A stretch of DNA of 64,000 nucleotides from Eledone cirrhosa (lineage: Eukaryota), in NCBI GenBank assembly GCA_964016885.1, contig OZ024741.1:364560001-364624000 (forward strand), given 5' to 3'. Below the pieces are notes generated by a model that worked only from the letters and a program-made list of their open reading frames with translations, searched no databases and had not been told where the DNA came from. Shown piece by piece: positions 1-64,000 of this stretch (position 1 is the stretch's first letter; each line of letters opens with the position of its first letter). The translations under genes were made by a program, and so were the position numbers.

Positions 1-32
1 CTGGCCTTGTGCCAAAAGTAGAAACAATTATT

Positions 33-455
33 ACTTTGATATCTCAGTCATTGATGCTATTTAACCAGAAAATTTTCACTAAGCCACTACCTACAACCCC
101 AGATATTCAGGACGTATCAGAGGGTCCTTGCTGTTCCCAGTAGGCATGCCTTCTGGGGTGTACCAAAAAAGGGGACTTGGCTAATGTCCTTTAACAAGCT
201 TTGGAAATTCTTCGAGACAGTACCTAGTGCTCCTATTATGATGGGGACGACCTTGATCTCATGAGAGTCCCAAATCCTTTTCATTTCCCACTGAAGATTC
301 TGGTACTGGTTAATTTTCTCCTTCTCCTTTTCCTGAACTCTTGTTTCAAAGGGGCAAGCTACATCTATAATCAAGTAAAATCTTTTATTCTTGTCAAAAA
401 CCACCAGCTCAGGCCTATTGTGTTCTAATTCTTTGTCCATTTGTTCATTTGTATC
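33..455 (-). mobile_element. 3' fragment of an RLE-type (R4/Dong-like) non-LTR retrotransposon, restriction-like endonuclease domain
   Basis: ORF 117-440(-) reads HNRPELVVFD..LIIDVACP..EKEKEKINQYQNL..KVVPIIIGALG..QKACLLGTARTL, the RPD..D..P..K..KY RLE signature (PD changed to PE). Flanked by ATT/TTATAA repeats. Confidence 0.85.
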
Positions 456-1140
456 ATGATCATTATTATTATAATTATTATTATTATAATTATTATAATT
501 ATTATAATTATTATTATAAAATTACGGGGTCGATAAAATAAAGTACCAGTAATGTACTGAGTAATTGCTGGCCTTGTGCCTAAAGTAGAAACAATTATTA
601 TAAAATTAATGTTAAAAATAATTAATTTCAAATAAATATTGTGTTTGTGTGCATGCATTGCTGTGGAAACTAAAAATTCAATGGTGGTTTGCTGTGAATG
701 ATTGTTGTGAATTGGATGCTTTGTATATATATCATGATCATGATGATCATCATCATCGTTTAACGTCTATCTTCCACGCTAGCATGGGTTTAGACGAGAA
801 TTGTCCCACGTGAGGCAAGATTGGTTGTCTTGCTTGTATAGGATTGTCTGACGGGTTTTCTATGGCTCGATGCCCTTCCTAACACCAACTACGTTTACAG
901 TGTGGACTGGGAGGTTTTTACCGTGTTACCTACACGGCCACATTACAGCGTGGACTGTGTTTTTTTGTTGTGACACCTACACGACCTCATTTATTTAGGA
1001 CTGGATATTGTGGCACCGACATAACTTTACAGAGAAAGGGGTGGTGTAGATGGCAGTGGGGGTAGGGGTAGTGGGATGGGGGTGTATTTTTGGTTAGGAT
1101 GTGCCCACTGACTGTAGGTTTCACTTTGTACTTAGGCAAG

Positions 1141-1177
<37 letters not shown>

Positions 1178-1452
1178 GGATGAGGTGTTGAATCTTTGTT
1201 ACATTTATTGAGTTGTGACACGCGTGTCATGATTGATCAGCTCGAGGCTCAATCTGTTTCGATTGGGCCCAACTCTGGAATATATATATATATAGTAATA
1301 ATAATAAATGTGACGACTAAAATCCGAAGAGGGCTTGATTAGGATAATATATATATAAAATATATAAAATTGTAAAGCATTGCCAGGGAACACCCTCACG
1401 AACCAAAGTATCTTCGGTTGCAACATTTCTCGAAATATTTACTTTTGCGTCC

Positions 1453-1530
1453 ACAGATTGATTTTTTTTTAGTTTCAGAAGATCCCGTTAAGGGTGAAAG
1501 CAGCGATTCTTTGCTAAAACTTTAATCTGT
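1453..1530 (+). ncRNA. Type I hammerhead-like motif with variant core CAGAAGA (U4A), in a Penelope-type pLTR repeat
   Basis: agttt-CAGAAGA-t-ccc(gttaa)ggg-t-GAAA-gca(gcgattctt)tgc-TA-aaact; distal stem acagattga/ttaatctgt. Same motif at 14712-14770. Confidence 0.6.
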
Positions 1531-2618
1531 TATTTTAATAAATAATTAATATACATATATATATATATACATGCCCCCTGTCCCACTGTGAAGTGGTCGT
1601 GGAGGTGCCATGGCAAAAAAGCACCTAGCCCACATTGTAAAGTGGACGTGTAGGCGCCACGGAAAAAAACTCCCAGCACTCACTGTAAATGAGGTTGCTG
1701 TTAGCAAGAGCATCCAGCTGTAGAAATCAAGATAGAATCAGTTCCCGTATGAGCAAGACAAAGACAGCCAACTGGACACTGCCCACAACAGGACAACCCG
1801 TCTAACCCATGCTAGCATGGAAGAACGGACGTAAAACAGTGATGATGATGATATATATATATATATAACCCCTTAAATACCATATTTCTTTTGAAACAAC
1901 ACAGTGCCTATGATTTTCAAATAGTTTTGAAGATAATCAAGAATTTAGAGGGATTTAGTAATATAACTAACTTTTCCATTATTTAACTGTAATTTGAAAC
2001 AGAATTTAACAAATGTTCTTACATGACATTATCATGGAAGATATCTTAGATAAATATAAACACTTTAAAACAAACAATTATGTTTCAAAGAACTGAGGGT
2101 AATTTCAGTGGGTTTGGTATCAGAAGCATTAAAACATATTAACTCATAACTTTCTGTAGGTATTAAGCAGAAAATATCTAAAAAAGGTTTACAGTATCTT
2201 TACTAGTGGTCAGATTGTTGCGAATATTTGTAGTATAGACTTTAATTTTCAATGTGATGTAGGCATAGTTTTGCACTTTTCAATAATGCCTTGCTAATGC
2301 AGTAATGCAGTTTCTTATGGTACAGGACATTATGAGTTAATATTCCTTCAACTTCACCTGTAAAAATAGAGAATCTACTAATTATATTTCAAAAATATCC
2401 TTCCCCTCCATTTAATATATAGATAAAAATTATGTATGCTTTTATTTTCTGTTTCATGCTGTTGGAGATATTCTTTAATGATATAATGTTTTGTATATTT
2501 GGATCTAATAGACTGTTATATTTTATGTTAGAATTTTGATTATGCTTTATATCATCATACGTCTATTTTCCATGCTTGCATGTGTTTGAATGTGTGTATG
2601 TATATATATATATGTGTG

Positions 2619-2742
<124 letters not shown>

Positions 2743-2756
2743 TATACACACACATA

Positions 2757-2856
2757 CAGAGTGTCCCCAAAAAATGTATACACACTTCAACAGCATTCTA
2801 ATAAATATTACCTGTAGAGGTAATCAAAGTGGGTATACATTTTTGGGGATACCCTA
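2757..2856. mobile_element. Short Tc1/mariner-type MITE
   Basis: Inverted termini cagagtgtccccaaaaaatgtatacacact / agtgggtatacatttttggggataccct in TA context. Confidence 0.65.
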
Positions 2857-3074
2857 TGTATGTATGTATATATATATATATAGGCAGAATTCTAGGAGAA
2901 GGAAAACTCTGATATAACACCTGCAACCCTGATGGTATCCAATGATGTTGACTTGTTCTTCTTTTCGGTAAATATTATCTTGGTTAAGAGAGTGGGACTG
3001 GCTTTATGCAGTGCCTTTGCTCACTATAAAAGCTTCACGGCACAGGCATTGCTTTATATCTGGAGATCTCTCTG

Positions 3075-3262
3075 CACTTGTCGTCACATGGTACCATGGG
3101 CCCAGCACTATGTGTCAATAATTGTCACAAGTGTAGTGTTTGTACCAGAGTTTTCAAGTCGCTAGCTGGACTAAAAAGTCACACTCGTTCAGCGCATCGG
3201 CAGGGGTACTCCTACATGGATATGAAGTTGTGGCCGTACACGAAAACGAGTTGGCAGCCACC

Positions 3263-3296
<34 letters not shown>

Positions 3297-3306
3297 TTGG
3301 CAGCCA

Positions 3307-3315
<9 letters not shown>
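3075..3315 (+). mobile_element. 3' end of an RTE-like LINE (C2H2 finger, (TA)n tail)
   Basis: Reads [22 protein letters not shown]; ends gagttggcagccaccatatata (present twice); similar end at 23190-23235. Confidence 0.6.
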
Positions 3316-3366
<51 letters not shown>

Positions 3367-3443
3367 GTATATATATGTGTATATGTGTGTGCGTGTATGT
3401 AAGTGTGTGTGCTTGAATTAATTTTTGTTCTTTTATATTTCAG

Positions 3444-3489
3444 TTCCCACTAGCGATGATCTTGGTTGTACTCCTGAATCCTCTCCTGA
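3444..3489 (+). CDS. BRSK: SAD/BRSK kinase internal exon (V)[14 protein letters not shown](E)
   Basis: tttcag acceptor, gtgagt donor; matches the BRSK 'VPT...TPESSPE' motif; phase fits the next exon. Upstream kinase-domain exons were not found in the window. Confidence 0.9.
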
Positions 3490-3896
3490 GTGAGTAAACT
3501 TTGGGAATTGTGATAGTAATCAGGTTTTAGATGTATAACAATATCTTTTGATGTTTTATAATATACAACTCAACAACAACAAACTCCCCTCTCTCTCTCT
3601 CCCTCTATGTATGTAATATATAGATATATCTGTATATGTATATATATCATATATCTGTATTATATATCTGTTGTGTATATATATTATATATGTATATATA
3701 AAAAGAAAACAAATATAAGTGAATATAATTACATATCAATTAGAAATTGATTGACATATATATATATATATTTAAAATAAACACATGAAACAATCACAAG
3801 GGATAATTTATACAGTGTGTAAGCACACACAGCTAGGTAGATAACTAATTAAAGTTTAACTAGAACTTCAAATATTACCTTTTAAAAATGATTAAC

Positions 3897-3985
3897 CTTC
3901 CTTGTATATATTTCATTAAAGAAATATATTTCACCATTAATCCGTAAACTCACAGTAGTCAAATCCCGGATCTTCAGCAAGGAAG
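3897..3985 (-). ncRNA. Type I hammerhead ribozyme motif with enlarged, branched stem II
   Basis: Minus strand: cttccttg-CTGAAGA-tccg...cgga...-GAAA-tata-TA-caaggaag; 8-bp stem I, palindromic ATATAT stem III. Confidence 0.6.
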
Positions 3986-4109
3986 AAGATTTAACTATCT
4001 CTGTTTACACATCAAATGCAAATCTGCGAATGACCTGTTGCACGTGTTGCATTTTAAAGCTTATTTTGAGCTTATTCTACGGAGGATATGGCGCATGTCT
4101 CAGACATGA

Positions 4110-4649
4110 CTCCCTTAATTTAATTTAATTTTGGATATATAATTACATATGTATGTTTCAGCAATAACAGCCTCTAATATTTGTTGAACATCTTTCACCG
4201 TAACATGCAACATTTCTTGGGGAATTTCTTTCCGGGCACTCAGTAAAAATGCCTTTAAATCCATTTTTCCCATGGACCTTTTCGGATTTCTTCTTATCCT
4301 TTCTCAAACGGTTTTAATGAGAGTAGGAGTCCATTTAGTTCGTGGTTTTCCACTTCTGGGTCTACCCAACAAATCTTGCTCTTTAAAATGCTTCACAGCT
4401 TTCCAAACTGGAAATCTTGCAATTGAAATTAAATTTACAATATCCGAATCGGACTTCTCTGCACAATGAATTTTGAGTATCCTTTCTCTATAGGATGACA
4501 TATTCAAATTGTGTATGAAATTCAAACAAAGTTCAATATATTTACATGGACTAATGATTTAACATGAAAATCAAAGAAGATTAATAATATACTTACAACA
4601 CTTTTAGAAATCAAATTTTAAAAATTTCCTTCCAAACTTATGCCCAGTC

Positions 4650-4652
<3 letters not shown>
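4110..4652 (-). mobile_element. Internally deleted Tc1/mariner (maT/Tc1-like) transposon remnant
   Basis: ORF 4304-4525(-) MSSYRERILKIHCAEKSDSDIV..VWKAVKHFKE..GRPRSGKPRT is the N-terminal HTH and GRPR box of Tc1-superfamily transposases. Right end ...cagtcctg|TA; left boundary approximate. Confidence 0.7.
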
Positions 4653-4701
<49 letters not shown>

Positions 4702-4753
4702 CAATCTGTTTGTTATAGCTTGTGAATTGTAAATCATATACTTTACTTTTCAG

Positions 4754-4877
4754 AATGACAAAACGGTCATGGTTTGGTGCTCTTATGGGAACAGAGCGAG
4801 AAGAACATCACTTTGTTATTGTACGTGACAAACCTTTGAGTCAAGTGAAAGCAGATTTAGTTCATGCTTTCCTTTCA
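4754..4877 (+). CDS. BRSK: SAD/BRSK exon (E)MTKRSWFGALMGTEREEHHFVIVRDKPLSQVKADLVHAFLS (KA1 start)
   Basis: tttcag/gtaagt boundaries; matches BRSK 'KKSWFG...KDKPLSSIKADIVHAFLS'. Confidence 0.95.
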
Positions 4878-5101
4878 GTAAGTTTACTACATTTTCTCAA
4901 TTAATATAACTATATAACTATTATTGAAACAAAAGACCTATCCACCAGTGCAAATACTGTGAAACTGAAAGTAAGGAAAGACTGGAGCCTACAATGTTGG
5001 CAATTGAACAGTCAAAGTAGAGTTTTAGAGAACTCTTCAGGCTGAGCTTGTGACAACCACTCAAGTGCTGGTGTTACTATAAAATGCACCAATTACACCC
5101 C

Positions 5102-5330
5102 TTAACACTTTAGCATTTACATTGCTCTATATTTATTATTGTATTTTCACGATAAAGGTTTTACCCCACATAATTATTTTATATAATATCGAATATACAA
5201 GATTTTGATATTATTTATTTTGAGAACAATACCTTAACATAAGTATGAGCAGCTGGTTAAGGCTAGTTTGAACAGAAAGAGGTGAGAGAATTCTGGCTGA
5301 ATATGGACAGTTTAAATGCTAAGTGGTTAA
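5102..5330. mobile_element. piggyBac-like MITE family P1 (TTAA-flanked, ~220 bp)
   Basis: TTAA + C(C/A)CTTTAGCATTTA ... TAAATGCTAA(A)GGG + TTAA; five copies in the window. Confidence 0.75.
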
Positions 5331-5806
5331 AGTGTTGTAGAAACTCATTACTGTGTATTCAATGCAAGTAGTGGATACACAAAAGATATAAAGGATTCTT
5401 TGGCAGGTTAACAGAGAACCAGACTTCAGTTTTGAAAACCTGTTCACTTCTAATTAATAGCTGATGCAATTGGTGAATGGACTCTGGGGACCTCCCAGCA
5501 TTTATTCACCAGTTGCATGGATGTATGTGGACTGTGTAGTAAAAAATGCAAGCTTAATAATTTTCTGAGTGTGGCCAGAGCAAGAAGTGTCAAAGACTAA
5601 GTTTATGAGCTTGCTAACTGTATGTTGAAATTAGTTTATTTGGAAGAAGGGGTAATATATTGTACGGCTAGCCTAAGTTATTAAATACCCTGGCATCAGC
5701 TCTGTCTGAAGCCCCGAAACTCTCCTTACTAAAACAAGCATCTGCATTTATATGTCTTGCACTAATTTTCATGTTATCTTATTCATTTATTGTCTATTTT
5801 TGCTAG

Positions 5807-5981
5807 ACTCCAGATATGAGTCATAGTGTTGTCTCAACTACAACGTTCCGAGCAGAATACAGGAGATCCAGCAGTGCTTCCATGTTTTCCCGTAATGTTC
5901 GATTTCAAGTGGATATCTCTCCCTCACCTGGTTATGAGAATAATGGAGAATCCTACTGCTTGACATTTACCCTGATTTCAG
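5807..5981 (+). CDS. BRSK: SAD/BRSK exon TPDMSHSVVSTTTFRAEYRRSSSASMFSRNVRFQVDISPSPGYENNGESYCLTFTLIS(G) (KA1)
   Basis: tgctag/gtaatt boundaries; matches BRSK 'SHSV.S.TSFRAEY...VKFQVDI...Y.VTFTL.SG'. Confidence 0.95.
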
Positions 5982-6452
5982 GTAATTTTCTTTATATATA
6001 TATATATATATGCACACATATATATATATGTGTGTGTGTATGCATTTTAAATGTAACCTATATAAAGCATACTTTGTATTGTAAGAAATGGGAAGATATA
6101 AATGTGTATTATTAGTATCTCTACTGCAGAATTTCTTTTGGTTATTCCAGTAATTTATCATGTTACTTAAGCACAAAGTTGCACAGTGAACAATAGACTT
6201 TTGAAACAGATAATGTATTGGAATTCAGCTCAGACATTTAATAGCGTAGCTAAACTATTTATAATATGTTCTTAATGCTACCATAAACTTAAAAAAAAAA
6301 TTCTCTCTCAATCAAAGAGGTTTGCTTGAAATATTAAGATACTCATCTCTCCAAAACAAACTATGAATTGCAGTAGAGGGAAGCTTTGGTTTCGAATAAA
6401 TGTATGTGTGTGTGCGTGTGTTTAGGCAGTTGATTTGGCTGATTTATTAGAG

Positions 6453-6723
6453 CAGAGCTTCTCAAACTTTTTGGGCTCCCCTCACGGCCACATAATACCC
6501 TCAATTCCACCACCCCACCCCCCATTTCCAGAGAGACCTGCCTACATGCAAATTGAAAATTATATATAATAAATGAAATCGTAAATTTATATATAATATG
6601 TATCATTTGATATTTAATATACTATTATATCATCTCTACCCCACTGCCCCTGTAGGCCCCAGTGTCCCCCAGAACCTTCTCAAGGCCCCCCAGGAGGGCG
6701 GTAATGCCCACTTTGAGAACCTC
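6453..6723. mobile_element. hAT-like MITE (inverted copy of 54088-54393)
   Basis: Termini cagagcttctcaaa / tttgagaacctct; approximate 8-bp TSD (tattagag/ctttagag). Confidence 0.65.
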
Positions 6724-7183
6724 TTTAGAGCATAAAATTTCATTTACGTGGAGTTAATTTTTTATTGTGTATCAACCTGTTTGCAGAGGATTGGCTCAGG
6801 GTCACCCATAGAAGTTATGGTCCTGATTCCATTATCAATCTGCTCTTCAAACTGGCGATTCAATAAATACTGTATTTTTTGTGATCCTGAGCCAATTGTT
6901 TGTGAAATGCGCATAACAGGTTGATACACAATAAAAAAACTAATTACATGTAAATGAAACTTCATTGTTTTTCTTTATATATTTATATTTAAAAATTAAA
7001 CAGAAATAACAACACAATTGGTACAGTATATGGAAGGAATATATTAGGTTAATGCTTGAAAAAGCAGGAAGAGGATCTTAACATTTTGGACACTAGTTCG
7101 TTATCAGAAAAAAGAATGATAAATTAGAAAGAATGAAGGAACGGGCAGGGCGGAATCGGAAAAATGTTTTTAGAGAAAAATAA

Positions 7184-7275
7184 CAGGTCCAATTCATGTT
7201 GCCATCTCTTGGAAAACTATGTGTATATATATATATACATAGTTTTCCAAGAGATGGCAACATGAATTGGACCTG
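7184..7275. repeat. Near-perfect palindrome centred on (TA)n
   Basis: caggtccaattcatgttgccatctcttggaaaactatgt followed by its reverse complement. Confidence 0.9.
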
Positions 7276-7818
7276 AGTTCATGCAATTGACTTATGTTTC
7301 GTCACTATATATATATATATATAATCATCATTCATCATTTCATTTTATATATATATATATATATGTTTGTGTGAATATATATATATATATATATCATGAT
7401 CATCATAATCATCGTTTAATGTTCATTTTCCATGCTTGCATGGGTCAGATGGGTTGTCACATTATAAGACAAGTCAGATCAGGTGACCATATCATGCTCA
7501 TACAGATCTGTATTTTGGCTTAGTTTTTATGGCTGTTTGACCAAGAGGTGACCACAATTAAAAAAGGTACTCAGTATGTTAGTAGAGTATAAACATCTTT
7601 ATTTTATTATAGAAATGACTTCTACAGAACTAGATCTGTTTTGTTCATAAAAGAATCACCAGGTAGGCACACACACACACTTATATATATATATATATTA
7701 TAAAAACAGTTCTTATAATAAATATTTGCTCTGCAGGTTTTTATATATATTATATAGTCCACGCTGTAATGTGGCCGTGTAGGTTACACGGTAAAAAGTT
7801 CCCAGTTCCACACGGTAA

Positions 7819-8206
7819 ATGTAGTTGGTGTTAGGAAGGGCATCCAGCTGTAGAAAACCTGCCAGATAGTCCTATATGAGCGAGACACGGTCACCCGACC
7901 AACCTTGCCTCAAGTGGGACAACTCCCGTCTAACCCATGCTAGCGTGGAAGATGGACATTAAACGAAGATGATGATGATGATGATGATGAATCCTTATCG
8001 AGCCCTCTTCGGATTTTAGTCTTCACATTTATTATTACTATCATCATCATCATCATCATCATTTAACGTCCATCTTCCACGCTAGCATGGTTTAGATGGG
8101 AGTTGTCCCACTTGAGGCAAGGTTGGTCGGGTGACCGTGTCTCGCTCATATAGGACTATCTGGCAGGTTTTCTATGGCTGGATGCCCTTCCTAACACCAA
8201 CCACAT
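7819..8206. repeat. Inverted pair of SINE 3' halves with (GAT)n tails
   Basis: 7819-7990 and 8041-8206 are highly similar reverse complements. Confidence 0.85.
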
Positions 8207-8928
8207 ATATGGTTGTATATATAAAGCATTGTGGAATATTTGGTGAGTATTGTTTAGGTAATGCCAATGCAAGGCAGGCTAGAAATACAGAAGTGAAGAA
8301 GGGCTTTGCCCATCACCAATGCCACACTCCACTTCCATTCTTTGGAAAAAGGGGTTCTAATCTCAAAATATGAAATGTAAGCTAAAATTGTCAAATGATT
8401 TGTTTTGGCTTTCTTACTTTTTTCTAGTTTCCCTTCCTTTATTTTTAGCTTGTTTTGTATTGGCTTTCCCAAAACAATCCTAACTATATATACACTTGTG
8501 TCACACTGTAAAGTGATTGCTGATAGGAAGGACATCCAAAGAGCTTGCCAAAGAAAGGGTTGATAGGACCCTTCAGTTGTGTCAAAGACATGAAAACCTC
8601 TCCTGTGTACTTGGTAATGTGAGTCCGTACATAAACGAGATAACAGATCCCTAGCCTGTCTGGGCATCAGAAGCCTCACTTCAGTACTCACTTGGTCTAT
8701 GTACACCTGTCAAATCCTTGCTAGCAAGGAAAGTGGATGTTAAAACGATAATGCTGATGATAAAACATATTATATATGTTTTCATATATGCCTCTATTCT
8801 CATTTACACTACTAACTAACCTGTCAAGCCCACTATATATATATGCAAATAAGTATCCCCATAAATATATATTTGCAAAGTTCTATATATAAGAAGCTTT
8901 AGCTTTCTTGCCTCAGTACCAAGTGAGT

Positions 8929-8985
8929 AAACGTCACTGATGATGGATTATTTATCCTGAAATACAATTATGGTATTTGGTGTTT
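8929..8985 (+). ncRNA. Type I hammerhead ribozyme motif, sense to the BRSK pre-mRNA
   Basis: aaacgtca-CTGATGA-t-gga(ttattta)tcc-t-GAAA-tac(aattatg)gta-TT-tggtgttt; all three stems pair; AUU triplet. Confidence 0.7.
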
Positions 8986-9414
8986 TCACTTGGATACTGA
9001 AGTAGCTGTGACATCATGATCATAGTTTAAAATGTTCACAGCAAGATTTATGCATGTTTATTATATATATTGTATATGCTTCTACATACACCTTTATTCT
9101 ACTAATTAAAAAGTAAAGGTTTGTAGCTTAGAAGTTAGGGTGCTTGCCTTATGATCATAAGTCTTTGAAGAAGACACTTTATTTCATGTTGCTCCAGTCC
9201 ACTCAGCTGACAAAATGAGATGTACCAGTAATTCAGAGTCCAGCTTTGTCACTGACTCTCCATGTCAATTACATTAAGAGTTCATATGCCTGTGAAATGT
9301 TCATCTACTTGCACATTAATACCAGGAGCAAGCTGTTCTGTTGATCATTCAACTGAAACATTGGTCATTGGAACCGACAGAGGTCCAACAACAGCAACAA
9401 CAAATTAATTCATA

Positions 9415-9695
9415 CATAGGTGTCACGACAGAAAACATTCGGTCCACACTGCAAAGTGGTCATGTAGGTATCATGACAAAATGCACCCAGCTTACACTGT
9501 AAGATGGTCGTGTAGCTATCACAACAAAAAGCAACCAGCCCACACTGTAAAGTGGTCATGTTGGTATCATGACAAAAAGCACCCAGCCTACACTGTAAGG
9601 TGGTCATGTAGATGTCACGACTAAAATCATCCAGCCCACACTAAGGTGGTCATGTAGGTATCATGACAAAAAGCACCCAGCACACACTGTAAATC
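9415..9695 (+). repeat. About five tandem ~53-bp units inside a SINE
   Basis: Repeating catgtaggtatcatgacaaaaagcacccagcccacactgtaaagtggt, followed by the SINE tail aacccatgctagcgtgg...(GAT)n. Confidence 0.8.
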
Positions 9696-9829
9696 TGGAA
9701 ACAGTTCTATATGAGCAAGACATGGTCACCTGACAACCCATCTAACCCATGCTAGCGTGGAAAATGAACGTTAAATGATGATAATGATGATGATGATGAT
9801 TTACATGTTCCAATGTTTCTTTATTTTAG

Positions 9830-9999
9830 GGCCAACTCGGCGTTTTAAGAGAATCTGTGAATACATTCAAGCTCTGTTACTTACTCCTCGTGGAGAAAGA
9901 GAAATAACTCGAAGAATCAGCACTGACAGTTCTTCATCATATTCATCGGAAATGTCACCTACCCATAATGCCAGTCCTCGAGATACTACGGAAGATGAG
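9830..9999 (+). CDS. BRSK: SAD/BRSK exon (G)PTRRFKRICEYIQALLLTPRGEREITRRISTDSSSSYSSEMSPTHNASPRDTTEDE
   Basis: ttttag acceptor; 'GP.RRFKR..E.IQA.LL' ends KA1; donor gag|gtaacg in phase 0. Confidence 0.92.
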
Positions 10000-10211
10000 G
10001 TAACGGTTGGTTGAATGGGTTTTTTCAGTTATATTTTACACTTATTACTGACAGAAACTAAATGTTTTCAATCTTTTATTTCCATTAAAAGGTTTTGGGG
10101 TGCTATGTTGTGTGTGTATGTATATATGTGTGTGTGTATGTATGTGTGTGTATTTGTATGCATGTAAGCATGTGTGTGTGAGTGTGCACATCTATTTGCA
10201 TGTGTGTGAGA

Positions 10212-10244
<33 letters not shown>

Positions 10245-10438
10245 CAAACATAATAAAGCAGTGAATTGGCAGTGAATTGGCAGTGAATCGGATCAAATGC
10301 TTTGTGGTATTCATTCCAGTCCATTTCTCGCCAAAAGTGACTTTTCCTTTCATCTTTTTGAGGTCAATAAATACTGGGGCTGGGGTGATTCTTCGTCCTT
10401 ATATCTTTCTCACTTCAACTTTCTCTTGCTCTCTGTCT

Positions 10439-10496
<58 letters not shown>

Positions 10497-10971
10497 GGAA
10501 AGAATCAGCTGTGTTTAGATCTCGATAGGAATGGGTTCTTTCAGATTCAAATGTACAAATCATGCTGTATGTCATGACAGTACCCCTGTATAACATACTC
10601 ACAAGTTAGTGGCTCATAGCCATGTATATAACTATATAAGTGGGACTGTGTGTAACCCCGACACTGTAGATTCCTAATTATCAACATATTTCATATGAGA
10701 CAATGACTTGTATAACTTCATACAACACTTAACAGCAACACAGCAAGCAATTTAACACTTTTGATACCAACCCAGCCACGACCGACTCTGGTTCTATGAA
10801 ACAAAGTCACTCATTTTAAAGGGTTCCTATGTAAGTGAATTTAATATAGAACCATATGTTAAGTTGCTATCTTAGTAATGAAATAATTAATAGTGTTAGT
10901 AAATCCATCAATGTTCTTAATAAATTAAATAAAATACAGTGTTTATCATAAGAAATATGGTAACAAAAGGC

Positions 10972-11177
10972 CTAACCTTTTAGCATTTACATTACTCTAT
11001 ATTTACTATTGAATTTTCACAGTGAACACTTTATTTCACATAATATTGAATCTATGAGCTTTTGATATTATTTATTTTGAGAACAATACCTTAACATAAA
11101 TATGAGCAGCCAGTTTGATCAGAAAGAGGTGAGAGAATTCTGGCCGGATACGGCTTGTTTAAATGCTAAAGGGTTAA
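10972..11177. mobile_element. piggyBac-like MITE family P1, abutting a second TTAA-type MITE (~10752-10975)
   Basis: Same termini and body as 5102-5330. Confidence 0.75.
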
Positions 11178-11397
11178 ATAAGTAAAAATGCCAGCAAAAA
11201 ATGTTTGTTGCTATCCAACACTTTTTGTGTTTATGTTCCAATATTATAAACTTCTTTTTCTCCTGTTCTATAATATTATTTCAACACAACTCAGTACCCT
11301 TCCACTCTTTTTAGAGTGTCTTTGTTATTCCTAACAAAATGGTCTTAACCCTTTGGTGATCTTATTTCTTGTGAAATACTGTCTATTTCAATTAATT

Positions 11398-11585
11398 AAT
11401 TGTTTCTACTTTTGGCACAAGGCCAGCAATTACCCAGTGCATTACTGGTACTTTATTTTATCGACCCCGTAAGGATGAAAGGCAAAGTTAACCTCGGCGG
11501 GATTTGAACTCAGACTGTAAAGGGACGTAACTATGCTAGAAAGCATGGCGTCCAACCCTCTACCGATACTGCCAATTCACCAACC
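11398..11585 (-). mobile_element. SINE family S2 (…gttaactttgcctttcatcc…gtcgataaaataaagtaccagt…gtagaaacaatt)
   Basis: Further copies or fragments at about 1-32, 522-600, 37015-37260, 41112-41310, 41733-41880, 42520-42622, 50515-50730 and 62420-62617. Confidence 0.75.
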
Positions 11586-12930
11586 TTTTCAATTAATTAA
11601 TGATCAGTTTTAAGGGATTATTAAGATAGTAACATATCATATGGTTCTTTTATAAAGTTTCATAGGAAGATTTGTATTTAAGATGGGTTGTATTATTTTA
11701 TAGAACAGGTGTTAGTTTTGGTCAGGTTGGCATAAAAAAATTAATGAAAAATTTTGAGGGATTTACTAAAATTATATCATTACTAAAATAGTAATATACC
11801 AAAAGATTCTTATATAAGATTATGTTGGAAGATTTTAATTTAAATAAGAACTCCTTAAAATGAGTGCTTTTGTTCCATAGAACCAGAGCTGGTTGTGACT
11901 AGGTTGGTATCAAAAGGTTTAGCTTGAGAAGAAATTATATATGACATTAATGTCTCCTTCAAAATTCTTTTCTAATATCTGTAATTTCCATTATAAATCA
12001 ATGTCATTTTTATAGTATTTTCCTTCTTTTTTCTTTGTTTTGTTTAAAAAATACTTTCTATTTGAAATGATGAATATCCAGACCACTGATTCCAGTAATT
12101 GTCTTTGATGTCAATGGCTCAGTTTTACTGCATCTTTCACTTTTCTGTGATTTAACTTACAGCAACTAATTCTATCATAAAATAGATAAAGGCTTGTAAA
12201 TTTAACCCTTTCATTTCCATATTTCTAATTAAAGACACTGCCTATGATTTTGAAAATAATCAAGATTTCGAAGGGATTTAGTAATATAACCAAATTTCTC
12301 ATGATTAATTTGGCATCTGAAGCATAACATAATAAAGTTTGTTACATAAAATTATGATGGAAGGTTTTTAAATAAATATGAATATTTTGAAATAAACAGT
12401 TTTGCATTGTAGAGCAAAGGCATTATCAGGTGGGGTGCTTAGTATCAAAAGAATTAAAGGCCTATGAAGAAATAACTATTCCACAGTCTAGCACCTTTAC
12501 ATTACTATAATAAAGAACTGAAAACATGTTTTTCAATATAGCTACTATTTAAGCCTTTTTATGCTAACTTATTTGAAGACACTCCTGGTTCCATACATGT
12601 TTATGTTTAAAAACTTTCCATTGTAATTTTATGTGGGAATCTTGGTTAAGATATGCTCAAAACACTAGCTTAATAACGAGAAAGTTAGTTATACACTAAA
12701 TCCTTCCAAACTCCTGATTAATGTCAAAATTACTTGAAAATCATAAGCAGTGTCTTTCATTAGAAATATAGCAACAAAAGGGTTTAAAATGTTGAGCATG
12801 GTACTTTCAATTAACTTTAAACTTAAAAATATAGAAAGTAAAAAAAATTGACTTTTTAAAAATTTTAATTTAAAAATACAAATGTTATTTTGACTGTTTC
12901 CATAAGTTGGATTTGCATTTTAAAAGATTT

Positions 12931-13137
12931 ACTATATGTACTCGTGTAAGTTGTACTGGTAAATAAGTTGCACCTCCATTTTACATACAATGCTGATGAG
13001 TAGCTGCTTTTGGGATTTACAATGTACTATATATTTTGAATTGAGGTTTTGTAGATCTAGTCGATATGCTGCATGTTGGTTTTTCACACTGTATTTTCAT
13101 GGAAAATGTTGCGACTTATACACAAATATATATGGTA
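12931..13137. mobile_element. TA-flanked Tc1/mariner-type MITE
   Basis: Termini tactatatgtactcgtgtaagttg / cgacttatacacaaatatatatggta; related copy at ~50899-51090. Confidence 0.55.
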
Positions 13138-13869
13138 TATATATTTGAGAGCTTTTTTTTTCCAAATATAATAACTATTCTATTGACATCATTATTTTCT
13201 ATTTAACTAATTTGACAGTAACATATTGTTTGAAAACATAACTTTATGTCGATGCCTTATAGATCCATTAACCCTTTTTTGTAGCCTATTTTTAATGATG
13301 CAGTTCAATTAATTTTGAAAATGACAAAAAATTTGGGGGGAATTTAATAAAATAACTTTTTCATTAATAAACTGATGATTTGAAGATTACTTAACAAACA
13401 TTTCTTGAATAAAGTTTTGTTGGAAGGTTTTAATATAAGTATGTACATTTTGAAATGGAAAGGTTTAGCATCAAAAGAGTTAATCTAACCATATGTGATG
13501 TATATTTTTATAAATCAATGAGCAACTGGGTTTCTTATAAAAGCCAAAACATTTATAAGAGAAAACCACACTAAGAAAAGAAAACTATATTTTTTATCAG
13601 CCAACACATATGGACATTAATATACATTTTTTTAAATAAAATTATATAAGTACATTTTGAAATGGGTAGTTTTGTATCATTTTGGACATTGCAAATTTAA
13701 AAGTCCTATAAAAAAAAATTTGATGTAAATATAACTTTAATAATAGTTTAAAAGCTTCATGTTACTCTCCTTTTATATACAAAATATAAACCCCAGAGAA
13801 AGTCATGAAAAGGAGGCATTCTCCATGTGAGCTATTTCTGTTGATGGAATAATTTGTTTTCTAATTCAG

Positions 13870-13929
13870 ATAATGAAAGTAGCTCGAAGCACTATCATGA
13901 CTACTCCATCAACCCTACGACCAGGAGAG
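13870..13929 (+). CDS. BRSK: BRSK alternative exon E1, IMKVARSTIMTTPSTLRPGE (60 nt, phase 0-0)
   Basis: ttttctaattcag acceptor, gag|gtaagc donor; paralog of 23729-23788 with many synonymous differences. Confidence 0.8.
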
Positions 13930-14635
13930 GTAAGCCAACTAAGTACTGTGCCTCACAATTACATATAACTCTCAGAATAATACGAAGCTCAGCTTAGCTT
14001 ATTTTGTGACTTCACTGTAAGCAAGTATATGTAATTGCATAAGGAAAGCCTTCGGTATTATCCACATTGCATGTGAATATTGAAGCATGATCTCATCTGT
14101 GTATTGTGCTAATTTTGAGAGAGTGTCTTAAGTTTTAATCTTTTATTAAACTCTGTTTTCTAACATTAAATGAATAACTCATTCAGGTAATATATAACAA
14201 GGTTATTTAAGTAATCACCTAGAAAAACTAATGAGTTTCACTGTTTTATTTTTAAATATTAACTAAATTTTGAATATTCTATGTTGTAACTATTATAAAT
14301 TAGGTATACTAATTCACACTTTTCTTTCAGAACTCTCATATTTAGATAGTTTTATAACAAATTTGATGTGGGGTTCAGTTTTACATTCACTATATACACA
14401 TATATGTATATAATATATATATATATAATCACATATAAACCCACCAGTCAAGTATAAAACATTTTGAGAGTTGAAAGGACGTTTCCATTCAACTATGAAA
14501 ACAGTTTAGGCTTGGCCATTGGGTTTACATATATTAAATAATACAGTCTACTTTCATAAAAGTATCAAGAACTAATTTAAATAATGGACAAACTAGTAAT
14601 TTAACTAGTAACATCCTATCCATATATATATATAT

Positions 14636-14875
14636 ATATTTATTAAAATAACAGATTAAAGTTTAAGCAAAGAATCGCTGCATTCACCCTTAACGGGATC
14701 TTCTGAAACTCTTTCAGAAGATCCCGTTAAGGGTGAAAGCAGCGATTCTTTGCTTAAACTTTAATCTGTTATTTTAATAAATATTTGCTCTACGGTTCTT
14801 ATATATCTGATATATATTTATCCTTATCGAGCCCTCTTTGGATATTAGTCTTCAAATTTATTATTATTACTATAT
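14636..14875 (+). mobile_element. Penelope-type pLTR with inverted 5' duplication (73-bp arms, 3-nt loop) carrying the CAGAAGA hammerhead variant
   Basis: 14636-14708 and 14712-14784 are reverse complements with 1 mismatch; tail tccttatcgagccctct...ttattactatata shared with 7992-8040 and (inverted) 1295-1345. Confidence 0.7.
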
Positions 14876-14894
14876 ATATATATATATATATACA

Positions 14895-16300
14895 TCACAA
14901 TGGATGAACTGGATGACAGCGAGAAATTAATGGAAAACCTAGAGAACAACAAACATTCATCAATGCAAATAAAACTCCAACCATTACAACCATTCGATTT
15001 CTAAACTTAAGCAGATAGAAAATAACAGACATCATGCCCATTTAGACTAAAGTCACACATAAGTGACTATACTTATATGGAGAAAACCAATGTCACTTCG
15101 ATGCAAAAATGTCAGTGATCGAACCCCCTACTCAGTAGAGCATTTAGATTCTCCTCCACACATAAAAAGAAATCTACAAAATAAAATAAACACTAATCAA
15201 CTATAGATATTCTAACAAACCATAGAATAATAAAGTCACTGATACATTAGACATTTTTTACTGGCACTCTGTTGGTTACAGTGGTGAGTGTTCCATGTGA
15301 TTCAATCAATGGAACAGCTTGCTCATGAAATTAATATGCAAGTGGCTGAACATTCCATAGACATCACTCGCTCGCTCTGACCGATCAACAAAATCCTAGA
15401 CCTCATTCGCTTGCCAAGTAGGGTAGATCTCGTCAAATCGGACCAAGGAAACAATGTTTCCATTGGTCTTTTCATTGCTGATACTCTCTACCGGTCACAA
15501 CTCCTGGCAGAGAGAACAATGTGAAATAAAGTTCCTTGCTCAAGGGCACAACAAATCACCCAGAATTGAACTAGCAACCTCACGATTGCGAATCCAACTA
15601 TCTAACGACTAAGCCAAGCATCTTCACCATAGACATATATACCTTTAATGTAGTTCTTGAGGAGATTCAATGTGACACAGTATGTGACAAGGCTGGCCCT
15701 TCAAATTACAGGTATAACTCATTTTTCTAGCTGAGTGGACTGAAACAATGCAAAATATAGTGTCTTGCTCAAGGAATTGAACTCACAGCCTTATGATCAT
15801 GAGCCAAATACCCTAACCACTCAGCCACATGCCTTCACCTATTACAAATACACAAACCTTACAATAAAGTGTATTAAATGAAGCAAATGTATACTAGCCA
15901 TATAATGTATGAATACATTATTAAACACCCTGTAAAACAGAATGCAAAATGCATTACTCTAAACAATAAACTACTATTAATAATATTCTTCAGAAACATT
16001 AAAATGAAAAACCTTATCAATAACTCAAAATGGTGTAAACCTGTGAACAAACTCCTAATTCTCATTGACATTTACAAATTTGATTGCAAGCATCCAAGTT
16101 GTGGGCTTTATGACCTCAACTGCTATATTAGCCTTAAAAGTAAAACACTCCCCCTTGGGCTCACCATGGACTTACAACAAGGAACACAACATTACACAAC
16201 ACAAAAAAAAAACTTGATAGGAAAACACTATAATAAACAACACAACTATATTATACAGGATTCCACAAAATGCTAGGAAGCAGTAACCATAACACAGCAC
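14895..16300 (+). pseudogene. Decayed Penelope-like retroelement (RT thumb plus GIY-YIG endonuclease), interrupted by nested SINEs at ~15259-15838
   Basis: ~15075-15220 reads GENQCHFDAKMSVI..LLSRAFRFSST (RT thumb-like). ORF 15878-16276 contains IYKFDCKHPSCG..CYISLKSKTL..LTMDLQQG, like the PLE VYxxxC..C..YIG.T..L..RL..H motif. Frameshifts and stops present. Confidence 0.65.
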
Positions 16301-16605
16301 AATGTTAAGATTTATACACAGATCACAAACAAAAATAAATACCTGACTAATTTGAATTTGCTGATATCATGTCAAAACCAATCACATTCAATCAGTCTAC
16401 TATAAAAAGGCAACATTGCAAGCCAACTTGATTTCATTCAAAAGATGAAACTATGAAGATCTAGAAATGTTGATAATGGATTTGGGAACTTTACTGTTCC
16501 AAAGAAAGAACTCATAGGACAATTGAAAAAGAAATCTTGATATTAAAGGTAGAACACATTCATGTTTTCAATAGAACATATAAAATAAAACTTGTTTCTC
16601 CATAT

Positions 16606-16679
<74 letters not shown>

Positions 16680-17389
16680 TCATCATCATTTTACATCTGC
16701 TTTTCATGATGGTATGGGTTGGAGGAGTTGTCACAGTCTATATTAGTTTTTATTAAGATTTGCTGCTCACATGGACAGGTTAGGGACCACATCTTGCTTT
16801 TATTTTTTCATTGGGGTATGTTTTCTATAGCTAGATGCCCTTCCTAATTCCAATGAGAAAGAGATGGAAGAGAGAGTCACTCTGTACAAGAAGTTGAATT
16901 ATGAAATATTATAATAATGGGGAGAGCAGCATAATAGGTGATAAAAAAATGTAGTAAGTGAAAGTGATAGGCAGCTATAAACTGGTTGTTGGTAAAGAGA
17001 TTGGATAGAAAAATAATATGAATGACATGAGAGAATAAGACATGGTAATCAAAGGGTGAGTAATGGAAGCAAGAGAGAGAGTAATGTATGTCAATAATAA
17101 GTAATGGTGAGAATAATGTGCATGAAAGCCTGATGAATAACAATATTATATTGCTATTATAATTTATATTATAATGATGGGTGGTGGCAAGAAAGTGTTT
17201 GATATATATGAGTGCTAATGAAGGAAAGAATGGTGGGGAATGATGGCTTGCACTAATGAAGGATTAATGGCAGACGGCATGATAGGTGAGAAGTAGAGTT
17301 GAATATAAACAGGTCCAAATTGCCATCCCCACCACTATTTTAATGTCTATTTTATCATACATGGATGAGCAGGTCTACTTCAGAACTGT

Positions 17390-17960
17390 TTATCACATTT
17401 GTCTTCTTTGTGAGTTTCAACTACTTGAGATACATTTTCACCACCTCCGTCTCATGTCTTCCTAGATTTCTCTCTACCACAGATTCCATCATTTTAGATT
17501 GTTAAATGCTTCTTTATATAATTGACATCCTACTTGTGCATCATATGCTTGTACTGGTTTAGTAATCTCTCTCACACACTACATCTGATTTCTCTCATAT
17601 CCAGCTTTTCTCTCAGGTCATTTGAGCTTCATTAATTATGCACAGTAATATTATATTTCAAGCAGAACAGACATGCTTGATTTCTTTCTAGCCGTTGCAA
17701 ATTTTCTTCATTCAATGTCCAGGTCTTGTTATCATGCAGCATTGCACTTTCATAATCAAGCATCATAAAATCTGCTGTTCACGCTGAGAGAAATATCCTT
17801 TCCTACCATCTGAGTAAATAACTCCCTGAACCTTTCCATCTTATTATTACGGTAGCTACTATGTTTTCCATACACCCACCTCCACTGATAATTAGCTCAC
17901 CTAGGTAACAAAAACTATCAACTACTTCTAAGGAGCTTTCCTGACATTTCCTGAATTTGA
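17390..17960 (-). mobile_element. Decayed RTE-like LINE RT fragment
   Basis: Minus strand reads EVVDSFCYLGELISGG near 17880-17930; related copy at ~19830-20370. Confidence 0.55.
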
Positions 17961-18268
17961 TTGTCACTTACAGAAGGCAGAACAATAAAAATGGTCATTG
18001 CCAATATTTTAATAGAGATTGTAAAGGGACATAATTCATACCATACGATATTTGGTCTGGCGCTATATTTTATTGTTTCCACCAGGAAAATTCATTGAGA
18101 CATGTAAGGTTTTACTTAAAGACCTAGGTCACATCCCTACCCCTTGCAATCCCAGGTTTCCTCAATTCTTCCCTATTTTGAATTGTTATCTATTCATTTT
18201 TCACCCAAGCCCCATAATAACATGAACAAGATTTTCAAACTTCAATAACTGTATAGCCTCAAATGGGA

Positions 18269-18484
18269 TTAACGCTTTAGTATTTAAACCAGCCATATCC
18301 AGCCAGAATTCTCTCACCTCTTTCTGTTCAAACTGGCTGTAACTGGCCACTTATACTGATACTAAGGTATTGCCCTCAAAATAAATAATATCAAAATCTC
18401 ATAGATACGATATTATGTGAGATAAAGCCTTTACCATGAAAATACAATAGTAAACATAGAGTGATGTAAATGCTAAAGGGTTAA
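18269..18484. mobile_element. piggyBac-like MITE family P1 (inverted)
   Basis: TTAA flanks, same body as the other P1 copies. Confidence 0.75.
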
Positions 18485-20584
18485 ATCAGAAGTAGCAGTT
18501 TTCGGTGAACTGTTAATTTGTGATCTCTCTTATAGTTGCTTTATTGGTATTTCATTTGATATATACTCAATGTACATTATTCTTTCCCACTCTGGAATCG
18601 ATAGCTCATTATAGAATGTGAATAAATGTAATGATGTTATATTGATGCTCTGTTCCTGCTCCTTATTATTAATATTATTAACACCTTGCTTCTTAAGGAT
18701 ACCAACTACAGTGAAATACCAAATGTAGAATAACACATTGGCAGCCAGACCCATATTAGCATTGAGTGCTCAAACTGGTGAACTAAGCATTACAGACCAA
18801 TATATATATAATAATAGTAATAGTAATAATACTGAAATGAAGTTATCGGATTTGACCGAAATATCTTTGATCGTTTTCCCACTCACTCGATGTTTTAATT
18901 AAGCTAGTATCCTTAAGATACTAACCCAAATGAAAACAGAGTGCACACTAATATGTTAAATAATGAGGAGGACGATTTTGCGTGGGTGGATAATTAGATT
19001 CTCTCTTCCTGGACTAATTAATTAGTTTCCACTACTCCATCTGCTGGCGACATATACATTATCATCTTTTAACATCATTCTCTCTGCTAGCATTGGATGA
19101 GTCATTGCCACTGAACTCACAGGTGGGCTGAGGAGGAAGGAGGACTGCACTTAGCTTACATACATTCCACATTCTACAGAGTGCACTGGGTACGTTTTAT
19201 CATGTCACCATCATGAGGGAGGTTGTCATGCCTTTGACCATTTCTTTATAAAGTTTTCTATGGCTGGGTGCCTTTCCTATCACCAACCACTTTACAAAGT
19301 GAATTTATCCTTTAGACCACCAACACTAGAGAGGTTGTTGTGCCCTTGATATAACTGAAGAGTCCTCTGACCCTTTTTGGCATAGTTTCTACAATTGGAT
19401 GTCCTTCCTACAACCAGAAACCTTACAGGATGTACTGGGTGCATTTTTCATGGTACCAGTACTAGAGAGGCTGTCGGTGGTTGACTCAATGGAAAAGCCC
19501 TCTCTACCCTAATGGGGTGGTAGTAGTAAGGAAGAAGATAAGTATGTTGTCATGGATGTATGGCAGGGAGGAGAAATGAGAAAATATGTCATGGGTGTAT
19601 GGTGACCTCTGATACTATTGGGTGTGCGTACTGTGATAATGAGAACAGCTACTAGAGAGTCATGATTGGTGTGTAAGGAGTTAAGATGAGTGTAGTGGAA
19701 CTTGGATAGAGTGAGGATGGTGATTGTGAACCTGGATAGGTGGTCCAGTAATTGTGAGAATAGCTACTAAGGATCAGTAGTAAAGGGTGCATGTATGTGT
19801 TTGGTTACATCTTTTATGCTGGTAGGCATGATGCCAATCCTCACAGTTTTTTGTCATCTCTGCTGTAAGGTTCTGCTTCTTAGGGTCAGTCTTCACTACT
19901 TCATATCATGTCTTCCATGAATCCCATACTTAGAGAGTTCTCTGCACTTCTTTATATAGTTTTCATCTTCCATATACATTATATGTCTATACCAATGCAG
20001 TATTCTCTCTTGTGCACAACATTCAATTCCTCTTATATCAAGTTTTTATCTCAATTTGCATATGCTACATCGTTCATGCACAGTAACATTACACATCTAT
20101 TGGAGAATACTTCTATTTTTTCTAGGATGTGCAGTTCTTCTGCAGTCAAGTCCTATGTCTTATTGTCATGTAGCATTGCACTTTGCACACAGGCATCATA
20201 CAGCCTACCATTCACTCTGAGAGAGAAGCACTTTGTTGTCAGCTCCCTAAACAACTTCCAAACTATTTTTACTCTAGTTATCACACTTTAAGAGCATTCT
20301 CCACCACTGCTGATTGGGTCACCAAGATAACAAAAGCTGTCAGCAACTTCTAAAGAGCTTCACTTGGAACTGAAGATATCTATTTCATGTTTATATATAT
20401 ATGGAGAGAGTGAAAAAGAGATAGGTAAAATCCTAACCATGGTGCCAAGAAGTTTCAGCTTGTGTATTCACTTTCATCAGCACAGGCTGAACAAGGTACC
20501 TGGTATGGTGCCTTTGTATCATAGTTGCTGGCCTTGATAATTATACATATATATTTACATACACACACATATATATATATACAT

Positions 20585-21080
20585 GCATGCATATATTTCT
20601 GTTTCCAAACAGTGGGTAACCATGTTTGAACTAATGCATATATAAATATACACATATCTAATATGTATGGATATGAACATGCCAGAAAATAGGAATATCC
20701 CTGTAAATTTAAAAAATGATAAACACCTTTGATTGACTTTTTAACCTCATTGGGCCTTCATCAGGTGTGTATGTCATCCAAACAACCACAAGGAAACATA
20801 TATTTGGTGGGCTTATATATCCATTTGCTCTTAGCAGATTTTTGAAATAGACATACTAATTTGCATATAATTAGCACTCATGTTGGTAATATATTAAGAT
20901 ATATATTGAGAAATGTGCTAGCAGCAAAAGTGTGCAATAAAGTTATAGCTGTATGTATACAAAGGTGGTAACCGAGACTGTACCAATGTGTATATAAGAT
21001 TAGATATGTGTATACACATAATAATATGTAGGTATGTAAACATGCCAGAAAATATGAATTTCCCTGTAAATTGAAAGAAA
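20585..21080. mobile_element. AT-rich repeat family (two direct copies of the acagtgggtaac...catgccagaaaatatgaatttccctgtaaatt arm)
   Basis: Arm recurs at ~29630-29740 and, inverted, at ~30820-30945; collapsed hairpin version at ~27635-27830. Confidence 0.5.
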
Positions 21081-21789
21081 AAAATATATGTGTGTGTTTC
21101 AGTGTATGTACGGGTGTACATGAACAGACACACAGACAAACACATCTTCATATAGTCTTAGTACATCGCTCACTCTGATTGATTGACAAGATCCCAGACC
21201 TCATTCGCTTGCCGAGTGGGGTGGACCTTGACAAATCGGACCAAGGAAACAATGTTTCCAGTGGTCTTTTCATTGCTGATACTATCTACTGGTTGCAACT
21301 TCTGGCAGAAGGAGCAACGTGAAATAAAATGTCTTGCTCAAAGGACACAACACATCATCCAGTCCGAGAATTGAACTTGCAACCTCACGAATGTGAATCT
21401 AACTCTCTTACCACCTAGCCACATGCCTTCCTATGCCAATACATACTTATATATTATCTCTTTTTACTAGTATAGTGAATTTTATTTTTTTTTTTTTTTT
21501 CCACATAGATTTACATGTGTTTGTGTATGTGTGTGTTTTTTACATGCAATCACTCACACTGTATTTAAAAAATCTTAAAATAATGTTTTTTTCTCATTCT
21601 AAAATATTATGTTATTCCTTTTTGCTAATTTTCATTTTACTTTCATAAGATTATACAATTTCGTATTTGACTTCATTTTGTCAAACTAAGAGATAGTAAA
21701 TTTCAATTTAGACATAAAATGACATTAAAAAGTCAGTATTAGTAATAGATAACAAGATGAGAATATGATTTGAGATATTTCACATTACC

Positions 21790-22115
21790 AAGCATATGCA
21801 AATACAAGCGGGCAAAATGGGATTACTCCGAAGGGTCTTAGCATATAATTACTCGGAGATCAGAGATTTGCTCAGAGTAGAGCTGCTCCTTCTGGGAATT
21901 GAGAGATCATAGCTCCAATGCTACAGGCATGTGGTCAGAATGTCTAAGAGAAGAATCACTGGACAGATTTTATAGGCAAAAACCAACCAGCAGGACACCC
22001 AGTTATAGACCCTAAGCAAGATGTTTGGATAACACCAATGAACTTGGGGATCCAGTCAGATCAATTGGAAACAGTCACTTTTGACAGGACATGTTGGAAG
22101 GATTGCTTGAGAACT
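21790..22115 (+). mobile_element. RTE-like LINE 3' fragment
   Basis: Homologous to 60375-60610(+) and 60945-61270(-). Confidence 0.6.
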
Positions 22116-22171
22116 CCCCCCCCCCCCCCCCCGGAACAAAAAGGAGGTGGAGATGTTGTAGCAGCAGCAGC

Positions 22172-22222
<51 letters not shown>

Positions 22223-23303
22223 TTAATGTGATTTCATTTTGCATTCATTTTGACAAAGGTTCATAGCTGGAATGCCTTTGATCATCAGCATTGAGAAGTT
22301 TTGTGCAGCCAATTATTACCGCAATAAATTAACTTTATTCCATTACCAATCTCGATGAGTATATTTCTAGATTTTTAGATTGTTTTTACAAAATCAAAAT
22401 TGATTGAAATTTACTGAAACATCACTGAGTTATATTTTCATATAATGGGAATGAATAACTTGTTCAATCTATACTTAAACTTGTAAATGCATAGTGATAT
22501 TTAGTATCAACCTTTTTTCATTGCTGACTAGACATTTATATATGCACACACACACACACATACACACACATATACATGTATATAACGTTAGTTCCACAAC
22601 AAATTAACAAACCATACTTGAAGATGTGGATTCTTAACTTGAGATAGGTTGCGCTCAGCACAACCTCACTCGAGTTGAGAATCTGTTGCGTGAAATGTGT
22701 GTCCTCGAGTATGGTTTGCTAATTTGTGATGGAACTAATTTTATACCAAACTCATCTTATGGACTGAGTGCTTTACATACTACGGATATAACCTCCTGGT
22801 GTTTTATATATATATACATACACACACACAAACCTTTGAAAGAATAGTGATAGTGTAAAGCTTCATATTTTCATTGCTGGCTATATATGTATATATATAT
22901 ATACACGTATGCATGTATATATGTATGTATATGTATGTATGTATATATGTATATGTATGTATGTATATATGTATGTATATATATATATATGTATATGAAT
23001 ACTCCAATATAAAATCTGCGGCTCAGTAGTTACCGATGATGTTGATCTTTTCTTCTTTTCGGGTTATAGCTACTGTCGCTCAGAGAGTGGGATTGCCTCA
23101 GTGCACAGTCTTTCCTCACTTTAAAAATATTCGTCACGCACAGGCATTGCAGGATAGAATTAATTAATGATTATTAATAATGATATATCATGCAATGGCC
23201 ATACTCGATAACGAGGGGGCAGCCATCATATATATATGCATATGTATATATATATATATATATATATACATATGAATATATATGTGTATATGTATGTATA
23301 TAT

Positions 23304-23337
<34 letters not shown>

Positions 23338-23378
23338 ATGTATGTATATATATATATATGTATGTATATACATATATG

Positions 23379-23447
<69 letters not shown>

Positions 23448-23728
23448 GCAATAATATACACACTCATACATATATATAAATTCTGTCTGCTTAAATTTCT
23501 CATTTTTGTGATTCTTAATCTGCTACACATATCTGCTCATCTCATTCATTTTCTGCCTTACCATATTTTATTCTGAGAGAGATGTGTTTTAGAAGCTTCT
23601 TTTGCACGATAGTTATGGCCCAGTCACCTCTCCTGGTTCTAGCCTGAAGGACAGTGCCTTAGGAATCCCCTGAGATTGCACCTGTTTTTTTTAACTATGT
23701 TGATGGCATTGTTTGTTTTCTAATCCAG

Positions 23729-23788
23729 ATGATGAAGGAAGCTAGAAGTTCAATCATGAGTGGCTCATCGACTTTAAAGCCAGGAGAG
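23729..23788 (+). CDS. BRSK: BRSK alternative exon E2, MMKEARSSIMSGSSTLKPGE (60 nt, phase 0-0)
   Basis: ttttctaatccag acceptor, gag|gtaaga donor; 13/20 aa identical to E1. Confidence 0.8.
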
Positions 23789-24532
23789 GTAAGACAACTA
23801 TGCATTGACTCCAGTGCACTGAGGCAATTCAATCAGTGCATTGCAGCCTCTGCTGTAGTCACCTCACATATTGTCTTGGAGGCTATTTTTGTTTATAATT
23901 GACTTTATCTTTCACTTTACTCCCAAATTGTTTTATTCCAAGCATGAATTTTGGACAAAGAGTGGAAGTTCAATTATAAACAACTGTTTTTCTCCCAAGA
24001 CCCCTGATAGAATGTAGAATTTCTTAGATTACTTTCCCTTGAAACAGGTACTGATGACATTCCTTGAATGATTATGAAAATCGTTAAGATGGTATAAAGG
24101 TGTGTGTAGTTGGTACAAAATGTGTTTTGCATTATTTGAAAAAAAACTACTGAGTAGAAGACAATAAAAAAGATATTTGGTGATCTTCACAATTGGTTTA
24201 TTTATCTACATCACCTAAATGTTTAGAAAAACACCCACACATTAATTACTGTTTGGTATGGGAAATGAAACAATATACAGATTTAAAATATGTAAAGTTT
24301 TTTTTTTTTTTGAAATGTGAAAATAAATGGCCAAATAAATAAAACTATATTTTAAAAGTACTTTAAAAAATTGTCCTCATCGGTTTCAGATATTAAGATT
24401 TTAAAAGATTATCTACTAATTTGTATCTATTATTAAATTTAAAATATTTAGTGTTCAACTGCTATCTTCTTTCCTAATTCTTATTTTAAACCTCTTTCTA
24501 TCCACAAAACCAACTAACCAACCAACAAGCAT

Positions 24533-24729
24533 TTTAACTCTTAACATCCTGTACTGCATGAAACTGCATTAGCAAGACATTCTTAAAAGACAGTATCACA
24601 TTAAAAATTAAAGTTCTCATTTTACTACAAATTTTCAAAACATTTTGTCTTTTAGTAAACATAAATTTGAATTAACAAACTTGTTTTTAAATATTTTTGA
24701 CTTAATCATTGCAGGATGTTAAGAGTTAA
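24533..24729. mobile_element. TTAA-flanked MITE family P3
   Basis: ttaactcttaacatcctgt ... gcaggatgttaagagttaa; copies at ~45753-45975 and ~53250-53452. Confidence 0.65.
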
Positions 24730-25539
24730 AGCCATTTTCTCTGCTAAAGGCCCCCTGAGAAACTTCATTTTACCTCATAGTGTCCTATTTGAGGCAATAT
24801 TTCACAACTCGATAACCTTCCTGGTAGTAATTTCTACCCACAAAAGATATTTGTAATTTTAAAAAATCAGCATTTAACATATCCTAAAAATACATTCTCC
24901 AGTGCCTTCATCACATTGAAGTCACTTAAGTTGTCAAAATATCATTAAGTTGGAGGTAGGCGAAATATCCTCTAAAATTTATCCATTCATACAATTTTTT
25001 TGAATTTTGAGCTGTTCATTTTACTTCATGGGCTTCCAGAAGTTTCTCCCAGTAAGAATAAAATTTGGGTTGTTTACTCAATTTAAAACATTTCTACTTG
25101 ATTAATCTCCCCTGCATAGATATATGTGGTAATAACATCTTAACATGCCAGAAACATTGTCCTTTCATTTAAATTGGATGGCAAATTGGCAGATTTGTTA
25201 GCATATTGGATTAAATGTCTTGCTATTTGTTCTGCCTCTCTCTGCTCTAAGGTCAGATTTGCCTTTTATACTTTCTGGATCAATAAATAAAGGACCAATC
25301 CAGGAGCAGTGAATTGGCAGAACCATTAAAGAGGATGGTATGTGGTATCTTCCTGCTCTGTGCTTTCAAATTTTACCTCGTTTCTCTAGGAGTTATGATC
25401 AGCAGATAATATCAACAATGAAAAGACCAATGGAAACATAATGTCCTTGGTCCAATCTAATGATCAGATCTTTTCCATTTTTGAATTAGAATATTACAAA
25501 ACTTACAACAGTTTGATTTTTTTTTGATTTTGTCTTTAG

Positions 25540-25562
25540 GCCCTATAAATAGTATCTTTCTG
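25540..25562 (+). CDS. BRSK: Candidate 23-nt BRSK microexon with in-frame stop (A-L-stop)
   Basis: U-rich tract + tttag, exon gccctataaatagtatctttctg, donor gtaagc; YGCY motifs (tgctgct) just downstream. Confidence 0.55.
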
Positions 25563-25800
25563 GTAAGCTTTTCTTTCATGTGCTGCTGTTCTATCTCCCT
25601 CCATATGTACAACTGAACGGACTATTATACGTTGATGTGTCTTATGTAAGCCTGTGCAAAGTTGGTAATAGGCTCAGGCCTGATGCGGAATGTAGGCCCC
25701 GATTTTAAATGCTCATCAAGGATTTTAATAATTAGTTTTAAATACATATGATTTATACCTGAGTTACAAGTATGTATACACACATACATGTAGTGTACAT

Positions 25801-25999
25801 CAGGCATGTCAAACTGAGGGACCCCCGAGCGCCCCATCGGTCACATGTGTTGTCTCAGGACCACACACAACAACTAATTGCGCACATTACAACTAATTTT
25901 TTAAAATTTTATATTGCGAAGATATAACATGCTCGCGCTGTAAAAACCTTTGTGCGGGCTTAGGTGTGCTTGTAAAGGGCTGCATGTTTGACATGCTTG
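25801..25999. mobile_element. hAT-like MITE
   Basis: TIR caggcatgtcaaac / gtttgacatgcttg; exact 8-bp TSD gtgtacat on both sides. Confidence 0.85.
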
Positions 26000-27408
26000 G
26001 TGTACATGATGTACTTACATGTAACAGAACAGATTAAAACCTAAAATTGGGAGTATACTGCTTCATTAAAATCATATGTCATGCCAGCTGGCCTACTTCC
26101 CTCCATCCCTCTGTTCTTCTGATCTTATACAATATTTTCCAATAAAGAGAGGTCTGTAGTTGTACAAGTGTATAACTGTTAATGGTAGCTTTTTTTGGCA
26201 AGTAATAAACATTAATTATTTGCTACTTTAGACTTTGTTAGTTCTCCTTATTGAACAGACATAACTGATGAGTATTTCAGAAAGCTGGCCCAATATGGTA
26301 AAAATATATAAAGGGCAAAGAATGACAAATAAAACAAAACAAAGTAATGTTTTTATCCAGTATATTTCAACATAATTTTCAGGGTTAATACACTCTTTTC
26401 AAATGTAAAAACAAAAGCGATGCTGAACAAAACAAACAACCAATCTGTTCTTCCCTGTTTTATAGACATTGGTTAAGAATTGATGGTTATGTCATTATTG
26501 GTGATGGAAACACATTACCTCTCATTTTGGAGTATAGTTTTAAGGAAGTAATTCCATAATCTTATTAGGGGAATTTATTCAAAGTTTCTATATTTCCCAT
26601 ACTCTGCATTTATTGTCACATAGTCATATGACACATTAATTTTATGAAAGTGTATAAGTCTTTAGTTGATGGTCAGCATACTCTATTTAAGAGCCTCGGT
26701 CACTTAGTTATGTACAAAACTAACTTTACATAACACAATATATAGCTTACCTGCTGTCGCCCTTTTTGGTTCCTATTCTTACACTAAAAAGGTTAATTTT
26801 TAAAACATTTACTCTTTTACCTGTTCCAGGCAATGGGCTGCACCCATGCTGGAACACCACCATTAATATTGATAATTATTATTGCTAATGTCTCCTTTGC
26901 TTTGCACCTGGTAAGTTTGTCTCCAAAGTGCAAACATAGGCAAGGAAATGTCAATACAGCTTGGCATCACTGGTGTTGCAGGCAAACCTTAACGATTAGG
27001 CCATGGGCATAATTTTACGAAATATTTTTAAAAATCAGATTTAGCTGACTTAACTGATAAGGAGTAGGATTTAAATAACTATCTTACGTCTTCAAAAATT
27101 TGTATGATGGGTATCTATTTAGATACAAAATAAGATTTCTTTGTGTAATTAATAATAATAATGGTTGATGAAAAATTTAATTCAGATTTTATAAAAAGTA
27201 TGGATGAATCTGTACTTGTTTCCTTTCTCTTGGCATGGGCATGCAATGTTTAAGCCTCACCTCATGTAGAGATTTTCTCATATTTTATTTTCATATACAC
27301 AATATATATATATATGTATGTATATATATATATGTATATATATATATGTATGTATGTCTATATATATATGTATATATATATATGTATACATATATATATG
27401 AATACATA

Positions 27409-27440
<32 letters not shown>

Positions 27441-27547
27441 CACATATATATGTATACATATATATATGTGTATATATATGTATACATATATATATATATA
27501 TGTATATATACTATATATGTATATATATGTGTGTGTGTATATATATA

Positions 27548-27598
<51 letters not shown>

Positions 27599-27997
27599 TT
27601 GTGCACTAAGCAGCCAAAAATATATGATAAATATATATCTGTATATATATACAGTACTGGATTAACCTAGACTGTATGTGTATGTATAAATACACATATT
27701 AAATATATAGACATGTAAATGTTAAATTTATATAAATTTGAGACGTTTACATGTCTATATACTCAATGTCTATATTTATATACACATCTACTCAATATTT
27801 GTTACTCCTGCACTGTATATGTATAGATACATATAAATGTATATTGATATTGAGTCAATGCACACTTTGCACTCTGGCAGCTGTAAGTATGCCGACTCTT
27901 TACTATATATTTCTATTTATTTAATTATCTATTTATTTATTCTTTGAATGTTTTGTTTTATCAATATATTTCTTTTGTCTTAATTGATCATTATCAG

Positions 27998-28003
27998 AGA
28001 GAG
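27998..28003 (+). CDS. BRSK: Candidate 6-nt BRSK microexon AGAGAG (R-E)
   Basis: ~105-nt AG-free U-rich tract, cag acceptor, consensus gag|gtaagt donor; frame preserving. Confidence 0.5.
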
Positions 28004-29751
28004 GTAAGTTCTTTCAGGACCAAACACATAGCTAGAAATTATTTTCTCTAGATCAATTAAATTTTTTTTAAATTTCTTAAAAGATTTTTTTCAAGTAGAC
28101 TTATTTTTTTAATCAAAATACTATTTTTTTAAATATGAAACTTTCTTCTTTTAACATTTTCTTTGAATGTTTCTTTTTTATAATTTTTATTGATTTTTTT
28201 TTAATTGATTGATGATAATGTTTATGATTATGATGCTCATCATAATCATATCATCATCATTGATTTTACATTTGCTTTTCCATGCTAGCATGGGTTGGAT
28301 GAGGCCTTTTTGAGGCAGCATTCCATGATTGGAGGCAAACCCTTCCTTTATGCATACTCTTATTTGTTTTTTAAGTAAGTTACTGATCTTCATTTGTCAA
28401 ACCACTGAACTGCAGGACATAAACAAACATCGCCAACTACTGCCCAAGCAGTGTTGATGTAAAGAAATGACAGTATACACAGTGATGGTGATGGTAATTA
28501 TGATAGTGATGATAAGATAATTGTTTCTTATATAGATATGAAACTTAGGATTTATAAGAGGGTGGGTGGGAACAGATCTATGATGTTTATGCTTTTTCAA
28601 ATGGTATTAGCAATGAAAATGAAAAATTTCACTTGGAATTGAAAGTAAGTTGTGAAGACAGCTTTTTATTTCTTACACTGGCAAGAGAAAAACTCTGTGG
28701 TGCTAGGCTGTTATCTAGTGTATCAGTTAAAGTAAAAATTAACAACAAAATGGAATTGAAGTTTAGTAACATAGTGAAATGTAATTAACTACTGCAAGAC
28801 ATTTCATTTTGGAATTATTATGTTTTTGCTATTTTACCTTCCATGCTATAATGCATAATTCTTATTATATAAATCAACCATTTCAGACATGCCAACTGAT
28901 GAGCTCTAACAAGATCTCAGTTGTCTGACCAAAATGATTTACTAAAGAGGATTTAGAAGATGAATTGGCAGAGATGTTAGAAGGTTTTGCGATATTTGTT
29001 TCAGCTCTCTACTCTCTGAGTTCATATCCTGCCAAAGTCAACTTTGTCTTTCATCCATTTGTGGTTAATAAAAAAGTACCAGTCAAGTACTGGAATCAAT
29101 TCTTCCTCTATATCTCTTTCTTGCCTCCACTCACTCTCTCTATCCTTCTCTGGAAGAAATCTTCTGTGTTTAGACCTGGAGAGGAGATGGGCTCTGCCAG
29201 GTTATAAAAAAAAGCCCTAGAAACACTGTATATCAATATGGCACCCCTACAACTTCCGTAGGAGTTATGGGACTATGCATGCAAAGAGGGTGTAATGTGT
29301 GTGTATGTGTGTGCATATACATATGATTGTTGTATGTTCCCATTTAAAAACTGTGATAACTGCAATTTGAGACAGATACTTCATACATAAAGTAGGAACT
29401 ATAGATATTTATCATATATGAATACAGATGGATTCTAAAGATAAGGAAATGGTAATAATTATTTTAATAACTAAACATATACATATACTCATTTGAAACG
29501 CTCATACTGAGTCAAACATATAGCCATTGATAATGAATTACATTTATTTTAATATAATACAGATTAACACACATACACATAAAGAAGTGCGCTAGCAGCT
29601 GAAGTGTGTTAAAAAGTTATATCTGTATAAATACAGAGTGGGTAACTGGGACCGCAGCAATATATATATATATATATTCCCATATTTATATGTAAGTGTG
29701 TAAACATGATAGAAAATAAGAATTTCACTGTAAATTGAATTTTATCATTTT

Positions 29752-30816
29752 ACTAGCATTAAAGCCCGGCGTTGCTCGGTGTCAGTAAGTTACCAAAGTT
29801 AGGTTGCACCACCCATTTTATGGCAGCACTTTTTTGTCTGCCAGGCACTGGGTAAATGAATTGCAGACCTCGATTGCCGAAGCAGGAGCTGCGCCAGCAG
29901 TGACAATTGTAGTTTCGCCTATGGATATTATCTCTATGCAAAGAAGTGTTGAAATTTATTGTTTCACAGTACTTGCGCAAGACGCGCGTAGACGATGCCA
30001 GCCGAACAACAGAGCTGCGATGGAGTTGTTCTGCATGGTTGTCTAATGTGTGTTTTCTAAATTTAAGACAGTAGGGAGGGGTGTGATATGGGGGAGAGTT
30101 AGCTGCTGTTTCTAGCAGGTTTAGTGACCTCATAGAGGATATGTGTTTTCTAAATTTAAGACAGTAGGGAGTGGTGTGATATAGGGGAGAGTTAGCTGCT
30201 GTTTCTAGCAGGTTTAGTGACCTCATAGAGGATATGTTTTCTAAATTTTAGACAGTAGGGAGTGGTATGATATGGAGGAGAGTTAGCTGCTGTTCTAGCA
30301 GGTTTAGTGACCTCAAAGAGTATATTATTGTGTATAGTAAATAAACTGATACTTCTTTCTTCCACATTCGTTGAGAGGTTTTAAAAAAGATTTATCGCTA
30401 TTTTTTTTGTTGTTGAATAAATTTATCTGTTGCTTTTGAATAATTGTTGTTTCGTATGAAATGTCATTGAAGTAAATAAATGTATGACCGTTCCACACTC
30501 AAAAACAAACGTTCTCTCTCTCTTCGGCGTTCCTAAAGGAAGTTTGTAAGCATGTATGTAGTTTTATCGAATTTTAAGGGGAGTAGACAGAGGTAATCAG
30601 ATTCTATTAGAGGGGTAAAGCGTCATGTATTTAGTTTTATCGATTATTTCCATAATTGTGGGTGAGTTTGAATGAAATAAATAGTCGTTGACCTAAGTTA
30701 GACCATTTACAACATTCTTACAGACGTTGAGTCGAATCGGTTTGAAATTGTGCAAATGTATAAACATGGAACATGCACACACACAACAACAACAATCTGC
30801 CTTTTATAGATAATGA
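29752..30816 (+). mobile_element. Helentron/DINE-1-like non-autonomous element with central tandem repeats
   Basis: Starts tt|actagc...cccggcgttgctcgg; three ~92-bp units at 30046-30320; (CA)/(CAA) microsatellite before the ttttatagat end; T-rich insertion site. Confidence 0.65.
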
Positions 30817-30982
30817 TCCTTTTTAATTTACTAGGAAATTCATATATTCTGGCATGTTTACATGTCTACATATTAAATATATGTATATTTATATACACAT
30901 TGGTGTTATCTCAGTTACCCACTGTATATATACAGATATAAATTTATATATGTATGTAAAATGTTGATGGTGATAATAAAGA

Positions 30983-31035
<53 letters not shown>

Positions 31036-31207
31036 TACAATAATAATAATAAAAAGGACGATTTGTTATGTTTTCATTACATTTATTGAGTAGTGATGTG
31101 TGTTTTGCTATTCACTAGTTAAAGGTTCGATCTGTTGGACTTCTGTTGTGGTAATGACAGAAGTCCAAGCTTTTGATTCCAGAGTAGGGGCTATATATAT
31201 ATATATA

Positions 31208-31250
<43 letters not shown>

Positions 31251-31303
31251 TAATAAAAATAATGAATAAAAACAAAGAAACAGTTCCTTATATTAAAAAA
31301 TTC

Positions 31304-31437
31304 ATCATTTTACGATCGTTTCTAGGATATATATGAGTGTGTTGGTATGTATATCATATAGATCTATGTAAAATGTTTACAAACTATCAGAGAGAATATA
31401 CATACCTACACATATATATGCTGTCTTCAGAAATAAT
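31304..31437 (-). ncRNA. Type I hammerhead ribozyme, canonical core, ~100-nt stem II
   Basis: Minus strand: attattt-CTGAAGA-[..ggtatgtatat...atatacatacc..]-GAAAC-gatc-GTA-aaatgat; palindromic stem III ACGATCGT. Confidence 0.75.
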
Positions 31438-31473
31438 CTACATATATATTTATTTACACATATATATATATAT

Positions 31474-32315
31474 CTGGAGCAATGTGAAATAAAGTGTCTT
31501 GCTCAAGGAAACAACACATCACCAGGTCTGAGAATTGAACTCACAACCTTTCGATTGCAAGGCCAATGCTCTAACCACTAAGCCATATATATATATGGAG
31601 GCACATGGCTTAGTGGTTAGAACATTGGCCTTGCAATCGAAAGGTTGTGAGTTCAATTCTCAGACCTGGTGATGTGTTGTTTCCTTGAGCAAGACACTTT
31701 ATTTCACATTGCTCCAGTTTACTCAGCTGTAGAAATGAGATGATAGGGACTGGGGTCCATATCATTCCACTGCAAAGTGGTCGTGGAGGTGCCACGGCAA
31801 AAAAGCACCCACCACTCACTGTAAATGAGGTTGGTGTTAGGAAGGGCATCCAGCTGTAGAAATCAAGCCAGAATCAGTTCCTGTCCCACCCTTGCAAGCA
31901 GGGAAAAAGCGGACGTAAAATGAAATGAAATGAGTGAATATATATATATATATATATATATAAAAGTACCCTGTCCATGCTGTAAAGTGGTGCTGGTGTT
32001 AGGAAGGGCATCCAACCAGTATATATACTACTGCCAAATACTATGAACACAGCAAATATATATATATATTTCGTCATTTACATCCACTTTTTCCCTGCTT
32101 GCAAGGGTGGGACGGGAACTGATTCTGGCTTGATTTCTACAGCTGGATGCCCTTCCTAACACCAACCTTAGTTACAGTGAGTGCTGGGTGCTTTTTTTGC
32201 CGTGGCACCTCCACGACAACTTTGCAGTGGAATGATAGTCCCTTTCATCTCATTTCTACAGCTAAGTAAACTGGAGCAATGTGAAATAAAGTGTCTTGCT
32301 CAAGGAAACAACACA
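31474..32315. repeat. tRNA-derived SINE (31596-31935) with inverted copies of its 5' part (31474-31586) and 3' part (~32075-32315)
   Basis: 113-bp arms 31474-31586 / 31605-31717 with 1 mismatch; second inverted pair ~31675-31925 / ~32075-32315. Confidence 0.85.
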
Positions 32316-33149
32316 TTTGGTCCATTCGTGTTTGTCAAATATATGAGTGCATATATATTTAATGAAAGAATTAATGATATATGGGTGTGTATGCAATTAA
32401 GTGAAAAAGTACTCAATGATATTCAGAAAACAATACAACTGGTTTAGAGTTTAAATACAAATAACATTAAATAAACACATGAAAACACCAAGTTAAATAC
32501 CAAAAATACCATCATGATCAAAAGTGGTATATCCTTTTATTTTATTGCCATGTTGGGCACCACTTTGAAGAGATTTAATTGATCATATCGATCCCTGTAC
32601 TTATTTTTTCAAGTTTAATACCAATTTTACTGGTCCCTTTTTTGTCAAACTTCTAAGTTATGCCACATAAACAAACATTAAACATAAACACTGACATGGG
32701 CACACACATATGCACACACAGACACATGTGAAGTAAAGTATCTTGCTCAAGGTCACCATATGCTGCCTTGTCTGGGAATTGTGATTGTGAGCCCAGCACC
32801 ATAGTTACTGCACCACATGCCTTCACACGCACACACACACATACACACATATTTAATTCTGCAAATTTGTATTAAAAAATGTTCGGTAATACACCTCTCT
32901 GAAGTCTACACCCTAGGCAGTGGCCTAGTTGTTCTTTATAGTAGAACCCGCCCTGGTCATAAGACTACTATGTTGCTTTGTATCAAAGTCTTTAATAAAT
33001 CCTGTTGATTTCTATTTTCTCTTTAATTATATGTTGTAGTATTATGTATTGAAAGGAAATATGTTCATGTTTCAGCATTTTAATGTGTATTTTTTCTGTC
33101 TATTCTCTACAAATGTTCTTCTTAATTTCTTATTTCTTTCATTCTGCAG

Positions 33150-33156
33150 CTTGTAT
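33150..33156 (+). CDS. BRSK: Candidate BRSK microexon with tandem donors (3 nt CTT|gtatgt or 7 nt CTTGTAT|gtgagt)
   Basis: ~70-nt AG-free pyrimidine tract, cttaat branch-like site, tgcag acceptor, two overlapping donors. Confidence 0.4.
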
Positions 33157-34029
33157 GTGAGTGATTCAATTGATTCATTATTATGTTTACTTATTTTTAC
33201 TGTCTTTCATGCATTAGAGTTATTTACAATTTTACTATAAAGTAATTAGATCTAATATCACTTGAACAAGATTGGTTGACTTATTGGAAAATTCGAACTT
33301 TGAACATATAGTTGCCACACTGCAGATAACTATAATAATTGAATAAATTAGGTAAACTATTGCTGGTGAGAAAAAGTGGACAGTGACACCTTCAGGGAAT
33401 TAAACCATATATCTATTATTATAGTTATCTGCATTGTGGTTACAATGTTTTAAAATCTTAATATCAAATATTTTTTTTTAAATCTAAAATTATTTCAGTT
33501 TAAAATTATATATTTTGTAGGCATTAGTATTTAAATTTGAATAACTTTTCAATTGAACTGAATTGGCAGAGTCATTAGGGCATTGGATTAAATGCCTTAG
33601 TATTTGTTTCAAATCATGCTGAGGTCAACTTTGCTTTTCATCCTTTTGGAGTTGATAAACAAAATATGAGGCAAGGGTGGTATATTGGTGGGATACTTCG
33701 TGATATCTAATCTGGTTCTTTGTGTTCTGAGCCTCAGTTCAATTTCTGCCTTCTTTTGCCAAGAGTTGCTTCTTCAGATGGTATTTTGCATTTAAGCAGA
33801 AGTTGCGCAAAAAATGATATAAAGTTGCTGATATGGTTAAACGAGAGGCCCATGTCAATCACATCATGTCTCTTACCATATCAAATTACTGTCTGAAAAA
33901 ACCATGCCAGACTACGTTATGATTATGTAACAATGTTCAGGCATCACAGAAAGGCACATAGTGTAAATAAATTTAATTATATAATAACACAGCTATGTCT
34001 TAATGCTCTTTCATATATATATATATGTA

Positions 34030-34083
<54 letters not shown>

Positions 34084-34088
<5 letters not shown>

Positions 34089-34253
34089 GTAGTAACACAA
34101 CAGTTAGTTCACCATACCGAGAACAATTGTTTCATCTTATGTGGATCTTCAGCTCGGACTGGTCATCCCAGTGACCAGTCCGAGCTGAAGATCCACATAA
34201 GGTGAAACAATTGTTCTCGGTATGGTGAACTAACTGTTGTGTTACTACTTCTA
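34084..34253. repeat. Fold-back palindrome (82-bp arms, 6-nt loop) containing a minimal hammerhead in each arm
   Basis: Arms 34084-34165 / 34172-34253 with 1 mismatch; flanked by (TA)n. Confidence 0.9.
34180..34220 (+). ncRNA. Minimal type I hammerhead ribozyme (Penelope type)
   Basis: ccgag-CTGAAGA-t-cc(acataa)gg-t-GAAAC-aatt-GTT-ctcgg; palindromic stem III ACAATTGT; inverse copy at 34117-34157. Confidence 0.75.
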
Positions 34254-34289
34254 CCAAACTCGTCCCATGGATATTACCTTCCAGTGTTC

Positions 34290-34364
<75 letters not shown>

Positions 34365-34731
34365 TATGAAAGTCACCAAATTTATTTTAGCAACTTCCGG
34401 CCATGACCCATTCGCTCAATGAGATAACACGCAACACGCATGCAGTTGAGTGGCTGCATCTTGTATTACAGAGTGCACACATAATTAGTTTGCGAATATT
34501 ATGGAAGTGTTCTGGTATTGATACACCGTGTTGATCTCCTGGACAGAACTCAGTTTCATTGTAATATTCTGCCTTCAGCAGTCATTAAAAGTGTTATATG
34601 CAGAGGATTGCATAATACCAGCAGATATTACATAAACTGCACTATTAGAAATCGTCAGCAGGTGACCACACACAACATATTGGTATTTAAAATGTACACA
34701 ACTGCTTATACTGCCTGCTTCCTGAATCTAT

Positions 34732-34765
<34 letters not shown>

Positions 34766-35115
34766 TGAATCACCATCAGTTCTGATGATTAGTGGCTCAG
34801 TTGTTTGATGGAGAAGCTAGCTCAGGAAATTAACATGCAAGCTATTGAACATTCCCCAGACATGTGTTCCCTCAACATAGTTCTGATGAAAACCTAGAGT
34901 GACAAACTGCAACAAGGCTAGCTTTTTTAATTATAGTTACAATTCATTTTTTGGACTGGAGCAACACAAAATAAAGTGTCTTAATTAAAGACACAATGCA
35001 CTGCAGGGAATCAAACTCATGACCTTATGATTGTGGGCTTAAATCACTAATCCCTAAGACATTCACCTTTACACACACACTCACACATGGTATACATACT
35101 AAATTTGTTCAGCAC

Positions 35116-35157
35116 CCATTGCTGTTGGAAGCTCCCGGGAGCTTCCAACAGCAATGG
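35116..35157. repeat. Perfect 42-bp palindrome
   Basis: ccattgctgttggaagctccc|gggagcttccaacagcaatgg, immediately 5' of a hammerhead motif. Confidence 0.9.
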
Positions 35158-35185
35158 TTGCATTCTTTAGGGGTATGTCAATATT

Positions 35186-35292
35186 TATTTATAAAACTGA
35201 TCTATATTATATTTTATCTGATGAAAGCACACCATAATTTAACTTGGTGTCCTTGAAATATGTATAATGAAATAAATATGGTTTTATAAATA
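35186..35292 (+). ncRNA. Type I hammerhead ribozyme with extended stems I and II, in the last BRSK intron
   Basis: tattttat-CTGATGA-aagcacacca(taatttaact)tggtgtcctt-GAAA-t(atgt)a-TA-atgaaata; distal 12-bp stem tatttataaaac/gttttataaata. Confidence 0.75.
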
Positions 35293-35489
35293 TAGTTTCC
35301 ATTTGTTAATATCGTATATATATATATATAACAAAGGAATTGTGGTAAGGAACCAGATGGACCATAACGCACCAGAGTACTCAATACTTAGGGTAGTAGA
35401 GTGGGAAATAGGAAAAAGTAAGACCCCGAAATCAAGAAATAGCCGTCGAAACGGCTTGAGCTCTGCCGTCGGGGTCTTACTTTTTCCTG

Positions 35490-35564
<75 letters not shown>

Positions 35565-35655
35565 ATGATTACATGCACATATAATCACAAATTGTTGTTA
35601 TTCGTATTGATTTTTTTCTAATATAGAATTTTGTGTTCTTTTTTTTCATCATTAG

Positions 35656-35757
35656 GCTTTTGACAAAGAAAGAAGAACTCCTAATCCACAAAGAAAAGAC
35701 ATGTTCCGAAAACGGTCTGTGACTACAGAACATACTGCCACCACAGAAAAGGTCTGA
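35656..35757 (+). CDS. BRSK: BRSK terminal coding exon AFDKERRTPNPQRKDMFRKRSVTTEHTATTEKV*
   Basis: Long U tract + attag acceptor; phase 0 open frame to TGA; C-terminal EKV resembles the DKV PDZ ligand of nematode SAD-1. Confidence 0.8.
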   Translation, partial: AFDKERRTPNPQRKDMFRKRSVTTEHTATTEKV

Positions 35758-35972
35758 CTGATTGTACCAACCAAAATCTGCAACTATATTAAGGAACCAC
35801 ATTGGGACAGTTGACTAAATGGTTGTGACAATTTGCAACTGGTTTAAAAAAAAAAATTATTGTGAATTATTAAAAGATGTCCAGACCTAAAACAAAAAAA
35901 AAATTGACCACCGCCACTATCTCCATCTTGTACTCCTACTCCTACTACTACCACCACCACCACCACCACCAA

Positions 35973-36020
<48 letters not shown>

Positions 36021-38750
36021 ACACTGTTATTACTATTAATATTATGATAATACTTTGAATAGCCAATCTGTCGATGATTTGTCCTATTTCTACCTTTCTC
36101 TATCTTGTCTGTTTAACAGAAAGCCAAGAATGTTTTTTTTTTTTTCATTTCACTACAGAGCGTTGACCAAGATATATTAGCATTTTTTAATTTTCATTTT
36201 CATTTTATAAGTGAAATGTTTTTCCAGGGGCTGTGCCTTCAGTGATATTAAACAATGGATAGATGCATGGAAAGCAGCCTAATGTTTATCTCATGTAGCA
36301 TATATCTGTCAGTTGTTTTATTACATCGCATTATTTATTTCATTTCATTTTCATTTTCATTTACATTTCATTTCATTTCATATCACACTTGGCGAGTCTT
36401 GTGTTTCTTTTTTTTTTATTTTCTCTTTTTTTTTTTACTACATTTTATTTACTTGCAACCTTCTAGCCTCCCCTCTGGTTAGGAAATAAATATTCTTAGT
36501 TTTTACTAAGACTCTTTCTCAGCTATTATCATTCCTTTCTCACTAGATGTTAAGGCAAAAATATACTGTTTTTTTTTCTCAATAATAATTGTTAACCAGC
36601 CCTAAATATATGTCTCAGAGTATTTTAATCAAAATCAAAAAGATAAAGTCTGTAATCAGTCAGTCATGATAGTGAATTCATTAATTTCTTTCATAATGTT
36701 GCTTTATGGTCAACTAAGAAAAATTGTCATGACAAATATCTTTCTTTTTTTTATCACTTCAGAATTTAAGTTTTATTTATCTCCTCTTCATTTTATTTCA
36801 TCAGCTTAAAAAAAGTATTTATTTTATTTGAGAACATGATCTCAAATTTACATTGATTTTTTGTTTGTTTTTGTTTTTGTTTTTTTCATGAGGGTTAATC
36901 AAAAATATTCTTTTTTCTTTACTAGTTTACTTGCACATGATGCAAATCAGTCTTTGACAATAATATCAGTTTCTTCAGCTAGCTGCTCATATGAGCATTA
37001 TTATTATTTGTTAAGCAAAGGTGTTGGTGTAGCAGAATCATTATGGCATCAGACAAAAATGCTTTGAAGCATTTAGTTACGATTTTTTTATGTTCTGAAT
37101 TCAAATCCCACCAAGGTCAACTTTGACTTTCATCCTGTTTAGGGTCGATAAAGTAAAGTACCAGCCAAGTACTGGGGCCCAATGTAGTTGACTTATTTCT
37201 TCCCCTCAAAAATTGCTGGCCATGTGCCTAAATTAGAAGTCATTATTATTACTATTACTATTATTATTATTTATTATTATTATTACTATTATTATTATCA
37301 TCATCATCATCATTATTACTATTTGTTAAGCACACTGTGAAAGTAAGAGAGTTAGGAAGATTCTTGGAAGAAGTATGTTTGCAACTAAAAATATTTCTGT
37401 CAGCTACCCAGGTGCTGCCAAAATCAGACCATGATGTTCCCGTCCATACTGAAGTAGGCAGCAGCCACAGCAGCAACAACAGCAGCAGTTCTCATTCATC
37501 ATATGCTCACTGTATTTACCTGATATTTTGTGGAGTTTTGTTATCCATATTGAATACAGGTATAAGCAACTTCCTAATGTTTAAATGATTCTGTAAGATA
37601 CTGTGTGAATAATAATGATACTTAAGAGAGAAAAAAATCATCTGTATGTGTATATAGTTTTATCCCAATTCCACGTCCCTACACTTATATGTGAGATGTT
37701 AGACAGCTTTTTCATTTTTTTCTTTTGAGCAGAGCATTTTTTTTGTGTGTCTTTTTAAACAGTTCACTGCTGGCCTTTTATTTTCCATTCCTTTTCATCA
37801 AAGGAATTTATTTTGATAATAAGTAGCACGTAATAACTATTTACATTTCATATACACAATCAAAAAGCATGCAAAATCTAAAAAGTTCCATTTTATCAAA
37901 GTCAAAAGATTCATTGAAAACAAAAATAATGTTAATTAAACATAAATTTGCTAACACTGTTTATTTCATATTTATTATTTCATTTATTTATTTTAATTTG
38001 TTTGCAAATTTTTCTCTTATCAATTTCATTTCAACCACCCCAAACCTTGATATGTTTCGGTTTTTATCTAACTAAAAATCACAGTTCATCATCTCATTTA
38101 TGGTTATTTTCTTCTGTAACAATGATCTCATTCCATTACTGAAAAAGAAAAGCCAGTTACATATCATCTTTGATTTCTGTTGCCGCCTATCTATCTATCT
38201 ATTAGTCAATCTATCTATCTATCTATCTATCTACCTACCTAATTACCTGCCTACCTACCTACCTATCTATTTATATATCTATCTATCTATCTACCTACCT
38301 AGCTATTTATCTATCTATCTACCTACCTACCTATTTATCTATCTCTACCTACCTACCAATCTATCTATCATCAATGTGTTTCTTTATATTTATTTTCTTT
38401 TTGTGTTTGATTGTAATTATTTGTTTCTTGATTTCAATTATTTATTCATTATTATTCTTAACTCATGGCTATCAACATTGATCTTATATCTTGTATAATG
38501 CCATATACAAACACAAAAACAGAAATAAAAATCAATAAGTATTTTACAATTTTATTTGAATATAAAATATGGTCAAAATATATAGAAAATAATTCTCAAA
38601 TATTTCACATAAGTCCCTTCATTTTCTTTTCTCCTTTTTTTCCTATTCTAAAATATAATCAATCACCCCATTATCCCTTCCTCTCTCCCCTTAACCCTTC
38701 ATGACCATATTTCTAACTAAATACATCGCCCTTGTGTTACAATAAAATTT
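35758..38750 (+). other. BRSK: Probable BRSK 3' UTR (end uncertain)
   Basis: U-rich and transposon-poor; repeated ttcatt(t) motifs, TGCATG at ~36264, AATAAA at ~36485, ~38524 and 38741. Confidence 0.4.
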
Positions 38751-40151
38751 TTAAATAATCAAAAATTTGGAAGAGTTTAATAGAATAAATAAGTTCTCTA
38801 TCATTAAGTTATTGTTAGAAGCATAATTTAACGAAATTTTGAAAGTAGGTTTAAATCAAAATACTTTATCTTTGGTTTTGTATCAAAGAGCTAAGGGTGG
38901 TCTCAAGCAGGTTAGTATCAAAAGGGTTAAATGGTATATCAAACATAGTTTCTTGTAACACCTTGCCAGAATTGCTTTTAAATTCATACTTTTAATATAT
39001 TATAGTATAGGCACAGGTATTTCTGTGTGGTTAAGGGGTTTGCTTTGTAACCACATAGTTTTGGGTAGAAACCACTTATATATATATCCAGGAAGTGTAA
39101 CATGAAGTTACTGTAAGTTCAGCCAGGTGAGCACTCAATATTTAGATTCACATCTGTAGCAAGGTGTAGAGCTAACCACAGTAAATATAATAATACAAGG
39201 AGGATTTGTTAAGCCTTCATAATGTTTATTTATTTGTGACACACGTTTCACTGTTGATCATCTCAAGGTTCGATCTGGCCCGACTCTGAAATCAAAACCT
39301 CGTCAGACCTCTGCTGTTGTAATGACAGAATGAACATATAAAGCATGTGTTATGGTTATGCCCTGTAATTTAGCAGTTCAACAAAAAGAAATTAATAAAA
39401 TAAGTACTGGGGTCGATATGACTAAAATCCTAGCATGGCTGTAATAGAATAACTAAAACCAGTAAAAGAATAAAAGAATGTAAACTTATTGAAAATTTAG
39501 TTAGTTCCAATTCAGAAAACCCTTTTTACTGATTCCTTCAACAATATACTCTATCAAAGTATAATGACATATATATTTACAGTTATATTCTTATGTTTGT
39601 TTTATTAATCCTAACAACCAAATTCTAAACACCATGTTTGCTTTTTATTTGGAAAACTGTTCAAATTAAGTTTTACTTTGATACAGCTAATTAAAAAGTA
39701 TTTTATGCAATTTATATTATATGCAAAATAAGTCTATCTAATAAGCTTAAATACTTCGAAGGGATTTGAGGAATATTTCTTAAGTGGTATATTTAATTCA
39801 ATACATAATATCAAGTAGGACCTGTGTATGACACACACACACACGTGTGTACATCTACAGTATCAGGCAAGTACATATGTCAAAGGGAAGAGCACTCAGT
39901 AGAAAAGAGTTAATTTATATATTTTATATCTTGTCAATCCATATTACTATTAGTTTCAAGAAACTCAGTGTTTGAGTAATGATCATCAAACACAGTTTGA
40001 CATCATACTGCCTGCAATCCTCAATTAAAAGTTGTGTTTTATAAGTATGTTTATACATGTATATATATATATTAAGTGTATATATGTCTATATATATATA
40101 TATATAATATATATATATACATATATATATATACAGTTTTAATATAGAAGA

Positions 40152-40200
40152 GCTTCTACAGGACTAGAACTGTTTCATTCATGAGAAATCATCAGGGAGC
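40152..40200 (-). ncRNA. Type I hammerhead motif (family shared with 60089-60143; decayed copy ~7617-7663)
   Basis: gctcc-CTGATGA-tttctcatgaat-GAAAC-ag(ttctagtc)ct-GTA-gaagc; stem I has a mismatch. Confidence 0.6.
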
Positions 40201-40300
40201 ACATATATATACAGATGTATGCACATATATATATATATATATATGCATTTATATGTGAATATATATGTGTATATATACACATGCAAACACACACACACAC

Positions 40301-40365
<65 letters not shown>

Positions 40366-41072
40366 ACTGACTCATTATTTAAAATTATTCAAGATATTGC
40401 TCAAAATACAATCACTTTCCATGAGCTGTTTTTGAACTAAGTCAAAGACCTTACTCCACCAGTGAACTTCCTACTTGAAGTAGCTTTACATTGCTTTACT
40501 ATAAAATGCCAAATAATCTATTATGCAAGTAGTTTTACATACTTATTGTTATTTATTTCATTTTTTTTTTTTTTTTAAATATAATTTGTTTTTGATTTTC
40601 TATTCTGATGTCCAAACATTATTGTTGTTTTGCTGTTGTTTATACACATTATCTATACACAGCTACCAGAACTACTACAACCATAGCTATGTCTCCTACT
40701 ACAGCTATAGCTATTATTACACCCACTACTTCATCTACTACTAGCACAACTACAACTACAGTTACTACCAACACTACTACAGCTACTATTACCACTACTA
40801 CATCTATTATTACACTACTACAGCTGCTACTACTTCCACCATCACTAACACCACCACCACAACTACTACTGTAAATAGTATTATATTTTTATTTATTTAT
40901 ATTTGACTTTTTTTAATTTATTTGTGTTGTTTCTCTTTATTTGTGTCCACCACCACCACCATCACAATTCATCATCATTGCTCATATATCATTATATATT
41001 TTCATCAATAAACATCATTCATCTCTCATCTTGCCTTCTTTTCTACCATTATTTTTATTATTATTATTATTA

Positions 41073-41110
<38 letters not shown>

Positions 41111-41319
41111 TTTGGCAGTATAGGTAGAGGGTCGGATGCCATGCTTTGCAGCATAGAGTTACAACTCTTTATGGTCTGAGTTTAAATCCCGCCGAGGTTA
41201 ACTTTGCTTTCATCCTTACGGGGGTCGATAAAATAAAGTACCAGTAATGTTCTGGGATAATTGCTGGCCTTGTGCTAAAAGTAGAAACAATTATTATTAT
41301 TATTATTGATATTATTGAT

Positions 41320-41730
41320 GGTTTGCACAGTAAATATGATAATTACTGGATCTAATGTCTGTTGAGTTTCAACAAAGACTTTAGACGGACAGTACTTTGC
41401 CTAATATGTGAACAGTGCTCTACAGGACAGTCTTTTATAGGAGAGCAATTTGTGATTTGAGCTCTATTTGCTTAAGATACCCTCTCAGTTTTAGTCGTAT
41501 TGAACAACTGGAATTATCTTGACCACATTTATGCAATTCAAGTCAGTATATTTTGTTATTTTTTCATTTTCCTTCATTGCTCTGCTGTGTTCTTCTGGGA
41601 TGGTAACATCAATAATCTGGCATTTGCCCCTGTTTCTGTGCATATCTACAGTATCTGGCCTGTTGTATACAAGTCTGCAATCTGTTTGGATTGTGAAGTC
41701 TCAGAGTGTTTCGGGTTTGTCTGTATCATC
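41320..41730 (-). mobile_element. 3' fragment of a second RLE-type (R4/Dong-like) LINE
   Basis: Minus strand reads L*DFTIQTDCRLVYNRPDTV..KCQIIDVTIPEE..KENEKITKYTDL..KIIPVV. Confidence 0.75.
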
Positions 41731-41844
41731 AATGAGTTCAAATCCCGTTGAGGTTAACTTTGCCTTTCATCCTTACCGGGTCGATAAAATAAAGTACCAG
41801 TAATGAACTGGGTAATTGCTGGCCTTGTGCCTAAAGTAGAAACA

Positions 41845-41877
<33 letters not shown>

Positions 41878-42659
41878 TCTCTATTATTTAAAAACCATGG
41901 TGTCAAGCCACTCTGCCATCCATCAATTAAAAAAACAGCAAAAAAACAAGGAAAGAAAAAAGCCACACCAAGGAACACAAGCTGTTATTTGTCACAGTCA
42001 TCATCATCATCATGATTCTCATAATCATTAGCATTGATTGCCAAATACTTTTCTTTGCTTATCCTGCAATTTTACTCTTTTGTTTTTCATTTCATTTCAC
42101 ATTTTAAGCATATTTCTTCAGTTTTTCGTCTAAAGTCTAAAATCACAAAAAAGAAAAAAAAAATTAAATAGACCAAAGTTAAAATGTATAATACAACCAA
42201 GACGTTTGTTTTAAATAGGTTAAAAAAAACACTGACAGTTTTTACATTGAGTTAAAGATTGAATTTTTAAAAAAATTAATTAAAGCATCTTTTTTTTCTA
42301 ATTTTGGGAATATAATGATTAACTAAATACCTTTATAATGTCCATTCAGTTCATTAAAGATTTGTTGCTGTTAACATTGGTCATTGGTTTGATGATTCTC
42401 TTATTAAATCACTCTATATTTTCTTTCTTATTATATCATTATACATTAGAAACCCATAGCTAGTTATTCGGATCAACTTTAGACACATTCTTTGGTTGAC
42501 ATTATTTAAACCATTTCCTGCCGAGGTTAACTTTGCCTTTCATCCTTTCGGGGTCGATAAAATAAAGTACCAGTAATGTACTGGGTAATTGCTGGCCTTG
42601 TGCCTAAAATAGAAACAATTATCTCTTATACTTCAACAGCATATTTGATGGAACATACA

Positions 42660-42862
42660 CACATACATACATACATACATACATGAGGATTGCCGATGAT
42701 TGCCGTCTCTTATTGATTCTTTGTTATCATCCTGTAGGCGTCCATGACTTTGTAGATGACTTTGTAGTCCAGCTGTAGATCTGCATGGTTTATGACACAG
42801 GTGACAGAAGAGAGTTGTGCTTTCCACAGGACTGGTGATGTCACCCTGAGGGACACAATCTC
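42660..42862 (-). mobile_element. RTE-like LINE 3' end
   Basis: CHLCHKPCRSTAGLQSHLQSH finger followed by a (TATG)n tail. Confidence 0.6.
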
Positions 42863-45145
42863 TATGTACATACATACACACATACACACATACAAGCATG
42901 CATTCCTATATATTATCCATTACATATATTCTGGCAAGCTCAAACTGCTTTGATGGTCAATTTAAAATTGTTTCAATGATTTGAGCCATCAAATGGTTTA
43001 TGTTTGACCATTGTGTGTACATGTGATGAACAATATCTACTTTCTGCTTTAAAGTATTGAGTACCATGTTAAATAATTATCTTACTAATCATTTAATTAG
43101 TAACATCTTAACGATATATATACAACATACACATCATTATCATCATCATTTATTCTGAAATCGTGTCTGATTTCCCAGCAAGCAAGAATTGGATAGGTTG
43201 TCAGCCGATTTGGTTTGTTCTCATTGCAGAGCTACTGATCCCACAGTGAATTGGTAGCTTGCATCCGGCTTACATTTCTGCATTTTGTTGAGTGCTCAGA
43301 TAGGCCAGCAGCCTGTAACTTGCTTACATATGATCTCGTGCACTACTGAGTGCATTTCATCATACACCATACTATGGGGGTTGTCATGTTTTTGACACAG
43401 CTAATGAATCCTCCTAACCCTTTGGCAGATTTTCTATGGCTGGATGCCCTTCCTATCTTATTCACACACATAGACATACAAACACTCACCAGCTTTCATT
43501 AAATTGTTTCAATCTGTATCTCCCTTTCATCATTTTTCCATCATTATTTCCTCTCCATTTTTCTCATAAATTAAAAGGATGTTAATTTAATTTTTTTCTT
43601 GTATGATAATATACTGTGGCAGAATATTATGTGTTCCATCATCTTTATCTTACACATTTTCTTTAATGGTAGTTTTAACCAAGAATTCTTTAGAAAGGAA
43701 TATGCAGAAAATAGTATGTTGAACTCTTCACAAATATTTCTGATGTCTAATTTGAATCAGATGAAATGTTATTGATCCTTTGCTTCTTGCAATTAATCCT
43801 GATAATATACACCACTTAATTTTCCTGGTATCAAATTAGTGGAGTCATTAGAGTGTCAGATTAAAATGACTTGAACAGCATCATACAATGTTGTCACTAT
43901 TAGATTATGTTGATGATAGTGTCATTTCTTTTTACAATTTCCTGATTTATAACTAATTTATTAAAAGCAAGCAGTGAGAAATGATAAGCTTAACTCTTTT
44001 TTTTACCATATTTCTAATGAAAGACACTTTTTTGAAAATAATTAAGAATTTTAAAGGATTTAATAATATAACTAACTTCTTCATTTTTATGCTCATGTTT
44101 GGAACATAATAAAGGTTCTTACATAAATCTATGACGGAGCGTTTTTAGATAAATATGAACAGTTCTGTTTTATAAAAACAGAAATTAAAATATATAATAG
44201 AAATGAAAGTTATTTTTCCTTCTCCATCCAACAAAAATGACATAATTAAAAATATGTAAAACTAAATTCTTAATCATAAAGAAACGGTCACAAAGAATAA
44301 TATGTATGTATGTACGTATATGTATGTGTGTGTGCGTGTGTATGCATATATCTTTATACGTAGAGAGATCGAAATCAAACAATTCTTTTCAGAGTTATAA
44401 TATTTTTCAAGTTCTCTAGGTACTTCTAGTATGAGATAGAGATACTAATATTAAACATTAGGTTTTATTAATGCCTTCAACTATTAAATAGTAGCTTACT
44501 TTATTTTTTATCGTCAAGATATAAATGTTATGATACTGAGTTCCAACATAAAGTAGTGGATGGATGCATGGCTGAATGGTTAAGAAGTTTGTTTAAAAAT
44601 CAAGAGTGCCAGGATTCAATCTCACTGCATGACATCTTGAGCAAGTGTGTTTATCATAGCTTTGTATTGACTCAAGCCCTGTGAGTGAAACTGGGTAGGT
44701 GGAAACTGTATGGAAGACTGAGATGAATAGTACTTGGAATTCAAAGATCCAACCTTGTTGCATAATGTGTCATGTTGATTTGGCTTGGGTATTATGTGAA
44801 GGGTACATTTGACAGTAGAATAACTCAACCTGTTACGTGTTAATTTGCTAGTTGGATGATCAATTGATTGAGCAACTGAATGATAGAATAATCCATCACA
44901 TAAAGGAAGTAACCTCGCTATTACTTTACTATTTATTTTCTAAGATTAAATTAATTTAAGATTTACAATTGAGTCATTGATTTTATTGTGGAAGGTGGGG
45001 AGGAGGTAAAAAATTAAAATGAAATTAGATTTGAAAATTAAGTTATTTTAATTATTTAATTTAACAACAATAACATTCTTATATATATATATATATAATC
45101 GTTATTTTGTTTTTGTTTATTATTCATTTTCATTATTATTTTTGA

Positions 45146-45188
<43 letters not shown>

Positions 45189-47011
45189 TTATTCAGTTTT
45201 TTTGTTATCATTAATTCTCATTGCATATTATTTCATGTCAATTAAAAAAAGTAACAAATGCATTTAATTTCCTACCTAAATCAATTTTAGTGATATCACA
45301 CTATTACAGATTCAGAAAATTGAATTATTCTACCCCAAATGCTGCAGTTTCTCATGTTGTATTCTTCCAGTTTCATTCCTTAAAGAGTATCACTTTTAGC
45401 ACAGACAATGATTCTACTTATTTTTATCAACATAATTATTGTTATATAATGGGAAATATACTAAATTTTCCTTTAGCACTCCAAACCATAATCACCGTCC
45501 TGTCACTTCTCTATGACTAATTAAATAAATGACCTATCTAACAAAAAATAGCTCTAGTTTTTTCATGTCATTGCATTTCATGGTCTTTCATTGTCAGATG
45601 TGCTTTCAGTAGGATTCATTTTTATTTGAAGCCCTATTTCTGGGTTAAAATTCTATCTAACTGACTCCTTTTTTGTTGTCATTATGCTCTTTCATATACA
45701 CTCATTAACTTGCATTGTTTTGTTAAGAATCATTCTACTAGCTCTTCTCAATTTAACTCTTAATGTCCTGTATCACATGTAACTTCATCAACAAGACATT
45801 CTTGAAAATACAGATCTGCAGTATGACAGCGTCACATTAAAAATTGAAGTTTGTATTCTAATACTGCAAATTTTCTCAATGATATATCTACTAGTGAAGA
45901 TACTATAAATAGTTGAATTTAAAAACTTATTTTCAGATATATTGTGCTAATTCATCACAGGATGTTAAGAGTTAATAGTGATTTGTGTGTTGCCTATATT
46001 TATTTTGTCCCCTTTAATTCCAGGCTCTATTTCTTTTCTTTCTTTTTTTTTTTTTTAAACTTTTTTTTTGCGAAATTGGAATTAAAATGTTATTGAATCT
46101 GTAATGAAAAGAACCATATGTACATAAACATTTCTGTTAAACATGTTATCTTAAATAAGTCACTTGTAGTAGAAAAACAATGGGCTCAGAACAGTGTACC
46201 GGTAAACATTTCTTAATCAAATTATATAAATCTTCATGAATTTTCTATTATTATTTCAAAATGAATTACAAATTTTATATTATGGTTACATTCTTTGGAA
46301 TTCTGTGAAATATATTTCTGGTTAACAATTATTTAATTATTTAATTATTCAGTATCATAATAATGATATAATGAACGCTTATGTTCCTGCTTATTAAAAA
46401 AAAATGGTTTCCTTTTATAAATACTGCTGTGGTGCAGATTTTGGGTAGTTTTTACCTGTGGCTAAAATAGCCAAAATGAAATAACACATGGAGTTGTTGG
46501 GGCTGGGGGTCTCTTTAAATTCAATCTGCCAGTTATTGCTTAGGTTTTAAACCATTCATGACTCTGTTTCTCATAAATATATACTAAAAGGAATGACAAT
46601 TTTTTCTATACTGTCTGAATTTAGACTAATTTGTCGTATATAATAATACAGCATTATATGGTTTCTATGCTCTCCTTACTATATTTGACAAAGTTGCTAA
46701 CATATCAGTCAATAAGAATTATTATTATACCCTTATAAGGAGGTCTCATTAGACAAAGATAACTGCTTTAACAGCTTGAAGCATTTCCATGCTACCTTTT
46801 TGTTCTCCCCAAATTACAAATGTGCCTGCAATGTTATATGTTATTCTTGTATTATATGTTTTGCCATGCCTTCTGGAGAAAAAAAATGGAAGATATAATC
46901 AATTTATCTTCCTATCTTCCTATCTTCCCACTTGCTTTGCTTTTTTTTTTTTTTTTTTTGTTATGTACTTACAACTTGTTATCTCATCATTTCATCATTT
47001 TATCACCATGC

Positions 47012-47063
<52 letters not shown>

Positions 47064-50000
47064 TGTTGTTGTTATTGGTGAGCCATCAAGTTTTGACCAA
47101 TCAATCACTTGGCCCAAAAAACTCATATCATCAATCACCAATTTCAAATGAAAGACACTGATCATTTATTTGCCTGATAGAGGAGGTTTCTTCTGAAAAT
47201 AAGTTTCTTTTGAACTTCAAACAAATTATTTTTACTTGCTACCTACTTGCCTCTTTTTTTTATTTTATAATTTCGGCTGTAATATTGCAAACAGTTTTTA
47301 AGTTATGTTGAAGATATATTCTCCTAATGGAATAGTTTTCACCATTTCTACTGTATTCTGAAATATATCATTACATACTTCTTTTACTAGCTTCCTATAT
47401 TCTACCTCATGGAGTTTACTGTTAGCTTATTTCGTTCATGGGGATATTGTGAGAAAATAACCATCAATTTAAAGTATAATGCTATTACATGTATTAATTA
47501 GGATTATCAATTTTAAAGTTCTTTGCTGTGCTCTTAACTGAACCAAAATCCCACTAAAGCCAAATTGATAAAATAAAGTACCATAGGTGCAGGCATAATT
47601 ATCAAGTTAAGGAGTTCACCTTGCAAACATGTGATTATAGGTTTAGTCCCACTGCATGACACCTTGGGCAAGTGTTTTCTGCTATAGCCTTCAGTTAACC
47701 GATGCCTGTGAGTTAAATCTGTTAGACAGAAACTGTGCAGTAACCCTCATGCATGCATGTATGTATATATTTATGTATGCATCTACGTAAGTATGTGTAT
47801 GGGTGTGTGTATTTGTATCTATTTTATTAATATCACGTAACTTAGCAGTTCAACAAAAAGATATTGTAAAATAAGTACTAAACTTGAAAATAAGCAGGAA
47901 GGTTGGTATATGATCAGCTAGAGTCCCTTCAAGGTGATACCCCAGTATAGCCACAGTCTAATGACTGAAACAGGTTAAAAAAGTACCAGTCCAGGCAAAA
48001 GATTAAATTCCACATTAACTATTTCATATAATCTTTCATTTGAATGACCGACTTTTCAAACTGATATCATTCCCTAATCTTTGTAATTATACAACAATAG
48101 AAAACCTCCAAATCTCAGCATTTACCTTGACTACACCTGTATTATTTGCCATTCCCAGTCAAGTCAATGAGAGAGCATCTATGTGGTCATTTGACCTGTG
48201 AAAAATAGAAGCCAAATCTCACTGAAAACTCAACCTCACTTTCCTAAGAACAGAATGGACACATTGGTTATTGTGTTTCTAGATACACTCCCTCTGAAAA
48301 AAAAAATAGTGGATGGTCACAGTTGGAATGCCATTGATTATAGGTGCTCTGGATCAGGCTGGACACAGCATAGCTGAATGGTCGAGAAGTTCACTTCACA
48401 GTCATTAGAATTCAGATTTGATCCCACTGCATAGCATCTTAGACAATTATCTTGCCTTGGGTCAACATTTCTTGTGAGTGAAATTGGGGAGCTTTGTCAC
48501 ACAATGTATCATGCAGAACCTCCCTCAGATTTAAGTTAAGGGTACACATAACTGTGAAATACTCAGCCACTTGCACATTAATTTCACAAGCAGGCTGTTC
48601 AATTGATCAAATGACAGGAGCTCTCATCGTTAAAACTGACAGAGGTTCATTACATTATTTATGTTCACTCAACCATTTAGAAATAACAGTCAAGTCTCCT
48701 TCAAACCATTCTTCACTGTCTTAAGAAAAGAAATGACATTGAATGATGTACTTTTTGATACCTTCAGCTGGAATGCCATTGGTCATAAATTCTTGGATCA
48801 GAGTTGATTTGGGGTTAAACAACAATAACAACAATTGTATCTGAGAGATTTCCAGCAAACTAATATACAACCTATTTCCCTTTCTGGGTCTGTTAGCAGA
48901 AAAGTAAAATTAATAGTTGCTCTCAGTTTCACTAAAACATCATATTTCATGAGCCAGCAAGAGAGTTGTTATGCCTTTGCTTAGTCTTTTAGAAATAACA
49001 GCTAAATCTCGCTCAAATCACACACCCTACCATCTTAAAAAGAAGTAAGGACAAATTAGATGATGTAGTTCCTAATTTACAAAAAAAAAAAAAAAAAAAT
49101 GAAGGTTGGGCATGACTGGAATACTTTTGATCATAGGTCAGTTTGATCAGGACTGATATGAGACTAAACAACAACAGAAATATCTTACTTTAGCATTTTT
49201 AAATTGGGTGCAGTTTCACTAATTAAACTCATTATCATCACCATCATCAATATCATCATCGTCATCATACGTCCATTTTCCATGCTGGCATGGATTGGAC
49301 AAAATAATTCTACAATTAGATTACACCGCTAACCACAATTTATAACAACAACAACATAACACACAAACCCATCAGAATATTAACATTACCATTACTTATT
49401 AGTTAGATACTATACAGATACACAGAGTAATTGAACAGAAGAAACTAGCAATATTGAGAGTATCTCATTAAGGGCTCAGGCATAGCAGTGTGGTAAAAGA
49501 TTTCCATCTCAGTTACACAGTTCTAAGTTTGATGCTACGGCATGACACTTTGGACCATTGTTTTCTTCTATAACATCTGGTCAACCAAAGCTTTCTGAGT
49601 GAAATTTGATCCCATTGCATTGCACCTTAGGCAAATGTCTTATACTATAGCCTCTGGTCAACCAAAGCCTTCTGAATTAAATTTTTTATCATTGCATTGC
49701 ACTACACTTTGAGCAAGTGCCTTCTGTCATAGCATCTGGTCAACCAAAATCTTCTGATTGAAATTTGACTAAGTGACTTATCTGGTCAACCAGAATGAAA
49801 TTTGGTTTACAGAAGCTGTGTAGTTTCTTGTTAAAGTGTAAACATAATCTGTTGGCCAGTTTAACTGCTTGGCTTTTGTGCACTTAAATGGAATGCACTC
49901 AATTGCAAATGGGCATATCATGACTGAATAGTTAAGAAATTTGCTTCACAATCATTAGGTCCCAGATTTGATCTCACTCTATGGAATCTTGGGTAAGTGT

Positions 50001-52024
50001 CATTTACCATAGCCTCAGGTCAGCCCAAGCCATGCGAGTGAAATTAGGTAGATGGAAACTGTTTGGAAGCCCATCAAATGGACTGAACATCTAATTCAAA
50101 GGGCCAACATTATCACACAGTATCATACTGAATCTCCCTAAGTATTATGTTCATGAAATTGACTATATATCTGATTGAAAGAGCCAAATTGCCACACTGT
50201 GTCATGCTGAATATCCCTAAGAATTACATTAAGGGCATGTTAAGGTGTTTGTTGAATGCTCAGTCACTTACATGTTAATTTCTTAAGCAGTTTGCTCAGT
50301 TGATCACACAACTGGAACATTCACTGTCAAACTTAATGAAGGTCCATTCCACTCTATTGCAACCATTTAGATCAGGTCTCCATTCTGAGAAAAACGTCCC
50401 CATTTTCTTATTAAAAAGGGTCATGGGTGTTGACATTTCTCCTCTGAGTAAGCCATGAAAAAATTAAAAAAACAACAAACAAATATATTTAGAACAGCAA
50501 TATTACAACAATGGGAGGGAGGATTGGCAGAATCGTTAGAGCATCAGAAGTTATAGCACTATTTATTTACATTCTGAGTTCAATTCCTGCTAAGGTCAGC
50601 TTTGCTTTTGATTTTTCCAGGAGAGTTTGAAGAAATAAAATACCAGTGATATATTGGAATGTCAATTTAATTGACTATAACCATTCCCTCTCTCACAAAT
50701 GGAAGGTCATGTGCCAATATTAGAAATTAATATTAGAACATTCTAGAAAGTGATCATGTTAAGATTGTTGGTGATGAAAAAAAAAAGAAATATTTTAGCT
50801 AAATGGAACAAACATAAGCAGAAAATATTTTGAAGTGTGAACAAGAATGAGGAAGAGGTTTTCCTATTTAAGGACTTACAACTTGTTCAAATCCAGATAT
50901 ACTGTATATACTTGTGTATAAGTTACAACATTTTCCATAAAAATATGATGTAAAAGCCAGCATGCGACTTATCTACTGGGCCTAGAAAAAATTTAAATCA
51001 AAATAAATAGTTCATTGTAAATGCCCAAAACAGCCAATCAATGATGCGTGAAAGATGGAGGTGCAACTTATACACAGGTATTTACAATATATACATGTAT
51101 GTTATATAGATTGAGAGAAAATAATTTTCAAATTTGTTTTTTTTGTGTGTCCAGATTTGGTTGCAATAAATATTAATATTTTTATTTTATTTAACCAGAT
51201 GAAGGCAAATTAGTTTAAGTTTTCACATTTTCTGAATATATCCATGCATAGGTATAACCATGAGGTTAAGAAGTTTACTTCACAACAACATGGCTTCATA
51301 TCCAATCCTACTGTGTAGTACCTTAGGCAAATGTCTTCTAGTACGTGAGCCTCAGGTCAACCAAAGCATTGTGAGGGAAGTTTGTTAGATTGAAACCATT
51401 TGGAAGCTTGTCCGAGGCATTGTTTCTGTTCTAGAGTGGTAGACTTAATCTGTCACCTGGTTTAACACCACCACTACTTGGCTCTTGGATGCTTTTAGTG
51501 GAGTCCACTGTATTGCAAGCATTTGGGGAGTCAGGTGTTCAGTCTGAGGATAACCCTCTCCATCCCTCCCTTCTCCCTACCAGTCAGTCTCAGTAAAAAG
51601 TCATGAGTGCTGCCTTTATTCCTCAGACTGAGTAAAAAAAAAAAAATTTTAAAAAAGAGAGAAAAGAAAAAAAACTCAACATTAATAATCATTGTTTCAT
51701 TTATTCAATTATTTATTGGGAATGGTAGAATTCATCAGTGCTCATTTTGTATTGTCTGAAAAGAAGCAAAAACAGTTGTTTGTGTTATGTGCACAATGCA
51801 TTCTTCTGAGTTAATTTTTGTTGATGTTTCTTTTTTTTAATGAAGAAATCAATCAAGATATAAAACAAATGTTCTTCAAAAAGTGATAATTTTATTTGAA
51901 ACAGTAAAAGAACTTATCTTCAAAACTATATTTGGAGCAGTCAAATATTTAGTTTGTTTATTTTTTATTATTTTTTATGTTATATACTTTTCATGGACTT
52001 TTTATATGAGATTGGTATGATTTT

Positions 52025-52560
52025 AAGTTTCAGTGGACACAGCATAGCTGAATGTTTAATGAATTCGTTTTGTAATCTTAATCTCCTGAGTTCAACTCCA
52101 CTCTGTGTTATCTTGGGCAAATGTCATTTACTATAGCCTGGGATCACCCAAGCCTTGTAAGTGAAATTAGGTAAACTCCCAGGTTCAGCCCTACTGTGTG
52201 GCATCTTGGGCAAGAGTCATTTACTGTAGCCTCAGAACAACCCAAGCCTTGTAAGAGAAATTGGGTAAACTTCCAGGTTCAGCCCCACTGTGTGGCATCT
52301 TGGGCAAGTGTCATTTACTGTAGCCTCGGATCAACCCAAGCCTTTTAAGTGAAATTGGGTAAACGGAAACTATTTGTAGAAGCTTGTCAAATGGACTGTA
52401 CCTGTAATTCATAAGGCCAGCTTTATTACACACTGAATCTCCATGAGGATTATGTGAAGGGTACACGTGTCTGTGGGATGGTCACTCACTTCATGAGCAG
52501 GCTGTTACACTGAATGAACAACTGGAATACTCATCGTTGAAACTGACATAGGTCCATGGC
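52025..52560 (+). mobile_element. SINE with an internal ~86-bp unit triplicated
   Basis: ccaggttcagcccYactgtgtggcatcttgggcaagtgtcatttactgtagcctc...aaattgggtaaac three times at ~52085-52365. Confidence 0.75.
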
Positions 52561-52742
52561 ATTCCATTCCAGTTTCTTGCATATTATATTATTAAACAAC
52601 CTGCAGTAGTGATGTTAGAAGTAAATATATTCTTTTAAAATTATGTTCGTTACCCACTGAATGATTAATAACAGTAATTACCTATTATTTAATGTCTTAT
52701 AACAGTAATTTCAATAGTCATCTCTAGTATATTAATAGATAT

Positions 52743-53133
52743 AGGCAGATGCATGGCTGTGTGGTGAAGGAGTTTGCTTCGCAACCACATGGATTCAGGT
52801 TCAGTTCACTGCATTGCACCTTGGGCAAATGTCTTCTACTATAGCCTTAGCCTAACCAATTCGTTGTGAATGAAATTTGTAGACAGAAACTGTATGAAGC
52901 CCACCGAATATATAGCTATATGTGTTTGTATGTGTCCATGTCTGTGTTTACATTTACTGTTTGTTTATGTACCATAACTTAGAGGTTCAACAAAAAAGAG
53001 ATCGATAAAATAAGTACCAGACTTGAAAAAATAGGTACTGAGGTTGATATGGTCAACAAAAATATCATTAATGTAGTACCCCAGCATGGCCACAGTCTAA
53101 TGACTGAAACAAATTCAAGAATAAAAGAATAAA
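52743..53133 (+). mobile_element. tRNA-derived SINE family S4
   Basis: A/B-box-like head tggctgtgtgg...ggttcagttc; tail cagcatggccacagtctaatgactgaaac; similar copy at ~47585-47985. Confidence 0.7.
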
Positions 53134-54087
53134 TACCTCTGCTAAATGTATTCTAACACTATCAAGCAATATATATTATTTCAATTGAGTAGCATTATGA
53201 AAAACTTAATAGAAAATATTTCATATAGACTATTAAAATGAAATGTTTGATATCCTGTACCACATGAAGCCACATTAGCAAGATATTCTTGAAAAGTATA
53301 AAACAGCTCTATGACTGTATCATGTAAAAAATGAAAGTCATTACTTTTGTTTACTGCAACTCTTTACAATAGCCTATCCACTATTAAAGATACTAAAACA
53401 CTTTTGAATTAACAAATCTGTTTTTAAATCTTTACAGAATGTTATGAGTTAAGCTATCATTTTTTTCTTTAACAAATGTTCAGTTTATTCAATTCTAATC
53501 AGCATTTTCTATACTTATATTTCCAGCACTGGCAATTGTTACTCATGTATATAGGTTTAGCTGGCTTTCTACAAGATTGCATCCCACAGGTGATTTCTTG
53601 GGTGTTTTAATGATAGGAACCCTAGTTCTATCATAAAAAGATTTCCCTCCCTTTTGGACAGGATGCCAGTCTACTGCAGGGGTTAAACCCCCAGCTGCTG
53701 CTGCTAGTACTAATGTATTTTTTTCAGCTAAGTAGACTGGAAAAATGTAGAATAAAATGTCTTGCTCAAGGACAGAATGTGCTGCTTGATTCAGGAATTG
53801 AATGCTCGACCTTATAATAATGAGTCCAACCAACACCTTAACCACTAGATCACACCCCTTCATTTGATTAAATTATGAACTCATCATCTTTTTCATATAT
53901 CAAGGATGTATTCCTGCAGGAGGTCTGCAGATACACCCAGATGTGGTATTCACCTGATAAGCAAGACTTTGAATAATGTCTGCATGCACACACACACAGA
54001 CACACACATATATATATATATAGAACCAGAATTATACATGTACACATGTATATATATAATACTAACTAAATAATAAACTATTTAGAT

Positions 54088-54393
54088 CAGAGGTTCTGAA
54101 AGTGGGTGCTACCATCCCCCTGGGGGCATTGAGAAGGCCTAAAGGGGCTGGAGGGTGGGGTGGCCGTAGAGATGATATAATAATATATTAAATATCAAAT
54201 GATCCATATATATAAATATAGTAAAATAAAAAATATATAATAGTATATATTATATTTATTATATATAAATTAACGATTTTATTTATTATATATTATTTAC
54301 AATTTGCATGTAGGCAAGTCTCTCTGGAAATAGGGGTGAGGGTAATACATAGTCGTGAGGGAGGCGATGGCCCCAAATGTTTAAGAACCTCTG
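54088..54393. mobile_element. hAT-like MITE
   Basis: TIR cagaggttct / agaacctctg; exact 8-bp TSD atttagat. Confidence 0.85.
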
Positions 54394-54681
54394 ATTTAGA
54401 TCAACAATGCTGATAATGCTTCATTTGTTTCTCATATGAGGATTTATCCACTGAAAATAAATGGTAAAAATATCTACAAATGTCCCCAGCATTTATTTCA
54501 AATTAATTTATTTAGAACATAACTCATCATAACACAGACAATAAAAAAGATTAGCAGGTTCAGTTCAACTGTGTGACACCTTGGGCAAGTATCTTCTATA
54601 GCCTCCAGCTGACCAATGACTCGTGGGTGAAATTTGGTAGACAGAAATTGCAGAAACCCATTGTGTATGTGTATGTATGTA

Positions 54682-54713
<32 letters not shown>

Positions 54714-54719
54714 ATTTTG

Positions 54720-54997
54720 TGGAAGCACGTGACCTAGTGGTAAGGGTGTTGGACTTACGATCATAATGTTGTGGGTTCAATTCCTGGGTTGTGTCTTGTG
54801 TTCTTGAGCAAAACAATTCATTTCACGTTGCTCCAGTATACTCAGCTGAAAATGAGTACCAGCAATAGCTGGGGATTTAACCCTGTGATAGACTGGTGTC
54901 CTGTCCAGGGTGGAGTCTTGTACTCTTGGTCGCTTCACATCATGAGACTGGGATAAGCACTGGCCAAATGGGCCTTTTGGCTTAAGACAGACTTTAG
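54720..54997 (+). mobile_element. tRNA-derived SINE family S1
   Basis: Head tgacctagtggtaag...ggttcaattcc; core cttgagcaa..ttcacgttgctccagt..actcagctg; copies sharing the head and core at ~56450-56720(+), 53590-53865(-), 57518-57963(-), 63446-63764(-), 21163-21431(-). Confidence 0.75.
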
Positions 54998-55606
54998 ATA
55001 TATATAATTTTACATCCATTGTTTTCTTACTGATATGGGTTGGATCATTGCCTGAGACTAGACAGATCAAAGAACCACATTTGTCTGATGTGCACTGTTT
55101 TGAGGCATGGTTTCTAAAGCCAATCACATTTACAGAGAGTACCAGATGCATTTTATCATGCTCCTACTTTACATTGTACTGAATGTATTTCCCTCTGTAA
55201 TATTACTAAGATTCCTCATGTAATCATGTATGTACCTATATATGTTAAACTGTGTGTATGTGTGTTACTGAGCCACATAATACTGTTCCCTAGCTCTAGG
55301 CTTTGTATTTTGAATCAAATAAAAGAGGAGTTCCTCTTGTGATGGGGCACCATTTCATTTTAGATAACATTTTCAGAAGATCTGGTGTTAAGATCTAACA
55401 GGCAGTTAACATGAGGCATATTGAAATAAGTTAGGATTCTAGTAACTCCCTGCTATTCTAAATTTGTTATCTATGATATGCTAGAAATAACACCCAAATC
55501 TCCATCAAATATCACACTCTACTGTTTTAATTCTTTTCATACCAACCAGACCAAAACCACTTCTGGCTCTATGAAAAAATCTCCACCAATTTTAAAGAGT
55601 TCTTAT

Positions 55607-55834
55607 TTAACCCTTTAACATTTACATTACTCTATATTTACTATTATATTTTCATGGTAAAGCTTTATCTTACATAATTATCTCACATAATATCGAATCT
55701 ATGAGATATTGATATTATTTACTCTGACAAAAATAACTTAACATCAGTATGAGCGGCAGGTTACAGCTGGTTTGAACAGAATGAGGTCAGAGAATTCTGG
55801 TTGGATATGGCCGGTTTAAATGCTAAAGGGTTAA
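55607..55834. mobile_element. piggyBac-like MITE P1 nested in another MITE
   Basis: TTAA on both sides; host sequence appears uninterrupted at ~56075-56220. Confidence 0.8.
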
Positions 55835-57960
55835 ATTAAAATCAAATATAATTTGATATAAGAATCTTTTGTTAAGATATGTTACAAACACTATTTAATA
55901 AGAATGATTGACATGACCTCAGACCTTCCATTACTGATACTATCTAGTGTTTGCAACACTTGGCAGAAAGAGCAATGTAGAATAAAGTGTCAAGCTCAAG
56001 GACATAATACATAGCCTGATGCTGGAATTGAACACACAACTTCATGATTGTCAATTCAACACTAAGTCACACTTTTCATACCAACCCAGCCAAAACCACT
56101 TCTGGTTCTATGAAAATAAACCCACCAATTTTAAAGGGTTCCTATTAAAAATAAAATATTTCAATATAATTTGATATAAGAATCTTTTGTTAAGATATGT
56201 TACAAACACCATCTTGATAATGAAATAGTAATTTTAGTGAATCCTTCGAAATTCTCCATTTATTAATTAAAATGTATTGTATTTCATTAGAAATACAGTC
56301 ATGAAAAGGATTAATAAAGAAAAGAAACATTAAATGATGTAGTTCTACCATACCCCTAAAAAGATGAAATGGTCACAACTGGAATGCATTGGAGTTGATT
56401 TTGGATTAAACAACTATATTACTATTTTGCTTCTGTGTAAATGTAAATGTGGAGGCGCGTGGCCTAGTGGTAAGGGTGTTCAACTTACAATCATAATTCA
56501 TAGCCTGAGTTGCATGGTATGTTCTTGAGCAAAACACTTCATTTCACGTTGCTCCAGTATACTCAGCTGAAAATGAGTACCAGTAATAGCTGGGGGTGTA
56601 ACCCTGCAATGGACTGGCGTCCTGTTCAGGAGGAAGTCTTGTACTCTCACTTGCTTCATGCCATGAAACCCAGATAATCACTGGTCTAACAAGCCTTAGA
56701 TGGTTTAAGTAAGACTTTAGACTAGTCTAGTAAAGGTAAACGATTGTCATCGTCAACATCTTCCATGCTGGCATGGATTGGACAGCCAGTATGATCTGAG
56801 TTAGATATTATTTAGAGCTATTGTTCTTATAGATGGACCATATCTCACTCATATGCTACAACTTTCTTCAATTTGATATATATATATATATATCATTAAA
56901 ATAAAGTAACAGTGATGCACTGGGGTCAATTTAGTCGACTTTCCCCTTCCCTTCAAATTGCTGGCCTTGTGCCAAATATAGAAACAATTACCATCAACAT
57001 TACCATTTAACATCTATTTTCCATGCTTGCATGGGTTAGACAAATTGTCATACATGTCTTGCTCATATGTTCTGTTTTTGTTTTGGTTTCTATGGCTTCA
57101 TGCTCTACCTAATGCCAATCACTTTACTGTACAGCATGGACTAGGAGCATTTTATCCACGACTTCAGCACTATCAAGGGTGGCTGGGGTGCTTTTCATCA
57201 TAGTACAAGCACTACTACCTATATATTTATATGTATGTGCACACACATTCACACACACACACATACATACATGTTGCCTAGAAGGCGGTATAGCTGCATT
57301 TCCATGACTATATCTGAAACCAACAAAAAAATAAAAACGTGGGGCTGGGTCTTTTCTGAAGACTTGCTGTCCAGCTCTCCTGAGAGTTTTTTACCATTAT
57401 GATAGGCATGGTTTCATATTCAGTTCTACTGCATTGTACCTTAGGCAAGTTTCTTCTACTAAGGCCTTGGGTTGTTGAATCCCTTGTGATTGAATTTAGT
57501 AGACAGAAAGATACCCATCATCATCATCATCATCACCATTTTATGTCCGTTCTTCCACGCTAGTATGGGTTATACGGGTTGTCCTGTTGTGGGCAGTGTC
57601 TGGTCGGCTGACCTTGTCTTGCTCATACGGGAACTGATTCTGGCTTGATTTCTACAGCTGGATGCCCTTCCTAACACCAACCTCATTTACAGTGAGTGGT
57701 GGGTGCTTTTTTTCCATGGCGCCTACACATCAACTTTACAGTGTGGGCTGGGTGTTTTATTGCTGTGGCTCCTCCACGACCACCTTGCAGTGGAATGATA
57801 AGGACTCCAGTCCTCTCATCTCATTTCTCCAGCTGAGTAAATTGGAGCAATGTGAAATAAAGTTTCTTGCTCAAGGAAACAACACATCACCCAGTCCGAG
57901 AATTGAACTCACAACCTTTCAATTGCAAGCCCAATGCTCTAACCACTAAACCATGCGCCT

Positions 57961-58013
<53 letters not shown>

Positions 58014-58039
58014 GTGTGTGTGCGACTGTGTTTATATTC

Positions 58040-59830
58040 TTCACAAAAAAATCCAGCCCGAGAGAAAAGGCAGTGGAGATCATCCACCTATGAAGGATTC
58101 CATTGAAAGCCGCAAGAAAATTGGAGTCTTGATGTGCTGGATCCTGAATGCTAAAAGGAAAATAAGGATCAGAGCTTGAAATGTGCAGACATTGCACTAG
58201 AGCAGGAAGATGGTGCAACTGCTGAGAGAATTTGACTGTAACCATTGGATGTTCTTGGCCTCAGTTAAATGAGATGGACAGGTAGTGGGAAAATATACAA
58301 GGAGGGCAGAGCTGTGATCTATTCTTGTCATGAAGATCAGCACACCTGAGGAGCTGACATGGAAGAGGCTTCCAGGACATTCATGGGCTGGAAGCCAGCC
58401 AATGAATGCATCATCAGAGCACATTTTCTGTCAAGGTATGCCAAGACCCCAGTCGTCCAAGTCAATGCATTAACTGAAGATGCAGATTGCCTTTTGTGAA
58501 CAGCTGTAGGATATAGTCAGTGAAATTCCCAGTCATGATGTCATTCTACTTAATACACAGATCAATATATAGCAAAAAGGAGTCAAATATGTTATCAGAC
58601 TACTTAGCTTGAGTAAGGAGACCAGTGGAAATGGTGAGCAGCTAATACTGTTTCTGTAACATGGATGGTTGTACACAAAATGATCCATGATAAAACATAG
58701 TGATCACCTGATGGGAACACTAACAACAAACTTGACTAAATCTGTATCAATGCTCCTTGGAAGACTGCCTTACAGGATGTCTGCCAAGATGCCAATGTTA
58801 GAACAGTTCACCATCTAGTGAAAGCAACATTGACACTTCAACTGAAGAGGCAGCACAATAGTAGAATAGTACCAGATGCAGGTGATGAGCAGATTTCAGC
58901 AACTTCAGAACCTCAACAGTGTTGAAGAGCAGTGGGTTATGTTCAGAACAACAATAACTGAAAGGCCAAACCAGAAGGGAACAGTTAGTTGAGGAAAGAT
59001 CATGGACCCTAATTGATCAATATAAAACTACAAAAGAACAGAAGGGAACAGGCCAAAACAGCAAAACAGAATATCAGGCATTAGATAGACTGGTAAAGTG
59101 GAGTTGCTAAACTGACAAAAAAGGAATGGCTAGAAAGTGAGAGGCAGGATGTAGAAAATCCAGGTAGCAGAAATGATGCAAATATGCTGTATTACATTGC
59201 CAGTGAGCTCACTTGTTCATACAGTGACAGCAGCATACTAATCAAAGAAAACTGGAAAAATCCTGTTATCAAGAGAACAAAATAGCAGATAGCCAGAAAA
59301 CTTTTATTTAACCTTGAACAAGCCAGACCCAGTGACATTCAAAATCAATAACTGGATCCCTCCAATTTTAGACCCCCTTTGGTCATGAGTGACCATGTGA
59401 TCTGTACATAGAAAGTTCCCCACCAAAGCACATGACCAGGCAAAGTGTTTTTGTAGAAGACATACCAGCCTAACTTTTCCATATCACTGATGTTTTCCAA
59501 GGAGAAGGCAAAGGCTGATACAGTGACTTCACAACTTATTTCTATAGCTGAGTGAACTGGGGCAGTGTGTATTTCTCAAGGACTCAACACACTGCCCAGT
59601 CCGGGAAACAAACTCATAACCATACATATGTAAGCCCAATGCTCTAACCAATAAGTCATGCGCCTTCATGTAAGAACTGATGATATCACTGAAGAGGAAA
59701 TACAGCAAGCACTGAAGAAATTAAAGAATATCAAACTTTTGGATGTGACTAAATTTCAGGTGAGTTCTTGAATTGTGGTGGAGCAAAATTGCTGAGAAAC
59801 CTACTCAGTAAATGCTGGAGGAGAGGGATC
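58040..59830 (+). mobile_element. Heavily decayed RTE-like LINE (endonuclease to RT linker region) with an inserted SINE at ~59375-59670
   Basis: Purine-rich, coding-like sequence with remnants such as WYTK/TW*SPDG..NKLD*ICIN..DV; many stops and frameshifts. Confidence 0.5.
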
Positions 59831-60088
59831 ATTGTGGAGCATGAAATTTATTAGTTGGACAAGCTTGTTGTTATCCAATTATGTTGATTGTCACCAAGCT
59901 GAGTGACACACAGTCAATACTGTCACCATCTCAGTTGTCAGTTATACTGACTGATACCAAGCGGGTTACCAACCAAATATTCTTTCATCAAGATGAATCT
60001 GTATGTCACGTTGTTTGTGGCATAGTTGTCATTAAACTGCACAAGCATATATGTATATATGTATATATATATATAGAGAGAGAGAAAT

Positions 60089-60143
60089 GGCTTCTACAGG
60101 ACTAGAAGAACTGTTTCATTCGAAGGAAATCATCAGGAAAGCC
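60089..60143 (-). ncRNA. Type I hammerhead motif
   Basis: ggctttc-CTGATGA-tttccttcgaat-GAAAC-ag(ttcttctagtc)ct-GTA-gaagcc. Confidence 0.6.
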
Positions 60144-60146
60144 CTG

Positions 60147-60192
<46 letters not shown>

Positions 60193-60837
60193 CAAATTCA
60201 GTAGATGGAAACTGTGTTGAAGCTTGTCAGAAGGATTGAACCTCCAGCCTTGTCAAGTGATGTCATGATGATTCAGCTTGAGAATTATATTAAATAGTCA
60301 CATGTGGGTAGAATACTCAGCCACATACATATTGATTTATTGAGTTGAGCACCCATTAAAAAAACATTTTTTTTTGAGAGATCAAAGCTCCGATATAATG
60401 GGCATGTGGCTAGATTGTCTCAGGAAAGAATTACTGGACAGCTTTTATGGGCAAAACCAACCGGTAGGAGATCCAGGGGGTAAACCCTGAGCAAGATGGT
60501 TGGATGACATCAATGAGCTTGGCTGAGTTCGCTTGGCAATCCAGCCAGATCAGTTGGAGACAGTTGCTTCTGACAGGACCTGTTGGAAGGAGTGTTTGAG
60601 GACTCTGCCCCCACTACTCTCTTAGGAATAAGTGGGTGAAGAAGGAGAAGAAGAAGAGTAGCCAGTTGATTGAACAACTGAATGCTCATCACCGAAATTG
60701 ATAGAGGAAACATTAATACTGACCCCTAAAAGTGAATGACTGGAGAACTGAAAACTATCCGTTTACCATATTTCTAATAACTATGGTTTACACTAATTTT
60801 GAAAACAATCAAGAATTTAGAGAGATTTAGAATTATA

Positions 60838-60839
<2 letters not shown>

Positions 60840-60868
<29 letters not shown>

Positions 60869-61770
60869 CTTCTTCTTCTTCTTCTTCTTCTTCTTCTTCT
60901 TCTTCTTCTTCTTCTTCTTCTCCTTCTTCTTCCTGGGTGGATCATGGTGGCAGGGTCCTCAAACACGCCTTCCAGTGGGTCCTGTCAGAAACAACCCTCT
61001 CCAATTGAATCCAGGTGGATCCCCAAGTGAGACTGTCTGAGCTCATGGATCTGATCCAACCATCTTGTTCTTGGTCTACCCCTGGGTCTCCTGCTGCTTT
61101 GATTTTCCAGTAAAATATGTCCAGTGAATTTTTCCCGAGACATTCTAAACACATGCCCATAGTATTGGAACTGTGATTTCTCAATTCAGAAAAGTTTACC
61201 TGGAGTGACTCTCTGATCTCCAAGTACTCTATTGAGTAACATTACTCTGAAGACCCTTCAGAGGAACCCCATTTCAGCTTCTTGTATTTGCTATCATATT
61301 ATTTCGGTCATTACCCAAGATTCATGACCATATGTAAGGGCTGGCATGAATACCAAATTGAGATAGTGAATTTGGCTTCTATGCCTACCTCCCTTCTTCT
61401 GATGACTGAATGCTGAAGCTGGCACATTACTGCTCCAGCTCCTGCAATTCTTGCACTTAATTCAGCCTCCTTACTTCCATCATTTGTGAACATGACCTTG
61501 AGATACTAGAATTTCTTCACATGCTTCAGTGGAACTCTACTCATATACTGAGTGCACTGTGCAGGATTTCTTGAGAGGACGAGTGTCTCAGTCTTCACAG
61601 CACTGATTTTCATTCCAGCTGTGCAGCACTCAGCATCAAACCTATCACCTGCACATTGAAGATCACCTTCTGATGAGTAAAGTAATATCATGTCGTCTAC
61701 AAATTCCACATATCAATCCTTTTCATGAAGATTATGAATAGGAGAGGTGACATTACACAACCTTGGCGTA
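60840..61770 (-). mobile_element. RTE-clade LINE 3' portion (RT domains) with (GAA)n tail
   Basis: FVDDMILL..DLQ..DRF..C..AGMKIS..KTETLV; KKF*YL..FTNDG..ELSARI; tail (TTC)n at 60840-60930. Confidence 0.8.
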
Positions 61771-63124
61771 ATATAACTATCTTTCTTATTAAGTTGGTGT
61801 TTAGAACATAACAAAGGTTCTTATATTAAATTATGATGGAGAGTTTTCAGATAAATATAAACAGTTTAAAAAATACTGCTTTGTATCTTAGAACTAGAGA
61901 TGGTTCGGGATCAAAAGTGTTAATAATTATGTGAGGGAAAAAGTCAAGGAGTTAGTCTGATTAGGTATATTTGTGTTTCATTACTATATTTCTAATGAAA
62001 GACACTGCCTATGTTTTTCCAATAATTTTTAAAATGATCAAGAATTCATAGGCATTTGATAATATAAGTAGCATTTCCATTATCAAAATGGTGTAAGGAT
62101 GGTGCCTGAATCATTAGAATGTTGGACTACATATTTGCCAAGATCAACTATGCCTTCCATCCTTCCTGGGTGGATAAAATCAGTTGAAAACTATAATCGA
62201 TAAAATTGACTTTCCCCTTCCCCCAAATTTCTGGCCTAAATTAGAAACCATTATTAATCTGCTGTGTGAAACATAACTTAAAATTTTATCACCTGAAATT
62301 ATGACAAAAGGTTTAAATTTAAATATCAGCATCTTAAACAAGCAGTTTTTGCATCATAGAACCAGGGGCAGTTTGAGGCTGGTTAGTATCAAAAGGGTTT
62401 AGCTGACACTTACTTTATTTTGGCAGTATCAGTAGGGCTTTGGACAACATGCTTTGCAACATAGAGTTATGATTTTTTCCTCAAAGGTTAGCTTTGCCTT
62501 TCATCCTTATGGGCTTGATAAAATTAAGTACCAGTAATGCACTGGAGTCAATTTAATCAACTTTCACCACTCCCCCTTCATATTGCTGACCTTGTGCCAA
62601 AAATAGAAACAATTATTTCATGTCTATATATCACATCTTTCCATTACCAATCAAATTATCCAAACAAAGATTCAAATTAATGTTAGTGCATTCTCAGAGA
62701 GCATTTCTTACTGGAGTCTCAAAGAGAATATTTGTGCAGTGCTGTATATGATTTAAATATCTTTTGTTTGGAAATACATTGTTGTCATTGGTTTACAGGG
62801 TATACTGAGTACATTTTATCATGGCACCAGCACTAGAGAGGCTATTACATGTCAGGTCAGATTATAATGTCTCTGGTCTGATTATTATGGATGCAGGCAT
62901 GATTGGCTAAGAAGTTCACTTTTAAATCATGAGGTCTGAGACTCTATCCCACCATGTGGTATCTTGGGCATGTGTCATTTATTATAACTTAAGGTTGACC
63001 CAGCCTTGTGAATGAAATTGGCTAATGGGAAACTGTTTTGAAGCCCCTTGGATGGATTGTATTTGTAATTCAAAGGTCCAACTTTGTCAATCACTGTGTC
63101 ATGCTGAATTCCTTGAAAGTTACA

Positions 63125-63342
63125 TTAACCCTTTAGTATATAAACTGACCATACCCGGCCAGAATTCTCTTACCTCTTTCTTTTCAAACTGGCCGTAACT
63201 GGCCGCTCATACGGATATTAAGGTATTGTTCTCAAAATAAATAATATCAAAATCTCATATATTCGATATTATGCGAGGTAAAGCCTTTACCATAAAAATA
63301 GAGTAGTAAATAAATAGTACAATGTAAATGCTAATGAGTTAA
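63125..63342. mobile_element. piggyBac-like MITE P1 inserted at a TTAA inside a SINE
   Basis: TTAA duplication splits the SINE motif ttacattaag...catgtctgtgg. Confidence 0.8.
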
Positions 63343-64000
63343 GTTTATTCATGTCTGTGGAATGTTCAGCCACTTGCACGTTAATTTCCATTGATCAAAA
63401 AATTGTAACACTCATCATCAAAACGTTAAAGGCCCCAATCGGTCACTAATGACCATGGTTTTACACCTAGAAAGTTTCCCTCCAAGACACAAGCCTGGGC
63501 AAGGTTTGTTTTGTGGAAGACCAGCAATCACCCATGCATACCAGCCTCCCTTCTCCACGCCACAAATGTTGTCCAAGGGAAAGTCTATGGCTGATACAGC
63601 TTGGCATCAGTGACGTCACAACTCATTTCTACAGCTAAGTAAACTGGAGCAACGTGAAATAAAGAGTCTTGCTCAAGCACACAATGTATCACCCGGTCTG
63701 AGAATCGAACTCACAACCTCTCAATTGCAAGCCCAATGCTCTAACCACTAAGCCATGCACATTCAAAACTACATTCCATTGTTTGGTAATCAAGGATCTT
63801 CTGATTGGTTGTTGATATAGTTACTGGTGAAATAGCTTCAGATTAAGAACACTTGGAGATGTCATTAGATTTATTTAGGGGCCGAACAAAAAGTTCAAAA
63901 TGAAACCATGTAATCAGTTAACAACTCTGCAATATATTTCCGAGAACTGTCTTAAACTAATAAAATGTTTCACTGTATGTATGTATGTATATATGTATGC

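What the first reader, a model, noticed from the sequence alone, without database searches (positions are those of the whole stretch)
13870..23788. Tandemly duplicated 60-nt coding exon pair in the SAD/BRSK tail: candidate mutually exclusive exons
Seen: two exons 9.9 kb apart, each exactly 60 nt and phase 0-0 (IMKVARSTIMTTPSTLRPGE vs MMKEARSSIMSGSSTLKPGE). 13/20 aa are identical, and 6 of those 13 codons differ synonymously (aaa/aag, cga/aga, agc/agt, tca/tcg, acc/act, cta/tta). Flanks are conserved too (tgttgatgg...tttgttttctaatYcag; gtaagMcaacta). Inference: both copies are under coding constraint and may be mutually exclusive or additive cassettes. E1 carries a Thr-Pro (TTPS) proline-directed phospho-site that E2 lacks. 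I know of no such duplicated exon in vertebrate, fly or worm SAD kinases.
Basis: partly seen in the sequence, partly recalled or inferred. Interest (0 to 1): 0.8.

Follow-up and report, generated by a model that had tools for sequence, protein, structure and literature searches.

The report
Twin optional exons in cephalopod SAD kinase
Octopuses, argonaut and cuttlefish carry two ancient copies of a 20-amino-acid exon in the tail of the neuronal SAD/BRSK kinase, and these can be spliced in together (so they are not either-or), which likely lets cells make tails with none, one or both inserts.

Summary
E1 (13870-13929) and E2 (23729-23788) are 60-nt phase-0 exons, 42/60 nt and 13/20 aa alike, with dN 0.21 against dS 1.7. 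They are the only two copies found in this genome. Both peptides are 20/20 identical between Octopus and cuttlefish. None of 195 non-cephalopod BRSK entries has them: these join the upstream exon straight to the last exon. Mutual exclusivity is refuted. A spliced contig from a related organism runs E0>E1>E2, and 18 of 34 cephalopod protein sequences carry both exons in frame (7 have E1 only, 6 neither, 3 E2 only). The pair are additive, frame-preserving cassettes, like PAC1 hip/hop or tau 0N/1N/2N. They lie between the KA1 domain and a conserved C-terminal -EKV end. Their effect on the protein is untested; most likely they lengthen the linker and add a Ser/Thr-rich motif. The isoforms already sit in automated annotations, but my six searches found no paper on them. 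Verdict: a real, apparently coleoid-specific new member of a known kind. Interest 0.4.

The parts
3444..3489 (+). BRSK coding exon (phase 1-2)
   Evidence: tblastn; borders read from sequence
4754..4877 (+). BRSK coding exon, start of the KA1 region (phase 2-0)
   Evidence: 41/41 aa octopus vs cuttlefish
5807..5981 (+). BRSK coding exon, KA1 domain (phase 0-1)
9830..9999 (+). E0: exon ending the KA1 domain and starting the tail (phase 1-0)
   Evidence: 56/56 aa to Octopus proteins; spliced to E1 in contigs of X5 and X17
10000..10005 (+). alternative 5' splice-site extension of E0, adding Val-Thr
   Evidence: present or absent in octopod and decapod-type proteins; GT follows in the window
13839..13869 (+). 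E1 acceptor flank, with a branch-site-like TTGAT (A at -26) shared with E2
   Evidence: branch function inferred from consensus only
13870..13929 (+). E1: 60-nt phase 0-0 cassette exon
14068..14089 (+). TGCATG and GCATG downstream of E1 (RBFOX-type motif, recalled; weak lead)
   Evidence: background 0.24 GCATG per 250 nt
23698..23728 (+). E2 acceptor flank, with the same TTGAT at -26
23729..23788 (+). E2: 60-nt phase 0-0 cassette exon, duplicate of E1
   Evidence: (first 27 nt joined to E1 in X17)
23942..23946 (+). GCATG at +154 of E2, matching +156 of E1 (weak lead)
35656..35757 (+). T: last coding exon, 33 aa ending -TEKV, then stop
   Evidence: 33/33 aa octopus vs cuttlefish

Best explanation
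E1 and E2 are two copies of one 60-nt exon in the BRSK/SAD kinase tail that can be spliced in together, and they likely act as separately optional cassettes adding 0, 20 or 40 residues, which would tune the linker between the KA1 domain and the predicted C-terminal PDZ-binding end. Shown: both are spliced and frame-preserving; E1>E2 joining occurs; forms with neither, E1 only and both exist in unnamed Logan contig-derived proteins; both peptides are invariant between octopods and cuttlefish; non-cephalopod entries have only the 'neither' form. Inferred: (1) the exon was gained in the E0-T intron on the cephalopod line and duplicated before octopods and decapods split; (2) only the splice signals (-31 to +13) and coding sequence stayed alike, through selection; (3) an E2-only form exists; (4) inclusion is set by tissue- or neuron-specific RNA-binding proteins, as for worm sad-1 exon 15; (5) each copy adds 6 Ser/Thr and a shared basic-hydrophobic motif, so copy number would change spacing, phosphorylation or partner binding rather than catalysis.
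For:: the X17 contig (115 nt, depth 16.3) holds the E0 end, E1 and the first 27 nt of E2; those 27 nt differ from the window at 2 sites, both synonymous. Its 28 + 60 + 27 letters are exactly what a 31-mer graph gives for an arm competing with an E0>E2 junction. The X5 contig has 95 nt of E0 plus E1 and stops exactly at 13929, as expected at a fork. The X1 contig starts 9 letters before T, the length of the suffix E1 and E2 share; both 18, E1 only 7, neither 6, E2 only 3 of 34 sequences. Logan-only subset: both 2, E1 only 3, neither 6 of 11. E1 and E2 are each 20/20 identical in O. sinensis vs cuttlefish, while E0 is 54/56. dN/dS about 0.13 between copies. Best score among 195 non-cephalopod entries is 35, against 63 for E1 vs E2; the alignment shows a clean insertion. 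KA1 ends at residue 596 of 711 in P0007, about 40 residues before E1.
Against: No junction evidence from the window's own organism: X24 laid nothing on E1 and only one low-depth contig on T. 2 of 4 runs gave nothing in each. The X17 contig has fewer than the 31 letters per side that the tool asks for to count a bridge; the fork and merge readings are inferences from contig lengths, assuming k=31. E2-only is seen directly only in 3 gene models, all ending in intron read-through, and in 0 of 11 Logan proteins. Most 'both' sequences (16 of 18) are automated gene models. No inclusion levels or tissues were obtained. No nautilus or vampire squid entry was among the named hits. No functional data exist for the peptides.
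Confidence: 0.82

Rival explanations
1. Mutually exclusive exon pair, with double inclusion as rare leakage.
For: Equal length, same phase, homology and shared flanks fit the usual prediction rules. E1-only and E2-only sequences exist. One downstream duplex site was matched by only 1 of 15 shuffles.
Against: In-frame E1>E2 junction at depth 16; both exons in 18 of 34 sequences, including 2 of 11 Logan proteins. A 9.8-kb intron rules out steric blocking, 60 nt rules out a frame filter, and both donors are ordinary GTAAG. No exact complement of the shared 9-mer lies between E0 and T; the upstream duplex was matched by 6 of 15 shuffles. Forms with neither exon also exist.
Confidence: 0.05
2. Ordered or coupled cassettes like tau exons 2 and 3: E2 is mostly used only with E1 (0, 1, 2 steps), and E2-only is rare or limited to some octopods.
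For: 0 of 11 Logan proteins and 0 of 5 cuttlefish models are E2-only. All 3 E2-only models end in intron read-through.
Against: The geometry of the X17 contig (28/27 letters) points to an E0>E2 junction frequent enough to split the graph. Two Octopus species have E2-only models.
Confidence: 0.3
3. E1 and E2 mainly serve as alternative last exons: read-through of their donors gives short tails lacking the -EKV end, like the short worm SAD-1 form.
For: O. bimaculoides and O. vulgaris models end this way. One Logan protein (5 contigs) ends in another tail after E2 (P0005).
Against: The read-through peptide differs between those species and this window in sequence and stop position. No contig ran past the E1 donor in 4 runs. 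No listed O. bimaculoides model uses T at all, which suggests an annotation gap. 10 of 11 Logan proteins end in T.
Confidence: 0.1
4. Neutral spacer: the exons are spliced but their peptide has no specific role.
For: No Pfam, atlas or representative match for the peptide. The whole gene evolves slowly in coleoids (T 33/33, KA1 exon 41/41), so invariance over 20 aa is not exceptional.
Against: dN is far below dS between the copies (p 8e-4). Each copy has kept its own distinct sequence in octopods and cuttlefish. Both observed differences in E2 of X17 are synonymous.
Confidence: 0.12

Closest known systems
PAC1 receptor (ADCYAP1R1) hip/hop cassettes
   Same: Two adjacent equal-length in-frame cassettes (84 nt) giving null, hip, hop and hip-hop forms, regulated in the nervous system (PMC3659299, passages).
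   Different: They sit in a GPCR loop with measured signalling effects. The passages I saw do not say hip and hop are duplicates; E1 and E2 clearly are.
Tau (MAPT) exons 2 and 3, 0N/1N/2N
   Same: Additive inserts in a neuronal protein's tail region (PMC11095451, passages). That the two are homologous 29-aa inserts is recalled.
   Different: Tau exon 3 needs exon 2; here an E2-only form likely exists.
C. elegans sad-1 exon 15
   Same: Same gene family; a cassette exon changes the C-terminal tail, is neuron-type specific and alters NAB-1/Neurabin binding (PMC6641836, passages).
   Different: A single exon that changes the C-terminal sequence. E1 and E2 are duplicates that keep the frame and the -EKV end. 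No homology was tested: no worm protein was among the named entries.
Vertebrate BRSK1/BRSK2 post-KA1 inserts
   Same: Entries P0128, P0130 and P0131 show one, the other, or both of two 16-aa inserts after KA1; P0109 vs P0113 show one optional 16-aa insert.
   Different: Unrelated in sequence to E1/E2 and to each other, closer to KA1, and seen in different species. Exon borders are inferred from protein only.
Tandem exon duplication-derived substitutions (mutually exclusive homologous exons)
   Same: Ancient tandem duplicate, same phase and length, conservative changes (PMC9741552, passages).
   Different: Those are substitutions, mostly in folded domains; here the copies are co-included and lie outside any Pfam domain.

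Membership tests
Mutually exclusive exons (Hatje 2017 criteria) | No junction joining the two exons, unless it shifts the frame | tested here: not met
   In-frame E1>E2 junction in X17; 18 of 34 proteins with both; criterion read
Mutually exclusive exons (Hatje 2017 criteria) | Junctions from each exon that bridge over the other | tested here: inconclusive
   E1>T in 3 Logan proteins; E0>E2 only in 3 models and by contig geometry
Mutually exclusive exons (Hatje 2017 criteria) | An enforcing mechanism: steric block, U2/U12 mismatch, frameshift or docking site | tested here: not met
   9.8-kb intron, GTAAG donors, 60 nt; no exact docking complement; duplex scan matched by 6 of 15 and 1 of 15 shuffles
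Tandemly duplicated, differentially included cassette exons | Homology, same phase and adjacent position | tested here: met
Tandemly duplicated, differentially included cassette exons | Both skipped and included forms exist in transcripts | tested here: met
   Logan proteins: neither 6, E1 only 3, both 2 of 11; spliced contigs. Shown in relatives, not in the window's organism.
Tandemly duplicated, differentially included cassette exons | Independent or tissue-regulated inclusion levels | not testable with these tools
   Only contigs were served; no raw reads or tissue labels
BRSK/SAD kinase | Kinase + UBA_BRSK + KA1_BRSK domains | tested here: met
   Pfam on P0007 and P0025; KA1 exons in the window; UBA_BRSK exons 10-12.5 kb upstream on the same strand, one locus in G000. 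Kinase-domain exons of G000 were not fetched.
SAD kinase C-terminal PDZ-binding motif | Terminal DKV-like ligand that binds Neurabin | tested here: inconclusive
   93 of 195 non-cephalopod entries end DKV and 26 end DKL; coleoids end EKV. The role of worm DKV is recalled; the term was absent from the 8 papers listed. Binding not tested.

The most novel reading that the evidence does not exclude
Coleoid cephalopods gained a new exon in the tail of their single SAD kinase, duplicated it, and have kept both copies unchanged since before octopods and cuttlefish split as a four-state, neuron-type-specific dial (none, E1, E2, both) on a phospho- or docking-motif next to the PDZ ligand. This would be a third independent origin of optional tail inserts in SAD kinases, after worm exon 15 and the vertebrate 16-aa inserts, and a concrete splicing-level neural novelty of coleoids.
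Probability: 0.3. Interest if true: 0.62.

Novelty: new member of a known kind. Interest (0 to 1): 0.4.

Why it matters
SAD kinases set neuronal polarity and presynaptic assembly, and in worms the tail isoform is chosen neuron by neuron. A duplicated insert found only in coleoids and invariant between octopus and cuttlefish gives a small, editable target for asking whether splicing novelties contributed to cephalopod nervous systems. It also shows that equal-length, same-phase homologous exons should not be called mutually exclusive from sequence alone. The splicing type itself is known, and the isoforms are already in automated annotation, which limits the surprise.

Tried and rejected
Hairpin over the branch site: a 9-bp stem pairs the shared flank motif with E1 (z -3.0 in an 86-nt window chosen after seeing it, -1.6 in 116 nt). 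About 6% of synonymous recodings do as well and 23% reach 0.75 pairing. In E2 the pairing is 0.76-0.80 in four contexts but 0.09 in a fifth. Not supported. Docking-site model: no exact complement, duplex scans near shuffle level. Source of the exon: no third copy in G000 by DNA or protein; no usable atlas hit; the search of 1.84 billion representatives gave 1 hit, an unrelated repeat protein matching the T region. Three non-cephalopod tails beat their own 30-shuffle maximum (P0102 35 vs 29, P0092 29 vs 26, P0083 29 vs 28); these are Ser-rich stretches and I read them as compositional. Some of the 195 entries are fragments without a tail. The alternative tail of P0005 was not found in the window. 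No RNA holder was listed on record; X24 and X10 gave nothing on E1, X10 and X20 nothing on T, which is not evidence. Rfam: 0 matches. Earlier findings: none. Intron flanks of relatives could not be compared, apart from one contig (71/76 alike upstream of E1).
Full report
Observation. Both exons are as described: 60 nt, AG/GT bounded, phase 0-0, 42/60 nt and 13/20 aa identical, with six synonymous codon pairs. With flanks they match at 82/109; the next best place in the window scores 52 against a background of 29 +/- 4.7. A DNA search of G000 found only these two places. Similarity extends about 31 nt upstream and 13 nt downstream and then falls away. Between the copies dS is 1.68 and dN 0.21 (Fisher p 8e-4), so the duplication is old and the coding sequence constrained.

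Gene. The exons belong to a BRSK/SAD kinase gene of an octopod-type genome: E0 translates 56/56 identical to Octopus proteins. Window exons are 3444-3489, 4754-4877, 5807-5981, E0 9830-9999, E1, E2 and the last coding exon T 35656-35757. UBA_BRSK exons lie 10-12.5 kb upstream on the same strand, at one locus. In P0007 the KA1 domain ends at residue 596 of 711, so E1 and E2 lie about 40 residues behind it and 33 residues before the C-terminus.

Splicing. Among 34 cephalopod BRSK sequences (15 of 21 members of the main cluster were listed), 18 carry both exons, 7 E1 only, 6 neither and 3 E2 only. These are distinct sequences, not abundances, and 23 are automated gene models (O. sinensis, O. bimaculoides, O. 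vulgaris, Argonauta, pharaoh cuttlefish). The 11 unnamed Logan proteins, which share the cuttlefish-type residues, split into both 2, E1 only 3, neither 6, E2 only 0.

Contigs of public runs. Laying four runs on E1 gave three contigs in two runs and none in the other two. In X17 a 115-nt contig holds the end of E0, all of E1 and the first 27 nt of E2; the two differences from the window in those 27 nt are synonymous. It falls short of the tool's 31-letter bridging bar, but 25 of 27 letters match E2. Its lengths (28 of E0, 60, 27 of E2) equal those predicted for a 31-mer graph arm competing with an E0>E2 junction; merging with unspliced intron would give 28 on the E2 side. I infer that E1+E2 and E2-only both exist there, assuming k=31 (recalled for Logan). 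In X5 a contig has 95 nt of E0 plus E1 and ends exactly at the E1 donor, as at a fork. On T, X1 starts 9 letters before the exon, the suffix E1 and E2 share; X24, the listed small run of the organism that holds the window's DNA, gave one contig of depth 4.9 starting at 35658; two runs gave none. So co-inclusion is shown in relatives, not in the window's own organism, and no levels or tissues are known.

Mutual exclusivity. Hatje et al. 2017 (PMC5740500; passages and section 16) reject a candidate when an in-frame read joins the two exons, and note that neighbouring differentially included exons are common. This pair fails that test. No enforcing mechanism is visible: the intron is 9.8 kb, both donors are GTAAG, 60 nt keeps the frame, and no exact docking complement of the shared 9-mer exists between E0 and T. 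Duplex scans were matched by 6 of 15 (upstream) and 1 of 15 (downstream) shuffles; the latter is borderline and not followed up.

Evolution. E1 and E2 are each 20/20 identical between O. sinensis and cuttlefish; neighbours are 41/41, 57/59, 54/56 and 33/33. The gene is slow overall, so this shows constraint equal to constitutive exons, not more. Among 195 non-cephalopod entries (bivalves, gastropods, a chiton, annelids, nemerteans, Lingula, arthropods, amphioxus, vertebrates; a few are fragments) the best ungapped score to either peptide is 35, against 63 between the copies. In the alignment (16 of these sequences) the other lophotrochozoans run from the E0-like segment straight into the T-like segment, so 'neither' is the ancestral form. 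No nautilus or vampire squid entry was among the named hits, so the gain is placed only between other molluscs and the octopod-decapod ancestor. No source for the exon was found.

Mechanism. The shared flank holds a branch-site-like TTGAT with its A at -26 in both copies, which is enough to explain its conservation. GCATG occurs at +140 and +156 of E1 and +154 of E2, against 0.24 expected per 250 nt, but also three times behind E0; that it is an RBFOX-type enhancer is recalled and untested. A stem over the branch site did not survive controls. Each exon adds 6 Ser/Thr and 3 basic residues; only E1 has Thr-Pro. The tail ends -EKV, and 93 of 195 other entries end -DKV; that this is the Neurabin-binding PDZ ligand in worms is recalled, as I did not read Hung 2007 or Kim 2010. 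The autoinhibitory and lipid-binding elements of SAD-A lie in AIS-KA1 (PMC4686854, passages), upstream of the inserts. I therefore favour a linker or docking role over a catalytic one. All of this paragraph's functional steps are inference.

Comparison. The closest splicing patterns are PAC1 null/hip/hop/hip-hop (PMC3659299, passages) and tau 0N/1N/2N (PMC11095451, passages). In the same family, worm sad-1 exon 15 is a neuron-specific tail cassette (PMC6641836, passages), and vertebrate entries show optional 16-aa inserts after KA1 that are unrelated in sequence. PMC9741552 (passages) covers duplicated exons used as substitutions and does not mention BRSK in its main text; its supplements were not read. 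PMC10695385 and PMC2564922 (passages) added nothing on the tail.

Novelty. Searches for SAD kinase splicing, cephalopod + tandem exon duplication (0 papers), octopus + BRSK (1 unrelated), coleoid + novel exon (listing only), cephalopod + SAD kinase and BRSK2 + squid (1 unrelated) found no description. Subscription papers and supplementary tables were not covered. The isoforms are in automated public annotation. Verdict: real, constrained, apparently coleoid-specific, additive rather than exclusive; a new member of a known kind; interest 0.4.

Noticed in passing
window 10000-10005: Alternative donor 6 nt behind E0 adds Val-Thr; both forms occur in octopod and decapod-type proteins, with and without the cassettes.
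   Followed up: partly
P0005 (Logan, 5 contigs); after window 23788: A different 17-aa tail follows E2 in this decapod-type protein; no matching exon was found in the window.
   Followed up: partly
window 13930 onward and 23789 onward: O. bimaculoides and O. vulgaris models end by reading through the E1 or E2 donor; none of their listed models uses exon T, possibly an annotation gap.
   Followed up: partly
P0128, P0130, P0131, P0109, P0113: Vertebrate BRSK2 entries carry one, the other or both of two unrelated 16-aa inserts after KA1, and BRSK1 entries one optional 16-aa insert: a possible convergent design.
   Followed up: no
upstream of window 3444 (proteins P0025, P0048, P0044): Another optional insert of about 16 aa before the KA1 region is shared by coleoids, bivalves and gastropods; octopod models also have optional inserts after the kinase domain.
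   Followed up: no
window 13807-13882: An intronic contig of run X17 matches the 63 nt upstream of E1 plus the exon start at 71/76, hinting at conserved intronic control sequence beyond the part shared with E2.
   Followed up: no
window 25631-25670: Best joint duplex partner for both downstream flanks (-21 kcal/mol); matched by 1 of 15 shuffles.
   Followed up: no
window 120-521 and 60945-61712, minus strand: Open stretches that look like fragments of retroelement reverse-transcriptase ends (judged by eye).
   Followed up: no
window 9444-9692 and 30049-30325: Minisatellites of 48-nt and 93-nt period in BRSK introns.
   Followed up: no
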